Virus record (IMG/VR): IMGVR_UViG_2684622619_000009
Length of the DNA: 5,837 nt
Source of the DNA: a virus
Lineage: Duplodnaviria > Heunggongvirae > Uroviricota > Caudoviricetes
Direction: 5' to 3' (one strand)
Shown here: in pieces, positions 1-5,837 of the stretch
Layout: each line of letters begins with the position of its first letter
How positions within the stretch are numbered: the first letter of the stretch is position 1
Notes under the pieces: generated by a model
What the model was told of the DNA's origin: nothing
Seen by the model: the letters and a program-made list of their open reading frames with translations, nothing else
The model's database searches: none
Position numbers and translations under genes: made by a program

Positions 1-72
1 TTGACCAACAATATTCATGCCGGATTTCTTCCGGATGTTCGAGGGTAAAGTTCGGTATCAGAAGAGGTGAGT

Positions 73-1128
73 ATGGCTAATGCCTGGCTCAGATTGTGGC
101 ATGACATGCCAAATGACCCCAAGTGGCGAACGATTGCCAGGGTATCAGGACAGCCAATCGCAACAGTGATGGCAGTGTATATCCATCTTCTGGTGAGCGC
201 GTCACGAAATGTCACGACATGTCACGGCGTGTCACTACGTGGTCACATTGATGTCACGACGGAAGATTTAGCAAGTGCGCTTGATGTGACGGAAGACGTA
301 ATTGATTCAATTTTGCATGCAATGCAGGGGCGGGTTCTGGATGGTGACCTTATTTCCGGATGGGAAAAACGTCAGGTGCTGAAAGAGGACAATGGTAACG
401 TTTCGCAAACGGCAAAATCCCCGGCAGAGCGCAAGAGAGCGCAGCGGGAGCGGGAAAAGCTGCGGAAACATAATGCTGATTGTCACGATGAGTCACGACG
501 TGTCACGCATCTGTCACGACAAGTCACGACAGATAAAGATACAGATAAAGATACAGATAAAGATACAGATACAGAATTAAACCCCACACATAACGCGCGC
601 GAGAGTATTCCGACCAGTGAGTCGAATGGTGCGCCGTTGCAGACAGCCGAACCTGAATACCTGGACGGCCTGAGCGAACCGATCGGGAAATTTTCGATGA
701 CTACTGTCTGGCAGCCGTCGCCGGATTTTCGACAACGGGCAGCAGTGTGGGGTATGGCTCTGCCTGAGCCGGAATTTACACCTGCTGAGCTTGCCGCATT
801 CCGGGATTACTGGATGGCGGAGGGGAAGGTTTTCACGCAGGTTCAGTGGGAGCAGAAATTTGCCCGCCACGTGCAGCACGTCAGGGCACAGGTAAAACCA
901 GTCAGCAAGGGGGGAAGCCATGCAGCATCAGGTGGCACGGCATCACGGGCAGTTCAGGAAATCCGGGCTGCACGCGAACAGTGGGAACGTGACAACGGAT
1001 TTATCAGCAACGGAAACGGCCTGGAAGCTGTGGGAGCTCATGGGGGAGGTGTATTCGAACCGCTGGACTCAGAAGAACGGGGCCGCACCTTCGAAGCTCT
1101 GGATTGCCCAGATTGGTGCGATGACTGA
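73..1128 (+). CDS. Phage replication initiator (lambda O-like replisome organizer with DnaT-like C-terminal region)
   Basis: Long ORF (track 67..1128); ATG at 73 sits 6 nt after AAGAGG (61-66), so 73 is preferred over GTG 67. Iteron clusters and an AT-rich repeat lie inside the coding sequence as in lambda O/ori. The C-terminal segment (TTVWQPSPDF...FTPAELAAFRDYWMAEGKVF...WEQKF) resembles DnaT-like domains of phage replication proteins, from memory. Followed directly by a P-like gene. Confidence 0.75.
   Translation: MANAWLRLWHDMPNDPKWRTIARVSGQPIATVMAVYIHLLVSASRNVTTCHGVSLRGHIDVTTEDLASALDVTEDVIDSILHAMQGRVLDGDLISGWEKRQVLKEDNGNVSQTAKSPAERKRAQREREKLRKHNADCHDESRRVTHLSRQVTTDKDTDKDTDKDTDTELNPTHNARESIPTSESNGAPLQTAEPEYLDGLSEPIGKFSMTTVWQPSPDFRQRAAVWGMALPEPEFTPAELAAFRDYWMAEGKVFTQVQWEQKFARHVQHVRAQVKPVSKGGSHAASGGTASRAVQEIRAAREQWERDNGFISNGNGLEAVGAHGGGVFEPLDSEERGRTFEALDCPDWCDD
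201..262. repeat. Iteron cluster A: six GTCAC(G)-core repeats phased at ~10-11 bp
   Basis: GTCAC starts at 201, 211, 221, 231, 242 and 253, all in direct orientation at helical-turn spacing; an inverted GTGAC copy follows at 286-290. Located inside the O-like CDS. Confidence 0.6.
482..530. repeat. Iteron cluster B: five GTCACG repeats phased at ~10-11 bp (putative initiator binding sites of the origin)
   Basis: GTCACG at 482, 492, 502, 513 and 523, directly abutting the AT-rich tandem repeat; this iterons-then-AT-rich layout matches lambda-type origins. Confidence 0.6.
531..575. repeat. 12-bp tandem repeat AGATAAAGATAC x3 plus partial copy (AT-rich, putative DNA unwinding element)
   Basis: Perfect copies at 531-542, 543-554 and 555-566, then AGATAC AGA. 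Encodes a (DKDT)n linker in the O-like protein. Confidence 0.7.
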
Positions 1129-1582
1129 ACAGCAAATCCGTCTGGTGTGCCGTCAGTGCATGGACCGCTGCCGGGCGGGTGAAACGTGGCCCCCGGACCT
1201 GGCTGAGTTTGTTGCGCTGATTTCGGAGAGTGGGGCAAATCCATTTGGTCTTACGGTGGATGCCGTGATGGAAGAGTACCGGCGCTGGCGCAATGAATCC
1301 TGGCGATACGACGGGAGTGATAAATACCCGTGGCCACAGCCTGTGCTGTACCACATCTGCCTCGAAATGCGTACCAGAGGGATTGAGCGCCAGATGACGC
1401 AAGGTGAGTTAAAACGACTTGCGGAACGGCAACTGACGAAATGGGCAAAGCATGTTGGTAACGGGATGAGTGTTCCGCCAGTGCGACGACAACTGGAAGG
1501 GGCGAAACACCCGCAAGGGCCAACGCCAATTGAACGGCTGAAACAGGAATACGAACGCCGGAAGGCAGCTGGTTTTATTTGA
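920..1582 (+). CDS. Lambda P-like replication protein (helicase-loader-like)
   Basis: Translation shows motifs I recall from lambda P: ...PPDLAEFVALI..., ...DKYPWPQPVLYHICLEM..., ...TQGELKRLAERQL...VPPVRRQL. ATG 920 is preceded by GGGG(AAG) 5 nt upstream. Alternative starts are ATG 1040 (GGGAG 5 nt upstream) and ATG 1121 (overlapping the O-like stop). The start is uncertain; the stop at 1582 is firm. Confidence 0.6.
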   Translation: MQHQVARHHGQFRKSGLHANSGNVTTDLSATETAWKLWELMGEVYSNRWTQKNGAAPSKLWIAQIGAMTEQQIRLVCRQCMDRCRAGETWPPDLAEFVALISESGANPFGLTVDAVMEEYRRWRNESWRYDGSDKYPWPQPVLYHICLEMRTRGIERQMTQGELKRLAERQLTKWAKHVGNGMSVPPVRRQLEGAKHPQGPTPIERLKQEYERRKAAGFI

Positions 1583-1615
1583 ATCTGAGAAACGATTTTG
1601 TCGGAGGAAATATTA

Positions 1616-2332
1616 ATGGAAACCGTATTTGACGCACTGAAAGCACTGAAAAAAGCCTCTTCACAGGTAGTGGCATCGCGCCTTGGAATCAGCCGCGAAG
1701 ATGCTGTCAACGAACTGTGGAAACTGAAGCGCCGTGGTGAAGCGGATAACAAGGGGTCGATGTGGTGGCTGACTCAGACTGGTGAAAGTGAACCAGTGTC
1801 ACCGGTACCGAAAGTGACAGCGCAAATGCTGACTGAGGCGATTGAACATCATGGCCCACAAACGGCGGATGAGCTGGCACTGATGTTCGGGATTACCTCC
1901 CGCCGGGCGAATTCATCACTGGCCATGGCAATCAGCAAAGGGCGTCTGATTCGCGTGAATCAGGGCGGTAAATTTCGGTACTGCATACCGGGCGCTGATT
2001 TACCGGCAGAGCCGAAAGCCGCATCCATAACGGAAACGGATGGTAAAGCCTTTCCTCAGCCAGCAGGTGTTGCGTTACCAGTCGGGGAAGCGGAAACACA
2101 GGAAGAAATAAAAACGGAAAGTGTGGCGGTCACAGTGCAGTCACAGCCGTCGTTCACCAGAAAGCATCCGGATGGTCTGATTTTACCATCGCTGCATGTG
2201 GCTAACCGCGAGCTGCGCCGGGCAAAAGGTCAGGTTCAGAAGTGGGAGCGAGTCTGCGCCGCGCTGCGGGAGCTGAACAAGTGCCGGGATATTCTCCGGG
2301 ATATTACCGCCACCAGAGAACAGCAGCGGTGA
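1616..2332 (+). CDS. Phage protein with two tandem winged-helix-like N-terminal repeats (nin-region protein, function unknown)
   Basis: ATG 1616 lies 8 nt after GGAGG (1603-1607); the track's 1598 start is a TTG. Two similar ~45-aa segments ([36 protein letters not shown] and [41 protein letters not shown]) suggest duplicated DNA-binding-like modules. Stop TGA 2330-2332. Confidence 0.7.
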
Positions 2333-2364
2333 GTGGGTGGAAGACGTGGTGCCGGGCGGAAATC

Positions 2365-2646
2365 ATGATACTCCGGCAGTGTGCGGGAACGATGAAGGTA
2401 AAAAGCGTTGGCGCACTTATCGGACGAACTGAAGCGGCAGTGAGAACGAAGGCACGGGAGCTGGGCATCAGCATGATGTTACGTGGTGATTTTCACCCGT
2501 CGGCAAAATATTCTCAGCGTGATATTGAGCTGGCGCGGCAACTGCATCAGAGAGGCATGCAAAGAAGGGAAATTGCCAGAAAATTAGGCATGCCGCTGCG
2601 CATAGTGAATAACTACGTTTATTTCGACAGGAGGGTGTCTGCGTGA
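2365..2646 (+). CDS. Small phage protein with helix-turn-helix-like segments
   Basis: Frame open 2242..2646, but the upstream part overlaps the preceding gene out of frame and looks non-coding (G/R/A-rich). Likely starts are GTG 2329 (GTGA overlap with the upstream stop) or ATG 2365; ATG 2365 is chosen. HTH-like stretches: SVGALIGRTEAAVRTKARELGI and RREIARKLGMPLRIV. The start is uncertain. Confidence 0.5.
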   Translation: MILRQCAGTMKVKSVGALIGRTEAAVRTKARELGISMMLRGDFHPSAKYSQRDIELARQLHQRGMQRREIARKLGMPLRIVNNYVYFDRRVSA

Positions 2647-2870
2647 AAATCCTGTATCAGGATTACGGCCCGGTGGGGCAGGTGGTTATCAGCAGTACTG
2701 TAATGGAGTTTCGGAAGCATAACCGTGTGGTGGATGCTGTGCTGTTAACCTGTCCGGGGATATCGGCGAGTCGTGCAGGTGTGTTTATTATGAAGACGAA
2801 ATTATATGGCAGTAAGGCGTGGATAAAGAAGGCGTATCGTGTAGCGTTGCAGGAGGTTAACAGTGAGTGA
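2643..2870 (+). CDS. Hypothetical phage protein (75 aa)
   Basis: GTG 2643 is 7 nt after AGGAGGG (2629-2635) and overlaps the upstream TGA (2644-2646), indicating translational coupling. Confidence 0.55.
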   Translation: MKILYQDYGPVGQVVISSTVMEFRKHNRVVDAVLLTCPGISASRAGVFIMKTKLYGSKAWIKKAYRVALQEVNSE

Positions 2871-3174
2871 AATTAAAGAAATGCCGGTAGTTCGTGACGG
2901 ATATGGCTACTGGACACATCCTGAATATGAAAAATTCTGTGATGGTCGGGAATATATTTCAACGGAAGAGTTTAACGCCTGGATGGAGGAAAATAATCTT
3001 CAATACGTCCTCTGCTTCAGAGATGAAGGATGTGCTGACCTTGATGCGTGTGATGCTGATATTTCTGCATGGGAACCGGAACGACCAGAGGGCGATGGCT
3101 GGTTTATTGGTTCCATTCATGATACGGAAGATGGCCCGGTTTGTGTCTGGTTGCGAAATAAGGCTGAAGCATAA
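2863..3174 (+). CDS. Hypothetical acidic phage protein (103 aa)
   Basis: GTG 2863 is 6 nt after a perfect AGGAGG (2851-2856) and overlaps the upstream stop (2868-2870). Acidic, Cys-containing product; stop TAA 3172-3174. Confidence 0.6.
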   Translation: MSEIKEMPVVRDGYGYWTHPEYEKFCDGREYISTEEFNAWMEENNLQYVLCFRDEGCADLDACDADISAWEPERPEGDGWFIGSIHDTEDGPVCVWLRNKAEA

Positions 3175-3273
3175 AGGCGATAAACCAACTAACAACTAAA
3201 TACTGAAGATTTAAATCAGAAACGATTTTTATTAAATCCTTAACCGGAGGGATTCCTGCACCCTCAGAACATC

Positions 3274-3301
3274 AGGAGGCCGCCCGAAAGGGCGGTAAGA
3301 A
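3274..3301 (+). promoter_or_regulatory. Translation initiation region: AGGAGG followed by a GC hairpin with GAAA tetraloop immediately upstream of ATG 3302 (possible hairpin-bridged Shine-Dalgarno)
   Basis: AGGAGG at 3274-3279; stem CCGCCC (3280-3285), loop GAAA, stem GGGCGG (3290-3295); then TAAGAA and ATG 3302. There is no U-tract, so it is not an intrinsic terminator. Confidence 0.35.
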
Positions 3302-3520
3302 ATGAAACATTATTTAGAAAAAAATTACCCACGAAAGAGCAGAACAACAGAGTTTCTGTTTTTCATTCTGTTTATAGTGTTGATGATACCGATATCCCCG
3401 CTATTACTGGTCTGGATAATTGGAAGGACATTTGAACCAGTTATTGAGCTATATACCGATGTGACATGGGAATCATTCAGCGCACTGCACAATAAAATTA
3501 ATCCGTATAAGGAAAACTGA
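3302..3520 (+). CDS. Small single-pass membrane protein (72 aa) in an AT-rich moron-like insert
   Basis: ORF with a basic N-terminus (KNYPRKSRTTE), one strongly hydrophobic segment (FLFFILFIVLMIPISPLLLVWIIG) and a soluble C-terminal tail. The gene and the ~125 bp upstream are visibly AT-rich compared with flanking genes (by eye, not computed). Stop TGA 3518-3520 sits 1 nt before the next ATG. Confidence 0.6.
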   Translation: MKHYLEKNYPRKSRTTEFLFFILFIVLMIPISPLLLVWIIGRTFEPVIELYTDVTWESFSALHNKINPYKEN

Positions 3521-3521
3521 T

Positions 3522-4079
3522 ATGAGCACTATTACCAGAGAACGCGCGGAGATTAAATCATACATCACAGGCTTCCTGAGCGACTCGGCGCACGATAACA
3601 AGTCTTCAGACAGCCTGCTGGCTAATGTGTTTCGTATCGCGCTGGCATCACTGGAAGCAGAGCCGATAGCAATGGTAGTGCCTGATGAAATGGATTTGCT
3701 TACCTGCCATCTCGACGGTGTAACTAAAACATATGCTGATGGCTGGAACGCCTGCCGCGTCGCCATGCTTCAGGCCGGAAACTTTCGGGAAAATAAGAAT
3801 TCGTCAACCAACAATTTTCGGGAAATCTCGGAAACGTCAACCAGATCTCCGATAACTCTGGATGGCTGGATAAGCTGTACTGAGCGAATGCCTGAAAAGA
3901 GCCAGAACGTGCTTATTTCGATGAATATCGATAGCGAGGCTGGGCCATTAATATATTCCGCACGCTATCTCGGAGGCACGTTCCGGCGCGGAGGTATAGC
4001 AGTTAGTCCGGGTAATGATCTTAGGCAAGCAACCCACTGGATGTCGCTACCAGAACCGCCGCAGGAGGTGAATCAATGA
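3522..4079 (+). CDS. DUF551-like prophage protein (185 aa)
   Basis: ATG 3522 is 8 nt after AAGGA (3509-3513). The C-terminal ~70 aa (DGWISCTERMPE...ATHWMSLPEPPQ) matches my recollection of the DUF551 signature (W-I-s...LPe start, THWMPLPEPP end). Not verified by search. Confidence 0.7.
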   Translation: MSTITRERAEIKSYITGFLSDSAHDNKSSDSLLANVFRIALASLEAEPIAMVVPDEMDLLTCHLDGVTKTYADGWNACRVAMLQAGNFRENKNSSTNNFREISETSTRSPITLDGWISCTERMPEKSQNVLISMNIDSEAGPLIYSARYLGGTFRRGGIAVSPGNDLRQATHWMSLPEPPQEVNQ

Positions 4080-4159
4080 CCTGGCCTGAAGCATTCACAA
4101 CGGTAGGAATTGCGATGGCGGTGGCGCTGGTGGTGTATTCGATTTGCCGCTGGGGATAA
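4076..4159 (+). CDS. Small hydrophobic peptide (27 aa), translationally coupled to the DUF551-like gene; absent from the supplied ORF track
   Basis: ATG 4076 overlaps the upstream TGA (ATGA) and lies 7 nt after GGAGG (4064-4068). Product MTWPEAFTTVGIAMAVALVVYSICRWG is a single predicted transmembrane helix. Stop TAA 4157-4159. Confidence 0.4.
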   Translation: MTWPEAFTTVGIAMAVALVVYSICRWG

Positions 4160-4165
4160 AAACGG

Positions 4166-4194
4166 TTTGCGGGAAAAGGATAGTTAAGTAGAAT
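4166..4194 (+). promoter_or_regulatory. Putative sigma70 promoter of the hok mRNA
   Basis: -35-like TTTGCG/TTGCGG (4166-4172), 16-17 bp spacer, -10 TAGAAT (4189-4194); the predicted transcript start near 4201 coincides with the conserved hok 5' leader sequence. Confidence 0.4.
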
Positions 4195-4198
4195 TGCT

Positions 4199-4226
4199 GC
4201 GGGTGCTTGAGGCTATCTGCCTCGGG
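4199..4226 (+). promoter_or_regulatory. hok mRNA 5' leader: stem-loop GAGGC-TATCT-GCCTC and the 5' partner of the fold-back pairing
   Basis: GCGGGTGCTTGAGG (4199-4212) is complementary to CCTCAACGCACCCGC (4492-4506) with one bulge; hairpin at 4209-4223. The layout resembles the 5' end of plasmid R1 hok mRNA as I recall it. Confidence 0.5.
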
Positions 4227-4243
4227 CATGAACACCAACGGCA

Positions 4244-4319
4244 NNNNNNNNNNNNNNNNNNNNNNNNNNNNNNNNNNNNNNNNNNNNNNNNNNNNNNNNN
4301 NNNNNNNNNNNNNNNNNNN
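4244..4319. other. Run of 76 N (masked or unresolved sequence) inside the hok locus
   Basis: Directly visible. It interrupts the hok leader and hides the start of the hok reading frame. Confidence 0.99.
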
Positions 4320-4442
4320 ATCGTCATCTGTTTAACCGTCATAGTGACGGCACTGGTAACGAGGAAAGACCTCTGCGAGGTGCGAATCCGAACCGGTCAG
4401 ACGGAGGTCGCTGTCTTCGTAGACTACGAATCTGAGAAGTAA
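4287..4442 (+). CDS. hok: Hok/Gef family type I toxin (HokC/HokD-like); N-terminal ~11 codons fall inside the N-run
   Basis: Visible translation 4320..4439 is IVICLTVIVTALVTRKDLCEVRIRTGQTEVAVFVDYESEK, stop TAA 4440-4442. It closely matches the Hok/Gef core as I recall HokC/HokD (…ALVTRKDLCEV.IRTGQTEVAVF…). Start 4287 is inferred from a ~51-aa family length and assumes the N-run length is accurate. Confidence 0.8.
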   Translation, partial: XXXXXXXXXXXIVICLTVIVTALVTRKDLCEVRIRTGQTEVAVFVDYESEK

Positions 4443-4449
4443 GAGACCA

Positions 4450-4506
4450 GGCGGGGGAGTAATCTCCCGCCACCTCTGATGTGTCAGGCATCCTCAACGC
4501 ACCCGC
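4450..4506 (+). promoter_or_regulatory. hok mRNA 3' structured region: post-stop hairpin and fold-back-inhibition (fbi) element
   Basis: Hairpin GGCGGGGGAG-TAAT-CTCCCGCC (4450-4471) with no U-tract; 4492-4506 pairs with the 5' leader at 4199-4212. Confidence 0.5.
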
Positions 4507-4561
4507 GCTTTACCATACTGAAAATGCTGTTTGAATGTTCATCTCTGAAAGAGGACTATGA

Positions 4562-4906
4562 ATGAAAAAGGTATTGATTGCAGCACTTATTTCCGGTGTG
4601 TCTTTTGGCGCTTTTGCACAGCAGGGTGGTTTCCAGGGGCCAGAAGCAGAGCGTTCAACAGTAGCGCAGGCAAAAGAACTGAAGGATGATGCATGGGTTA
4701 TCCTTGAAGGGAGCATCGTTAAAAAAGTGGGTGATGAACGTTATGAGTTTCGTGACAATAGCGGGACAATTGTCACGGATATTGATGACAGCGTATGGGC
4801 CGGGCAGAATGTTTCTCCGAAAGACAAAGTAAGAATTGAGGGTGAAATTGATAAAGACCTGAGCAGTGTTGAAGTTGATGTAAAGGCACTGAAATTATTA
4901 AAGTAA
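4562..4906 (+). CDS. YgiW/YdeI (BOF, bacterial OB-fold) family periplasmic protein with N-terminal signal peptide
   Basis: ATG 4562 is 5 nt after GAGGAC (4551-4556). Signal peptide MKKVLIAALISGVSFGAFA, then QGGFQGP and the pattern DDAWV.L.G.IV...Y.F.D.SGTI..DID...W.G..V.PKD.V.I.GE.DKD..SVE.DVK, which fits E. coli/Salmonella YgiW(VisP)/YdeI from memory. Product is 114 aa. Confidence 0.85.
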   Translation: MKKVLIAALISGVSFGAFAQQGGFQGPEAERSTVAQAKELKDDAWVILEGSIVKKVGDERYEFRDNSGTIVTDIDDSVWAGQNVSPKDKVRIEGEIDKDLSSVEVDVKALKLLK

Positions 4907-4922
4907 CCGCCCCTGCTTGTTA

Positions 4923-4951
4923 AGCCCGTCTTACTGACGGGTTTTCTGTTT
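4923..4951 (+). terminator. Rho-independent terminator downstream of the YgiW-family gene
   Basis: Stem CCCGTC (4925-4930), loop TTACT, stem GACGGG (4936-4941), followed by TTTTCTGTTT (4942-4951). Confidence 0.6.
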
Positions 4952-4978
4952 GTACATTCCGGCGTATTGCCTTACAAT
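4950..4978 (+). promoter_or_regulatory. Possible sigma70 promoter for the downstream two-gene unit
   Basis: TTGTAC (4950-4955), 17 bp spacer, TACAAT (4973-4978). Weak -35; prediction by eye only. Confidence 0.3.
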
Positions 4979-5027
4979 TCGCGCAGTCAGCCTGAACAAC
5001 TGACACCTGCTGTCACCGGAGAATCCG

Positions 5028-5300
5028 ATGACACAACACATAAAATCCCACAATTCTGAAGCCGACCCGGAAATTAAGCAGGGGAGGCGTTTTCGTGCGC
5101 CTCAGTATGGCTGGTTTCACTATCTGTTCTGTACGATCGATGAGGCAGATATGCTTCAAGAGGCGTATCTGCGTCGCGGTGTCTGTGTGGAGCGGAGTCT
5201 GAACGCTGATCGTCTGACCTGGACCGTTTCTGTATATCTTCCTGTTCGTGCACATCTGCCACGGACACATGCCTGCTACCGTCAGCGCGTCTGGAGGTAA
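5028..5300 (+). CDS. Hypothetical prophage protein (90 aa), positionally equivalent to the small gene preceding DUF968 genes in Qin-like prophages
   Basis: ATG 5028 follows GGAGA by ~6 nt; stop TAA 5298-5300 sits 1 nt before the GTG of the next gene. No recognisable family. Preferred over the antisense ORF 5013..5270 because of operon context. Confidence 0.45.
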   Translation: MTQHIKSHNSEADPEIKQGRRFRAPQYGWFHYLFCTIDEADMLQEAYLRRGVCVERSLNADRLTWTVSVYLPVRAHLPRTHACYRQRVWR

Positions 5301-5301
5301 T

Positions 5302-5837
5302 GTGCGGGTATTACTTCGACCTGTTCTGGTTCCGGAACTCGGGCTGGTGGTCCTTAAGCCCGGTCGTGAATCATTGCCAGTTTTTCATCGCGGCAGGGTG
5401 CTGGTGGAGCCGGAACCGAAAAACATGCGGGCGCTGCCATCTGGAGCGGTTCCTGCTGTTCGCCAGCCGCTGGCGGAAGATAAATCACTGCTGCCATTTT
5501 TCAGCGATGAGCGGGTGATTCGTGCAGCTGGCGGCGCTGGTGCACTGTCTGACTGGTTATTACGTCACGTGAAATCCTGCCAGTGGCCACACGGCGATTA
5601 TCATCACAGCGAAACCGTTATTCACAGTTACGGTGCTGGCGCAATGGTGTTGTGCTGGCACTGCGACAACCAGCTGCGCGACCAGACCTCCGAATCACTT
5701 GAGCAACTTACTCAACAAAATCTGACAGCCTGGATGATTGACGTCATACGCCATGTAATGAATGGCACGCAGGAGCGGGAATTATCGCTGGCTGAATTAT
5801 CCTGGTGGGCAGTCTGCAATCAGGTGGTGGACGCATT
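5302..5837 (+). CDS. DUF968-like lambdoid prophage protein with Cys/His-rich motif, 3' end beyond window
   Basis: Frame 1 is open from 5218 to the window end and is not listed in the ORF track. Translation ...LSDWLLRHVKSCQWPHGDYHHSETVIHSYGAGAMVLCWHCDNQLRDQ... is protein-like with a probable metal-binding C/H cluster. GTG 5302 lies 4-5 nt after GGAGG (5293-5297); ATG 5269 is an alternative start. Family assignment is from memory of YdfU-like proteins and is unverified. Confidence 0.55.
   Translation, partial: MRVLLRPVLVPELGLVVLKPGRESLPVFHRGRVLVEPEPKNMRALPSGAVPAVRQPLAEDKSLLPFFSDERVIRAAGGAGALSDWLLRHVKSCQWPHGDYHHSETVIHSYGAGAMVLCWHCDNQLRDQTSESLEQLTQQNLTAWMIDVIRHVMNGTQERELSLAELSWWAVCNQVVDA

Follow-up and report, generated by a model that had tools for sequence, protein, structure and literature searches.

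A candidate replication origin with two phased iteron arrays inside the initiator gene of a lambdoid prophage of E. coli O157

That an origin can lie within the gene of its initiator is textbook knowledge for lambda. Here we describe a segment of a lambdoid prophage of E. coli O157, spanning positions 201 to 590 of the window (the whole 5,837-nucleotide stretch analysed, to which all coordinates refer unless gene nucleotides or amino acids are stated), which is likely to be the replication origin of this prophage, placed inside the gene of its own initiator and bound by that initiator. It comprises two phased arrays of a short direct repeat, the second of which adjoins an A+T-rich tract (Table 1). 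This reading draws on the anatomy of the sequence, on selection acting at the level of DNA, on concerted change of the repeat motif, on inheritance of the arrays as a module with the N-terminal domain of the initiator, and on the domain content of the proteins. A second array inside the coding region of a DNA-binding domain has apparently not been described so far, and the initiator and origin family appears to be uncharacterised. A search of the literature on iterons and origins in this family, on ydaU/ydaV-type modules and on replisome organizers returned only lambda-O-type Stx phages, SPP1 and DopCE; it barely covered subscription journals, and an earlier description is possible.

Table 1. 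Features of the putative origin region and its neighbourhood in the window
Feature	Position	Strand	Description
Initiator gene, proposed functional analogue of lambda O	73..1128	+	From the open reading frame list; same coordinates in RefSeq
Iteron cluster A	201..262	+	Six GTCAC(G) direct cores starting at 201, 211, 221, 231, 242 and 253
Lone inverted core, GTCACA	286..290	-	Starts 33 bp past the start of the last cluster A core
Iteron cluster B	482..530	+	Five GTCACG direct cores starting at 482, 492, 502, 513 and 523
A+T-rich, purine-rich tract	529..590	+	3.9 copies of ACAGATAAAGAT (529-575) followed by AATTAAAC; read as (DKDT)n
Module junction	557..600	+	End of the repeat and GAATTAAACCCCACACATAAC (ELNPTHN); sequence beyond is common to initiators with unrelated N-terminal domains
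DnaT-like DNA-binding domain coding region	691..891	+	aa 207-273; PF17948, 62.5 bits, cut-off 25
Lambda-P-like helicase loader gene	1040..1582	+	PF06992, 57.9 bits, cut-off 26; annotated from 1121

The initiator resembles lambda O in its probable role rather than in sequence

The product of the initiator gene, which RefSeq names 'DnaT-like ssDNA-binding domain-containing protein', matched two PHROG replication-initiation families (E 4.5e-119 and 5.9e-95), and its N-terminal domain matched PHROG 'replisome organizer' families (E 3.2e-7 and 1.2e-4). Together with an AlphaFold model, from which the structural features are taken, the matches give a domain order of a winged-helix-like domain (aa 1 to about 100), a basic helix (aa about 117-134), a disordered linker (aa about 136-170) and a DnaT-like C-terminal part. 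The NF002770 DnaT model scored 94.5 bits (E 5.8e-27), under its equivalog cut-off of 201, and we read the C-terminal part as DnaT-like and not as a DnaT equivalog.

When the full-length protein and its N-terminal domain were scanned against Pfam (up to E=10), PF17948 was the sole match and Phage_rep_O was not matched; the N-terminal domain alone matched nothing up to that threshold. TIGR01714 aligned weakly with the N-terminal domain (18.1 bits against a cut-off of 49.8, E 0.0024; residues 5-131 on model positions 1-118/119). When the model of this domain was compared with the PDB using Foldseek, nothing significant was found (best E 0.3), the weak matches (E >= 0.3) being winged helices of the CRP/CAP and MarR families and one plasmid initiator. 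Since Foldseek gave no significant match, the winged-helix-like fold is assigned solely from the order of secondary-structure elements, and the role of the domain in DNA binding is putative. We accordingly speak of a probable functional analogue of lambda O and not of a homologue.

The source prophage of strain 272 is partly decayed in appearance, its integrase being truncated and its cro-like gene frameshifted, and because of this its copy of the origin may have lost the ability to fire. An Rfam scan of the whole window returned no RNA family at threshold, and promoter and terminator scans of positions 1-1700 gave counts not above those of shuffled sequences.

Two phased arrays precede an A+T-rich tract

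Nine of the eleven direct cores read GTCACG, the exceptions being GTCACT at 231 and GTCACA at 242, and within both clusters they are spaced at 10-11 bp with weakly conserved flanks. GTCAC occurs 25 times in the window compared to 11.5 +/- 3.5 times in shuffled sequences, a count of 25 being reached in 0 of 200 shuffles. Tandem Repeats Finder reported period-10 arrays at 201-246 and 482-530, as well as a period-12 array (97% matches) that makes up most of the A+T-rich tract. An earlier note on this DNA had described eleven repeats in two clusters at this spacing with about 220 bp between them, and all of this holds, the measured gap (262 to 482) being 219 bp. It had also placed a 12-bp repeat next to cluster B, read as a (DKDT)n linker; location and in-frame translation are as it said, and the copy number is 3.9 instead of three and a half.

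In the AlphaFold model, cluster A encodes a loop (aa 43-62; pLDDT about 62, and below 50 at aa 48-52) that connects helix 3 to the helix-turn-helix in the N-terminal domain, and cluster B encodes part of the inter-domain linker (aa 137-153), which is modelled as disordered (pLDDT 41-50). Most GTCAC-class loci have the lone inverted core downstream of cluster A at the corresponding place (gene nt 193 or 214), and its valine codon is GTG in 16/16 sequences. Three other candidate elements were set aside: an inverted GTCAC at 344-348, which is present in close relatives only and unclustered, and a GTCAC pair at 2129/2140, neither conserved nor clustered, are probably chance occurrences, and TGTCACGACA was rejected as a general dimer-binding palindrome, its GAC half being unconserved beyond E. 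coli variants.

Cores and tract are conserved as DNA

Clusters that lie in coding sequence could owe their regularity to the protein, that is, to a loop SRNVTRGHxDVT, a linker CHxESRNVT and DKDT repeats encoded by similar DNA by chance. In keeping with this, SRNVTRGH.DVT and CH.ESRNVT.DKD are kept across genera at about 60% overall identity. Several lines of evidence nonetheless make this explanation scarcely credible. When codons were resampled with the protein kept, the gene contained a mean of 1.97 GTCAC words and a maximum of 8 in 20,000 resamplings, versus the 11 observed. Because the period of 10-11 bp is no multiple of 3, successive copies of one DNA word fall into each of the three frames and are read as SR, VT or [GC]H. 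Synonymous positions over the cores are frozen: across 20 genes of the GTCAC class, whose genomes have GC 0.34-0.63, the 13 conserved codons over cores had a normalised codon entropy of 0.099 and the 63 conserved codons elsewhere one of 0.817 (Mann-Whitney p=2e-8), in a comparison of sequences related by descent whose control is columns within one alignment. Over the cores, valine is GTC and glycine GGT in 19/19 informative rows and serine TCA in 18-19/19; off the cores, conserved leucine, arginine, proline and valine positions use 3-6 codons.

Within E. coli the peptide varies and the DNA core stays constant. The cores of relatives are invariant, and it is the spacer bases, the order of spacings (10,11 versus 11,10) and the encoded peptide that differ, as in cluster B (SRRVTHLSRQVTT versus SRICHDMSRRVTT). 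Insertions and deletions comprise whole iterons or, in the A+T repeat, units of 6 or 12 bp; in Evi-type genes cluster A is short by exactly two units (21 bp). Moreover, the peptide segments concerned are the loop modelled with low confidence and the linker modelled as disordered.

The tract follows the same pattern. GC content falls to 0.35-0.38 at 511-600, the minimum of the gene, and the GC of the tract itself is 0.306 compared to 0.426 under synonymous codon resampling (a value this low or lower arising in a fraction of 0.0004). Its GAT and AAA codons are retained in genomes of 60% GC or more, a further observation that a purely protein-level account does not predict. Collectively, these data indicate that the cores and the A+T tract are conserved as DNA for their own sake, as an origin would be. 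Two observations named beforehand as damaging to the origin reading, namely homologues lacking the repeats at corresponding positions and an amino-acid repeat with free synonymous variation, were looked for; the repeats are instead kept in E. coli relatives and in distant genera, use three reading frames and have frozen synonymous sites over the cores.

The tract is a candidate unwinding element and the site of module exchange

We propose the A+T-rich tract as a candidate DNA unwinding element. Nearly every locus with a B array has a CAGATAAAGA-type purine-rich tract immediately 3' of the last B core, and even at genome GC 0.60-0.67 a CAGATAAAGATA, CAGATACAGATA or AGAGAAGA tract is found directly past that core. 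The DKDT repeat does vary in copy number, as the earlier note suggested checking: among 87 close relatives it ranges from 3 to 9 hexamer units, the 7 units of the window being a rare expansion common to 1/87. Such hypervariability, together with a mosaic junction exactly at the repeat, would also fit a microsatellite that is prone to slippage and serves as a recombination joint in a linker tolerant of change, with no part in unwinding. We consider this improbable, given that the tract starting with CAGATAAAGA or CAGATACAGA, or a homopurine AGAGAAGA one, recurs at the same place in nearly every lineage, the GC-rich ones included, that at least 3 units are present in 80/87 close relatives (those captured by pattern match), and that the GC of the tract is below the codon-resampling expectation.

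Matches to phage and E. coli sequences either end at 563/575 or begin at 545-578, and genes with DUF1376-type or third-type N-termini have the same junction and the same C-terminal module. The A+T-rich repeat is thus the point at which modules are exchanged.

The two-array layout is widespread and travels with the N-terminal domain

Both phased arrays were found in the same layout in 45/57 related genes, from Gamma-, Beta- and Alphaproteobacteria, Acidobacteria and one planctomycete. In gene coordinates array A lies at nt ~130-180 and array B at ~340-450 with the purine-rich tract right after it, and across loci 199 spacings were 10 bp and 50 were 11 bp. These genes belong to a larger set of some 800 homologues returned by the homology search. 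The initiator family itself occurs in 643/5,426 complete E. coli genomes, in three copies in each O157 strain row inspected, and in phages and prophages of Pseudomonas, Bordetella, Ralstonia and Aeromonas. The bipartite array, which the earlier note set against the lambda ori pattern, is indeed present here, but judging from these genes it is a conserved hallmark of a widespread family and not special to this prophage.

The core motif differs between lineages (GTCACG, CGAACGC, GTAACGC or GTGACGC, and GCAACGC in Ralstonia phage Firinga), yet it is identical in A and B of each gene with both arrays, and switches in both together. Pseudomonas has both GTCACG and CGAACGC types and Enterobacterales both GTCACG and GTAACG types. 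This independence of motif type from host points to a reader encoded by the element.

The N-terminal domain and both arrays are inherited together as one module with differing partners: a DnaT-like domain and P-like loader in E. coli, a DnaC-like loader in Aeromonas phage pAEv1818, a DnaB-like helicase in a circular 50.9-kb phage of P. aeruginosa and in Ralstonia Firinga, and an Evi-type C-terminus elsewhere. E. coli genes that have the same C-terminal module with a DUF1376-type (L011, L012) or third-type (L013) N-terminus carry no phased GTCAC arrays and at most two stray copies, and a search of DUF1376-type (Rac ydaU-like) genes for iterons found no convincing intragenic repeats. The arrays are likewise missing from L139 and L149, in which the N-terminal domain is fused to another protein, and are absent or weak in the most distant homologues (Microcystis phage Mwe-JY25 and cyanophage Cy-LDV1).

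Short direct repeats in phase typify centromere-like and operator sites as well, and the arrays might be bound by some other protein that serves partition or packaging, or by a repressor or host factor with a regulatory role. We hold this to be very unlikely, since the arrays are tied to one type of N-terminal domain and are gone when it is replaced or fused elsewhere, remain when downstream partner genes change, vary in motif independently of the host, and are followed after array B by an unwinding-type A+T tract in nearly all loci; nor were similar core clusters found in a further 18 kb of the prophage that was examined.

A closer contender limits the origin to cluster B and the A+T tract and makes cluster A a control element, either an autoregulatory operator or a 'handcuffing' array like P1 incA. 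Control-only second iteron arrays are established for the P1 and F plasmids. Three lineages (L128, L133 and L141) keep array B and the tract without array A, which is therefore not indispensable and may serve another purpose; cluster A also lies in the 5' third of the initiator gene, where protein bound to it would stand in the way of RNA polymerase, and its unit number varies (4 or 6 in E. coli). In 45/57 loci across phyla, array A keeps one and the same gene position and has the orientation and core of array B, which speaks against this contender but is compatible with either role. We regard this contender as possible but clearly less probable than an origin in which both clusters take part.

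A model for initiation

For an origin comprising both clusters, we infer a mechanism in which the winged-helix-like N-terminal domain would bind the 6-bp GTCACG cores. Because these are 10-11 bp apart, bound initiators would align on one face of the helix and could form short filaments on the six sites of cluster A and the five of cluster B. The core origin would consist of cluster B and the adjoining purine-rich A+T tract, located in the inter-domain linker as in lambda, with cluster A as an accessory array some 220 bp upstream. Looping of the intervening DNA, by bridging or wrapping between A and B, would assemble a larger nucleoprotein complex to assist melting of the A+T tract, and the DnaT-like C-terminal domain and the downstream P-like protein would then recruit host DnaB. 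Transcription would cross the origin, as in lambda, because the origin sits in a gene of the early operon.

Part of the reading of the iterons may be done by the very loop that cluster A encodes, such that the site and the protein segment recognising it would occupy the same nucleotides. Within residues 1-105, the sole consistent differences between the GTCACG and CGAACGC classes are the iteron-encoded loop residues T48/E and H58/R, and the helix-turn-helix and wing are essentially alike in the two classes. If the idea were true, a change in array A would alter site and reader together, gene conversion to B would complete the switch in specificity, and the retention of an array within domain-coding sequence would be explained. 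We offer it as a speculation with low odds; alternatively, specificity could come from the basic helix that follows the domain and is divergent, or the ACG core common to the motifs could be all that is read.

Comparison with known systems

Lambda ori is located in gene O (as cited in PMC5509034). Our candidate resembles it in lying within the initiator gene between the parts for an origin-binding N-terminus and a loader-interacting C-terminus, in the order of direct repeats and then an A+T-rich tract with purine/pyrimidine strand asymmetry (here cluster B and the tract, aa 137-170), in the P-family loader gene (PF06992) immediately downstream, in the exchange of N-terminal domain and iterons between phages as a unit at the A+T-rich region, and in transcription from the early rightward operon. 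It differs from lambda in that the protein has a DnaT-like C-terminus and no Phage_rep_O match, in that eleven 6-bp cores at 10-11 bp form two arrays, compared to four ~19-bp repeats in one array, and in that one array lies within the very sequence that encodes the DNA-binding domain. The lambda ori pattern in an O-like gene, as first suggested for this DNA, is thus apt for iterons followed by an A+T tract in an initiator gene, but not for the protein, which is no O homologue, nor for the repeats, which are 6-bp cores and not 19-bp iterons; a single array of about four ~19-bp iterons with internal dyad symmetry is not what we found. Some Stx phages carry six iterons of ~19 bp (PMC7466680).

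[quoted passage not shown] In the TIGR01714 family, as here, the low-complexity linker reflects DNA repeats. Unlike the SPP1 type, the present family has hosts in Proteobacteria and other Gram-negative phyla and not in Firmicutes, is partnered by a DnaT-like domain and a P-like loader, and carries a second array in the domain-coding part; the second site of SPP1, oriR, is ~13 kb away, whereas the second array here is at 220 bp.

Plasmid P1 has two separate arrays of one initiator-binding repeat (incC/incA), one array being dispensable or regulatory in plasmid cases, and satellite phage P4 has short 8-bp repeats at two loci (ori/crr) with one binding protein. The present system shares with both the use of the same short repeat in two separate arrays, but their initiators are unrelated to ours (a Rep_3-type RepA and the P4 alpha primase-helicase), and their arrays flank the gene or are kilobases apart, whereas both of ours are inside coding sequence. 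DopC/DopE combine a DnaT C-terminal-like domain in an O-position protein with a lambda-P-like gene that follows (PMC5509034), as do the C-terminal module of our initiator and its P-like neighbour. DopC, however, is chromosomal and domesticated, has an HTH_36 N-terminus and was reported without iteron-like repeats (PMC5509034), unlike the array-bearing initiator described here.

The features in Table 1 provide a concrete map of an origin, with its cores, candidate unwinding tract and module boundary, and a clean natural case in which DNA-level selection overrides codon choice across genomes of 34-67% GC. The signature of two phased arrays and a CAGATAAAGA tract could be used to annotate prophage origins and their incompatibility or specificity types. 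For O157 strains, in which co-resident prophages have an identical origin type, it raises the question of whether cross-activation upon induction is avoided or exploited, which bears on strains that carry Shiga toxin.

The loader gene probably extends upstream of its annotated start

The downstream gene matched PHROG 109 'P-like helicase loader' (E 1.5e-62), and the alignment to this profile begins at residue 18 of the open reading frame that starts at 920. Substitutions in 1040-1125 are 23 synonymous versus 3 nonsynonymous in the P frame, compared to 1 versus 24 in the initiator frame. The loader probably starts at the ATG at 1040 or earlier, overlapping the 3' end of the initiator gene in a different frame.

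The phased arrays and A+T-rich repeat of the initiator gene

We examined the repeats with a GTCAC scan, Tandem Repeats Finder and a GC profile, all of which bore out the coordinates and description in the earlier note. Nine of the eleven cores in array A (six cores) and array B (five cores) read GTCACG, and Tandem Repeats Finder detects an array of period 10 at each site together with 3.9 copies of the 12-bp repeat that is translated as (DKDT)n. The Val codon at the inverted copy downstream of array A is GTG in 16/16 sequences; a second inverted GTCAC is not conserved in relatives. A GTCACA pair, 11 bp apart within the DUF1627 gene, is probably due to chance, being two copies only.

Coordinates of the repeats and associated features in the window
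Feature	Position	Strand	Source or remark
Initiator gene	73-1128	+	
GTCAC cores, array A	201, 211, 221, 231, 242, 253	+	sequence scan
Inverted core, single copy	286-290	-	equivalent position kept in most GTCAC-class loci
Second inverted GTCAC	344-348		
GTCAC cores, array B	482, 492, 502, 513, 523	+	sequence scan
GC minimum of initiator gene	511-600		GC profile
12-bp repeat	529-575		Tandem Repeats Finder
Breaks in BLAST matches	545-578		within A+T repeat and conserved GAATTAAACCCCACACATAAC
GTCACA pair	2129-2144	+	
Run of 76 N	4244-4319		

The repeats are selected as DNA

The earlier note had itself raised the possibility that an amino-acid repeat, conserved at the protein level with synonymous variation, explains the arrays. 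Their 10-11 bp period makes an amino-acid repeat impossible, and one DNA word is read in three frames, as SR, VT and [GC]H, in array A as in array B. When synonymous codons were drawn from the codon usage of the window itself with the protein kept, 20,000 draws gave a mean of 1.97 GTCAC and a maximum of 8, compared to 11 observed, and the same resampling gave a GC content of 0.426 for the A+T tract at 529-590, compared to 0.306 observed. Comparing E. coli relatives that are 85-99% identical, we saw no change in the GTCACG cores but variation in the spacer bases, in the order in which 10- and 11-bp spacings follow one another, and in the peptide encoded. We further compared codons across 20 GTCAC-class genes (locus GC 0.34-0.63; 19/20 rows informative) from Escherichia, Aeromonas, Aquitalea, Entomomonas, Rahnella, Bordetella, Serratia, Pseudomonas, Gilvimarinus, Stenotrophomonas, Acidovorax and Chromobacterium. 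Conserved codons over the cores are nearly fixed (for instance Val GTC, Gly GGT, His CAC and Thr ACG, each 19/19; Ser TCA, 18-19/19), compared to three to six codons in use at conserved residues elsewhere, with a normalised codon entropy of 0.099 for core-overlapping versus 0.817 for other conserved codons (Mann-Whitney p=2e-8). GAT and AAA codons are likewise kept in the DKD tract of these genes. Period, resampling and frozen codons together exclude a mere amino-acid repeat and indicate selection on the repeats at the DNA level.

A two-array layout is conserved across distant lineages

A scan taking one genome per species yielded 58 related loci, 57 loci were analysed for arrays, and the layout was also clear in two of four distant genomes added from a phage collection. 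The same phased 5-mer occurs in both of two arrays in 45/57 loci, at gene nt ~130-180 and ~340-450; 199 of the core spacings are 10 bp and 50 are 11 bp. Besides GTCACG, the class of the window, lineages carry CGAACGC (many Beta- and Alphaproteobacteria, Acidobacteria and one Gemmataceae genome), GTAACG(C), GTGACGC or, in Ralstonia phage Firinga, GCAACGC. Host genus is no guide to motif type, yet the motif is without exception identical in both arrays of any one gene, and ACG is common to every type. Directly after the last array B core comes CAGATAAAGATAAAGA, CAGATACAGATA or a homopurine AGAGAAGA tract, and this holds in genomes with a GC of 0.60-0.67 too. Three lineages (L128, L133 and L141) have the second array only, and the scan found arrays absent in the domain-fusion genes L139 (Serratia) and L149 (Pantoea) and a few other loci. 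In these two genes a GIY-YIG-like motif, noted by eye only, lies in the segment directly after the N-terminal domain; they look like derivatives without an initiator role. In a Sphingomonas sp. locus both arrays (gene nt ~120-170 and ~430-460) encode the 11-residue ETTGNAGVTQG, and thus a ~30-nt block is duplicated in one frame, pointing to an exchange of sequence between the two arrays by gene conversion or duplication.

Module exchange and copy-number variation

The N-terminal domain and both arrays are joined to a DnaT-like domain and P-like loader in this window, and elsewhere to an Evi-type C-terminus, a DnaC-like loader (Aeromonas phage pAEv1818) or a DnaB-like helicase (a circular 50.9-kb P. 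aeruginosa phage genome and Ralstonia phage Firinga). Conversely, the DnaT-like and P module also occurs with DUF1376-type N-termini, where phased GTCAC arrays are absent, and with a third N-terminal type bearing CACCCAAAAACGG repeats in their place. One such initiator, in E. coli O78 strain 3 (L013 1000-1196), has an unrelated N-terminal domain and five to six copies of CACCCAAAAACGG and CAAAGACACCCAAA repeats just upstream of the common module junction, which probably represent another set of iterons in the corresponding position. Exchange of domain and iterons at the A+T-rich region has long been known for lambda-type O genes, and module breakpoints in the window family fall there likewise.

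Evi-type genes lack exactly two array A iterons through a 21-bp in-frame deletion. Where the pattern match captured the tract, the A+T repeat of 87 close relatives has 3 to 9 hexamer units, three being the commonest allele (65 loci) and the window's seven rare; a change in repeat number thus alters the proposed unwinding element as well as the linker peptide, as the earlier note had suggested. Many database proteins of the family are marked 'partial', their contigs ending within the gene, consistent with short-read assemblies breaking at a multi-copy, mosaic, repeat-bearing gene.

The initiator and a probable origin

A DnaT-like DNA-binding domain occupies aa 207-273 of the initiator (PF17948, 62.5 bits). 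A Pfam scan assigned no family to the N-terminal domain, which has strong matches to PHROG 'replication initiation protein' families and aligns weakly but end to end with the replisome-organizer model TIGR01714 (E 0.0024; 18 bits, cut-off 49.8). An AlphaFold model of residues 1-158 (mean pLDDT 70; domain core 87-94) comprises three helices, a loop (46-62), a helix-turn-helix (63-70, 74-84), a beta wing, a basic helix (117-134) and a disordered tail, with a 7-residue insertion peculiar to the window type below pLDDT 50; a structure search returned weak winged-helix matches only. In this model array A encodes the loop, and array B with the DKDT repeat encodes the tail, so the arrays lie where the protein can best tolerate a sequence imposed on it. 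Between GTCACG- and CGAACGC-class proteins, only iteron-encoded loop residues consistently differ within residues 1-105, and the basic helix after the domain differs as well. If the loop does help recognition, binding site and reader would be written in the same nucleotides.

The simplest account of these highly non-random arrays and the A+T tract is that they probably form a replication origin bound by its own initiator, as the earlier note proposed. Array B and the A+T tract would be the origin core, with array A in an accessory role, either in cooperative complex formation or in control; the main alternative, which concerns array A only, is that it is an autoregulatory or copy-control site rather than an auxiliary origin element. 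By analogy with lambda and SPP1, the probable origin would act through binding, looping and melting, then DnaB recruitment via the DnaT-like domain and P-like protein. In SPP1, gp38 binds direct repeats adjoining an AT-rich DUE within gene 38 (PMC6316719). The proposed likeness to lambda extends to how the origin would work, as for lambda ori and SPP1 oriL, but not to the initiator, which is no member of the lambda O family and at best a remote relative of the replisome organizers. Phage records name the gene 'replication protein O', 'primosomal protein I', 'replisome organiser' or hypothetical. Our literature search turned up neither an experimental nor a descriptive paper on this initiator family, and no description of a conserved two-array layout with 6-bp cores one turn apart.

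The P-like loader is annotated from 1121, whereas homology to P-like profiles begins upstream (regions 1040-1128 and 971-1039). Across seven homologues, 1040-1125 shows 23 synonymous to 3 nonsynonymous substitutions in the P frame and 1 to 24 in the initiator frame. The loader gene probably begins at or before ATG 1040 and overlaps the final ~29 codons of the initiator, on which there is no protein-level selection. PHROG 15931 seems to be a profile in which O and P are fused.

Prophage context

The first 1,200 bases of the window match a lambdoid prophage in E. coli strain 272 (L002) at 100% identity and O157:H7 strains at 99%, and genes run in the order cro-like, YdaT-like, initiator, lambda-P-like loader, DUF1627, small genes, hok, BOF protein, DUF968 and RusA. 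The origin region (150-600) is found in 643 of 5,426 complete E. coli genomes at up to four copies each, with three copies in each of the five O157-type rows listed, which implies several co-resident prophages with one common origin and initiator type and raises the question of cross-activation or incompatibility. In the strain 272 prophage the integrase and RecE are both truncated, a cro-like gene is frameshifted and IS elements lie nearby (L002 3509-5286, 8352-8595), and this copy may be defective even with an intact origin. An Rfam scan of the window gave no match, possibly because the N run masks the hok start and leader (mok/sok region), as known from L002. This run stands for 159 bases in strain 272's identical prophage (L002 13244-13402), so coordinates 3' of it are shifted by 83 relative to that genome.

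Follow-up and report, generated by a model that had tools for sequence, protein, structure and literature searches.

A predicted single-pass membrane protein of the DUF4014 family, carried as an optional gene behind a portable structured leader in a lambdoid Escherichia coli prophage

Several small phage proteins, namely Gnarl1-3, D3 Iap and the epsilon15 alpha-polymerase inhibitor, alter the O-antigen by way of host enzymes (PMC12373910); the Gnarl proteins measure 40-90 aa, and Gnarl3 binds the soluble GalU (PMC12373910). The DUF4014 proteins, to which the gene studied here belongs, resemble them in being small phage accessory products, too small for enzymes, for which an action by binding host envelope-biosynthesis proteins is proposed. 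They differ in that DUF4014 is predicted to be membrane-embedded, whereas the partner of Gnarl3 is soluble, and no sequence relationship between DUF4014 and these proteins was found; DUF4014 sequences were likewise absent from the supplementary files of the Gnarl screen (PMC12373910). Within the family itself, the only functional attribution is the annotation of epsilon15 gp46, to which the label "sugar / O-polysaccharide acetyltransferase inhibitor" can be traced and which is echoed in the record of g341c gene 23 ([quoted passage not shown]). Published wordings on epsilon15 are ambiguous, one being "inhibit O-acetylation" (PMC3715488) and the other, on the inhibitor, "proposed ... not investigated to date" (PMC9558356). 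For a second label, "released from the phage upon host infection", which is attached to the PHROG and to RefSeq phage records, a literature search returned no source paper, and searches for DUF4014, L0067 and WP_000683609 returned nothing.

We analysed a stretch of viral DNA of 5,837 nucleotides (IMGVR_UViG_2684622619_000009), the whole of which is called the window below. A preliminary description had divided positions 3175-3520 into a 127-nt spacer (3175-3301) and a 72-codon ORF (3302-3520), a layout that we recovered unchanged. The features on which the following account draws are:

3175-3230, plus strand: AT-rich 5' half of the spacer, GC 0.286
3213-3217 and 3224-3228, plus strand, within 3175-3230: weak A/T hairpin, AAATC with GATTT, followed by a T-run
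3231-3301, plus strand: conserved structured leader, GC 0.535, predicted fold of -25.4 kcal/mol, z -2.86
3237-3240 with 3274-3277, plus strand: predicted pairing in the leader, UCCU with AGGA
3247-3251 with 3261-3265, plus strand: predicted leader hairpin 1, GAGGG with CCCUC
3274-3279, plus strand: strong Shine-Dalgarno (SD) sequence, AGGAGG
3279-3296, plus strand: leader hairpin 2 of GNRA type, GCCGCCC-GAAA-GGGCGGU, 7 bp, 18 nt, then AAGAA before the AUG
3302-3520, plus strand: DUF4014 gene, 72 codons, 72 aa, identified by Pfam and PHROG matches, dN/dS, invariant residues and a structure model
3302-3352, plus strand: basic N-terminal segment
3353-3424, plus strand: hydrophobic segment (residues 18-41)
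3425-3517, plus strand: conserved C-terminal helix with LHNKxNPY
3518-3520, plus strand: stop codon TGA
3318-3324, plus strand: A7 homopolymer in codons 6-8 of DUF4014
3325-3492, minus strand: antisense ORF of 55 codons, a shadow ORF
3522-4079, plus strand: DUF551 gene, Pfam PF04448, E 5e-20

The preliminary description recognised no family for the product. The protein nevertheless matches Pfam PF13198 (DUF4014) over its full length (E 1e-24; 87.2 bits against a gathering threshold of 23.2 bits; residues 1-72 on profile positions 1-72 of 72), matches phrog_1832 over its full length (E 1e-44), and is held in RefSeq as WP_000683609.1, "DUF4014 family protein". The gene is already catalogued, as a member of the DUF4014 family of phage membrane proteins, and we regard this identity, together with the anatomy of the protein given below, as practically certain. 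The median dN/dS was 0.20 at a mean dS of 0.49 (287 pairs among 27 distinct homologous genes); judged by this substitution pattern, DUF4014 is under purifying selection, with dN/dS near 0.2, and the ORF at 3302-3520 is a genuine gene. Among the retrieved loci, 10 of 57 homologous copies were not intact, most of them having A6 or A5 at the A7 tract, and these shorter tracts could stem from slippage or from sequencing error. The internal Met28 could restart a 45-aa product. The antisense ORF at 3492-3325 was considered as a gene and rejected, its dN/dS being 0.30 versus 0.18 for the plus frame over the same bases; it is open in 26 of 28 homologues, and because its third codon positions are shared with the plus frame and its constraint is weaker, we read it as a shadow ORF.

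The claim of a basic N-terminus, one long hydrophobic helix and a tail of about 30 residues was upheld in each part: residues 1-17 carry a net charge of +3, residues 18-41 form a 24-residue hydrophobic segment (best 19-residue Kyte-Doolittle mean 2.92), the 31 residues that follow (42-72) carry a net charge of -2, and a single-pass protein is predicted. The AlphaFold2 model (mean pLDDT 81) has one helix at residues 14-28 and another at 32-66, the two being separated by a break at the invariant residue Pro30, and the C-terminal tail is amphipathic, with muH up to 0.48. From this architecture, the protein is predicted to be a bitopic inner-membrane protein with its N-terminus in the cytoplasm and its tail in the periplasm. 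When 21 members were aligned across the E. coli and Salmonella branches, which are about 50% identical, 20 positions were invariant, including Y9, P10, E17, P30, E45, E49, Y51, W56 and F59 and the C-terminal motif L62-H63-N64-K65-x-N67-P68-Y69; most of the invariant residues lie outside the hydrophobic core, the extramembrane parts being the most strictly conserved. The family layout, about 72 aa with a basic N-terminus bearing YPR, a hydrophobic segment with a central Pro and LHNKxNPY, is found in full in the 72-aa protein and retained in two distant members (P0149 and P0151), and the most divergent members keep the architecture; a length of exactly 72 aa is that of nearly all full-length members listed. 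A sequence profile search of the PDB gave chance transmembrane matches only (E about 0.5), Foldseek with the model gave no match in the PDB or BFVD, and the NCBIfam search returned noise only.

The protein is 100% identical in hundreds of E. coli genomes, and a 938-nt stretch around the ORF is 100% identical in the chromosomes of O157, O26, O121 and other E. coli; of 5426 complete genomes, 511 contain 80% or more of this stretch and 2461 contain some part of it. Among 1.84 billion cluster representatives, searched exhaustively with a profile, only 25 DUF4014 proteins were found, and all members with a named organism belong to Escherichia, Shigella or Salmonella. A scan of species-representative genomes returned E. 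coli and S. flexneri only, an under-count, since it relies on two exact peptide patterns; within E. coli the family occurs in many serotypes. DUF4014 appears in 127 GenBank phage records, the carriers including 933W (L0067), VT2-Sakai, many Stx1/Stx2 phages, the P22-like ES18 (gene 39), epsilon34 (gene 27), g341c (gene 23), epsilon15 (gp46) and the P1-like D6. The 933W, epsilon15, epsilon34, g341c and ES18 proteins belong to the same family as the protein studied here and share its 72-aa length, its invariant motifs and its early-operon setting, with no structural difference. Distant members are found behind DnaB or RecT, in runs of small early genes that share one strand, with Ead/Ea22 and DUF551 genes nearby.

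In a lambdoid E. coli prophage of Rac-like/STEC type, the window covers the early-right region. The first genes encode an O-like initiator, which has a DnaT domain, and a P-like loader, and they are followed by genes for a DUF1627 protein and an HTH protein. Two small hypothetical proteins come next, then the 72-aa ORF and the DUF551 protein, and beyond these lie the hok/gef gene, in part masked by N, and genes for BOF/YgiW and DUF968 proteins. According to RefSeq, the operon that contains DUF4014 runs on to RusA and a Q-type antiterminator. DUF4014 has the replication genes on one side and the Q antiterminator on the other, any lysis gene lies several kb downstream of it, and a holin or lysis protein was rejected as a candidate because the gene lies outside the lysis cassette with its endolysin and spanin genes. 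The DUF551 ATG follows the DUF4014 stop codon by 1 nt, so that the two genes are probably translationally coupled, and in all 50 contexts in which a downstream ORF was found, the next gene started 1-3 nt past the stop.

A pair of related loci makes the insertion visible. L011 has the order 103-aa gene, leader, DUF4014, DUF551-type gene, and L116 has the same flanks (about 97-100% identical) and lacks DUF4014; the extra stretch of about 220 nt in L011 spans exactly the DUF4014 ATG to the stop plus one base, with no flanking non-coding DNA. Where the 103-aa gene lies upstream, the leader is followed by DUF4014, a 57-aa acidic protein, a 173-aa protein, a 196-aa protein or directly by a DUF551-type gene. 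The starts of DUF4014 (ATGACTGCATTA) and of the next gene (ATGACTGAATTA) are nearly identical, which offers a short homology for gain or loss. Morons of lambdoid phages, as defined by Juhala et al. (2000) and Hendrix et al. (2000), are the described class with which such an insert invites comparison. DUF4014 is like them in its deviant base composition and in separating, as an additional gene, two genes that are neighbours in a relative; unlike them, it has no promoter or terminator of its own by prediction and lies inside a polycistronic run with 1-nt intergenic distances. In 2600-4600, including the spacer 3175-3301, a scan predicted no sigma-70 promoter and no intrinsic terminator, with the proviso that the promoter scan used a crude consensus from which a weak promoter could escape; the A/T hairpin at 3213-3228 did not pass the terminator scan. 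Of the term "moron-like" in the preliminary description, the extra gene and its composition can thus be kept and the own promoter and terminator cannot. Given the ORF-sized indel, the 1-3-nt junctions and the lack of a predicted promoter or terminator, DUF4014 is best described as a facultative cassette in a polycistronic mosaic region: it is an optional insert, not a classical moron. The distinction between a cassette inside an operon and a moron is a clarification of the record.

The leader in front of the gene is notable for its portability. Its core, GGAGG-CCGCCC-GAAA-GGGCGG, recurs exactly in 19 GenBank phages and in at least 120 IMG/VR contigs, with an ATG 2-11 nt downstream in nearly every copy among the matches listed; in E. 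coli lambdoid phages, the ORFs behind it belong to six or more unrelated families, one of them for a 60-aa acidic protein, and a single phage can have as many as two copies, separated by about 1 kb. The long form, present in the window, has about 90 conserved nt, and the sequence type of 3175-3230 is conserved in other long-form leaders; the short form directly follows the stop codon of an ead/Ea22-like gene. The leader is not an obligate part of DUF4014, because the DUF4014 genes of epsilon15 and g341c leave no room for it. In Rac-SA53 (L003 2941-3760), another small ORF (MLTLKHF...) stands behind the same leader and is split by an IS1 with the 8-bp target duplication AAACATTT; an insertion of this IS1 within DUF4014 was considered and rejected, the actual target being that different small ORF. 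A permissive-E-value Rfam search of the whole window gave only a chance snoRNA match elsewhere and no family for the leader, and the hairpin sequence had no match in a literature search.

The arrangement recalls a known form of translation initiation. Nivinskas et al. reportedly published, in 1999, the study behind the split initiation regions of phage T4 genes 38 and 25. In our leader, the SD sequence ends at 3279 and the AUG begins at 3302, a gap of 22 nt that the hairpin at 3279-3296 (-14.4 kcal/mol and z -3.77 when folded alone) would reduce to about 5 nt. Split or bridged initiation regions are described for T4 genes 38 and 25, and gene 38 shares with the leader the 22-nt gap, the stable hairpin within it and the effective spacing of about 5 nt (PMC3014915); unlike the T4 elements, the leader is portable and stands before many unrelated genes in lambdoid accessory regions. 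The leader at 3231-3301 accordingly has both marks of a bridged ribosome-binding site, an overlong SD-AUG gap and a hairpin that would restore a spacing of 5-11 nt, and by analogy with T4 the hairpin probably brings SD and AUG to a working distance. In one gene class that follows the hairpin, a separate GGAG lies 7 nt from the ATG, and the leader may equally be an mRNA-stability element or a recombination joint. An antitermination site of the boxB/nut or put type was rejected for the GNRA hairpin, since as many as two copies occur in one phage, well within operons, its short form directly follows a stop codon with no boxA-like partner, and a start codon lies 2-11 nt downstream of it; an intrinsic terminator on either strand was rejected for lack of a U-run.

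Covariation was assessed in 50 distinct sequences, a sample for which leader copies were sought by altered 3' arms and which is therefore enriched for 3'-arm variants. In this biased sample, 96.9% of cells in the leader stems pair, compared to 38-58% with slid partners; two-sided changes occur in only 2 of the 16 pairs, with 24-93 of 500 shuffles matching the observed values. For the hairpin at 3279-3296, a compensatory variant CCACCC/GGGTGG (G-C to A-U) occurs in 7 loci, G.U and A.C intermediates are present, and several C-to-U changes retain a G.U pair on the sense strand only; in hairpin 1, a change in L064 that had been taken as a compensatory pair was rejected as a U.U mismatch. With few two-sided changes, shuffles that reach the observed values and a biased sample, the RNA structure is plausible and not proven. 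In an unrelated viral contig, L177, position ~7747 (minus strand of the locus) holds AGGAGG-CCCCCC-GAAA-GGGGGG, 10 nt and an ATG, an analogous design which suggests that hairpin-bridged ribosome-binding sites may be more widespread. We regard the portable SD-hairpin leader as the most useful by-product of the analysis, bearing on how accessory genes are expressed and exchanged in lambdoid phages.

Our leading explanation for the locus as a whole, to which we give a probability of roughly 0.4, joins the cassette, the bridged leader, early expression, a host membrane partner and a change of the envelope. DUF4014 would be carried as a single-gene cassette, with no promoter or terminator of its own, in the tightly packed and strongly mosaic accessory stretch that extends from the replication genes to Q; judging from its position, it would be transcribed as part of the early operon upon induction or infection, and, on the T4 gene 38 model, translated from the portable leader whose hairpin draws SD and AUG together. 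The product would present a basic cytoplasmic N-terminus, one proline-kinked membrane helix and a periplasmic amphipathic helix of about 30 residues ending in LHNKxNPY. Through the membrane helix and the conserved tail, it may bind a polytopic inner-membrane protein of the host stoichiometrically, and this binding would modify the cell envelope. That DUF4014 acts by binding a host membrane protein is, taken by itself, about an even bet; a bitopic protein that binds a polytopic membrane acyltransferase is a reasonable mechanism, by analogy with the small proteins that target the O-antigen polymerase in D3 and epsilon15.

How far the epsilon15 attribution can be carried over is a separate question. 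With tblastn, the 72-aa protein is 50% identical to epsilon15 gp46 (NP_848254) over 72 aa (E 9e-11), and both fall in the same Pfam family. Two findings speak against the acetyltransferase label: DUF4014 is part of a lytic early operon, not of a lysogenic-conversion module adjacent to int, and epsilon34 also carries it. To our knowledge, the epsilon15 target is not known in the hosts of the O157 Stx phages, the Rac-like prophages or the P1-like D6, all of them carriers of DUF4014. Epsilon34 infects cells that epsilon15 has already converted (PMC7380047). Because the identity with gp46 is 50%, the hosts are many, those of epsilon34 included, and the operon is a lytic early one, only the general mechanism is favoured; a specific role as an acetyltransferase inhibitor appears quite unlikely. 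More doubtful again is the extended proposal that the family inhibits AT3-type acyltransferases, or another polytopic envelope-polysaccharide enzyme of the host, and that the SD-hairpin leader is at once a dedicated portable expression cassette and the joint at which lambdoid phages exchange accessory genes by recombination. Should the gp46 attribution hold, a change of receptor or serotype would result, and such a change is already a kind of exclusion. Were it confirmed and extended, a 72-aa protein of many pathogenic E. coli would be an envelope-remodelling factor, with a bearing on serotyping, phage susceptibility and phage therapy, and if DUF4014 does inhibit acyltransferases or another such enzyme, many prophages of STEC, Shigella and Salmonella would remodel the O-antigen or the enterobacterial common antigen by inhibition and not by an added enzyme. 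The present value lies mostly in the record: for the label "released from the phage upon host infection", as for "acetyltransferase inhibitor", no evidence could be traced in the literature searched.

Among the alternatives, the one that survives best, unlikely as we hold it to be, is the one named in the preliminary description, a superinfection-exclusion, abortive-infection or toxin-like factor; the protein would then act on the membrane by itself, depolarising it or stopping DNA from entering. Such a role would suit a bitopic membrane protein of small size encoded in the accessory region of a prophage, the hok/gef toxin and a RelE/RelB pair in the same prophage indicate that the neighbourhood carries cargo of this kind, and the idea overlaps with our leading explanation, since envelope modification would amount to exclusion. 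Against it, PADLOC gave no match for DUF4014 or for the neighbouring genes; with no predicted promoter of its own, the gene is not expected to be expressed from a repressed prophage; and there is no antisense promoter or antitoxin partner of the kind that type I toxins have. The strict conservation of the extramembrane parts suggests specific recognition over bulk membrane damage, and intact copies are maintained in hundreds of genomes. The narrower candidate of a Hok/Gef-like type I toxin was rejected: such toxins have their own promoter, an antisense RNA or fold-back and conservation of the hydrophobic peptide only, whereas for DUF4014 no promoter is predicted on either strand, Rfam gives no match and the extramembrane motifs are the most conserved.

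That DUF4014 is a membrane anchor or regulatory partner of the downstream protein, usually of DUF551 type, and works as a pair with it, we consider very unlikely. A DUF551-type gene does follow within 1-3 nt in the window, in epsilon15 (gp46/gp47), in g341c (as a truncated EaA) and in many IMG/VR loci, and DUF551 and Ead/Ea22 genes accompany the distant members. In many other loci, however, the gene directly after DUF4014 encodes an HNH endonuclease or an 87-aa protein, L116 retains the same DUF551-type gene with no DUF4014, and the shared 5' codons of the downstream genes resemble a recombination joint, not a functional link. These codons occupy 3522-3545 in the window; in the downstream genes of L002, L011, L013, L050, L116 and other loci, unrelated genes behind DUF4014 or the leader have about the first 8 codons in common, M-[AST]-[ELT]-[IL]-T-[KR]-[EK]... 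(ATGACTGAATTAACCAAAGA). As far as the sequences go, they look like a conserved joint for recombination between cassettes, and the leader itself may double as such a joint for cassette exchange.

Base composition bears on the last alternative. The preliminary description had contrasted an AT-rich spacer and ORF with GC-balanced phage genes and taken this as a sign of separate acquisition. Windowed GC content bore out the AT-rich ORF, which at 0.356 against a window mean of 0.512 (sd 0.056) is the lowest 219-nt stretch (minimum at 3296; 0.24% of 219-nt windows reach a value this low). The contrast applies to the 5' half of the spacer and not to the conserved structured half at 3231-3301, and the surroundings are not uniformly balanced, the 103-aa gene upstream of the spacer having a GC of 0.449 and a GC3 of 0.36. 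Within the ORF, GC1, GC2 and GC3 are 0.37, 0.30 and 0.40, and much of the low GC, at codon positions 1 and 2, arises because the protein is rich in Phe, Ile and Leu. GC lies at 0.34-0.40 in each of the 27 distinct homologous genes from other contigs, in any context, and low GC is therefore a family trait and not a mark of this insertion; what stands of the separate acquisition is the insert itself, as seen in the L011/L116 indel. Recent acquisition from an AT-rich donor, with DUF4014 as transient cargo that has no role for the phage, would fit the GC minimum, the presence/absence polymorphism and the several copies frameshifted at the poly-A tract, but it is highly improbable given the family-wide composition, the share of the bias due to the protein itself, the purifying selection and a profile search in which no AT-rich donor lineage was seen.

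Some further features of the window lie outside the insert. Directly after the DUF551 gene, a 27-codon ORF (4076-4159, plus strand; MTWPEAFTTVGIAMAVALVVYSICRWG) carries no RefSeq annotation, and its ATG overlaps the DUF551 stop (ATGA); there are 76 instances of it over 184 retrieved loci, including a divergent variant (MNWPEAFAITGVAMAIAFLVYVICRWG) with conservative changes, and it may be a real single-helix microprotein. An N run at 4245-4319 masks the middle of the hok/gef-type toxin gene, whose readable C-terminal part is ...IVICLTVIVTALVTRKDLCEVRIRTGQTEVAVFVDYESEK and whose product carries the annotation "Hok/Gef family protein" in the RefSeq region of identical sequence. Within the O-like initiator gene, about 10 GTCACG iterons with a 10-11-nt spacing form two clusters (201-260 and 482-530), a region that is probably the replication origin, and after them, at 529-575, the 12-nt tandem repeat ACAGATAAAGAT is present in 3.6 copies and encodes a (TDKD)n linker.

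Follow-up and report, generated by a model that had tools for sequence, protein, structure and literature searches.

How can a start codon be served by a Shine–Dalgarno (SD) sequence that lies far outside the usual distance from it? This question is raised by a short locus within 5,837 nucleotides of Caudoviricetes DNA (IMG/VR record IMGVR_UViG_2684622619_000009), a stretch that we refer to as the window. Here, a consensus SD is followed immediately by a G+C-rich hairpin, and only then by a spacer and the ATG of a small gene. The features of the locus are as follows.

3231..3245, + strand: 5' part of the cassette, AUUAAAUCCUUAACC, A/U-rich, with UCCU at 3237–3240 complementary to the SD
3246..3265, + strand: leader hairpin HP1, in which GGAGG (3247–3251) faces CCCUC (3261–3265) around the loop AUUCCUGCA (3252–3260)
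3274..3279, + strand: strong SD, AGGAGG, directly abutting the hairpin HP2
3280..3295, + strand: hairpin HP2, CCGCCC-GAAA-GGGCGG, with six G-C pairs, a GNRA tetraloop and a possible seventh pair, G3279.U3296
3296..3301, + strand: A-rich 6-nt spacer, UAAGAA, between the base of HP2 and the ATG at 3302–3304
3302..3520, + strand: DUF4014 gene, 72 aa, one predicted membrane helix, stop codon TGA at 3518–3520
3522..4079, + strand: DUF551 gene (Pfam DUF551, E = 5e-20)

A distant SD and a hairpin before a prophage gene

Direct reading of the window confirmed the coordinates of the first-pass annotation, which had placed AGGAGG at 3274–3279, 22 nt before the ATG at 3302 (counted from the last G of the SD to the A of the start codon). 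The perfect 6-bp GC stem with a GAAA loop that it had described at 3280–3295 was recovered both in the sequence and by folding, and it was correct in seeing a weak SD-like sequence, GGCGG, within the 3' arm of HP2. Between the base of HP2 and the ATG, 6 nt remain. Upstream, a conserved block begins at 3231, as defined by BLAST matches to Rac, vB_EcoS-813R8 and others. We use the term 67-nt cassette for window positions 3231–3297, which comprise the leader and the hairpin; the minimal common unit consists of UCAGGAGG, the hairpin and UA, about 25 nt in all.

The ORF at 3302–3520 has its first possible in-frame start at 3302. Its product matches the Pfam DUF4014 profile with E = 1e-24, residues 1–72 falling on positions 1–72 of the 72-position profile. 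Since this match is full-length, the start codon at 3302 is right, and the RefSeq protein WP_000683609.1 has an identical start. We infer that translation of DUF4014 is started by the SD–hairpin element. The ATG of the DUF551 gene lies 1 nt past the DUF4014 stop, so DUF551 is probably translationally coupled to DUF4014 and would rely indirectly on the initiation region of that gene; DUF551 also has a weak SD, UAAGGAA, which ends 7 nt before its start.

The window is a segment of a lambdoid, Rac-like prophage. Upstream of the element and on the same strand, it encodes a DnaT-domain replication protein, a lambda-P-like protein, a DUF1627 protein and small ORFs. DUF4014 is followed by DUF551, a hok/gef-like gene (partly N-masked) and a BOF/YgiW gene, and identical genomes continue further with DUF968, RusA and DUF1133. 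A stretch of 500 nt of the window is 100% identical to many STEC genomes, and positions 1–4243 share 99.9% identity with an IMG/VR contig.

The predicted folding energy of HP2 is -12.4 kcal/mol, or -14.4 kcal/mol with the seventh pair G3279.U3296. The hairpin is present in the minimum-free-energy structure, and its pair probability is 0.99–1.0 in folding contexts of 110, 226 and 421 nt. In the window, 14 perfect stems of at least 6 bp were found, compared with 8.3 ± 3.4 in dinucleotide shuffles. HP2 ranks as the most stable of these 14. None of the others combines an all-G+C stem with a 4-nt loop, a type of which 0.03 are expected per shuffled window.

AGGAGG pairs with the 3' end of the 16S rRNA at -10.3 kcal/mol; no other strong SD and no better site occurs within 40 nt of the start. 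The 3' arm of HP2, AGGGCGGUA, reaches -7.8 kcal/mol against the anti-SD, conditional on HP2 being unfolded, and the 6-nt spacer at most -3.0 kcal/mol. In the other genes of the window, the best SD ends 4–7 nt before the start; the DUF4014 gene is an outlier at 21 nt. This is the arrangement of a split translation initiation region (TIR): a strong SD lies more than 15 nt from the start, no other usable SD stands at a canonical distance, and a stable local hairpin begins at the SD and ends 5–11 nt before the start.

From the sequence, we lean towards reading positions 3274–3304 as a constitutive split (noncontiguous) TIR that is reused as a portable module at mosaic junctions. The anti-SD of the 30S subunit would pair with AGGAGG, the next 16 nt would fold into the very stable tetraloop hairpin and be looped out, and the AUG, far off in linear terms, would thereby be presented ~6 nt from the SD. 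Ribosomes would thus use AGGAGG across the folded hairpin. The unit would give translation initiation to any accessory gene behind it, in both early operons of lambdoid/Rac-like prophages.

In this proposal the hairpin would be constitutive and would not act as a switch. A structure-dependent switch had been suggested in the first-pass annotation, and the present data do not support it. HP2 is predicted to be closed essentially always and nothing points to two regulated states; nor is the loop strictly kept, as GGCA, UAAA and AAAA variants occur.

Several other identities were considered for the element and rejected. It is not an intrinsic terminator, having no U-tract on either strand (the tails are UAAGAAAUG on the + strand and CCUCCUGAUG on the - strand), and no terminator-like site was found in 2800–3700 of the window nor in locus L003. 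A leader peptide or small ORF running through the hairpin was rejected on the grounds that the relevant frames contain no ATG, GTG or TTG from the stops at 3213 or 3233 to 3302, and a programmed frameshift signal on the grounds that no slippery heptamer lies between the SD and the hairpin. The window shows an ATGA overlap that other copies do not conserve. No consensus match to a sigma-70 promoter was found in the A/T-rich stretch preceding the cassette; by eye, only weak candidates can be picked out there, all lacking A as the second base of the -10 hexamer. Scanning of the whole window with Rfam 15 gave no match on the element, and a permissive scan of 171 nt returned best scores of 20.5 and 18.3 bits against thresholds of 45. 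Pas sRNAs carry a 3' stem-loop with a poly-U terminator, and PasA, PasC and PasD1 typically lie by the holin/lysozyme operon (bioRxiv 10.64898/2026.05.13.724894); the element is without poly-U, and a Pas-type Hfq-dependent prophage sRNA was rejected.

A repeated cassette at mosaic junctions

The element is a repeated portable cassette that occurs in many prophages and is not tied to DUF4014, an aspect missed in the first reading of the window. We scanned IMG/VR and a set of one genome per species with patterns that left either the hairpin or the leader free and never fixed SD and stem at the same time. Together with earlier loci, these scans yielded ~185 instances. All real pattern-scan matches lay in prophages of Escherichia, Shigella or Citrobacter, and the one-genome-per-species scan returned the cassette from these three genera only. 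This narrow taxonomic range limited the depth of the covariation analysis.

Within E. coli the cassette is abundant. The 67-nt sequence is present in 2604 of 5426 complete genomes (48%), where it occupies 4104 places, up to six per genome, and no annotated feature lies under it among the E. coli matches listed. A further 19 phage records contain it, including mEp460, ArgO145, PhiR42_1 and Rac-SA53. Our literature search found nothing on the sequence of the element or on DUF4014. In a comparison of ~190 phage and prophage loci, the SD–hairpin–start geometry was seen in this hairpin family only. The same 19-nt hairpin does occur in Salmonella and Erwinia jumbo phages, where it has no SD before it and a U-rich tail; these cases were set aside as unrelated.

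A BLAST search against phages returned three types of match. In the first, the cassette and the DUF4014 gene match together; in the second, the gene alone matches, beginning at its start codon. The third type covers only 3231–3297, and the same 67 nt stand before unrelated genes in Rac, vB_EcoS-813R8 and 613R10. In Stx phages of the 933W type, another ORF precedes the DUF4014 gene, whose GTG start lies 6–7 nt after a GGAG SD, without the hairpin.

Two upstream contexts can be distinguished. Context A, to which the window belongs, has a conserved 44-nt leader before the SD. In context B, the unit directly follows the stop codon of a 70-aa ORF (...GAUUAAUGUCGGGAGG...). Both are present in some phages, ~1 kb apart in one operon. 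The cassette also varies in its genomic position, lying in the leftward accessory region in ArgO145 and mEp460 and after the replication genes in the window. The presence of the unit on both the PR and the PL sides rules out a position-specific transcription signal.

The borders of the unit are exactly where mosaic junctions lie. In the chimera L160, the left flank corresponds to copy 1 and the right flank to copy 2 of an L030-type phage, and the two overlap only in the 25-nt unit. The unit is a crossover point for gene exchange. We regard this property as following from its being a conserved repeat, and not as the primary function.

The same observations could be taken to mean that the unit is purely a recombination linker acting at the DNA level, a palindrome-containing sequence kept for the homologous exchange of modules and with no role in expression. 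Junctions exactly at its edges, the L160 crossover inside its 25 nt and the presence of up to six copies per genome would all be expected of such a linker. However, a linker has no need of a consensus SD that abuts a hairpin at a fixed distance from a start codon, and any conserved functional sequence becomes a crossover point as a by-product. Its two arms, moreover, evolve asymmetrically, in the manner of + strand RNA pairing and unlike a DNA palindrome. We consider an exclusively DNA-level role quite improbable.

Spacing, substitution pattern and leader

In all ~185 instances the SD abuts the hairpin, and at least six unrelated gene families are found behind it. The spacers between the base of the hairpin and the start codon, and the presence of a separate SD, are given here by family.

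DUF7167 (MRKFKIIIE): spacer of 7 nt, no SD of its own
DUF4014: spacer of 6 nt, no SD of its own
MTELTKEQ: spacer of 9 nt, no SD of its own
MQDIKENI: spacer of 9 nt, no SD of its own
MLTLKHF: spacer of 8 nt, no SD of its own
MGITKERLL: spacer of 11 nt, own SD UGGAGA, 6 nt from the AUG

These data support the idea of a hairpin-bridged SD put forward in the first-pass annotation: SD and hairpin are always adjacent, 6–9 nt remain before the start in five unrelated families, and hairpin-less versions of the same genes carry a canonical SD at 4–8 nt. DUF4014 genes without the hairpin have the junction AAAGGAG-AGUGAU-GUG or GGGAG-UGAU-AUG, and MTELTK genes without it have UUAAGGAG-UAACAC-AUG. The canonical SD distance in these hairpin-less genes equals the residual spacing of the hairpin versions, which formally look like a canonical TIR into which 16 nt have been inserted after the SD and ahead of the spacer. 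Several families have spacers that look homologous (UAAUGAA-like), so that the 6–9 nt rule may come partly from common descent and not from repeated selection.

The unit is also kept where it is useless as the SD of the next gene. The MGITKERLL family carries a separate SD between hairpin and start; in L186 (from Citrobacter) and L127, the module after the unit is convergent; and in L183/L185 no close start codon follows, a QueH-like gene starting ~60 nt further on. Units without a served start may be leftovers of recombination, or may be the sign of a second role, such as protection of mRNA.

A role of this kind, which corresponds to the second option of the first-pass annotation (RNA processing or stability), would make the element an mRNA stabiliser or processing barrier, at which a 30S subunit on AGGAGG and the hairpin together block RNase E scanning or 3' exonucleases. 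It would protect the accessory segment of a long early transcript, and the start codon would be served weakly or otherwise. A precedent is the STAB-SD of Bacillus, an SD-like sequence in a UTR that binds the 30S subunit without serving a start codon and prolongs the life of the mRNA. Retention of the unit before a gene with its own SD, and in L186, L127 and L183 without a nearby start, is compatible with a stabiliser, and the intercistronic location in long operons, sometimes twice per operon, agrees with it, as does a loop whose identity is as unconstrained as that of a generic obstacle. However, the distance of 6–9 nt from hairpin to start in the five families that have no other SD would be left unexplained, as would an SD at just that distance in the hairpin-less versions. 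We think it rather unlikely that stabilisation is the explanation of the element; the stabiliser and split-TIR roles are not mutually exclusive.

The conservation of the hairpin in related prophages, named in the first-pass annotation as a check on its function, is complete among the instances collected. A hairpin forms at the HP2 position in 185 of 185 instances with an energy of -5.4 kcal/mol or lower, and in 178 of the 185 at -8.4 kcal/mol or lower. Over 62 distinct cassette sequences, 97% of the stem cells are paired. We found one compensatory change from G-C to A-U, in L039, and A.C intermediates in L097 and L161. Stem mismatches are seen in the haplotypes CGGCCC (n = 10 loci), CAGCCC (n = 2) and CCACCC/GGGCAG (n = 3). 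All covariation measures were within shuffled controls, owing to the fact that the copies are ~90% identical.

The substitutions are distributed unevenly between the arms. Raw counts, uncorrected for shared ancestry, gave 17 cells with wobble-preserving C-to-U changes, spread over four of the five Cs in the 5' arm, and two cells with pair-breaking G-to-A changes, at one position of the 3' arm. Within one gene family, the diversity was 0.126 for the block with the 5' arm and most of the loop versus 0.031 for the block with the 3' arm. This asymmetry in the sequences favours a + strand RNA over a DNA palindrome. In the SD, GGAG is invariant in alignment A1, and the last G is replaced by A in 18 loci, which makes the seventh pair A-U instead of G.U.

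The 3' arm, where conservation within the hairpin is highest, might be suspected of being the true SD. In such a scheme GGGCGGU, 5 nt from the AUG, would be sequestered in a repressive hairpin, AGGAGG would hold the 30S subunit at a standby site, and the gene would be expressed at a low level or conditionally until the hairpin breathes or is opened. At -7.8 kcal/mol the 3' arm does outperform the SDs of the neighbouring genes (-5.8 to -6.2 kcal/mol), and leader sequences can sequester AGGAGG as well. However, opening the hairpin would cost 12–15 kcal/mol for a gain of 7.8 kcal/mol, and the central mismatch of GGCGG is kept in all variants, with no drift to GGAGG. The conservation of the 3' arm is explained equally by the tolerance of G.U pairs in the 5' arm. 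A standby mechanism therefore seems to us very doubtful.

In context A, the strongest conservation within the cassette is found in the 44 nt before the SD, whose diversity of 0.02–0.06 is below that of the downstream coding sequence; the columns of 3231..3245 are near-invariant in alignment A1. HP1 is part of the minimum-free-energy structure, and 98.7% of its cells are paired over 62 distinct sequences. Its stem, which joins an SD-like GGAGG to an anti-SD-like CCCUC, is nearly invariant, and its loop is variable. The predicted pair probability of HP1 is 0.08–0.45, a low value that results from competition with pairing of the SD. In an alternative helix, UUCCUG in the HP1 loop (3253–3258) pairs with CAGGAG (3273–3278); this helix is 94% paired, without covariation.

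The partner of the SD differs among the context A variants and may be UUCCUG 3253–3258, UCCU 3237–3240 or CCCUC 3261–3265. The predicted probability of the SD being unpaired is 0.21 in the window, where it is mostly paired with leader pyrimidines, and the median for context A is 0.48. A switch through SD-sequestering leader pairing thus has the pairing it requires, without conservation of that pairing across variants, and a conserved riboswitch-like function of HP1 or of the sequestering alternative was rejected on the variation of the SD partner and the lack of covariation. A regulated switch within the leader is possible, and is not supported by these data. In context B, the SD is predicted to be ~90% unpaired with the hairpin closed, and by this modelling context B would be the cleanest presentation of the split-TIR arrangement. 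Context B lacks the leader, which is therefore dispensable for the SD–hairpin unit as such.

The GCCC-GAAA-GGGC core of HP2 resembles the boxB of lambda, GCCCU-GAAAA-AGGGC, which raises the question of a site for a protein or elongation factor, be it a boxB-like site for N, an ops-like site for RfaH or the operator of a phage RNA-binding repressor. Nut sites have a conserved 5-nt GNRA-like boxB loop, a boxA a few nt upstream and fixed locations after the early promoters. The loop of HP2 has 4 nt, not 5, and varies, with GGCA, UAAA and AAAA in some copies, which argues against specific recognition of the GNRA fold. The same element lies deep in both early operons, in phages of differing gene content, and a lambda nut site was rejected. 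As for RfaH, many copies contain GGCGGTAG, the first 8 nt of ops. The complete ops is GGCGGTAGnnTG, in which G5, T6, G8 and T11 are essential (PMC5995543). The window reads GGCGGTAAGAAA, wrong at G8, T11 and G12, and other copies read GGCGGTAGTGAA or GGCGGTAGTTAA, with A in place of T11; ops was rejected in both. We regard a factor-binding site as so improbable that it carries almost no weight.

Relation to known split initiation regions

To our knowledge, only a handful of split ribosome-binding sites (RBSs) are known, namely those of T4 genes 38 and 25, thrS and rpmE. By analogy, the element most likely works like the split RBS of T4 gene 38, and would thus employ a known trick. Read directly, the T4 37–38 junction is UAAGGAG-AGGGGC-UUCG-GCCCUU-CUAAAU-AUG, in which the distance of 22 nt is made up of a stable tetraloop hairpin and then 6 nt. 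The likeness to T4 drawn in the first-pass annotation holds, the gene 37–38 junction having the same layout (PMC3014915). For T4 the arrangement has experimental backing: folding is reported to bring the SD of gene 38, 22 nt from its AUG, to within 5 nt of it, and to shorten the 27 nt at gene 25 (26–25 junction) to 11 nt; mutations that destabilise T4 split TIRs lower translation, and gene 25 was studied by DMS probing with lacZ fusions (PMC3014915; PMC7297116).

The resemblance to gene 38 extends to details. In both, the SD abuts a G+C-rich stem of 6–8 bp with an extra-stable tetraloop, the linear distance from SD to AUG is 22 nt, and the residual spacer is short and A/U-rich. Both are intercistronic with the upstream stop beside the SD, in our case in context B (PMC3014915). 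However, T4 has a UUCG loop in place of GAAA, and there is no sequence homology. Furthermore, T4 is virulent and has the arrangement at one late gene, whereas here a single sequence stands in temperate phages before at least six unrelated early accessory genes and is repeated within genomes.

As in T4 gene 25 and in thrS and rpmE of E. coli, which are described in the same papers (PMC3014915; PMC7297116), a stable hairpin would be tolerated or required inside the RBS and would join its elements. In thrS and rpmE, unlike here, an autoregulatory protein uses the hairpin as its operator, and the hairpin is placed upstream of the SD or separates other elements; the prophage element gives no indication of a regulator.

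Its portability invites two further comparisons. Mosaic lambdoid phages have conserved linker or boundary sequences at gene junctions, as part of the idea of modular exchange. Like these linkers, the unit is a short conserved intergenic sequence with unrelated flanking genes, and crossovers map to it; unlike them, it has a defined TIR anatomy. Bicistronic designs and insulated synthetic RBS parts provide a standard initiation region that can be placed before any gene, and the unit shares this movable character. In contrast to the synthetic parts, it is natural, has a looped-out hairpin instead of a leader cistron, and is predicted to have an SD of moderate accessibility in the leader context.

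These comparisons lead to a wider reading, which we advance only tentatively. The unit may be a standard adaptor, at once a self-contained split RBS that translates any gene placed 6–9 nt behind it and a preferred crossover site for shuffling, deleting and acquiring genes, and hence the homologous-recombination counterpart of a gene-cassette system, to which the 44-nt leader would add translational control.

Compared with the known split TIRs, the notable aspects of the element are that it is portable, repeated, very widespread and unannotated. Should it be confirmed, no other natural split RBS would be nearly as widespread, since the cassette occurs in some half of the complete E. coli genomes, and it would be the first to be reused before many unrelated genes. 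A rule for gene callers and models of RBS strength would also follow, namely that an SD more than 20 nt upstream counts when a stable hairpin bridges the distance. For the phages themselves, the unit would mark a defined site of exchange for the accessory genes of Shiga-toxin and Rac-type prophages.

Leader and cassette boundary

Conservation of the 44-nt leader preceding the Shine–Dalgarno (SD) sequence exceeds that of the hairpin and of the coding sequence that follows the hairpin. The leader contains a hairpin of its own, and three pyrimidine motifs within window positions 3231-3273 are potential sequesterers of the real SD. A short way 5' of the 67-nt cassette (leader, SD and hairpin) lies an A/T-rich palindrome, the equivalent position of which is occupied in other variants by a 9-bp A/T inverted repeat (ATTAAATTT...AAATTTAAT). 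A promoter consensus was looked for in the palindrome region and none was found.

Window 3208-3217: A/T-rich palindrome GATTTAAATC
Within window 3231-3273: leader hairpin, SD-like GGAGG paired with anti-SD-like CCCUC

Cassette copies that have no gene start behind the hairpin occur in L186, L127 and L183/L185. The first two are listed below; in L183/L185 the gene after the cassette is QueH-like and starts ~60 nt away. In these copies GGGCGG forms an exact boundary, with novel DNA directly after it.

L186 (Citrobacter braakii), ~6685-6760, reverse strand: cassette, next module convergent
L127, ~8543-8620: cassette, next module convergent

Genes and hairpins downstream of the cassette

The first 7-8 codons of the DUF4014 gene (window 3302-3325; MKHYLEKN) are out of frame relative to its relatives (MTTLFRKE, MVTLFRKK). 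The underlying DNA is near-identical and a 1-nt indel brings the frame back, and thus the N-terminus right behind the junction is under weak constraint. At its other end, the DUF4014 gene is separated from the DUF551 gene by 1 nt, so that, judged from this spacing, translation of DUF551 is probably coupled to that of DUF4014.

Further downstream, a hok/gef-type toxin gene has its 5' half masked by a run of 76 N (window 4244-4319), which is probably why no hok/Sok Rfam match was obtained for the window. The stable hairpin just 3' of the stop codon of this gene probably represents the 3' structure of a hok-type mRNA, and a second hairpin, past the BOF/YgiW gene, is a likely intrinsic terminator.

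Window 3518-3524: DUF4014 stop (TGA 3518-3520) and DUF551 start (ATG 3522)
Window 4320-4442: hok/gef-type toxin gene, readable C-terminal half
Window 4451-4475: hairpin GGCGGGGAG-UAAU-CUCCCGCC, without U-tract
Window 4925-4953: hairpin CCCGUC-UUACU-GACGGG followed by UUUUCUGUUUGU, 19 nt past BOF/YgiW

Paired units and spread of the SD-hairpin unit

Some prophages carry two SD-hairpin units within a single operon, spaced 1.0-1.7 kb apart. One of these, L160, is a chimera of both flanks of another, L030, and the crossover falls inside the 25-nt unit.

L030, 5225 and 6289, reverse strand: SD-hairpin units
L160, 2875 and 4571, reverse strand: SD-hairpin units
L272 (phage vB_EcoM-Ro157c2YLVW, Punavirus, P1-like), 600-630: context-B copy (the type found directly after the stop codon of a 70-aa ORF)

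In the L272 copy the SD is mutated to GGGAUG, and a short remnant ORF lies downstream of the copy. Because this phage is P1-like, the unit has spread, and its range extends, beyond the lambdoid phages.

What the first reader, a model, noticed from the sequence alone, without database searches (positions are those of the whole stretch)
3522..4159. DUF551-like protein translationally coupled to an unlisted 27-aa hydrophobic peptide
The ORF at 4076-4159 is not in the supplied track but has a near-ideal context: GGAGG 7 nt upstream and an ATGA overlap with the DUF551-like stop. Its product is essentially a single transmembrane helix. The hok promoter begins 7 bp after its stop. A soluble protein of unknown function paired with a coupled micro-membrane-peptide is worth testing as a two-component accessory module.
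Basis: partly seen in the sequence, partly recalled or inferred. Interest (0 to 1): 0.55.

Follow-up and report, generated by a model that had tools for sequence, protein, structure and literature searches.

The report
Unannotated prophage membrane micro-protein gene
The 27-codon ORF behind the DUF551 gene is a real, selected but unannotated gene for a tiny single-pass membrane protein found in many E. coli/Shigella lambdoid prophages; it is a free-standing cassette that sits behind many different genes, not a dedicated partner of DUF551.

Summary
Window 3522-4079 encodes a DUF551 protein (Pfam 72.5 bits). ORF 4076-4159 encodes 27 aa, with GGAGG 7 nt upstream and an ATGA stop/start overlap. 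The hok/sok locus starts just downstream.

The mini-ORF is a real gene. 114 of 121 independent copies keep exactly 27 codons, and 119 of 121 keep a start codon and an SD. Polymorphism gives dN/dS of about 0.5 (P=0.007). A 74%-identical Shigella copy gives ω=0.21 (P=0.002). The two other reading frames look neutral. There is no RNA-structure signal. RefSeq never annotates it, and Pfam, NCBIfam and PHROGs have no family for it.

The "two-component DUF551 + peptide module" reading is not supported. Only about 31% of upstream partners end in DUF551. About 52% end in an unrelated module and 9% are a zinc-ribbon/coiled-coil protein. Downstream, the hok promoter follows in 49% of copies and a hairpin in 36%. 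In another context DUF4222-xis-int follows. Partners reassort freely.

Most likely it is a portable SD+ORF cassette encoding an N-out/C-in inner-membrane helix that acts through helix-helix contacts. Its function is unknown. I rate it a new member of a known kind, of modest interest.

One side observation: unrelated small hydrophobic ORFs precede prophage hok promoters far more often than chance (54% vs 4%).

The parts
3522..4079 (+). DUF551-domain protein gene (185 aa). This is the upstream neighbour in this window, one of several alternative neighbours elsewhere.
   Evidence: Pfam PF04448 at 72.5 bits, residues 115-181; phrog_60, unknown function; RefSeq WP_000104474.1; no solved relative.
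4064..4068 (+). Shine-Dalgarno GGAGG, 7 nt upstream of the mini-ORF ATG. It belongs to the portable mini-ORF cassette.
   Evidence: Sequence. An SD-like motif is present upstream of all 119 copies that keep a start codon. It is retained in L222, where no DUF551 gene precedes.
4076..4159 (+). Unannotated 27-codon gene for a single-pass membrane micro-protein, MTWPEAFTTVGIAMAVALVVYSICRWG. Its ATGA overlaps the upstream stop.
   Evidence: ORF. 114 of 121 copies have exactly 27 codons. Polymorphism: syn/non/stop 24/29/0 vs expected synonymous fraction 0.285, P=0.007; control frames dN/dS 0.98 and 1.6. Pairwise ω=0.21, Fisher P=0.0017, vs 1.5 and 3.8 in the other frames. Diverged phage copies give pN/pS 0.16-0.69. 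Hydrophobic core KD 2.11. Invariant residues W3, E5, A6, G11, A15, V16, L18-W26 in the 14-variant alignment A1.
4167..4194 (+). Putative hok mRNA promoter (TTGCGG-N16-TAGAAT). It starts 7 nt after the mini-ORF stop.
   Evidence: The block is conserved in front of the hok leader in many loci. It was not picked up by the generic consensus scan. The assignment is by homology to R1 hok (own knowledge).
4201..4442 (+). hok/sok/mok type I toxin-antitoxin locus. Window 4245-4320 is an N mask that hides 159 nt; the hok CDS ends at 4442.
   Evidence: Rfam sok RF01794 at 113.5 bits on L001 4402-4576. Hok/Gef CDS WP_000813258.1 lies at L001 4571-4726. Sequence comparison.
4562..4906 (+). BOF / YgiW-like OB-fold protein with a signal peptide, downstream of hok. 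It is part of the block shared with 933W.
   Evidence: Pfam BOF at 115 bits. 96.8% identity to the 933W region from the mini-ORF leader through this gene.
3302..3520 (+). DUF4014 protein gene, upstream neighbour of the DUF551 gene (context only).
   Evidence: Pfam DUF4014 at 87 bits; phrog_1832.

Best explanation
Window 4076-4159 is a genuine, unannotated protein-coding gene. It encodes a 27-residue single-pass inner-membrane micro-protein carried by lambdoid (pro)phages of Escherichia and Shigella. It is a self-contained mosaic cassette of about 100 nt: an SD, a start codon that overlaps the stop of whichever gene lies upstream, and 27 codons. It has recombined behind at least four unrelated kinds of early-operon genes. 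It usually closes the transcription unit, being followed by a terminator-like hairpin or by the independent hok/sok unit, or it precedes DUF4222-xis-int. In this window it sits in the nin region (DnaT-domain/O-like and lambda P-like genes ... DUF4014, DUF551, mini-ORF, hok/sok, YgiW-like). There it would be translated from the delayed-early transcript, either by re-initiation after DUF551 termination or by direct initiation at its own SD.

Shown here: the ORF, its SD and start conservation, purifying selection on the amino-acid sequence, the hydrophobic core, partner reassortment and the narrow host range.

Inferred, not shown: the peptide inserts N-out/C-in. The only charges are E5 near the N-terminus and R25 near the C-terminus. 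Trp3 and Trp26 lie 23 residues apart, about one bilayer thickness. The peptide then acts through transmembrane helix-helix packing along its invariant small-residue face (G11xxxA15, A13xxxA17), either with itself or with a host or phage membrane protein, as the characterised bacterial small membrane proteins do. The target and the phenotype are unknown.
For: Coding status:
- 119 of 121 anchored copies keep an in-frame start, 114 of 121 have exactly 27 codons, and all 119 have an SD-like motif.
- Segregating variants in codons 2-18 are 24 synonymous, 29 non-synonymous and 0 stop, against an expected synonymous fraction of 0.285 (P=0.007). Counts by codon position 1:2:3 are 14:12:27. The control frames give dN/dS 0.98 and 1.6, with 5 stop-creating variants in frame 1.
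- The window vs the 74%-identical S. flexneri copy gives pS 0.56, pN 0.19, ω 0.21, Fisher P=0.0017. The other frames give ω 1.5 and 3.8 and are interrupted by stops.
- VT1-Sakai, PhiR12_1 and TH18 copies all have 27 codons, with pN/pS 0.16-0.69.
- In-frame 6-nt deletions preserve the frame.
- There is no RNA-structure signal (z +0.68 and +0.97).
- In ST131 the RefSeq annotation leaves a gap (1505-1588) almost entirely filled by the mini-ORF (1501-1584) inside a tightly packed operon.

Independence from DUF551:
- Partner tallies are, and upstream and downstream types reassort freely.
- 933W provides a counter-example, and L222 has only a 36-nt SD-bearing leader upstream.

Membrane character.

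Spread:
- Up to 1491 of 5426 complete E. coli genomes, up to 5 copies per genome.
- 90 phage records including 933W and VT1/VT2-Sakai.
- Only E. coli and S. flexneri among 185,579 species genomes, apart from two probable contaminant contigs.
Against: - There is no direct evidence of translation. The peptide was not found in the full-text library or in the supplements of an EHEC Ribo-seq study and an Enterobacteriaceae micro-proteome study.
- Divergence within the family is low, so ORF intactness alone is weak evidence. The case rests on the synonymous/non-synonymous tests, which use few sites (about 78 nt).
- Defective alleles exist: TGG to TGA at codon 3 in three variants, a 1-nt deletion in codon 2 in 2 of 121 copies, and a few 3' frameshifts. 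The gene is therefore dispensable in some lineages.
- Topology, oligomerisation and target are inferences from composition only.
Confidence: 0.75

Rival explanations
1. One reading: the DUF551 protein and the coupled micro-peptide form a dedicated two-component accessory module, in which a soluble effector works with its own membrane partner.
For: In this window the two genes overlap (ATGA) and share an SD-bearing junction. DUF551 is the single most recognisable partner family (37-38 of 121 in IMG/VR). In at most about half of E. coli records that carry the sequence (826 of 1522), the match also covers the 26-nt 3' end of the upstream gene in this window; the L0139-type junction shares part of it. 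Even where the DUF551 gene is absent, a remnant of its 3' end persists as the leader (L222). This suggests the cassette was first assembled behind a DUF551 gene.
Against: About two thirds of copies follow genes without DUF551. In 933W the DUF551 gene is coupled to L0139 and the mini-ORF follows L0139. No DUF551-peptide fusion exists among the proteins containing the peptide; the apparent clustering with 121-aa DUF551 proteins is an artefact. DUF551 is far more widespread than the peptide.
Confidence: 0.08
2. The mini-ORF belongs functionally to the hok/sok cassette. For example, it could be a small membrane protein that modulates Hok action or membrane stress, or its translation could insulate the hok promoter from read-through transcription.
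For: The hok promoter abuts the stop codon in 59 of 121 anchored copies, and further copies have hok within about 300-400 nt. The window and 933W share one block running from the mini-ORF leader through hok/sok to the YgiW-like gene, in different genome regions. Small hydrophobic ORFs of three unrelated families end within about 110 nt of the hok -35 in 38 of 71 distinct contexts, against 4.2% of control windows.
Against: About 36% of copies are followed directly by a terminator-like hairpin, and others by DUF4222-xis-int with no hok in the locus. 51 of 121 loci have no hok anchor downstream. Selection acts on the amino-acid sequence, not just on the act of translation. The linkage could simply reflect shared ancestry of a mosaic block.
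Confidence: 0.1
3. The ORF is not functional. It is conserved because the sequence is young and hitch-hikes with neighbouring functional DNA (the hok promoter upstream region, or a recombination junction), and gene callers rightly ignore it.
For: Most copies are more than 90% identical. The 3' half is nearly invariant at the DNA level in close relatives. Knock-out alleles circulate. No expression data were found.
Against: There is an excess of synonymous change specific to this frame. In the diverged copies the invariant C-terminal VVYSICRWG is kept through synonymous changes (GTG/GTT, TAT/TAC, TGC/TGT, CGC/CGA). The start codon, SD and exact length are kept behind unrelated upstream genes and in front of unrelated downstream sequences. 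There is no RNA-structure signal.
Confidence: 0.08
4. The peptide is the C-terminal membrane anchor of the upstream protein, added by programmed -1 ribosomal frameshifting near the SD-like GGAGG.
For: The mini-ORF frame is open for 17 codons upstream of its ATG. An internal SD can stimulate frameshifting (own knowledge: dnaX, prfB). One of 121 loci carries a mutational in-frame fusion to the upstream gene.
Against: There is no slippery heptamer in 4022-4079 (read directly). The upstream sequence differs completely between partner classes while the ATG is kept. In L222 the upstream gene ends 36 nt before the ATG. No long fusion proteins exist in the database.
Confidence: 0.02

Closest known systems
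Bacterial small single-pass membrane proteins that act by binding larger membrane proteins (for example AcrZ, KdpF, MgtS, PmrR, CydX; own knowledge)
   Same: Size (under 50 aa), a single hydrophobic helix, short charged ends, frequent omission from annotation, and translation from within operons.
   Different: No sequence relationship: the best NCBIfam hit is KdpF at 14.7 bits against a cutoff of 26.85. This peptide is phage-borne, mosaic and confined to Escherichia/Shigella prophages. Its target is unknown.
Hok/Gef type I toxins (the immediate neighbour at window 4201-4442)
   Same: A small hydrophobic inner-membrane peptide, physically adjacent in half the copies, carried on the same prophages.
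   Different: No Hok_Gef profile match. It has no mok-like leader ORF, no antisense RNA and no promoter of its own; it is translated as the last cistron of an early operon. It also occurs without hok.
Lambda/Stx-phage exo-xis ('ea') region accessory genes, including the mosaic Ea22 variants, of which Ea22_V2 carries DUF551 (PMC10834534)
   Same: The same genomic neighbourhood: the mini-ORF follows Ea22/EaA-like mosaic genes and precedes DUF4222-xis-int in VT1-Sakai, PhiR12_1, ST131 and S. flexneri prophages. It shows the same mosaic, portable-module behaviour.
   Different: The described exo-xis proteins (Orf60a, Orf61, Orf63, Ea8.5, Ea22) are soluble. This membrane peptide did not come up in the searches of that paper for DUF551, 933W and exo-xis, and it is not annotated in the phage records inspected.
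Other small hydrophobic ORFs found here upstream of prophage hok promoters (family B/C, 29-34 aa, ..YCLxVxLMDRLxx; family D, 72 aa)
   Same: The same position (ending within about 110 nt of the hok -35), similar size and hydrophobicity. In some loci A and C occur in tandem.
   Different: No detectable homology to the mini-ORF (hhalign probability 1.2%). B/C and D are annotated as hypothetical or membrane proteins in some genomes.

Membership tests
DUF551 (PF04448), for ORF 3522-4079 | Profile match above Pfam's gathering score | tested here: met
   72.5 bits against a cutoff of 22, full-length profile 1-68, residues 115-181.
Protein-coding gene, for ORF 4076-4159 | Reading frame, length, start codon and SD conserved across independent contexts | tested here: met
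   114 of 121 copies have exactly 27 codons, 119 of 121 have a start codon, and all 119 have an SD-like motif. Upstream and downstream neighbours differ.
Protein-coding gene, for ORF 4076-4159 | Purifying selection on the encoded amino acids, specific to this frame | tested here: met
   Polymorphism dN/dS of about 0.48, P=0.007, with control frames at 0.98 and 1.6. Pairwise ω 0.21, P=0.0017, with the other frames at 1.5 and 3.8. pN/pS 0.16-0.69 among diverged phage copies.
Protein-coding gene, for ORF 4076-4159 | Direct evidence of translation (Ribo-seq, mass spectrometry, tagging) | not testable with these tools
   Nothing was found in the text library or in two relevant supplement sets.
Single-pass membrane micro-protein | One hydrophobic stretch long enough to span the bilayer, flanked by polar or charged ends | tested here: met
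   17-residue core with mean KD 2.11 (FTTVGIAMAVALVVYSI), the top value of 26 comparable ORFs in the window. E5 and R25 flank the core and W3 and W26 are invariant in the 14-variant alignment. Membrane localisation itself was not tested.
Dedicated two-gene module DUF551 + peptide | Consistent co-occurrence of the two genes across relatives | tested here: not met
   DUF551 is the upstream partner in 37-38 of 121 copies. 933W and L222 are counter-examples. DUF551 occurs widely without the peptide.
Hok/Gef toxin family, for the mini-ORF | Hok_Gef profile match | tested here: not met
   No Hok_Gef hit in Pfam even at E up to 1.
Type I toxin-antitoxin toxin, for the mini-ORF | Own promoter plus an overlapping or adjacent antisense RNA antitoxin | tested here: inconclusive
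   No Rfam hit over 4076-4159. No promoter-like site lies in front of it, and it overlaps the upstream stop. An uncharacterised antisense RNA cannot be excluded by these scans.
hok/sok locus, for 4201-4442 | sok covariance-model match and a Hok/Gef CDS | tested here: met
   RF01794 at 113.5 bits against a cutoff of 59, on the unmasked identical locus. RefSeq Hok/Gef CDS.

The most novel reading that the evidence does not exclude
Small hydrophobic membrane-protein genes of at least three unrelated families, this mini-ORF among them, have been recruited independently to the position immediately upstream of prophage hok/sok loci (54% of distinct contexts against 4% of control windows). That would suggest a functional pairing. 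For example, a co-resident micro-protein might tune membrane susceptibility to Hok, or might protect the induced phage's own host cell from Hok until lysis. In that case, hok/sok in prophages would be a three-part unit rather than a two-part one.
Probability: 0.08. Interest if true: 0.7.

Novelty: new member of a known kind. Interest (0 to 1): 0.33.

Why it matters
The gene sits in medically important Stx-converting phages (933W, VT1-Sakai, VT2-Sakai). Its DNA matches in up to about a quarter of complete E. coli genomes, sometimes in several copies. Even so, it is missing from RefSeq/PGAP annotation and from Pfam, NCBIfam and PHROGs. It is a clean, well-supported example of an overlooked phage micro-protein under selection, and a ready candidate for small-protein studies on membrane targets, lysogen fitness and superinfection effects.

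Showing that it is a portable cassette rather than a DUF551 partner saves effort that would otherwise go into a two-component hypothesis. It also redirects attention to a different question: why do small membrane ORFs gather at operon ends and in front of hok/sok?

Tried and rejected
I padded it with the in-frame upstream extension instead.
- The 90% cluster that joins the peptide to 121-aa 'DUF551' proteins looked like evidence for a fusion. The sequences show it is an artefact: the 121-aa proteins lack the peptide.
- Programmed frameshifting onto DUF551 was rejected: there is no slippery site, upstream sequences vary, and L222 has a 36-nt gap.
- The weak PHROG hit (phrog_4612, E=0.019) was not reproduced by diverged members, so the peptide is not a member.
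- KdpF and DUF883_C hits were far below their cutoffs.
- Homology between the mini-ORF and the B/C hydrophobic ORFs was rejected (hhalign probability 1.2%).
- RNA-structure explanations for the conservation were rejected (z-scores positive).
- Literature and supplement searches for the peptide found nothing. That Ribo-seq study did not target prophage induction (my recollection), so absence there is probably uninformative.
- The generic promoter scan does not detect the hok promoter, so I rely on homology and conservation.
- One pairwise table contains a mis-sliced L222 row. It should be ignored.

Full report
**What is in the sequence**

The window is a lambdoid prophage segment, 100% identical over 3300-4560 to E. 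coli O157:H7 chromosomes (locus L001). Its genes, all on the + strand, are:
- a DnaT-domain (O-like) protein and a lambda-P-like replication protein;
- DUF1627 and an HTH protein;
- DUF4014 at 3302-3520;
- the DUF551 protein at 3522-4079 (Pfam 72.5 bits against a cutoff of 22);
- the 27-codon ORF at 4076-4159;
- a hok/sok/mok locus;
- a YgiW/BOF-like gene at 4562-4906.

GGAGG lies at 4064-4068, 7 nt before the ATG, and ATGA at 4076-4079 overlaps the DUF551 stop. The block TTGCGG-N16-TAGAAT starts 7 nt after the mini-ORF stop. On the unmasked twin locus, the Rfam sok model (113.5 bits) begins at the position that corresponds to window 4201.

Window 4245-4320 is a run of 76 N that replaces 159 nt of real sequence: the sok region, the mok start and the hok start.

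**Is the mini-ORF a gene?**

I built two samples from IMG/VR.

The first was anchored outside the ORF, on the 5' end of the hok leader. In it, the mini-ORF lies 129 nt from the anchor in 19 of 117 loci, and at 292, 382 or 1000-1500 nt in others. Of the 33 IMG/VR copies found this way:
- 32 are intact;
- one has TGG to TGA at codon 3;
- one carries an in-frame 6-nt deletion;
- two use a shifted start after an in-frame deletion.

The second sample was anchored on codons 19-25 and gave 121 copies. Of these, 119 keep an in-frame start (115 ATG, 4 GTG), 114 have exactly 27 codons, and all 119 have an SD-like motif within 18 nt.

Divergence is low, so intactness alone proves little. I therefore tested substitution patterns.
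- Among 53 segregating variants in codons 2-18, outside the anchor, 24 are synonymous, 29 non-synonymous and none creates a stop. The expected synonymous fraction is 0.285 (P=0.007, dN/dS about 0.48). Counts by codon position 1:2:3 are 14:12:27.
- The same variants read in the other two frames give dN/dS 0.98 and 1.6, with five stop-creating variants in one of them.

A back-translated scan of one genome per species recovered a 74%-identical copy in S. flexneri and E. coli: MSWPDAIVTLGMVFAVAFVVYSICRWG, also 27 codons. Against the window it gives pS 0.56, pN 0.19 and ω 0.21 (Fisher P=0.0017). The alternative frames give ω 1.5 and 3.8 and contain stops. The invariant C-terminal VVYSICRWG is kept through synonymous changes.

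Further diverged copies in VT1-Sakai, PhiR12_1 and TH18 are all 27 codons, with pN/pS 0.16-0.69. RNA folding of the junction and of the ORF is no better than shuffled sequence (z +0.68 and +0.97).

I conclude that this is a protein-coding gene under purifying selection. Direct evidence of translation is still lacking.

**Is it known?**

The exact peptide is present in GenBank as a 'hypothetical protein' or 'bacteriophage protein' in a minority of older annotations. RefSeq/PGAP and every phage record I opened omit it. POCJ13 even annotates opposite-strand ORFs across it. In an ST131 prophage the RefSeq gap between neighbouring genes (1505-1588) is almost entirely filled by the mini-ORF (1501-1584).

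Pfam, NCBIfam and PHROGs have no family for it.

The DNA is found in up to 1491 of 5426 complete E. coli genomes, with up to five copies per genome and 110 places on plasmids. The peptide is found in 90 phage records, including 933W and VT1/VT2-Sakai. Outside Escherichia and Shigella I saw only sporadic database entries (E. albertii, Salmonella) and two probable contaminant contigs.

**Is it a partner of DUF551?**

It is not a specific partner. In the sample anchored on the mini-ORF, the stop of the upstream gene overlaps the start (ATGA) in 114 of 121 copies, but that upstream gene varies:

| Upstream gene | Copies (of 121) |
|---|---|
| C-terminal '..KLPDKAMDYLxRNGL..' module, no Pfam match | 63 |
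| DUF551 C-terminal domain | 37-38 |
| 933W-L0139-like zinc-ribbon/coiled-coil protein | 11 |
| Other genes | a few |

In 933W itself the order is DUF551 (L0140), then L0139, then the mini-ORF, then hokW.

In S. flexneri L222 the preceding gene is a 189-aa protein with no significant Pfam match (weak DNA_pol3_beta_2 hit, below cutoff) that ends 36 nt upstream. Only a short leader carrying GGAGG-N7-ATG remains.

The 3' boundary is just as modular:

| Downstream element | Copies (of 121) |
|---|---|
| hok promoter | 59 |
| One of three GC-rich, terminator-like hairpins | 44 |
| Other | 18 |

In another recurrent context the order is mini-ORF, DUF4222, a 48-aa ORF, xis, int. Upstream and downstream types combine freely.

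No DUF551-peptide fusion protein exists among the proteins that contain the peptide. The cluster that seemed to suggest one is an artefact. DUF551 itself is a widespread portable domain: it occurs in Ea22_V2 of Stx phages, in YfdS and in phages of other genera (PMC10834534).

The mini-ORF is therefore a free-standing SD+ORF cassette. It is typically the last cistron of an early operon, and DUF551 is simply its neighbour in this prophage.

**How it most likely works**

Shown: the peptide has a 17-residue hydrophobic core (KD 2.11). In the alignment of 14 variants (A1) it has invariant W3, E5, A6, G11, A15, V16 and L18-W26; rarer alleles depart from some of these, for example W3R.

Inferred:
- With E5 as the only N-terminal charge and R25 as the only C-terminal charge, the positive-inside rule predicts N-out/C-in.
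- The two tryptophans lie 23 residues apart, which fits interfacial anchoring across one bilayer.
- The G11xxxA15 and A13xxxA17 face suggests helix-helix packing.

My best guess is a small membrane protein that binds itself or a larger membrane protein. It would be made with the delayed-early (nin) genes in this prophage and with the pL 'ea' genes in others. Its target and phenotype are unknown. A functional tie to hok/sok is a minority possibility.

**Things that remain odd**

- Three variants carry TGA at the same codon 3, always followed by C, with the rest of the frame open. These may be independent knock-outs or leaky, down-tuned alleles.
- Small hydrophobic ORFs of three unrelated families end just upstream of prophage hok promoters in 38 of 71 distinct contexts, against 4.2% of control windows. 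This could reflect shared mosaic ancestry and the habit of both elements to sit at operon ends, or it could reflect a real functional pairing.

**Verdict**

The two-component interpretation is not supported. I rate it a new member of a known kind (phage-encoded small membrane proteins), of modest interest.

Noticed in passing
window 4245-4320 (corresponds to L001 4445-4603): A run of 76 N stands in for 159 nt of real sequence in the otherwise 100%-identical O157:H7 locus. It hides the sok region, the mok start and the hok start codon. Coordinates downstream of the mask are therefore shifted by 83 nt relative to the real genome.
   Followed up: yes
L003-L122, about 40-150 nt upstream of the hok leader anchor (e.g. 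L116, L023, L053): Besides this mini-ORF, two other unrelated families of small hydrophobic ORFs end just before prophage hok promoters: B/C (29-34 aa, ..A(V/I)YCLxVxLMD(R/H)Lxx) and D (72 aa, two helices, ..MCIEYWR). Together, 38 of 71 distinct contexts have such an ORF, against 4.2% of 1240 control windows. Family B is followed by the hairpin CGATATGGGAATTCCCATATCG. None of these is in PHROGs.
   Followed up: partly
codon 3 of the mini-ORF: L073, L229 (phage POCJ13), L231 (phiSTEC1589-Stx1c): Recurrent TGG to TGA at the same codon, always in a TGA-C context, with the remaining 24 codons open even at 59% identity. No premature stop was seen at any other codon among the copies examined. These are either knock-outs or leaky read-through alleles.
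   Followed up: partly
window 4111-4135 (GCGATGGCGGTGGCGCTGGTGGTG) and database proteins P0099, P0101, P0102, P0104-P0107: The helix-coding DNA is a degenerate hexanucleotide repeat. Variants with one to three extra GCGATG units (IAM(AM)nAVAL) occur, lengthening the helix by 2-8 residues. P0072 carries a longer tandem duplication of the first 15 codons.
   Followed up: no
database proteins P0013, P0017, P0018, P0078, P0082, P0088, P0089, P0094, P0100, P0107: PGAP labels contig-edge fragments that are in the mini-ORF frame as 'DUF551 domain-containing protein, partial'. The 90%-identity clustering then chains the 27-aa peptide to unrelated 121-aa DUF551 proteins. This is an annotation and clustering artefact that can mislead.
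   Followed up: yes
L229 706-834 and 791-973, minus strand (Shigella phage POCJ13 gp73, gp72): Two small opposite-strand CDSs are annotated across the mini-ORF position. They are probably miscalls that fill the gap left by the unannotated (and here TGA-interrupted) mini-ORF.
   Followed up: no
L219 1501-2300, L222 5638-6321, L227, L228: A second conserved context for the mini-ORF: Ea22/EaA-like genes, mini-ORF, DUF4222 gene, 48-aa ORF, excisionase, integrase. This is the distal pL operon, with no hok.
   Followed up: partly
L221 (1.8-kb contig binned to a Segatella copri MAG) and L224 (431-bp contig in a Xanthomonas pisi assembly): Both contigs carry E. coli-type mini-ORF plus hok promoter sequence. 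L224 encodes the 933W peptide allele. They are almost certainly contamination or mis-binning, not true hosts.
   Followed up: partly
L230 (Escherichia phage vB_EcoM_TH18, 133,882 bp, classified Vequintavirinae); also phages 24-2-1, 18-1-2 and Av-05: Records of large phages (TH18 is classified Vequintavirinae; the others are 79-121 kb) contain lambdoid EaA/ea22 genes together with an intact diverged mini-ORF (MTWPEAFTTVGVVMAVAFAVYSVCRWG). This could be real mosaicism or chimeric assembly.
   Followed up: no
one IMG/VR locus (230-aa reading frame ending ..DYLKRNGTDKRGGCFAMTWPEAF..): A frameshift fuses the upstream '..KLPDKAMDYL..' protein in frame to the mini-ORF, giving a natural membrane-anchored fusion. 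It occurs in 1 of 121 copies.
   Followed up: no
window 920-1128: The ORF listing shows a 209-nt overlap between the DnaT-domain ORF (67-1128) and the lambda-P-like ORF (920-1582). This probably comes from taking the earliest possible start for the second gene.
   Followed up: no

What the first reader, a model, noticed from the sequence alone, without database searches (positions are those of the whole stretch)
4166..4510. hok/sok-type type I toxin-antitoxin locus with intact mRNA architecture, partly hidden by an N-run
Downstream of the N-run the reading frame encodes IVICLTVIVTALVTRKDLCEVRIRTGQTEVAVFVDYESEK*, the hallmark core of Hok/Gef membrane toxins. The hok mRNA regulatory layout is also visible: a 5' leader (GGGTGCTTGAGGCTATCTGCCTC) with a tac-like hairpin, and a 3' element (CCTCAACGCACCCGC, 4492-4506) complementary to the extreme 5' end (4199-4212), as expected for fold-back inhibition. 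A TAGAAT -10 sits 7 nt before the predicted 5' end. The position between nin-like genes and a DUF968-like gene parallels the hokD-rem-ydfU arrangement of the E. coli Qin prophage, but the flanking genes here differ.
Basis: partly seen in the sequence, partly recalled or inferred. Interest (0 to 1): 0.7.

Follow-up and report, generated by a model that had tools for sequence, protein, structure and literature searches.

The report
Known prophage hok/sok toxin-antitoxin locus

Summary
Window 4320-4442 encodes the C-terminal 40 residues of a Hok/Gef toxin (Pfam PF01848, E 7e-21). The 5' element 4199-4212 pairs with 4492-4506 far better than chance (0 of 5000 shuffles).

The rest of the window is 100% identical to lambdoid prophages in hundreds of E. 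coli O157:H7 and other STEC genomes. In those genomes the 76-N run is replaced by 159 nt, so the N-run does not preserve length. The hidden stretch holds the mok start, the hok start and the whole antisense Sok gene with its promoter.

The reconstructed 390-nt mRNA differs by 2 nt from hokW/mokW/sokW of phage 933W/Sp5. [quoted passage not shown] The Hok protein is identical.

The reconstruction matches Rfam RF01794 (113.5 bits) and folds with the 5'/3' closure (z -6.3). In 26 relatives from six genera the end-pairing and the 5' hairpin are kept in 100% of cells, with compensatory changes.

Caveats: Sok, mok and the hok start are not visible in the window itself; no intrinsic terminator follows fbi; the neighbours are not Nin proteins.

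Verdict: already known, low interest.

The parts
4167..4194 (+). Candidate hok/mok promoter: weak -35 TTGCGG (4167-4172), 16-nt spacer, -10 TAGAAT (4189-4194).
   Evidence: Read directly. It falls below the consensus scan threshold. However, a -10-like hexamer (TAGAAT, TACAAT, TATAAT or TATATT) sits at the same 6-nt distance from the GGG start in relatives from several genera. The transcription start is inferred, not mapped.
4199..4212 (+). tac element at the 5' end of the hok mRNA (GCGGGUGCUUGAGG). The mRNA probably starts at 4201.
   Evidence: The Rfam RF01794 match starts at the equivalent of window 4201. The element pairs with 4492-4506 in the MFE fold. Duplex energy is -26.9 kcal/mol, reached by 0 of 5000 shuffles. 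Compensatory changes occur at helix positions 4, 11 and 12 in 26 relatives.
4209..4223 (+). Short 5' hairpin GAGGC-UAUCU-GCCUC, the counterpart of the metastable hairpin of nascent hok mRNA.
   Evidence: Five pairs are kept in 100% of cells in 26 relatives, with AU, GU and GC variation. The role is taken from the R1 model (PMC9841398).
4213..4243 (+). 5' arm and loop of the long leader hairpin (CUAUCUGC...GGCA); its 3' arm runs into the N-run.
   Evidence: MFE fold of the reconstruction. RNAalifold pairs columns 13-20 with 42-49, with covariation at two pairs.
4244..4319 (.). N-run (76 N) replacing 159 nt in all genomes with identical flanks. The hidden content is: the rest of the leader hairpin; ucb (AAAGCCCC); the Sok-target hairpin; the mok SD (GAGG) and ATG; dcb (AGCCUCUUAC); the hok SD (AAGGAG); and the hok ATG with codons 1-11 (MKQQKAMLIAL). 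On the minus strand it holds the 71-nt Sok RNA and its promoter (TTGCCT-17-TAACCT).
   Evidence: L001 4665-4823 is the same as L002 16244-16402. The spans are 83 nt longer than the window. sokW and mokW coordinates come from the 933W annotation. Sok folds as a hairpin followed by a U-run, z -5.0. The sokW -10 mutagenesis primer YO-421 replaces exactly this TAACCT. Not observable in the window itself.
4320..4442 (+). hok coding sequence, codons 12-51 plus TAA.
   Evidence: Pfam PF01848 E 7e-21. RefSeq WP_000813258.1 'Hok/Gef family protein'. Identical to HokW AAD25480.1. PHROG 251 'MokW-like host killing' E 1e-32.
4439..4445 (+). GUAAGAG across the hok stop codon, predicted to pair with the CUCUUAC (dcb region) hidden in the N-run in the full-length mRNA.
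   Evidence: RNAalifold pairs columns 141-147 with 328-336. These columns are invariant in 26 relatives, so there is no covariation for or against.
4450..4471 (+). 3' UTR stem-loop GGCGGGGGA-GUAA-UCUCCCGCC.
   Evidence: Inverted repeat I2. Conserved helix at columns 342-349/361-368 with some compensatory changes.
4492..4506 (+). fbi (fold-back inhibition) element CCUCAACGCACCCGC.
4562..4944 (+). Neighbour, not part of the TA system proper: a YgiW/YdeI-family OB-fold gene (4562-4906) and the first terminator-like hairpin downstream of hok (4922-4944). A possible 3' end if hok is co-transcribed with it.
   Evidence: NCBIfam NF033674 E 3e-40. Terminator scan and inverted repeat I4. Co-transcription is an inference.

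Best explanation
The region is a hok/mok/sok type I toxin-antitoxin module carried in the early-right (nin-equivalent) region of a non-Stx lambdoid prophage of E. coli O157:H7/STEC. It is a paralog of hokW/mokW/sokW of phage 933W/Sp5.

Shown here:
- A 51-aa Hok/Gef membrane toxin. Its C-terminal 40 aa are visible in the window; the N-terminal 11 aa come from genomes with identical flanks.
- A roughly 390-nt sense RNA whose 5' end (tac) pairs with a 3' element (fbi).
- A conserved 5' hairpin.
- An in-frame upstream mok start.
- A 71-nt antisense Sok gene complementary to the mok SD/AUG region.

Inferred from the R1 and HokW work:
- The full-length mRNA is locked by tac/fbi, with the mok SD sequestered by ucb, so it is translationally silent.
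- Loss of the 3' part lets tac pair with ucb and exposes the mok SD. Translation of mok is coupled to hok.
- Sok, which is unstable and constitutively made, binds the mok initiation region, blocks translation and targets the duplex for RNase III.
- When Sok supply stops, Hok is made, inserts into the inner membrane and depolarises or lyses the cell. For HokW this happens on RecA-dependent prophage induction.

The likely biological role is help with lysis and phage release, and/or prophage retention.
For: - Toxin: Pfam PF01848 E 7e-21 on the visible fragment; RefSeq 'Hok/Gef family protein' at this spot in identical genomes; PHROG 251.
- Source: window flanks are 100% identical to hundreds of O157/STEC genomes, and 526 records are at least 99% identical over the unmasked 431-nt locus.
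- RNA family: Rfam RF01794 113.5 bits against a gathering score of 59, E 4.5e-27, on the reconstruction.
- Folding: MFE -162.6 kcal/mol, z -6.28, closed by the 5'/3' helix.
- End-pairing beats chance: 0 of 5000 shuffles.
- Covariation: the tac/fbi helix and the 5' hairpin are 100% paired in 26 relatives from Escherichia, Shigella, Kluyvera, Photorhabdus, Pantoea and Citrobacter. Compensatory changes are seen (UA<->CG at position 4, GC<->AU at positions 11 and 12). Slid controls pair in only 35-57% of cells.
- Known counterpart: the 933W record annotates mokW, hokW and sokW at 97.4% identity. There are only 2 differences within the mRNA, Hok is identical, and Sok differs by 1 loop base.
- Experiments: the primers of Takada et al. 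match the window. That paper shows HokW toxicity, neutralisation by sokW, the effect of a sokW promoter mutation, inner-membrane localisation and RecA-dependent production (PMC8621323).
- Mechanism model: PMC9841398.
Against: - The antitoxin, mok and the hok start are under the N-run, so their presence in this particular source sequence is inferred, not seen.
- The N-run length (76) does not equal the 159 nt it should hold.
- No intrinsic terminator follows fbi, so the 3' end and the 3'-processing step of the R1 model are unverified for this subtype.
- Neither the hok nor the sok promoter passes a simple sigma-70 consensus scan.
- The NCBIfam Hok models score below their curated cut-offs (53.6 against 73).
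- All functional data are for the 933W/Sp5 copy, not this paralog.
Confidence: 0.92

Rival explanations
1. A decayed or disabled hok remnant. In this source the N-run hides a real deletion or disruption, so the locus lacks Sok, mok or the hok start and is inert, like hokD/relF of E. coli K-12, which has lost its leader.
For: The N-run is 76 nt while the intact sequence is 159 nt. K-12-type genomes match only from the hok coding region onward (query 277-471), which shows that leaderless hokD copies exist. Other relatives have degenerate 5' regions or replaced 3' ends (L007, L008, L015, L027, L040).
Against: Every genome with both flanks that I sampled has the full-length spacer: +83 nt in all the 100%-identical ones, and none has +0. 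Both flanks are 100% identical over 1332 and 864 nt to genomes with an intact locus. The collection is stated to contain masked stretches, so the N-run is most simply a mask or gap of arbitrary length.
Confidence: 0.05
2. The locus is a genuine hok/sok relative, but it does not follow the R1 scheme of a discrete mRNA with 3' trimming. Here hok would be part of a longer transcript that runs into the ygiW-like gene, or is read through from the phage early-right operon. Hok release would then be controlled mainly by sense read-through, which interferes with the convergent sok promoter on induction.
For: No terminator lies between fbi and the ygiW-like gene. The first terminator-like hairpin is at 4922-4944, whereas relatives have a GC hairpin plus T-run right after fbi. 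hok is on the same strand as cro, O, P ... RusA. The published work shows sokW RNA disappearing and HokW appearing only on RecA-dependent induction, with no mechanism given (PMC8621323).
Against: The tac/fbi pairing and all the leader elements are conserved in this subtype, which argues that the classical conformational switch still operates. The northern blot in PMC8621323 detected a discrete full-length hokW mRNA and two shorter species before induction. No transcript mapping is available to me.
Confidence: 0.2
3. The ORF fragment and the 5'/3' complementarity are chance features with no function.
For: None found.
Against: Pfam E 7e-21; 0 of 5000 shuffles; z -6.28; covariation; conservation in all 5426 E. 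coli genomes searched.
Confidence: 0.005

Closest known systems
hokW/mokW/sokW of Stx2 phage 933W and Sakai prophage 5 (GenBank AF125520; Takada et al. 2021, PMC8621323)
   Same: Hok and Mok proteins are identical. The roughly 390-nt mRNA differs at 2 positions and Sok at 1 loop base. The immediate neighbours are the same: the end of a DUF551-type gene and a small hydrophobic ORF upstream, and a ygiW-like gene downstream with no terminator in between.
   Different: The host element and position differ. Here the module sits in the early-right operon of a non-Stx lambdoid prophage, between replication gene P and DUF968/RusA. In 933W it is at the far end of the map next to L0134-L0141. There are eleven substitutions in the upstream small ORF.
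hokD (relF) of E. coli chromosomes / Qin prophage
   Same: 92% protein identity and 92-95% DNA identity over nearly the whole mRNA in many E. coli that carry a full-length hokD. A DUF968 (ydfU-like) gene lies nearby.
   Different: The C-terminus differs (VDYESEK against TAYEPEE). K-12-type hokD lacks the leader, mok and Sok (one search shows a match only from the coding region onward). Many hokD copies have a terminator right after fbi.
hok/sok of plasmid R1 (the prototype)
   Same: Same parts list: tac, metastable hairpin, ucb, mok, dcb, Sok antisense to the mok initiation region, and fbi. Same regulatory logic (PMC9841398).
   Different: Only about 44% protein identity (PMC8621323). The DNA is too diverged for blastn. 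The R1 mRNA ends in its own terminator hairpin. mok is in frame with hok here, 19 codons upstream. I recall the R1 arrangement only as an extensive mok/hok overlap, and did not check it.
hokC/mokC/sokC (gef) of E. coli
   Same: Same family. About 74-75% DNA identity over the mRNA, 78-80% protein identity, and an in-frame mok.
   Different: The Sok-target hairpin is shorter (an 18-nt gap in the alignment). fbi is CUUCAACGCACCC, with G-U pairs.

Membership tests
Hok/Gef toxin family (Pfam PF01848) | Roughly 50-aa peptide matching the HOK_GEF profile above the gathering score | tested here: met
   74 bits against a cut-off of 22, E 7e-21, on the 40 residues visible in the window.
Hok/Gef toxin family (Pfam PF01848) | N-terminal hydrophobic transmembrane stretch followed by the conserved RKDLCEV...TEVAVF core with two Cys | tested here: met
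   LIALIVICLTVIVTALV then TRKDLCEVRIRTGQTEVAVF, aligned to 35 relatives. The first 11 residues come from identical-flank genomes.
Hok/Gef toxin family (NCBIfam NF007279 Hok family toxin) | Score above the curated cut-off of the NCBIfam subfamily model | tested here: not met
   53.6 bits against a cut-off of 73. This model is built on a narrower subfamily; it explains the generic RefSeq name but does not contradict the Pfam membership.
hok/sok type I toxin-antitoxin locus | 5' (tac) / 3' (fbi) end-pairing of the toxin mRNA | tested here: met
   Both elements are present in the window itself. Energy -26.9 kcal/mol, 0 of 5000 shuffles. The helix appears in the MFE fold, with 100% pairing and compensatory changes in 26 relatives.
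hok/sok type I toxin-antitoxin locus | Leader matching the curated RNA family (Rfam RF01794) | tested here: met
   113.5 bits against a gathering score of 59 on the unmasked equivalent, L001 4622-4796. There is no hit in the window because of the N-run.
hok/sok type I toxin-antitoxin locus | Overlapping mok reading frame whose translation is coupled to hok | tested here: inconclusive
   The mok ATG lies 57 nt upstream, in frame, in identical-flank genomes and is annotated as mokW in 933W. It is masked in the window. Coupling itself was not tested.
hok/sok type I toxin-antitoxin locus | Short cis-encoded antisense RNA (Sok) with its own promoter, complementary to the mok SD/AUG | tested here: inconclusive
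   Present in identical-flank genomes. A 71-nt hairpin plus U-run, z -5.0. One nt different from the annotated sokW, whose expression and promoter were shown experimentally (PMC8621323). It lies entirely under the N-run in the window, and its promoter (TTGCCT-17-TAACCT) fails the consensus scan.
hok/sok type I toxin-antitoxin locus | ucb/SD-mok and dcb pairings that allow the closed-to-open switch | tested here: inconclusive
   RNAalifold predicts GCCCC with GAGGC (columns 56-61/101-107, with compensatory changes at 61:101) and CUCUUAC with GUAAGAG (invariant). The switch itself is not testable with these tools.
hok/sok type I toxin-antitoxin locus | Own intrinsic terminator after fbi, defining the full-length mRNA that is then trimmed at the 3' end | tested here: not met
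   No terminator-like site lies between 4506 and 4922. Relatives do have one. This is a feature of the prototype rather than a strict criterion for the family.
hok/sok type I toxin-antitoxin locus | Toxin kills or arrests cells, and the antisense RNA neutralises it | not testable with these tools
   Shown for the identical HokW protein and for the sokW RNA, which differs by 1 nt (PMC8621323).

The most novel reading that the evidence does not exclude
In this hokW-type subfamily the toxin mRNA has lost its own terminator, and the module lies in sense orientation inside a phage early operon. On prophage induction, antiterminated read-through would run through the locus, silence the convergent sok promoter by transcriptional interference, and supply hok-sense RNA. 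Hok release would then be wired to induction rather than to loss of the element. This would explain mechanistically the published but unexplained RecA-dependent disappearance of sokW. A related point: Sok from this copy differs from SokW by one loop base, so it could cross-protect against HokW in native O157 strains.
Probability: 0.2. Interest if true: 0.4.

Novelty: already known. Interest (0 to 1): 0.1.

Why it matters
It matters little as a discovery. The locus is annotated in RefSeq and GenBank, belongs to Pfam, Rfam and PHROG families, and its near-identical twin has been characterised experimentally.

It has some practical value in three respects:
- O157/STEC genomes carry several near-identical hok/sok copies (median 4, up to 12 hok-like places per E. 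coli genome). Their Sok RNAs may cross-neutralise, which affects how single-locus deletion phenotypes should be read.
- This subtype lacks a terminator after fbi and lies inside a phage operon, which offers a testable route to explain how prophage induction triggers Hok.
- The case shows that an N-run in such windows can be shorter than the sequence it replaces. Distances and reading frames across an N-run should therefore not be trusted.

Tried and rejected
- Rfam on the window itself gave only a sub-threshold snoRNA chance hit. The hok leader is masked, so I searched the unmasked equivalent instead.
- The sigma-70 and terminator consensus scan found nothing in the locus. I kept the promoters on positional conservation and published mutagenesis, and I report the missing terminator as a real difference.
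- MAFFT put the outer half of fbi out of register between E. coli-type sequences (bulged C) and Photorhabdus-type sequences (no bulge). I counted that half separately in Python with the bulge removed, and used the count of structure pairs only for the in-register helices.
- The own-versus-cross duplex energy control was only mildly discriminating (-19.6 against -17.6 kcal/mol), because most positions are invariant. The per-position pair table is the informative result.
- The first attempt to read L002 in Python failed (file not yet present). I used L001 and read L002 with get_sequence instead.
- I considered and rejected that the N-run hides a true 76-nt variant; none was seen in 60 records spread down the ranking.
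- I did not run structure prediction or the large protein searches; the identity was already settled.

Full report
**1. What is in the window**

Direct reading confirms every coordinate in the finding.
- The N-run is 4244-4319, 76 N.
- From 4320 the frame reads IVICLTVIVTALVTRKDLCEVRIRTGQTEVAVFVDYESEK, with TAA at 4440-4442.
- GGGTGCTTGAGGCTATCTGCCTC begins at 4201.
- TAGAAT is at 4189-4194.
- CCTCAACGCACCCGC is at 4492-4506. It is the complement of GCGGGTGCTTGAGG (4199-4212) apart from one bulged C.

The 40-residue fragment alone hits Pfam HOK_GEF (PF01848) at E 7e-21, 74 bits against a gathering score of 22. The 5' 14-mer forms a -26.9 kcal/mol duplex with the 3' UTR. Shuffles of that UTR gave -14.4 +/- 2.2 kcal/mol, and none of 5000 reached the observed value. 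No other site in the window pairs as well.

**2. Where the window comes from, and what the N-run hides**

The non-N sequence is 100% identical to a lambdoid prophage present in hundreds of complete E. coli genomes, mostly O157:H7 and other STEC. 360 genomes cover at least 80% of the window.

In all listed full-length matches the genomic span is 5920 nt for the 5837-nt window. In two genomes read base by base, the 76 N are replaced by the same 159 nt. Across 60 records spread down the ranking, every hit that spans both flanks has roughly 60-84 nt more than the window (one three-piece hit has far more) and none has +0. The N-run is therefore a mask or gap of arbitrary length. The true tac-to-fbi distance is about 390 nt, which fits my recollection of roughly 400 nt for the R1 hok mRNA.

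The hidden 159 nt contain:
- the 3' arm of the leader hairpin;
- AAAGCCCC (ucb);
- a long hairpin that is the Sok target;
- the mok SD (GAGG) and ATG;
- AGCCUCUUAC (dcb);
- the hok SD (AAGGAG);
- the hok ATG with codons 1-11.

mok starts 57 nt upstream of hok, in the same frame, giving MLNTCRLASYVPKGKEKQA followed by Hok. On the minus strand lies a 71-nt RNA, GUUCAGCAUGGAUUGAGCCUCAG...GGGGCUUUU. It is complementary to the mok SD/AUG and forms a hairpin followed by a U-run (z -5.0). It is preceded by TTGCCT-17-TAACCT.

RefSeq annotates the 51-aa product as WP_000813258.1 'Hok/Gef family protein'.

**3. Tests of the RNA architecture**

Rfam finds nothing in the window. On the unmasked equivalent, RF01794 ('sok') matches at 113.5 bits against a gathering score of 59, E 4.5e-27, starting exactly at the equivalent of window 4201. 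That model lies on the hok-sense strand, so it describes the hok leader that contains the Sok target.

The reconstructed 393-nt RNA folds at -162.6 kcal/mol (shuffles -121.6 +/- 6.5, z -6.28). GGGUGCUUGAGG closes onto CCUCAA(C)GCACCC.

I fetched 47 related loci from species-representative genomes and aligned 26 non-redundant mRNAs from Escherichia, Shigella, Kluyvera, Photorhabdus, Pantoea, Citrobacter and a MAG.
- RNAalifold keeps the end helix.
- Position 4 is U-A in 16 sequences, C-G in 9 and U-G in 1.
- Position 12 is G-C in 17 and A-U in 9.
- Position 11 is G-C in 18, G-U in 7 and A-U in 1.
- On the named structure (inner end helix plus the short 5' hairpin GAGGC/GCCUC), 100% of 286 cells pair. 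With the 3' partners slid by 1-3 columns, only 35-57% pair. 0 of 500 shuffles reach the observed covariation score.

Positions 11 and 12 co-vary with both fbi and the hairpin's 3' arm. That is the behaviour expected of a tac element that switches partners, as described for the hok family (model summarised in PMC9841398).

RNAalifold also predicts GCCCC pairing with the mok SD (with compensatory changes) and CUCUUAC pairing with GUAAGAG across the hok stop codon (invariant).

**4. Identity with a known, tested system**

The phage collection gives phage 933W (AF125520) at 97.4% identity over 619 nt. Its record annotates mokW, hokW and 'SokW antisense RNA'. VT2-Sakai (Sp5) calls the protein a 'gef homolog'.

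Of the 16 differences, only two fall inside the mRNA: one in the loop of the Sok-target hairpin and one in the 3' UTR. Hok and Mok are identical, and Sok differs by one loop base.

Takada et al. 2021 (PMC8621323) showed for hokW-sokW of Sp5 that:
- HokW arrests growth;
- sokW expressed from its own promoter neutralises it;
- mutating the sokW -10 abolishes protection;
- RNase III and Hfq contribute partially;
- after mitomycin C, sokW RNA disappears;
- HokW then appears in the inner membrane in a RecA-dependent way;
- deleting the locus halves phage release.

Their primers match the window and the reconstruction. YO-352 shows exactly the one 3' UTR difference. YO-421 replaces AGGTTAG, the complement of the TAACCT -10 that I had inferred. 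PHROG 251 'MokW-like host killing' hits at E 1e-32.

The window therefore holds a paralog of hokW/mokW/sokW in another O157 prophage. Homologs occur in all 5426 E. coli genomes searched, with a median of 4 and up to 12 places per genome. Most are annotated hokD (92-95% DNA identity) or mokC (about 75%).

**5. How it most likely works**

Shown here: the toxin domain, the end-pairing, the 5' hairpin, and (in identical-flank genomes) the mok frame and the Sok gene.

Inferred from the R1 and HokW literature:
- The full-length RNA is closed by tac/fbi, with the mok SD sequestered.
- Removal of the 3' part lets tac pair with ucb and frees the mok SD.
- mok translation drives hok translation.
- Sok binds the mok initiation region, and the duplex is cleaved by RNase III.
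- When Sok is no longer replenished, Hok is made and permeabilises the inner membrane.

The biological role (phage release, prophage retention or phage exclusion) is not decided by my data. The only direct evidence, from the twin locus, favours assistance to lysis on induction.

**6.

- No intrinsic terminator follows fbi. The sequence diverges from relatives right after GCACCCGC, where they carry ACCCGCTTCGGCGGGTTTT. The first terminator-like hairpin on this strand is at 4922-4944, after the ygiW-like gene at 4562-4906. 933W shares this arrangement. The 3' end of this subtype is therefore unknown, and co-transcription with the ygiW-like gene is possible.
- The locus lies in sense orientation within the cro-O-P...RusA gene string. 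Early-operon read-through on induction could therefore both supply sense RNA and interfere with the convergent sok promoter. This is a hypothesis only.
- The upstream neighbours are DUF4014 and DUF551 proteins, not Nin proteins. A DUF968 (ydfU-like) gene and RusA lie downstream.
- NCBIfam's Hok models score below their cut-offs, which explains the generic RefSeq name.

**7. Verdict**

The feature is an already known, annotated and experimentally characterised kind of element. Novelty: already known. Interest: 0.1.

The residual uncertainty, about 5%, is whether this particular source sequence carries the intact 159 nt under the N-run.

Noticed in passing
window 4076-4159 (+): An unannotated 27-codon ORF encoding a hydrophobic peptide, MTWPEAFTTVGIAMAVALVVYSICRWG. 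Its ATG overlaps the stop of the DUF551 gene (ATGA). It stays an ORF of the same length in phage 933W despite 11 nucleotide changes (MTWPEAFANVGTVMAVVLVVYSICRWR). It may be a small membrane protein just upstream of the hok promoter. No PHROG hit.
   Followed up: partly
window 4506-4944 (+): No intrinsic terminator lies between fbi and the ygiW-like gene. The first terminator-like hairpin (AAGCCCGTC...GACGGGTTT plus a T-rich tail) is at 4922-4944. Related hok loci have a terminator immediately after fbi. This suggests a recombination junction right after fbi and possible hok-ygiW co-transcription.
   Followed up: partly
window 4244-4319: The 76-N run replaces 159 nt in every genome with identical flanks, so N-runs in these windows do not preserve length or reading frame.
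   Followed up: yes
window 201-246, 482-530 and 529-575 (+): Inside the DnaT-like/O-like replication gene (67-1128) there are 10-nt tandem repeats, GTCACGAC(A/G)T, in two clusters, and a 12-nt repeat, ACAGATAAAGAT x3.9, which encodes TDKDTDKDTDKD. These are candidate origin iterons, as in lambda O.
   Followed up: no
L001 4622-4796 (equivalent to window 4201 through the N-run): Rfam RF01794, named 'sok antitoxin', matches the hok-sense strand from the mRNA 5' end to the hok AUG. It therefore models the hok leader rather than the Sok RNA strand.
   Followed up: partly
L014 (Acinetobacter idrijaensis, 275-bp contig) and L022 (Xanthomonas pisi, 431-bp contig): Hok genes 91-100% identical to the E. 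coli protein sit on tiny contigs of unrelated genera. This is most likely E. coli or phage contamination in those assemblies.
   Followed up: no
L001 1299-3291: In strain PV15-279 the same prophage is truncated by an IS1203 insertion next to an integrase fragment. The replication region is removed but the hok-ygiW-DUF968 block is kept intact.
   Followed up: no
L026-L042 (Photorhabdus spp.): Photorhabdus genomes carry many hok loci per genome, each with a perfectly matched tac/fbi variant (GGGCGCUUGAGA with UCUCAAGCGCCC, no bulge) and a much shorter Sok-target hairpin.
   Followed up: partly

What the first reader, a model, noticed from the sequence alone, without database searches (positions are those of the whole stretch)
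4244..4319. N-run masks exactly the part of the hok locus expected to hold the mok/hok starts and the Sok antisense RNA
In characterised hok/sok loci the antisense Sok RNA and its promoter overlap the mok/hok translation initiation region, ~50-130 nt into the mRNA. With the 5' end predicted near 4201, that region coincides with the 76 Ns. The antitoxin therefore cannot be assessed from this window, and whether the locus is functional or a sok-less remnant (as in several chromosomal hok copies) is undetermined. The N-run length may also not reflect the true gap size, so the hok start coordinate is an estimate.
Basis: inference. Interest (0 to 1): 0.5.

Follow-up and report, generated by a model that had tools for sequence, protein, structure and literature searches.

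The report
Masked core of hokW/sokW toxin-antitoxin locus
The run of 76 Ns is a non-biological placeholder hiding about 159 bases, the regulatory core (Sok antisense RNA, its promoter, and the mok and hok starts) of the already characterised hokW-sokW toxin-antitoxin locus of E. coli O157 lambdoid prophages, so the finding is correct but ordinary.

Summary
The N-run is real: window 4244..4319, 76 N, the only Ns in the window. The other 5,761 bases are 100% identical to a lambdoid prophage segment in E. coli O157:H7 genomes. In every such genome listed the two flanks lie 159 nt apart, not 76. No relative examined has a spacing near 76 nt; observed spacings are 134-160 nt.

By position, the 159-nt fill holds these parts:
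- the 3' arm of the 5' tac hairpin and the ucb box
- the whole 71-nt Sok gene on the minus strand, with a 14-nt single-stranded 5' tail, a long terminator hairpin and UUUU
- the Sok promoter, TTGCCT-17 nt-TAACCT
- the mok SD and AUG, inside a hypervariable target hairpin
- the hok SD, the hok AUG and hok codons 1-11

The locus differs at 3 of 421 positions from hokW/mokW/sokW of Stx2 phage 933W, which is annotated. The Sp5 copy is experimentally shown to be a type I toxin-antitoxin (Takada 2021).

The question it left open resolves towards an intact locus with Sok, not a sok-less remnant. The system is already known and of low interest. Why the Ns are there (mask or scaffold gap) is unresolved. 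The source's own hidden bases were inferred, not read.

The parts
4189..4194 (+). Likely -10 element of the hok promoter (TAGAAT).
   Evidence: It aligns with the TATAAT of K-12 hokC and, offset by one base, with the TATGAT of the R1-type hok. The strict consensus scan did not call it, because the -35 is weak. This assignment is an inference from homology.
4200..4212 (+). The 5' end of the hok mRNA and the tac element (CGGGUGCUUGAGG). +1 is about 4201-4202.
   Evidence: The Rfam RF01794 hit starts at L001 5302, which equals window 4201. In the full-length fold, bases 1-12 pair with the 3' fbi. Alignment to R1's GGCGCUUGAGG supports this, with R1 numbering taken from PMC9841398.
4211..4243 (+). 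The 5' arm, the loop and the first 4 nt of the 3' arm of the 5' hairpin (GGCUAUCUGCC...GGCA). The rest of the 3' arm (GAUAG) lies under the Ns.
   Evidence: Seen in the folds. The sequence is conserved in K-12 hokC and in R1.
4244..4319 (.). N-run of 76 N, a placeholder for 159 nt. In relatives this is L001 5345..5503, equal to L124 10244..10402.

On the plus strand the hidden bases hold:
- the rest of the 5' hairpin
- ucb (GCCCC)
- mok SD (GAGG) and mok AUG (fill positions 70-72)
- hok SD (AAGGAG, fill 112-117)
- hok AUG (fill 127-129) and hok codons 1-11 (MKQQKAMLIAL)

On the minus strand they hold:
- the Sok RNA (fill 78 to 8, 71 nt)
- its -10 TAACCT (fill 90 to 85)
- its -35 TTGCCT (fill 113 to 108)
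   Evidence: From. The -10 element is the one mutated in the promoter-less construct of PMC8621323 (primers YO-421 and YO-422).
4320..4442 (+). Visible part of the hok (and in-frame mok) coding sequence: Hok codons 12-51 plus the stop.
   Evidence: Pfam HOK_GEF scores 74 bits on these 40 aa alone and 81 bits on the reconstituted 51 aa. RefSeq annotates a 'Hok/Gef family protein' here.
4450..4471 (+). 3' UTR stem-loop (GGCGGGGGAGUAAUCUCCCGCC). It is positionally equivalent to the last stem-loop of the processed (truncated) hok mRNA.
   Evidence: Seen in the folds. The positional equivalence to the R1 Tr-hok 3' stem-loop (PMC9841398) is an inference.
4492..4506 (+). fbi element (CCUCAACGCACCCGC), which pairs with tac.
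   Evidence: The full-length fold closes 5' bases 1-12 onto bases 375-387. The z-score is -8.1 against shuffles.
4562..4906 (+). BOF/YgiW-family gene directly downstream. It takes the place of the terminator that follows fbi in most related hok loci.
   Evidence: Pfam BOF scores 115 bits. Of 106 related loci, 23 have this arrangement and 70 have a terminator right after fbi.
4922..4944 (+). First terminator-like hairpin downstream of hok. It is a possible 3' end of a hok-BOF transcript.
   Evidence: From the consensus scan. It is a consensus match only, and the function is inferred.

Best explanation
The 76 Ns are not biological sequence. They are a placeholder, either a deliberate mask or a scaffold gap, for about 159 nt that form the regulatory core of an intact hok/mok/sok type I toxin-antitoxin locus. 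This is the hokW-sokW allele carried in the early-right (nin) region of a lambdoid prophage of E. coli O157:H7-type strains.

Mechanism, taken from the R1 hok/sok paradigm and the hokW-sokW study:
1. A weak promoter (about 4166..4194) makes a stable hok mRNA starting near 4201.
2. Its 5' tac pairs with the 3' fbi (4492..4506).
3. Its mok SD is sequestered by ucb, so the full-length RNA is neither translated nor bound by Sok.
4. Slow 3' trimming opens the structure.
5. mok, here a 70-codon in-frame extension of hok, must be translated for hok to be translated.
6. The unstable 71-nt Sok RNA is made from its own promoter on the minus strand inside the masked stretch. It pairs through its single-stranded 5' tail with the mok start hairpin, blocks mok and hence hok translation, and triggers duplex cleavage.
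7. When Sok supply stops, the 51-aa Hok peptide is made and damages the inner membrane. In the Sp5 prophage this happens after RecA-dependent induction.

Shown here:
- the size and content of the fill in identical relatives
- the positions of all the elements
- the tac-fbi and ucb-SD pairing in the predicted full-length fold
- family membership by Pfam and Rfam

Shown by others: toxicity of HokW, antitoxin activity of sokW, and its dependence on the TAACCT -10 element (PMC8621323).

Inferred: that the source of this window holds the same 159 nt, and the processing and open-conformation steps.
For: Identity and spacing of the flanks:
- All 5,761 non-N bases are identical to L124, where the flanks are 159 nt apart.
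- All 40 listed 100% matches show the same +83-nt span.
- 506 records match the flanks at >=99% and 506 match flanks plus fill at >=99%.
- Among 121 IMG/VR loci with the exact 33-nt left flank, fills are 134-159 nt.
- In a spread sample of 60 E. coli records, two-piece matches imply fills of 136-160 nt.
- There were 0 hits for a 61-91-nt spacing in viral contigs and 0 for 76 nt in metagenome contigs.

Identity of the locus:
- It differs at 3 of 421 positions from phage 933W, where sokW, mokW and hokW are annotated.
- The annotated 5' end of K-12 sokC aligns to the same base.
- Rfam RF01794 scores 113.5 bits against a gathering cut-off of 59 on the unmasked relative.
- Pfam HOK_GEF scores 74-81 bits.

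RNA structure:
- The Sok fold gives a 14-nt free 5' tail, a long hairpin and UUUU, with z = -5.0.
- The full-length mRNA fold shows tac-fbi and ucb-mok SD pairing, with z = -8.1.

Experiments on the Sp5 hokW-sokW locus (PMC8621323):
- The -10 mutation primers map exactly onto TAACCT.
- The Northern probes lie in the fill.
Against: - The hidden bases of this particular source were never seen, so the content is inferred from identical flanks.
- The source contig was not found. The left flank is absent from genome contigs, and none of the retrieved viral loci is the source.
- Why 159 nt would be written as 76 N is unexplained.
- The Sok promoter (TTGCCT/TAACCT, 7 of 12 matches), the hok promoter and the Sok terminator all fail the strict consensus scans. 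Their assignment rests on homology and on the published mutant.
- The MFE fold of a 3'-truncated mRNA did not reproduce the tac/ucb 'open' structure.
- This subtype lacks the terminator right after fbi, so the 3' end of its full-length mRNA is uncertain.
Confidence: 0.93

Rival explanations
1. The N-run is length-faithful. The source carries a genuine 76-nt stretch, that is an 83-nt deletion in the hok leader. This would remove Sok and/or its promoter or the mok start and leave a sok-less or dead hok remnant.
For: Only the nominal length of the N-run. Sok-less hok remnants do exist, for example K-12-type hokD, which matches only the right flank.
Against: - No relative has such a spacing: there were 0 hits for a 61-91-nt gap in 2.9 million viral contigs and 0 for 76 nt in the metagenome records.
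- All listed records with identical flanks have 159 nt.
- The counts are 506 against 506 records.
- The known sok-less remnants lack the left flank (tac and the 5' hairpin) altogether, whereas the window has it.
- Caveat: it is not known whether the scans would match literal Ns in a stored contig.
Confidence: 0.03
2. The N-run is a scaffold join between unrelated contigs, so the left part (hok promoter and tac) and the right part (hok coding sequence and fbi) do not belong to one locus.
For: - hok loci are multi-copy in these genomes (median 2, up to 9-12 places per genome), which can break short-read assemblies.
- The understated gap size would fit a scaffolder's estimate.
Against: - Both flanks are contiguous, in the same order and orientation, with one 159-nt fill in at least 360 complete genomes over the whole 5.8-kb window.
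- The 5' tac on the left flank is complementary to the fbi on the right flank.
- A scaffold gap within one true locus remains possible and is compatible with the best explanation.
Confidence: 0.02
3. The locus is complete in sequence but functionally silent in this prophage, like several chromosomal hok loci of E. coli K-12. On this view it is a decaying passenger and not an active toxin-antitoxin.
For: - Its promoter hexamers are weak by consensus.
- The canonical terminator after fbi is missing and is replaced by a BOF gene, which could disturb 3'-end-dependent activation.
- The host prophage in some strains is degraded. In L001 there is an IS1203 element and a truncated integrase.
Against: - The nearly identical Sp5 copy (3 differences in 421 nt, none in the ORFs, the Sok tail or the promoters) has the same BOF arrangement.
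- That copy makes detectable hokW mRNA and sokW RNA, and produces HokW after induction.
- Its deletion changes lysis timing and phage yield (PMC8621323).
- All the regulatory elements are intact.
Confidence: 0.1

Closest known systems
hokW-mokW-sokW of Stx2 phages 933W and Sakai prophage 5 (GenBank AF125520 annotation; Takada et al. 2021, PMC8621323)
   Same: - Over the 421-nt locus, 418 positions are identical.
- The 51-aa Hok, the 70-codon in-frame mok, the Sok tail and the Sok promoter are all identical.
- The downstream BOF gene is the same.
- The position is the same: the nin region of a lambdoid prophage, co-oriented with the early-right operon.
   Different: - There are three point differences: one upstream of the hok -10, one in the Sok terminator loop, and one at the base of the 3' UTR hairpin.
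- The host prophage is different. The region upstream of the DUF551 gene does not match 933W: the query matches only from position 136 at 96.8% identity, with an extra ~390 nt in 933W.
- The replication module is also different.
hokC(gef)/mokC/sokC of E. coli K-12
   Same: - Mean column identity in the alignment is 81%.
- The architecture is the same.
- mok is in frame with hok.
- The annotated SokC 5' end aligns to the same base, and both start GUUCAGCAU.
- The Rfam family is the same, at 118 bits.
   Different: - SokC has an 18-nt shorter terminator hairpin.
- The target hairpin sequence differs.
- From established knowledge (Pedersen & Gerdes 1999), the K-12 locus is disrupted downstream by IS186. 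The IS186A feature is seen.
- It is chromosomal, not on a prophage.
hok/mok/sok (parB) of plasmid R1, the founding member
   Same: - The order and spacing of elements match. R1 has the mok AUG at about +116 and the hok AUG at about +174 (PMC9841398); here they are at +113 and +170.
- Both have a 70-codon mok.
- Conserved blocks are GCUUGAGGCU-UCUGCCUC, AGCCCC, GAGGC...AUG...AGCCUCUUAC and GCAAGGAGAAG.
- Both match Rfam RF01794.
- HokW and Hok share 44% identity (PMC8621323).
   Different: - In R1 mok is out of frame with hok; here it is in frame and shares the stop codon.
- R1 has its own terminator after fbi; here a BOF gene intervenes.
- The role differs: plasmid post-segregational killing against assisting prophage-induced lysis.
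   Same: The Hok coding region is about 92-93% identical. The setting is a lambdoid prophage.
   Different: K-12-type hokD matches only the right flank, query 227-371. It has no tac, no leader and no Sok region. The window has the full left flank, and its relatives have the full leader.

Membership tests
hok/sok type I toxin-antitoxin (Hok/Gef, Pfam PF01848; Rfam RF01794) | A hydrophobic Hok/Gef toxin ORF of about 50 aa. | tested here: met
   The window's visible 40 aa score 74 bits on HOK_GEF against a cut-off of 22. The reconstituted 51 aa score 81 bits.
hok/sok type I toxin-antitoxin (Hok/Gef, Pfam PF01848; Rfam RF01794) | A cis-encoded antisense Sok RNA (about 60-70 nt) overlapping the mok translation-initiation region, with a single-stranded 5' tail plus a terminator hairpin. 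| tested here: met
   This was tested on identical relatives only, because the region is masked in the window.
- The position is homologous to the annotated sokW and sokC.
- The fold has a 14-nt tail, a hairpin and UUUU, with z = -5.0.
- Rfam scores 113.5 bits on the relative and finds nothing in the masked window.
hok/sok type I toxin-antitoxin (Hok/Gef, Pfam PF01848; Rfam RF01794) | An own promoter for Sok on the opposite strand, inside the mok/hok start region. | tested here: inconclusive
   The consensus scan finds no promoter. However, TTGCCT-17-TAACCT lies at the positions of R1's TTGCGC/TATCCT. Mutating exactly this TAACCT abolished antitoxin activity in Sp5 (PMC8621323, primers YO-421 and YO-422).
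hok/sok type I toxin-antitoxin (Hok/Gef, Pfam PF01848; Rfam RF01794) | A mok leader ORF that overlaps hok, starts within the Sok target and has its own SD. | tested here: met
   In relatives the AUG is at +113, GAGG lies 8 nt upstream, and the ORF is 70 codons in frame with hok. In the window the feature is masked.
hok/sok type I toxin-antitoxin (Hok/Gef, Pfam PF01848; Rfam RF01794) | Long-range tac/fbi pairing that closes the full-length mRNA, and a ucb that sequesters the mok SD. | tested here: met
   In the MFE fold, bases 1-12 pair with 375-387 and GCCCC (55-59) pairs with GAGG (101-104), with z = -8.1. Both tac and fbi are visible in the window itself (4200..4212 and 4492..4506).
hok/sok type I toxin-antitoxin (Hok/Gef, Pfam PF01848; Rfam RF01794) | 3' processing to a truncated mRNA that refolds (tac/ucb) into a form that is translatable and binds Sok. 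| tested here: inconclusive
   The MFE fold of a 3'-truncated RNA gives the tac-proximal hairpin, not the tac/ucb stem. Takada et al. saw smaller hokW RNAs of unassigned identity. This needs 3' end mapping.
hok/sok type I toxin-antitoxin (Hok/Gef, Pfam PF01848; Rfam RF01794) | The toxin kills or arrests cells, and the antisense RNA neutralises it. | not testable with these tools
   Shown experimentally for the near-identical Sp5 hokW-sokW locus (PMC8621323), not for this source.

The most novel reading that the evidence does not exclude
The hidden bases of this particular source might not be the consensus 159 nt. They could be a genuinely shortened leader of about 76 nt that has lost Sok or its promoter while keeping the hok promoter, tac, the coding sequence and fbi. 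That would be a naturally antitoxin-less yet otherwise intact prophage hok.

A second reading lies outside the N-run and is not excluded. In this hokW subtype the terminator after fbi is replaced by a BOF/YgiW gene. The 'full-length' hok mRNA could then be a hok-BOF transcript of about 750 nt, with 3'-end activation different from R1.
Probability: 0.03. Interest if true: 0.35.

Novelty: already known. Interest (0 to 1): 0.08.

Why it matters
It matters little for biology. hokW-sokW was annotated in phage 933W in 1999 and characterised experimentally in 2021. Related sequence occurs in most complete E. coli genomes searched here (4,709 of 5,426 match the 159-nt core).

The practical points are about annotation:
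- An N-run in a multi-copy type I toxin-antitoxin locus can hide the entire antitoxin, so a window-only reading would wrongly score the locus as toxin-only.
- The N-run length should not be used to place the hok start. The ATG lies 33 nt upstream of window 4320, in a stretch that is really 159 nt long.
- RefSeq annotates only the Hok CDS in these genomes, and the Rfam 'sok' model is oriented on the hok-sense strand. Automated pipelines will therefore not report Sok correctly here either.

Tried and rejected
- **Finding the source contig.** The exact 33-nt left flank is absent from genome contigs. It is present in more than 120 viral contigs, but none of those retrieved is the source and none has an N-run there. 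Patterns demanding a 76-nt or 61-91-nt spacing found nothing in viral or metagenome contigs. It is not known whether these scans would match literal Ns.
- **Consensus scans.** The promoter and terminator scans of the unmasked locus found nothing. The Sok and hok promoters and the Sok terminator deviate from the scan's rules, so they were assigned by homology and from the published mutant instead.
- **RNAalifold on 30 distinct leaders**. Covariation counts were uninformative, because the MAFFT alignment of the hypervariable hairpin is unreliable. I replaced this with per-variant folding: 16 variants all form the same hairpin.
- **Fold of a 3'-truncated mRNA.** The MFE fold did not reproduce the published open tac/ucb conformation.
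- **N-run as a collapsed exact repeat.** I considered whether the N-run boundaries mark a collapsed exact repeat, which would mean an assembly gap. The sequences just outside the Ns are also shared among copies, and the centre of the fill is the most variable part. The boundaries therefore do not coincide with repeat edges, and the result is inconclusive.
- **Chance Rfam hits.** sR2, ceN48 and CsrC all scored far below their gathering scores and were dismissed.

Full report
**Observation.** The window contains a single run of Ns, at 4244..4319, 76 bases long.
- To its right, 4320..4442 reads IVICLTVIVTALVTRKDLCEVRIRTGQTEVAVFVDYESEK plus a stop codon. On its own this fragment scores 74 bits on Pfam HOK_GEF, against a cut-off of 22.
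- To its left, 4200..4243 reads CGGGTGCTTGAGGCTATCTGCCTCGGGCATGAACACCAACGGCA, the conserved 5' end of hok-family mRNAs.

**What the Ns stand for.** The 5,761 non-N bases are 100% identical to a segment of E. coli O157:H7-type chromosomes.
- In every listed match the segment spans 5,920 bases, not 5,837.
- In L124 (strain 28RC1) the left part matches at 6001 and the right part at 10403, with exactly 159 nt between them. L001 (strain PV15-279) has the same 159 nt.
- The link between flanks and fill is tight. 506 records match the 150-nt flanks at >=99%, and 506 match the flanks plus the 159-nt fill at >=99%.
- Among 121 IMG/VR loci carrying the exact 33-nt left flank, the distance to the right flank is 134-159 nt.
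- In a spread sample of 60 of 5,022 E. coli records, the two-piece matches imply 136-160 nt.
- Scans that demanded a 61-91-nt spacing (viral contigs) or a 76-nt spacing (viral and metagenome contigs) found nothing.

The N-run is therefore 83 nt too short and is a placeholder, not a measure. I could not find the source contig. I also cannot say whether the Ns are a deliberate mask or a scaffold gap. Multi-copy hok loci (median 2, up to 9-12 places per genome) are a plausible cause of an assembly break, but the N boundaries do not coincide with repeat edges.

**Content of the hidden 159 nt.** The locus differs at 3 of 421 positions from phage 933W (AF125520), whose record annotates sokW (antisense misc_RNA, 71 nt), mokW and hokW. 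I transferred those coordinates and numbered the hok mRNA from window 4201.

| Element | Position in hok mRNA | Note |
|---|---|---|
| Sok RNA | +121 to +51, minus strand | 71 nt |
| mok AUG | +113 | preceded by GAGG |
| Sok -10 (TAACCT) | complement of +133..+128 | |
| Sok -35 (TTGCCT) | complement of +156..+151 | 17-nt spacer |
| hok SD (AAGGAG) | +155..+160 | |
| hok AUG | +170 | |
| first visible base after the Ns | | first base of hok codon 12 |

All of these lie under the Ns.

The annotated 5' end of K-12 sokC aligns to the same base, and both RNAs begin GUUCAGCAU. The Sok sequence folds into a 14-nt free 5' tail, a long hairpin and UUUU (-30 kcal/mol, z = -5.0).

The strict consensus scans call neither the promoter nor the terminator. 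Two things support the promoter assignment. The hexamers sit where R1's TTGCGC/TATCCT sit. In Takada et al. 2021 (PMC8621323), the 'pro-less' primers YO-421 and YO-422 change TAGGTTA to CCGGCTC on the plus strand. That change hits exactly this TAACCT, and it abolishes protection from HokW. Their Northern probes for sokW and hokW also lie within the fill.

**Integrity of the rest of the locus.** In the predicted full-length mRNA (z = -8.1), bases 1-12 (tac, window 4201..4212) pair with 375-387, a range covering fbi (window 4492..4506). GCCCC (ucb) sequesters the mok SD, as in the R1 model summarised in PMC9841398.

The geometry matches R1: the mok AUG is at +113 against about +116, the hok AUG at +170 against about +174, and mok has 70 codons. 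One difference is that mok here is in frame with hok, as in K-12 mokC/hokC.

Rfam RF01794 scores 113.5 bits on the unmasked relative and nothing on the masked window. This model is oriented on the hok-sense strand, so its strand does not indicate the Sok strand.

The open, truncated conformation was not reproduced by MFE folding. That step remains inferred.

**Mechanism and role.** The best-supported reading is a canonical hok/mok/sok type I toxin-antitoxin.
- The hok mRNA is stable and folded shut.
- It is activated slowly from its 3' end.
- hok translation is coupled to mok translation.
- Unstable Sok pairs with the mok start hairpin to block translation and induce cleavage.

For the near-identical Sp5 copy, HokW is toxic and sokW neutralises it, partly dependent on RNase III and Hfq. 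sokW disappears after RecA-dependent induction, HokW appears about 1 h before the endolysin, and deletion halves phage yield (PMC8621323).

In the window, hok is co-oriented with all the early-right genes: the O-like and P replication genes, then DUF551, hok, BOF, DUF968 and RusA. My own untested inference is that, on induction, pR-driven read-through would run head-on into the Sok promoter. That could contribute to the unexplained loss of sokW.

**Rivals.**
- A true 76-nt leader (a sok-less deletion) is not supported by any relative. The known sok-less remnant type, K-12 hokD, lacks the left flank entirely.
- A mis-join of unrelated contigs is excluded, because the flanks are contiguous in at least 360 complete genomes.
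- A complete but silent locus is possible but unlikely, given the Sp5 experiments.

**Comparison and novelty.** This is an allele of hokW/mokW/sokW, which is known, annotated and experimentally characterised. It sits in a different lambdoid prophage backbone from 933W/Sp5. It meets the sequence-testable defining features of the hok/sok family. Two features are inconclusive by computation alone: the Sok promoter by consensus, and the truncated-mRNA refolding. I rate the novelty as already known and the interest as low.

**Noted in passing.**
- This subtype lacks the intrinsic terminator that follows fbi in about two thirds of related loci. It carries a BOF/YgiW gene with its own terminator-like hairpin instead.
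- The Sok target hairpin is hypervariable: 16 variants all keep the same fold.
- A 27-aa hydrophobic ORF sits just upstream of the hok promoter.
- There are iteron-like repeats in the O-like gene.

Noticed in passing
window 4492..4944 (fbi, BOF gene 4562..4906, hairpin 4922..4944): In 70 of 106 related IMG/VR hok loci, an intrinsic terminator (CCCGCTTCGGCGGGTTTTT) follows fbi directly. The 23 window-type/933W-type loci lack it. They carry a BOF/YgiW-family gene followed by a different terminator-like hairpin, so the hok transcript may read through into BOF as an RNA of about 750 nt.
   Followed up: partly
masked stretch; L001 5402..5439 (A3 columns ~104-142): The hairpin that holds the mok SD and AUG and pairs with the Sok 5' tail is hypervariable. 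There are 16 distinct sequences among 58 distinct loci, and all fold into the same hairpin (-7.8 to -13.6 kcal/mol). This suggests copy-specific Sok-target recognition among co-resident prophage copies.
   Followed up: partly
L001 5302..5476; L123 502..654; L125 282..453: The Rfam RF01794 'sok' model matches the hok-sense strand, from tac to the hok AUG. In K-12 it hits the strand opposite to the annotated sokC. A hit therefore marks the hok leader, not the Sok strand.
   Followed up: yes
L001 and L124 annotation tables: RefSeq/PGAP annotates only 'Hok/Gef family protein' at this locus in O157 genomes. There is no mok CDS and no sok ncRNA, unlike the 933W GenBank record and K-12.
   Followed up: yes
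window 4076..4159 (+): An unannotated 27-codon hydrophobic ORF (MTWPEAFTTVGIAMAVALVVYSICRWG). Its ATG overlaps the stop of the DUF551 gene (ATGA), and it ends about 30 nt before the hok -10. It has no Pfam match.
   Followed up: no
window 201..246, 482..530 and 529..575 (+): Tandem 10-nt repeats (GTCACGACRT) occur at two places, and a 12-nt unit repeated 3.9 times encodes DKDT repeats. All lie inside the O-like (DnaT-like) replication gene. They look like iterons, so this may be the prophage origin.
   Followed up: no
one search hits H114-H137 (K-12-like genomes): Many E. coli genomes match only the right flank (query 227-371, annotated hokD).
   Followed up: partly
H91, NZ_CP124455.1 2868539..2869244: One hokD-type locus spans 706 nt in three pieces where about 455 nt are expected. 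This suggests an insertion inside a hok locus.
   Followed up: no
L001 1979..3767: In strain PV15-279 the same prophage region lies next to rspAB and is degraded. It has an IS1203 insertion and a truncated integrase, and the replication module present in the window is missing there.
   Followed up: no

Follow-up and report, generated by a model that had tools for sequence, protein, structure and literature searches.

A BOF/YgiW-family gene in the 3′ region of a prophage hok/sok locus, probably carried as its bicistronic cargo

The stretch of DNA analysed here (5,837 nt, referred to as the window) matches O157:H7 chromosomes at 100% identity and belongs to a lambdoid prophage. The genes of this prophage run through cro, ydaT, an O-like gene and P and, further on, DUF551, hok and a BOF-family gene (BOF), after which come a 90-aa ORF, DUF968, RusA, a DUF1133 protein, tRNAs, lysis genes and terminase. 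We take the DUF1133 protein downstream of RusA to be a Q-type antiterminator. A run of 76 Ns (4244-4319) stands in for 159 bp of contiguous hok/mok/sok sequence; we considered whether it marks a contig join and rejected this, as complete genomes of the same sequence show no break at this point and the masked letters belong to hok/sok. The features around the hok-BOF junction are collected in Table 1.

Table 1. Features of the hok-BOF region, in window coordinates.
Feature	Position	Strand	Description
27-aa hydrophobic peptide ORF	4076-4159	+	MTWPEAFTTVGIAMAVALVVYSICRWG; ATG overlaps the stop of the DUF551 gene
hok promoter-like element	4166-4194	+	TTTGCG, 17-nt spacer, TAGAAT; read from the sequence
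hok/mok/sok type I toxin-antitoxin locus	4201-4442	+	Leader, tac (4201-4212), sok on the opposite strand, hok CDS
hok 3′ UTR stem-loop	4450-4471	+	GGCGGGGGAG-TAAT-CTCCCGCC; predicted fold
fbi (fold-back inhibition) element	4492-4504	+	CCTCAACGCACCC; complementary to mRNA 5′ end 4201-4212
hok-BOF junction	4515-4561	+	AT-rich; RBS at 4549-4555; canonical hok homology ends at ~4514
BOF/YgiW-family gene	4562-4906	+	114 aa; predicted signal peptide encoded at 4562-4618; mature OB-fold protein of 95 aa
Intrinsic terminator	4922-4953	+	9-bp stem, 5-nt loop, T-rich tail; right edge of mobile cassette
Promoter-like site	4951-4978	+	TGTACA, 16-nt spacer, TACAAT; upstream of 90-aa ORF; from scan
90-aa ORF	5028-5300	+	phrog_1212; outside cassette

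The product of 4562-4906 scored far beyond chance against BOF-family profiles, reaching 115.1 bits with Pfam BOF PF04076 (E 1.9e-33, cut-off 25.8), 136.8 bits with NCBIfam NF033674 (cut-off 35) and 112.3 bits with TIGR00156 (cut-off 108.15); the YdeI equivalog NF007471 was not reached (64.8 bits, cut-off 179). A phmmer comparison with Escherichia coli YgiW (PDB 1NNX) gave E 3.5e-29, and the same structure was the top PDB match in Foldseek (TM 0.91, target-normalised) for an AlphaFold model with block-mean pLDDT of 88-97 over residues 31-114. The gene was thus confirmed to encode a BOF/YgiW-family protein with an OB-fold. Its ATG lies 6 nt beyond the RBS, which reads AAGAGGA. The N-terminus, MKKVLIAALISGVSFGAFA followed by QQGGF, combines a basic n-region (MKK), a hydrophobic core with 9-residue Kyte-Doolittle means of up to 2.6, and an A-x-A site. 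The putative cleavage site AFA/QQ is conserved in all BOF homologues aligned, and Q20 aligned with the position where the crystallised YgiW chain starts (residue 1, EQGGF). By analogy with YgiW, YdeI/OmdA and Vibrio cholerae SipA, we predict a 19-aa Sec-type signal peptide cut at AFA/QQ, leaving an acidic mature protein (pI 4.6, charge −6).

The gene is intact and under purifying selection. Among hok-linked BOF variants, which are 77-82% identical to one another, dN/dS was 0.17-0.23; full-length matches at ≥99% identity were found in 511 records, and homologues, when aligned, show conservation of the signal peptide and of core residues. These observations speak against a decaying, functionless passenger retained only through its tie to the addictive hok/sok pair, the least likely of the explanations we weighed and one to which we give almost no credence, even though a few shortened variants are present (P0003, P0006, P0007, P0011, P0051) and the association with HUS taken up below would be expected from linkage to Stx2a phages alone.

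Annotations of this gene in Shiga-toxin phages go back to 1999. It is L0136 of 933W, whose record itself notes similarity to YgiW and YdeI, and H0152 of VT2-Sakai (Sp5), both at 99% amino acid identity with one V/I difference, and its database entries are RefSeq WP_000756596.1 and phrog_1230. As in the window, the 933W/Sp5 copy has hok/mok/sok upstream and the same terminator; however, Stx phages of the 933W type have the cassette beyond the tail genes near attR, on the strand opposite to the late genes, whereas the window has it in the nin region, between the genes for the DUF551 and DUF968 proteins. Among its chromosomal relatives, E. coli YgiW (b3024; its Salmonella counterpart is reported as VisP) has the BOF OB-fold in common with it, and the Sec signal peptide of YgiW, like the one predicted here, leads into a QGGF motif. 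BOF is nevertheless not the chromosomal YgiW orthologue: identity is 47-49%, one of the two N-terminal GGF-x-GP repeats is missing from a protein 16 aa shorter than YgiW and YdeI, and K-12 ygiW adjoins qseBC whereas BOF is mobile and sits between hok and the 90-aa ORF. YdeI/OmdA (b1536), a periplasmic protein, has the Pfam/NCBIfam domain family in common with BOF at only 34-37% identity.

Much of the first-pass annotation of this DNA therefore stood: family membership by profile search, RBS and intrinsic terminator, the sequence features of an export signal, and the description of a paralog shorter than YgiW and YdeI. It had also named, as grounds for dropping the proposal, the absence of a BOF match and a chromosomal origin of the region; the profile searches returned strong matches, and the locus lies in a contiguous O157:H7 lambdoid prophage. 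Its view that the gene is unusual for characterised lambdoid phages fell to L0136, H0152 and the ~360 complete genomes that share the nin-region arrangement of the window.

BOF follows a hok/sok locus that scored 113.5 bits with Rfam RF01794 (gathering score 59). The hok CDS, which can be read from 4320 up to the stop at 4442, is annotated in RefSeq as a Hok/Gef family protein (WP_000813258.1) and shows 100% identity with 933W hokW; over window 4320-4953, identity to the Sp5 record is 98.3%. In Sp5, the VT2-Sakai prophage, hokW-sokW was found by experiment to be a toxin-antitoxin pair (PMC8621323). The hok promoter-like element fell under the threshold of the scan tool, and its region is kept in all cassette variants. 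This element would place the hok transcription start at ~4201, where the Rfam sok/hok-leader model begins (position 18201 of locus L002). The stem-loop in the hok 3′ UTR, also present in Qin hokD and all cassette variants, is not followed by a U-run and is thus not a terminator. Further downstream, a 20-nt motif containing fbi occurs in at least 120 IMG/VR loci. In the predicted fold of an 840-nt hok-BOF RNA, 4201-4212 pairs with 4492-4504 over 12 bp at a mean probability of 0.99; the hok domain of the long RNA is still predicted to close via tac-fbi, with the BOF cistron as a 3′ extension.

Beyond fbi, the window departs from the usual hok layout. In an alignment with Qin hokD, homology continues past fbi and ends at ~4514, where Qin carries the terminator AACCCGCTTCGGCGGGTTTTTG. 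Such a terminator stands straight after fbi in ~100 of 111 phage hok loci in IMG/VR and in none of 8 BOF-bearing loci; in the window it is gone, and the BOF ORF and terminator occupy its place. The terminator after BOF (stem 4922-4944, then TCTGTTTGT; hairpin fold z = −2.7) was the sole terminator-like site in 1.6 kb scanned on the + strand. Identity with 933W stops directly past it, and homology with BOF-less 'empty-site' alleles picks up again at ~4972. At the other end, the 27-aa ORF is the left edge of the block common to the window and 933W (86.6% identical); other cassette variants have an unrelated 34-aa hydrophobic ORF at its position, and a PHROG search with the 27-aa ORF gave no match.

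K-12 Qin hokD-rem and the BOF-less phage hok loci occupy the same nin slot, upstream of the DUF968 (ydfU) and Q genes, and the Qin hok CDS is 95% identical to that of the window. In these loci, unlike the window, the hok terminator directly follows fbi, and after hok comes either rem or the 90-aa ORF. The latter is the right neighbour in BOF-bearing and BOF-less alleles alike. We considered it as a homologue of Qin Rem and rejected this (E = 0.44); Rem is a different cargo in the equivalent slot.

The BOF gene was found in 548 of 5426 complete E. coli genomes (~1 in 10), mostly STEC. Its ATG lies 55-57 nt after fbi in all 46 close IMG/VR copies with upstream sequence, of which 35 have right flanks of the nin type and 11 of the 933W type. 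In ~43 BOF-less IMG/VR loci, the empty-site alleles, homology to the right flank of the window resumes 45-59 nt after fbi, showing that hok loci with and without BOF differ by an indel polymorphism. The hok-BOF unit is known from four kinds of genomic location, namely the nin region, the attR end of 933W, a chromosomal islet adjoining mrp-metG and an IncY plasmid, where IS5 and IS1 flank it; across all four, linkage of BOF to hok is obligate. Only 7 records in a plasmid search covered most of the query, several of them resembling phage or chromosomal pieces and one being a genuine copy on an IncY plasmid. The islet variant (L004) had no high-identity match in complete E. coli genomes, its best matches there being an O121 nin-region variant at 85%.

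The same layout is found in a distant pair from one metagenomic prophage, where BOF is 67% identical, Hok is visibly divergent and a canonical hok-type terminator is positioned after BOF. A scan of GTDB species representatives yielded 43 loci with BOF relatives at 38-64% identity, mostly in Enterobacterales such as Erwinia, Pantoea and Xenorhabdus, and neither tblastn using a set of five Hok proteins nor a search for the fbi motif detected hok upstream of any of these 43. On these searches, hok-BOF pairing is restricted to the E. coli-type cassette and one metagenomic prophage.

We next considered whether BOF is an autonomous moron, as the first-pass annotation had proposed, that is, a unit with a promoter, ORF and terminator of its own that is active in the repressed prophage, with hok as a mere neighbour. 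The lambda morons bor and lom are envelope-targeted cargo of atypical composition, present or absent in related phages, and BOF resembles them in its predicted envelope targeting, its GC content (43.8%, against 51.2% for the window and 50-56% for flanking genes) and its presence or absence between identical flanks. It also has its own RBS and terminator, and in other enterobacterial prophages BOF genes unaccompanied by hok stand immediately after the tail-fibre genes, at a classic moron site. Classical morons have their own promoter, however, and a sigma-70 scan of the spacer between the hok stop and the BOF ATG found no site. By eye, TACCAT at 4511-4516 is a 4/6 match to the −10 hexamer without a −35 partner, and a weak or non-sigma-70 promoter within 4507-4561 (36.4% GC) could conceivably drive BOF. 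Further, the cassette starts exactly at the expected position of the hok terminator, and hok stands at a fixed distance in all 46 copies, a layout also kept in the distant pair. Given a spacer with no recognisable sigma-70 promoter, the missing hok terminator and the invariable presence of hok upstream, we do not regard BOF as a self-contained unit; unlike classical morons, it apparently borrows the hok transcription unit, and an autonomous moron is unlikely.

The moron assignment thus survives in the presence/absence pattern, terminator and atypical GC, but not in an own sigma-70 promoter, and the compact free-standing unit first described is not what the locus holds. Its proposed extent (4443-4951) includes BOF, but the opening ~70 nt (4443-4514) are hok 3′ UTR; likewise BOF does follow hok, but the 90-aa ORF separates it from the DUF968 gene it was thought to adjoin.

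Taken together, we consider it probable, though well short of certain, that BOF is a periplasmic OB-fold protein carried as cargo inside the hok/sok locus, bicistronic with hok and conferring modest tolerance to envelope stress. Co-transcription is suggested by the lack of recognisable promoter or terminator signals between hok and BOF. Transcription would start from the hok promoter, and the RNA would run through mok/hok and past fbi, with no terminator there, across BOF to end at 4922-4953. As a consequence of such read-through, each firing of the hok promoter, also in the repressed lysogen, would yield a ~0.83-kb hok-BOF mRNA from which BOF is made, and after induction BOF may also be made by read-through from pR. 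In Sp5 lysogens, hokW mRNA is detectable without induction; the report (Takada et al.) makes no mention of the downstream gene and gives no size for the 'full-length' hokW mRNA (PMC8621323).

For the action of the protein we turned to its better-studied relatives. Vibrio cholerae SipA (VCA0732) binds antimicrobial peptides and OmpA and cross-complements ygiW; YgiW and SipA give peroxide and cadmium tolerance; interactions have been reported between YgiW and OmpF and between YdeI and OmpD; and within the family only YgiW, YdeI and SipA are known to confer tolerance to stress or antimicrobial peptides (PMC6370654). By analogy with YgiW, YdeI/OmdA and SipA, the acidic mature BOF protein may be a periplasmic binder of cationic peptides and/or porins, a property that would give the lysogen its modest tolerance to envelope stress; a role in lysogenic conversion is plausible. 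SipA, whose published properties make it our model for this possible action, is induced by a two-component system, whereas BOF has no linked regulator of that kind. A literature search found no functional study of the phage copy and no described hok-ygiW link, and turned up just the hokW-sokW paper and the HUS GWAS taken up below.

Porin interactions could alternatively be turned to the benefit of the phage. A periplasmic BOF protein might block superinfection via an outer-membrane protein, or modulate envelope integrity in lysis together with Hok; the reported interactions of BOF proteins with OmpF, OmpD and OmpA (PMC6370654) would suit such a role, as would the position of the gene in early-operon territory, where it would be read through after induction. 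In addition, the adjacent hokW-sokW affects lysis timing and phage yield, and because a kanamycin cassette was left between the hok promoter and BOF in the hokW-sokW mutant, a polar effect on BOF is possible there (PMC8621323). There is, however, no direct evidence for a life-cycle function, and the cassette persists outside phages, in the chromosomal islet and on the IS-flanked IncY plasmid, which fits a host-level benefit or simple hitch-hiking better. We judge a phage life-cycle factor to be distinctly improbable.

The strict linkage also raises the question of whether BOF acts on Hok itself, as a protein-level toxin modulator that binds or buffers the periplasmic Hok tail. The bicistronic layout is conserved although Hok and BOF have both diverged in the distant pair, and small-peptide binding has been shown for a BOF protein (PMC6370654). 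Yet most hok loci have no BOF, and the hokW-sokW clone works as a toxin-antitoxin pair with BOF cut inside the signal peptide; a partnership of this kind seems very unlikely to us. Direct electrostatic binding is disfavoured, since both partners are acidic, with a charge of −6 for mature BOF and of −2 for the C-terminal tail of Hok.

A stronger form of the bicistronic reading, which we hold to be improbable, is that hok/sok-BOF is a functionally coupled operon rather than a chance fusion, with hok mRNA as an expression platform for a periplasmic peptide-binding protein. The BOF cistron, placed between fbi and the terminator, would then alter activation of the toxin mRNA, as 3′ trimming would have to consume it before fbi is freed, and BOF would contribute to envelope resilience or phage release.

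The gene itself adds little, having stood in the 933W and VT2-Sakai records for more than 20 years and being recognised by RefSeq and PHROGs. The possibly useful part is the corrected anatomy, in which BOF is lodged within the 3′ UTR of a functional hok/sok locus and the two move together. This anatomy brings a polar-effect caveat to the published hokW-sokW deletion phenotypes (PMC8621323); were the operon functionally coupled, those phenotypes would be partly polar effects on BOF. It also bears on a GWAS in which 'ygiW_2' and a mokC-like gene were jointly associated with HUS (PMC11950266). We infer that the two are the hok-BOF cassette on Stx phages, and as one cassette riding on these phages, their association with HUS is probably linkage rather than causation. 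If the coupled operon is real, this HUS-associated pair would mark the hok-BOF cassette.

We found that the BOF gene of the window encodes a member of the BOF/YgiW family, as the first-pass annotation had proposed. The 114-aa product matched PF04076 (Pfam BOF; E = 1.9e-33, 115.1 bits, cut-off 25.8) and NCBIfam NF033674, 'NirD/YgiW/YdeI family stress tolerance protein' (136.8 bits, cut-off 35), narrowly passed TIGR00156 (112.3 bits against 108.15), and did not reach the YdeI equivalog model among the NCBIfam profiles (64.8 bits against 179). By sequence, E. coli YgiW (PDB 1NNX, E = 3.5e-29) is its sole relative of known structure. An AlphaFold model, for which eight relatives served as input, had block-mean pLDDT values of 88–97 over residues 31–114 and showed a helix at the N-terminus followed by beta-strands; its top PDB match was again 1NNX (TM 0.91 normalised to target), with other OB-folds ranking after. 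The N-terminus, MKKVLIAALISGVSFGAFA followed by QQGGF, has what reads as a Sec signal peptide layout, Q20 aligns with residue 1 of the crystallised YgiW chain, and the predicted mature protein is acidic (95 aa, pI 4.6). The ribosome-binding site and terminator likewise agree with the first-pass description; positions are collected in the table.

Features in and around the hok-BOF unit (window positions)
Feature	Position	Strand	Basis or remark
27-aa hydrophobic peptide ORF	4076-4159	+	overlaps DUF551 gene stop (ATGA), just 5' of hok promoter
Strong hairpin, no U-run	4450-4471	+	fold; also in canonical hok loci
fbi element CCTCAACGCACCC	4492-4504	+	alignment with Qin hokD
RBS AAGAGGA	4549-4555	+	6 nt before BOF ATG
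BOF ORF, 114 aa	4562-4906	+	ORF call
BOF terminator, stem 4922-4944 plus T-rich tail	4922-4953	+	terminator scan and fold
Promoter-like site TGTACA, 16-nt spacer, TACAAT	4951-4978	+	directly 3' of BOF terminator, 5' of 90-aa ORF
90-aa ORF, phrog_1212, function unknown	5028-5300	+	between BOF and DUF968 gene

BOF shares 47–49% identity with K-12 YgiW and 34–37% with YdeI, and alignment confirmed it as a shorter relative, 16 aa below the chromosomal proteins because its N-terminal linker has one GGF-x-GP motif rather than two. K-12 ygiW is divergent from qseBC, whereas the window gene has no qseBC neighbour. Beyond near-identical copies, the next relatives are 114–115-aa E. coli variants (81–85%), followed by 127–128-aa proteins (55–61% by BLAST, 60–67% in alignments), some of them chromosomal (one Pantoea genome, two metagenomic contigs) and others in prophages just past tail-fibre genes, which marks BOF as recurrent prophage cargo in enterobacteria. 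Among hok-linked variants dN/dS was 0.17–0.23, a sign of purifying selection on the gene.

The gene itself is not new to lambdoid phages, contrary to the first-pass impression that it was unfamiliar in characterised prophages. Over window 4320–4953, 933W, VT2-Sakai and many other Stx phages match at 98% identity with their hokW/L0136 region, and in the 933W record L0136, adjoining mokW/hokW/sokW, is annotated as 'similar to hypothetical YgiW and YdeI proteins of Escherichia coli'. By tblastn the protein is at least 99% identical in 44 phage records and 98% identical in one further Stx1c phage; it corresponds to phrog_1230, function unknown. By megablast the gene occurs in 548 of 5426 complete E. 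coli genomes (at least 99% identity in 511 records), those among the matches listed being largely O157, O103, O111, O145 and similar STEC, and the window's whole nin-region arrangement recurs in ~360 genomes.

We then located BOF relative to the toxin–antitoxin locus upstream, which is a complete hok locus, as its match to the Rfam sok/hok-leader model indicates (113.5 bits, gathering score 59). Homology to hokD of the K-12 Qin prophage covers the hok CDS, the 3' stem-loop and the fold-back inhibition element (fbi), and ends at ~4514 in the alignment; past this point Qin hokD carries the terminator AACCCGCTTCGGCGGGTTTTTG, whereas the window continues with an AT-rich junction of 47 nt, the RBS and the BOF ORF. 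Scanning IMG/VR with a 20-nt fbi motif returned at least 120 loci, 111 of them with at least 500 nt downstream. A canonical terminator lies directly 3' of fbi in ~100 of these 111 and is absent from all eight that carry BOF; a hok without it is an exception among phage hok loci. Right-flank homology (TTACAATTCGC ... CACCGGAGAA.CCGATG, the start of the 90-aa ORF) resumes 45–59 nt after fbi in ~43 BOF-less loci, which makes the BOF cassette a clean ~455-nt indel that displaces the hok terminator. A promoter scan detected no sigma-70 site in the interval from hok to BOF, and a 1.6-kb scan of the + strand gave no terminator before 4922; the BOF terminator, whose fold beats 200 of 200 shuffles, is the only terminator-like site there. 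The label of moron given at first pass therefore holds for cargo equipped with a terminator, but not for an autonomous unit, since BOF has no detectable promoter, appears to sit inside the hok transcription unit and is mobile only with hok. GC content is 43.8% in BOF, 36.4% in segment 4507–4561 and 51.2% in the window.

A distant pair with the same layout occurs in the nin region of a metagenomic lambdoid prophage (locus L015, 3480–4480), where a BOF gene 67% identical lies downstream of a strongly diverged Hok. The terminator after this BOF is of the canonical hok type, AAACCCGCTTAGGCGGGTTTTTT, the RNA elements tac and fbi differ little from those of the window, and the pair looks like an ORF placed between fbi and the hok terminator.

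IMG/VR holds 47 close BOF copies (83–100% identity, a set that probably includes the window itself), and in all 46 with upstream sequence fbi lies 55–57 nt before the ATG; hok was upstream of none of 43 BOF relatives from a species-representative genome scan. Right flanks of the close copies are nin-type in 35 and 933W-attR-type in 11, while left flanks vary. Two loci, L161 and L168, have mixed flanks, 933W-like or nin-like on the left and of the other type on the right, suggesting that the cassette is a crossover point between prophages. Between the hok promoter and the junction the window shares 99–100% identity with 933W; the value is 97.7% for BOF and collapses directly past the BOF terminator. 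The hok-BOF pair is also found in the O121 nin region and, between IS5 and IS1, on the IncY plasmid pHX138.261ft_1 (L232, 3495–4471), with the same Hok protein as the window; IncY is a P1-type phage-plasmid replicon. In some E. coli assemblies (L004–L007) the pair forms a chromosomal, non-prophage islet flanked by a cytochrome c peroxidase gene and mrp-metG. The L004 islet BOF is 81% identical to that of the window, its hok (3842–3997) encodes Gly at Hok position 30 where other E. coli cassette variants have Cys, and complete E. coli genomes gave no high-identity match to this variant.

Elements bordering the cassette were also compared. The phrog_1212 ORF is a constant companion of the DUF968 gene, whether or not BOF lies upstream, and the TACAAT of the promoter-like site is kept in BOF-less alleles. 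The 90-aa ORF is unrelated to Qin Rem, which fills the BOF-equivalent slot in Qin. The 27-aa hydrophobic ORF has 87% nucleotide identity in 933W; the O121, IncY plasmid and chromosomal islet cassettes have an unrelated 34-aa hydrophobic ORF at its position.

Many O157:H7 chromosomes match the window at 100% identity. In strain H6437 the lambdoid prophage reads cro, ydaT, O-like (DnaT domain), P, DUF1627, ..., DUF4014, DUF551, then hok, BOF, 90-aa ORF, DUF968, RusA, DUF1133 (which we take to be a Q-type antiterminator), tRNAs, ..., holin, lysozyme, terminase. The 76-N run at 4244–4319 stands for 159 bp that are contiguous in identical complete genomes and contain the start of mok, the promoter and RNA of sok, and 33 nt from the 5' end of hok; it thus reflects a gap in the assembly or deliberate masking rather than a join of unrelated DNA. 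The first-pass annotation had named two observations that would speak against it, the lack of a BOF family match and an N-run marking a contig join to a non-phage locus; the strong matches and contiguous O157:H7 prophage found here favour its reading. Within the O-like gene, a ~10-nt repeat, (A/C)TGTCACG(A/G)C, recurs at 10-nt spacing in two clusters (201–260 and 482–530) that look like origin iterons, and three copies of a 12-nt tandem repeat, ACAGATAAAGAT, encoding a TDKD repeat, directly follow the second (529–575). Outside the window, past the DUF1133 and tRNA genes of the same prophage (L002, 22669–25850), are a TerB-family gene, a DUF3927 gene and a SASA-family esterase gene, presumably of nanS-p type; Stx phages carry stx in this slot downstream of tRNA genes.

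From this architecture, the hok promoter (TTTGCG, 17-nt spacer, TAGAAT; 4166–4194, start ~4201) would drive transcription of BOF, giving a bicistronic hok-BOF RNA of ~0.83 kb with its 3' end at 4953, and induction may add read-through from pR. In the predicted fold of this RNA, 4201–4212 pairs with fbi (4492–4504) with probability 0.99, which would leave the BOF cistron as a 3' extension of the folded hok domain. By analogy, the exported acidic 95-aa protein may work as related proteins do: YgiW and V. cholerae SipA both provide tolerance of peroxide and cadmium, SipA is also a binder of OmpA and of antimicrobial peptides, and reported partners are OmpF for YgiW and OmpD for YdeI (PMC6370654).

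Two published studies bear on the cassette. Takada et al. (PMC8621323), working on hokW-sokW of Sp5, the VT2-Sakai prophage, leave the gene downstream of hokW unmentioned; their clone stops within the BOF signal-peptide codons (primer YO-433), so Hok/Sok function does not need BOF, and in their deletion the kanamycin cassette stays between the hok promoter and BOF, so that polarity on BOF may account for part of the phenotypes. An Irish case-control GWAS associated 'ygiW_2' and a mokC-like gene ('group_5720') with HUS (PMC11950266). The two genes almost certainly correspond to the halves of the hok-BOF cassette on Stx phages, and linkage of one cassette riding those phages likely explains the association. 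Our literature search returned no paper tying hok to ygiW or characterising the phage BOF copy, and the hok-3' UTR placement of BOF seems undescribed. For a gene already known at the annotation level, with a function that is putative only, this hok-3' UTR architecture is a modest point.
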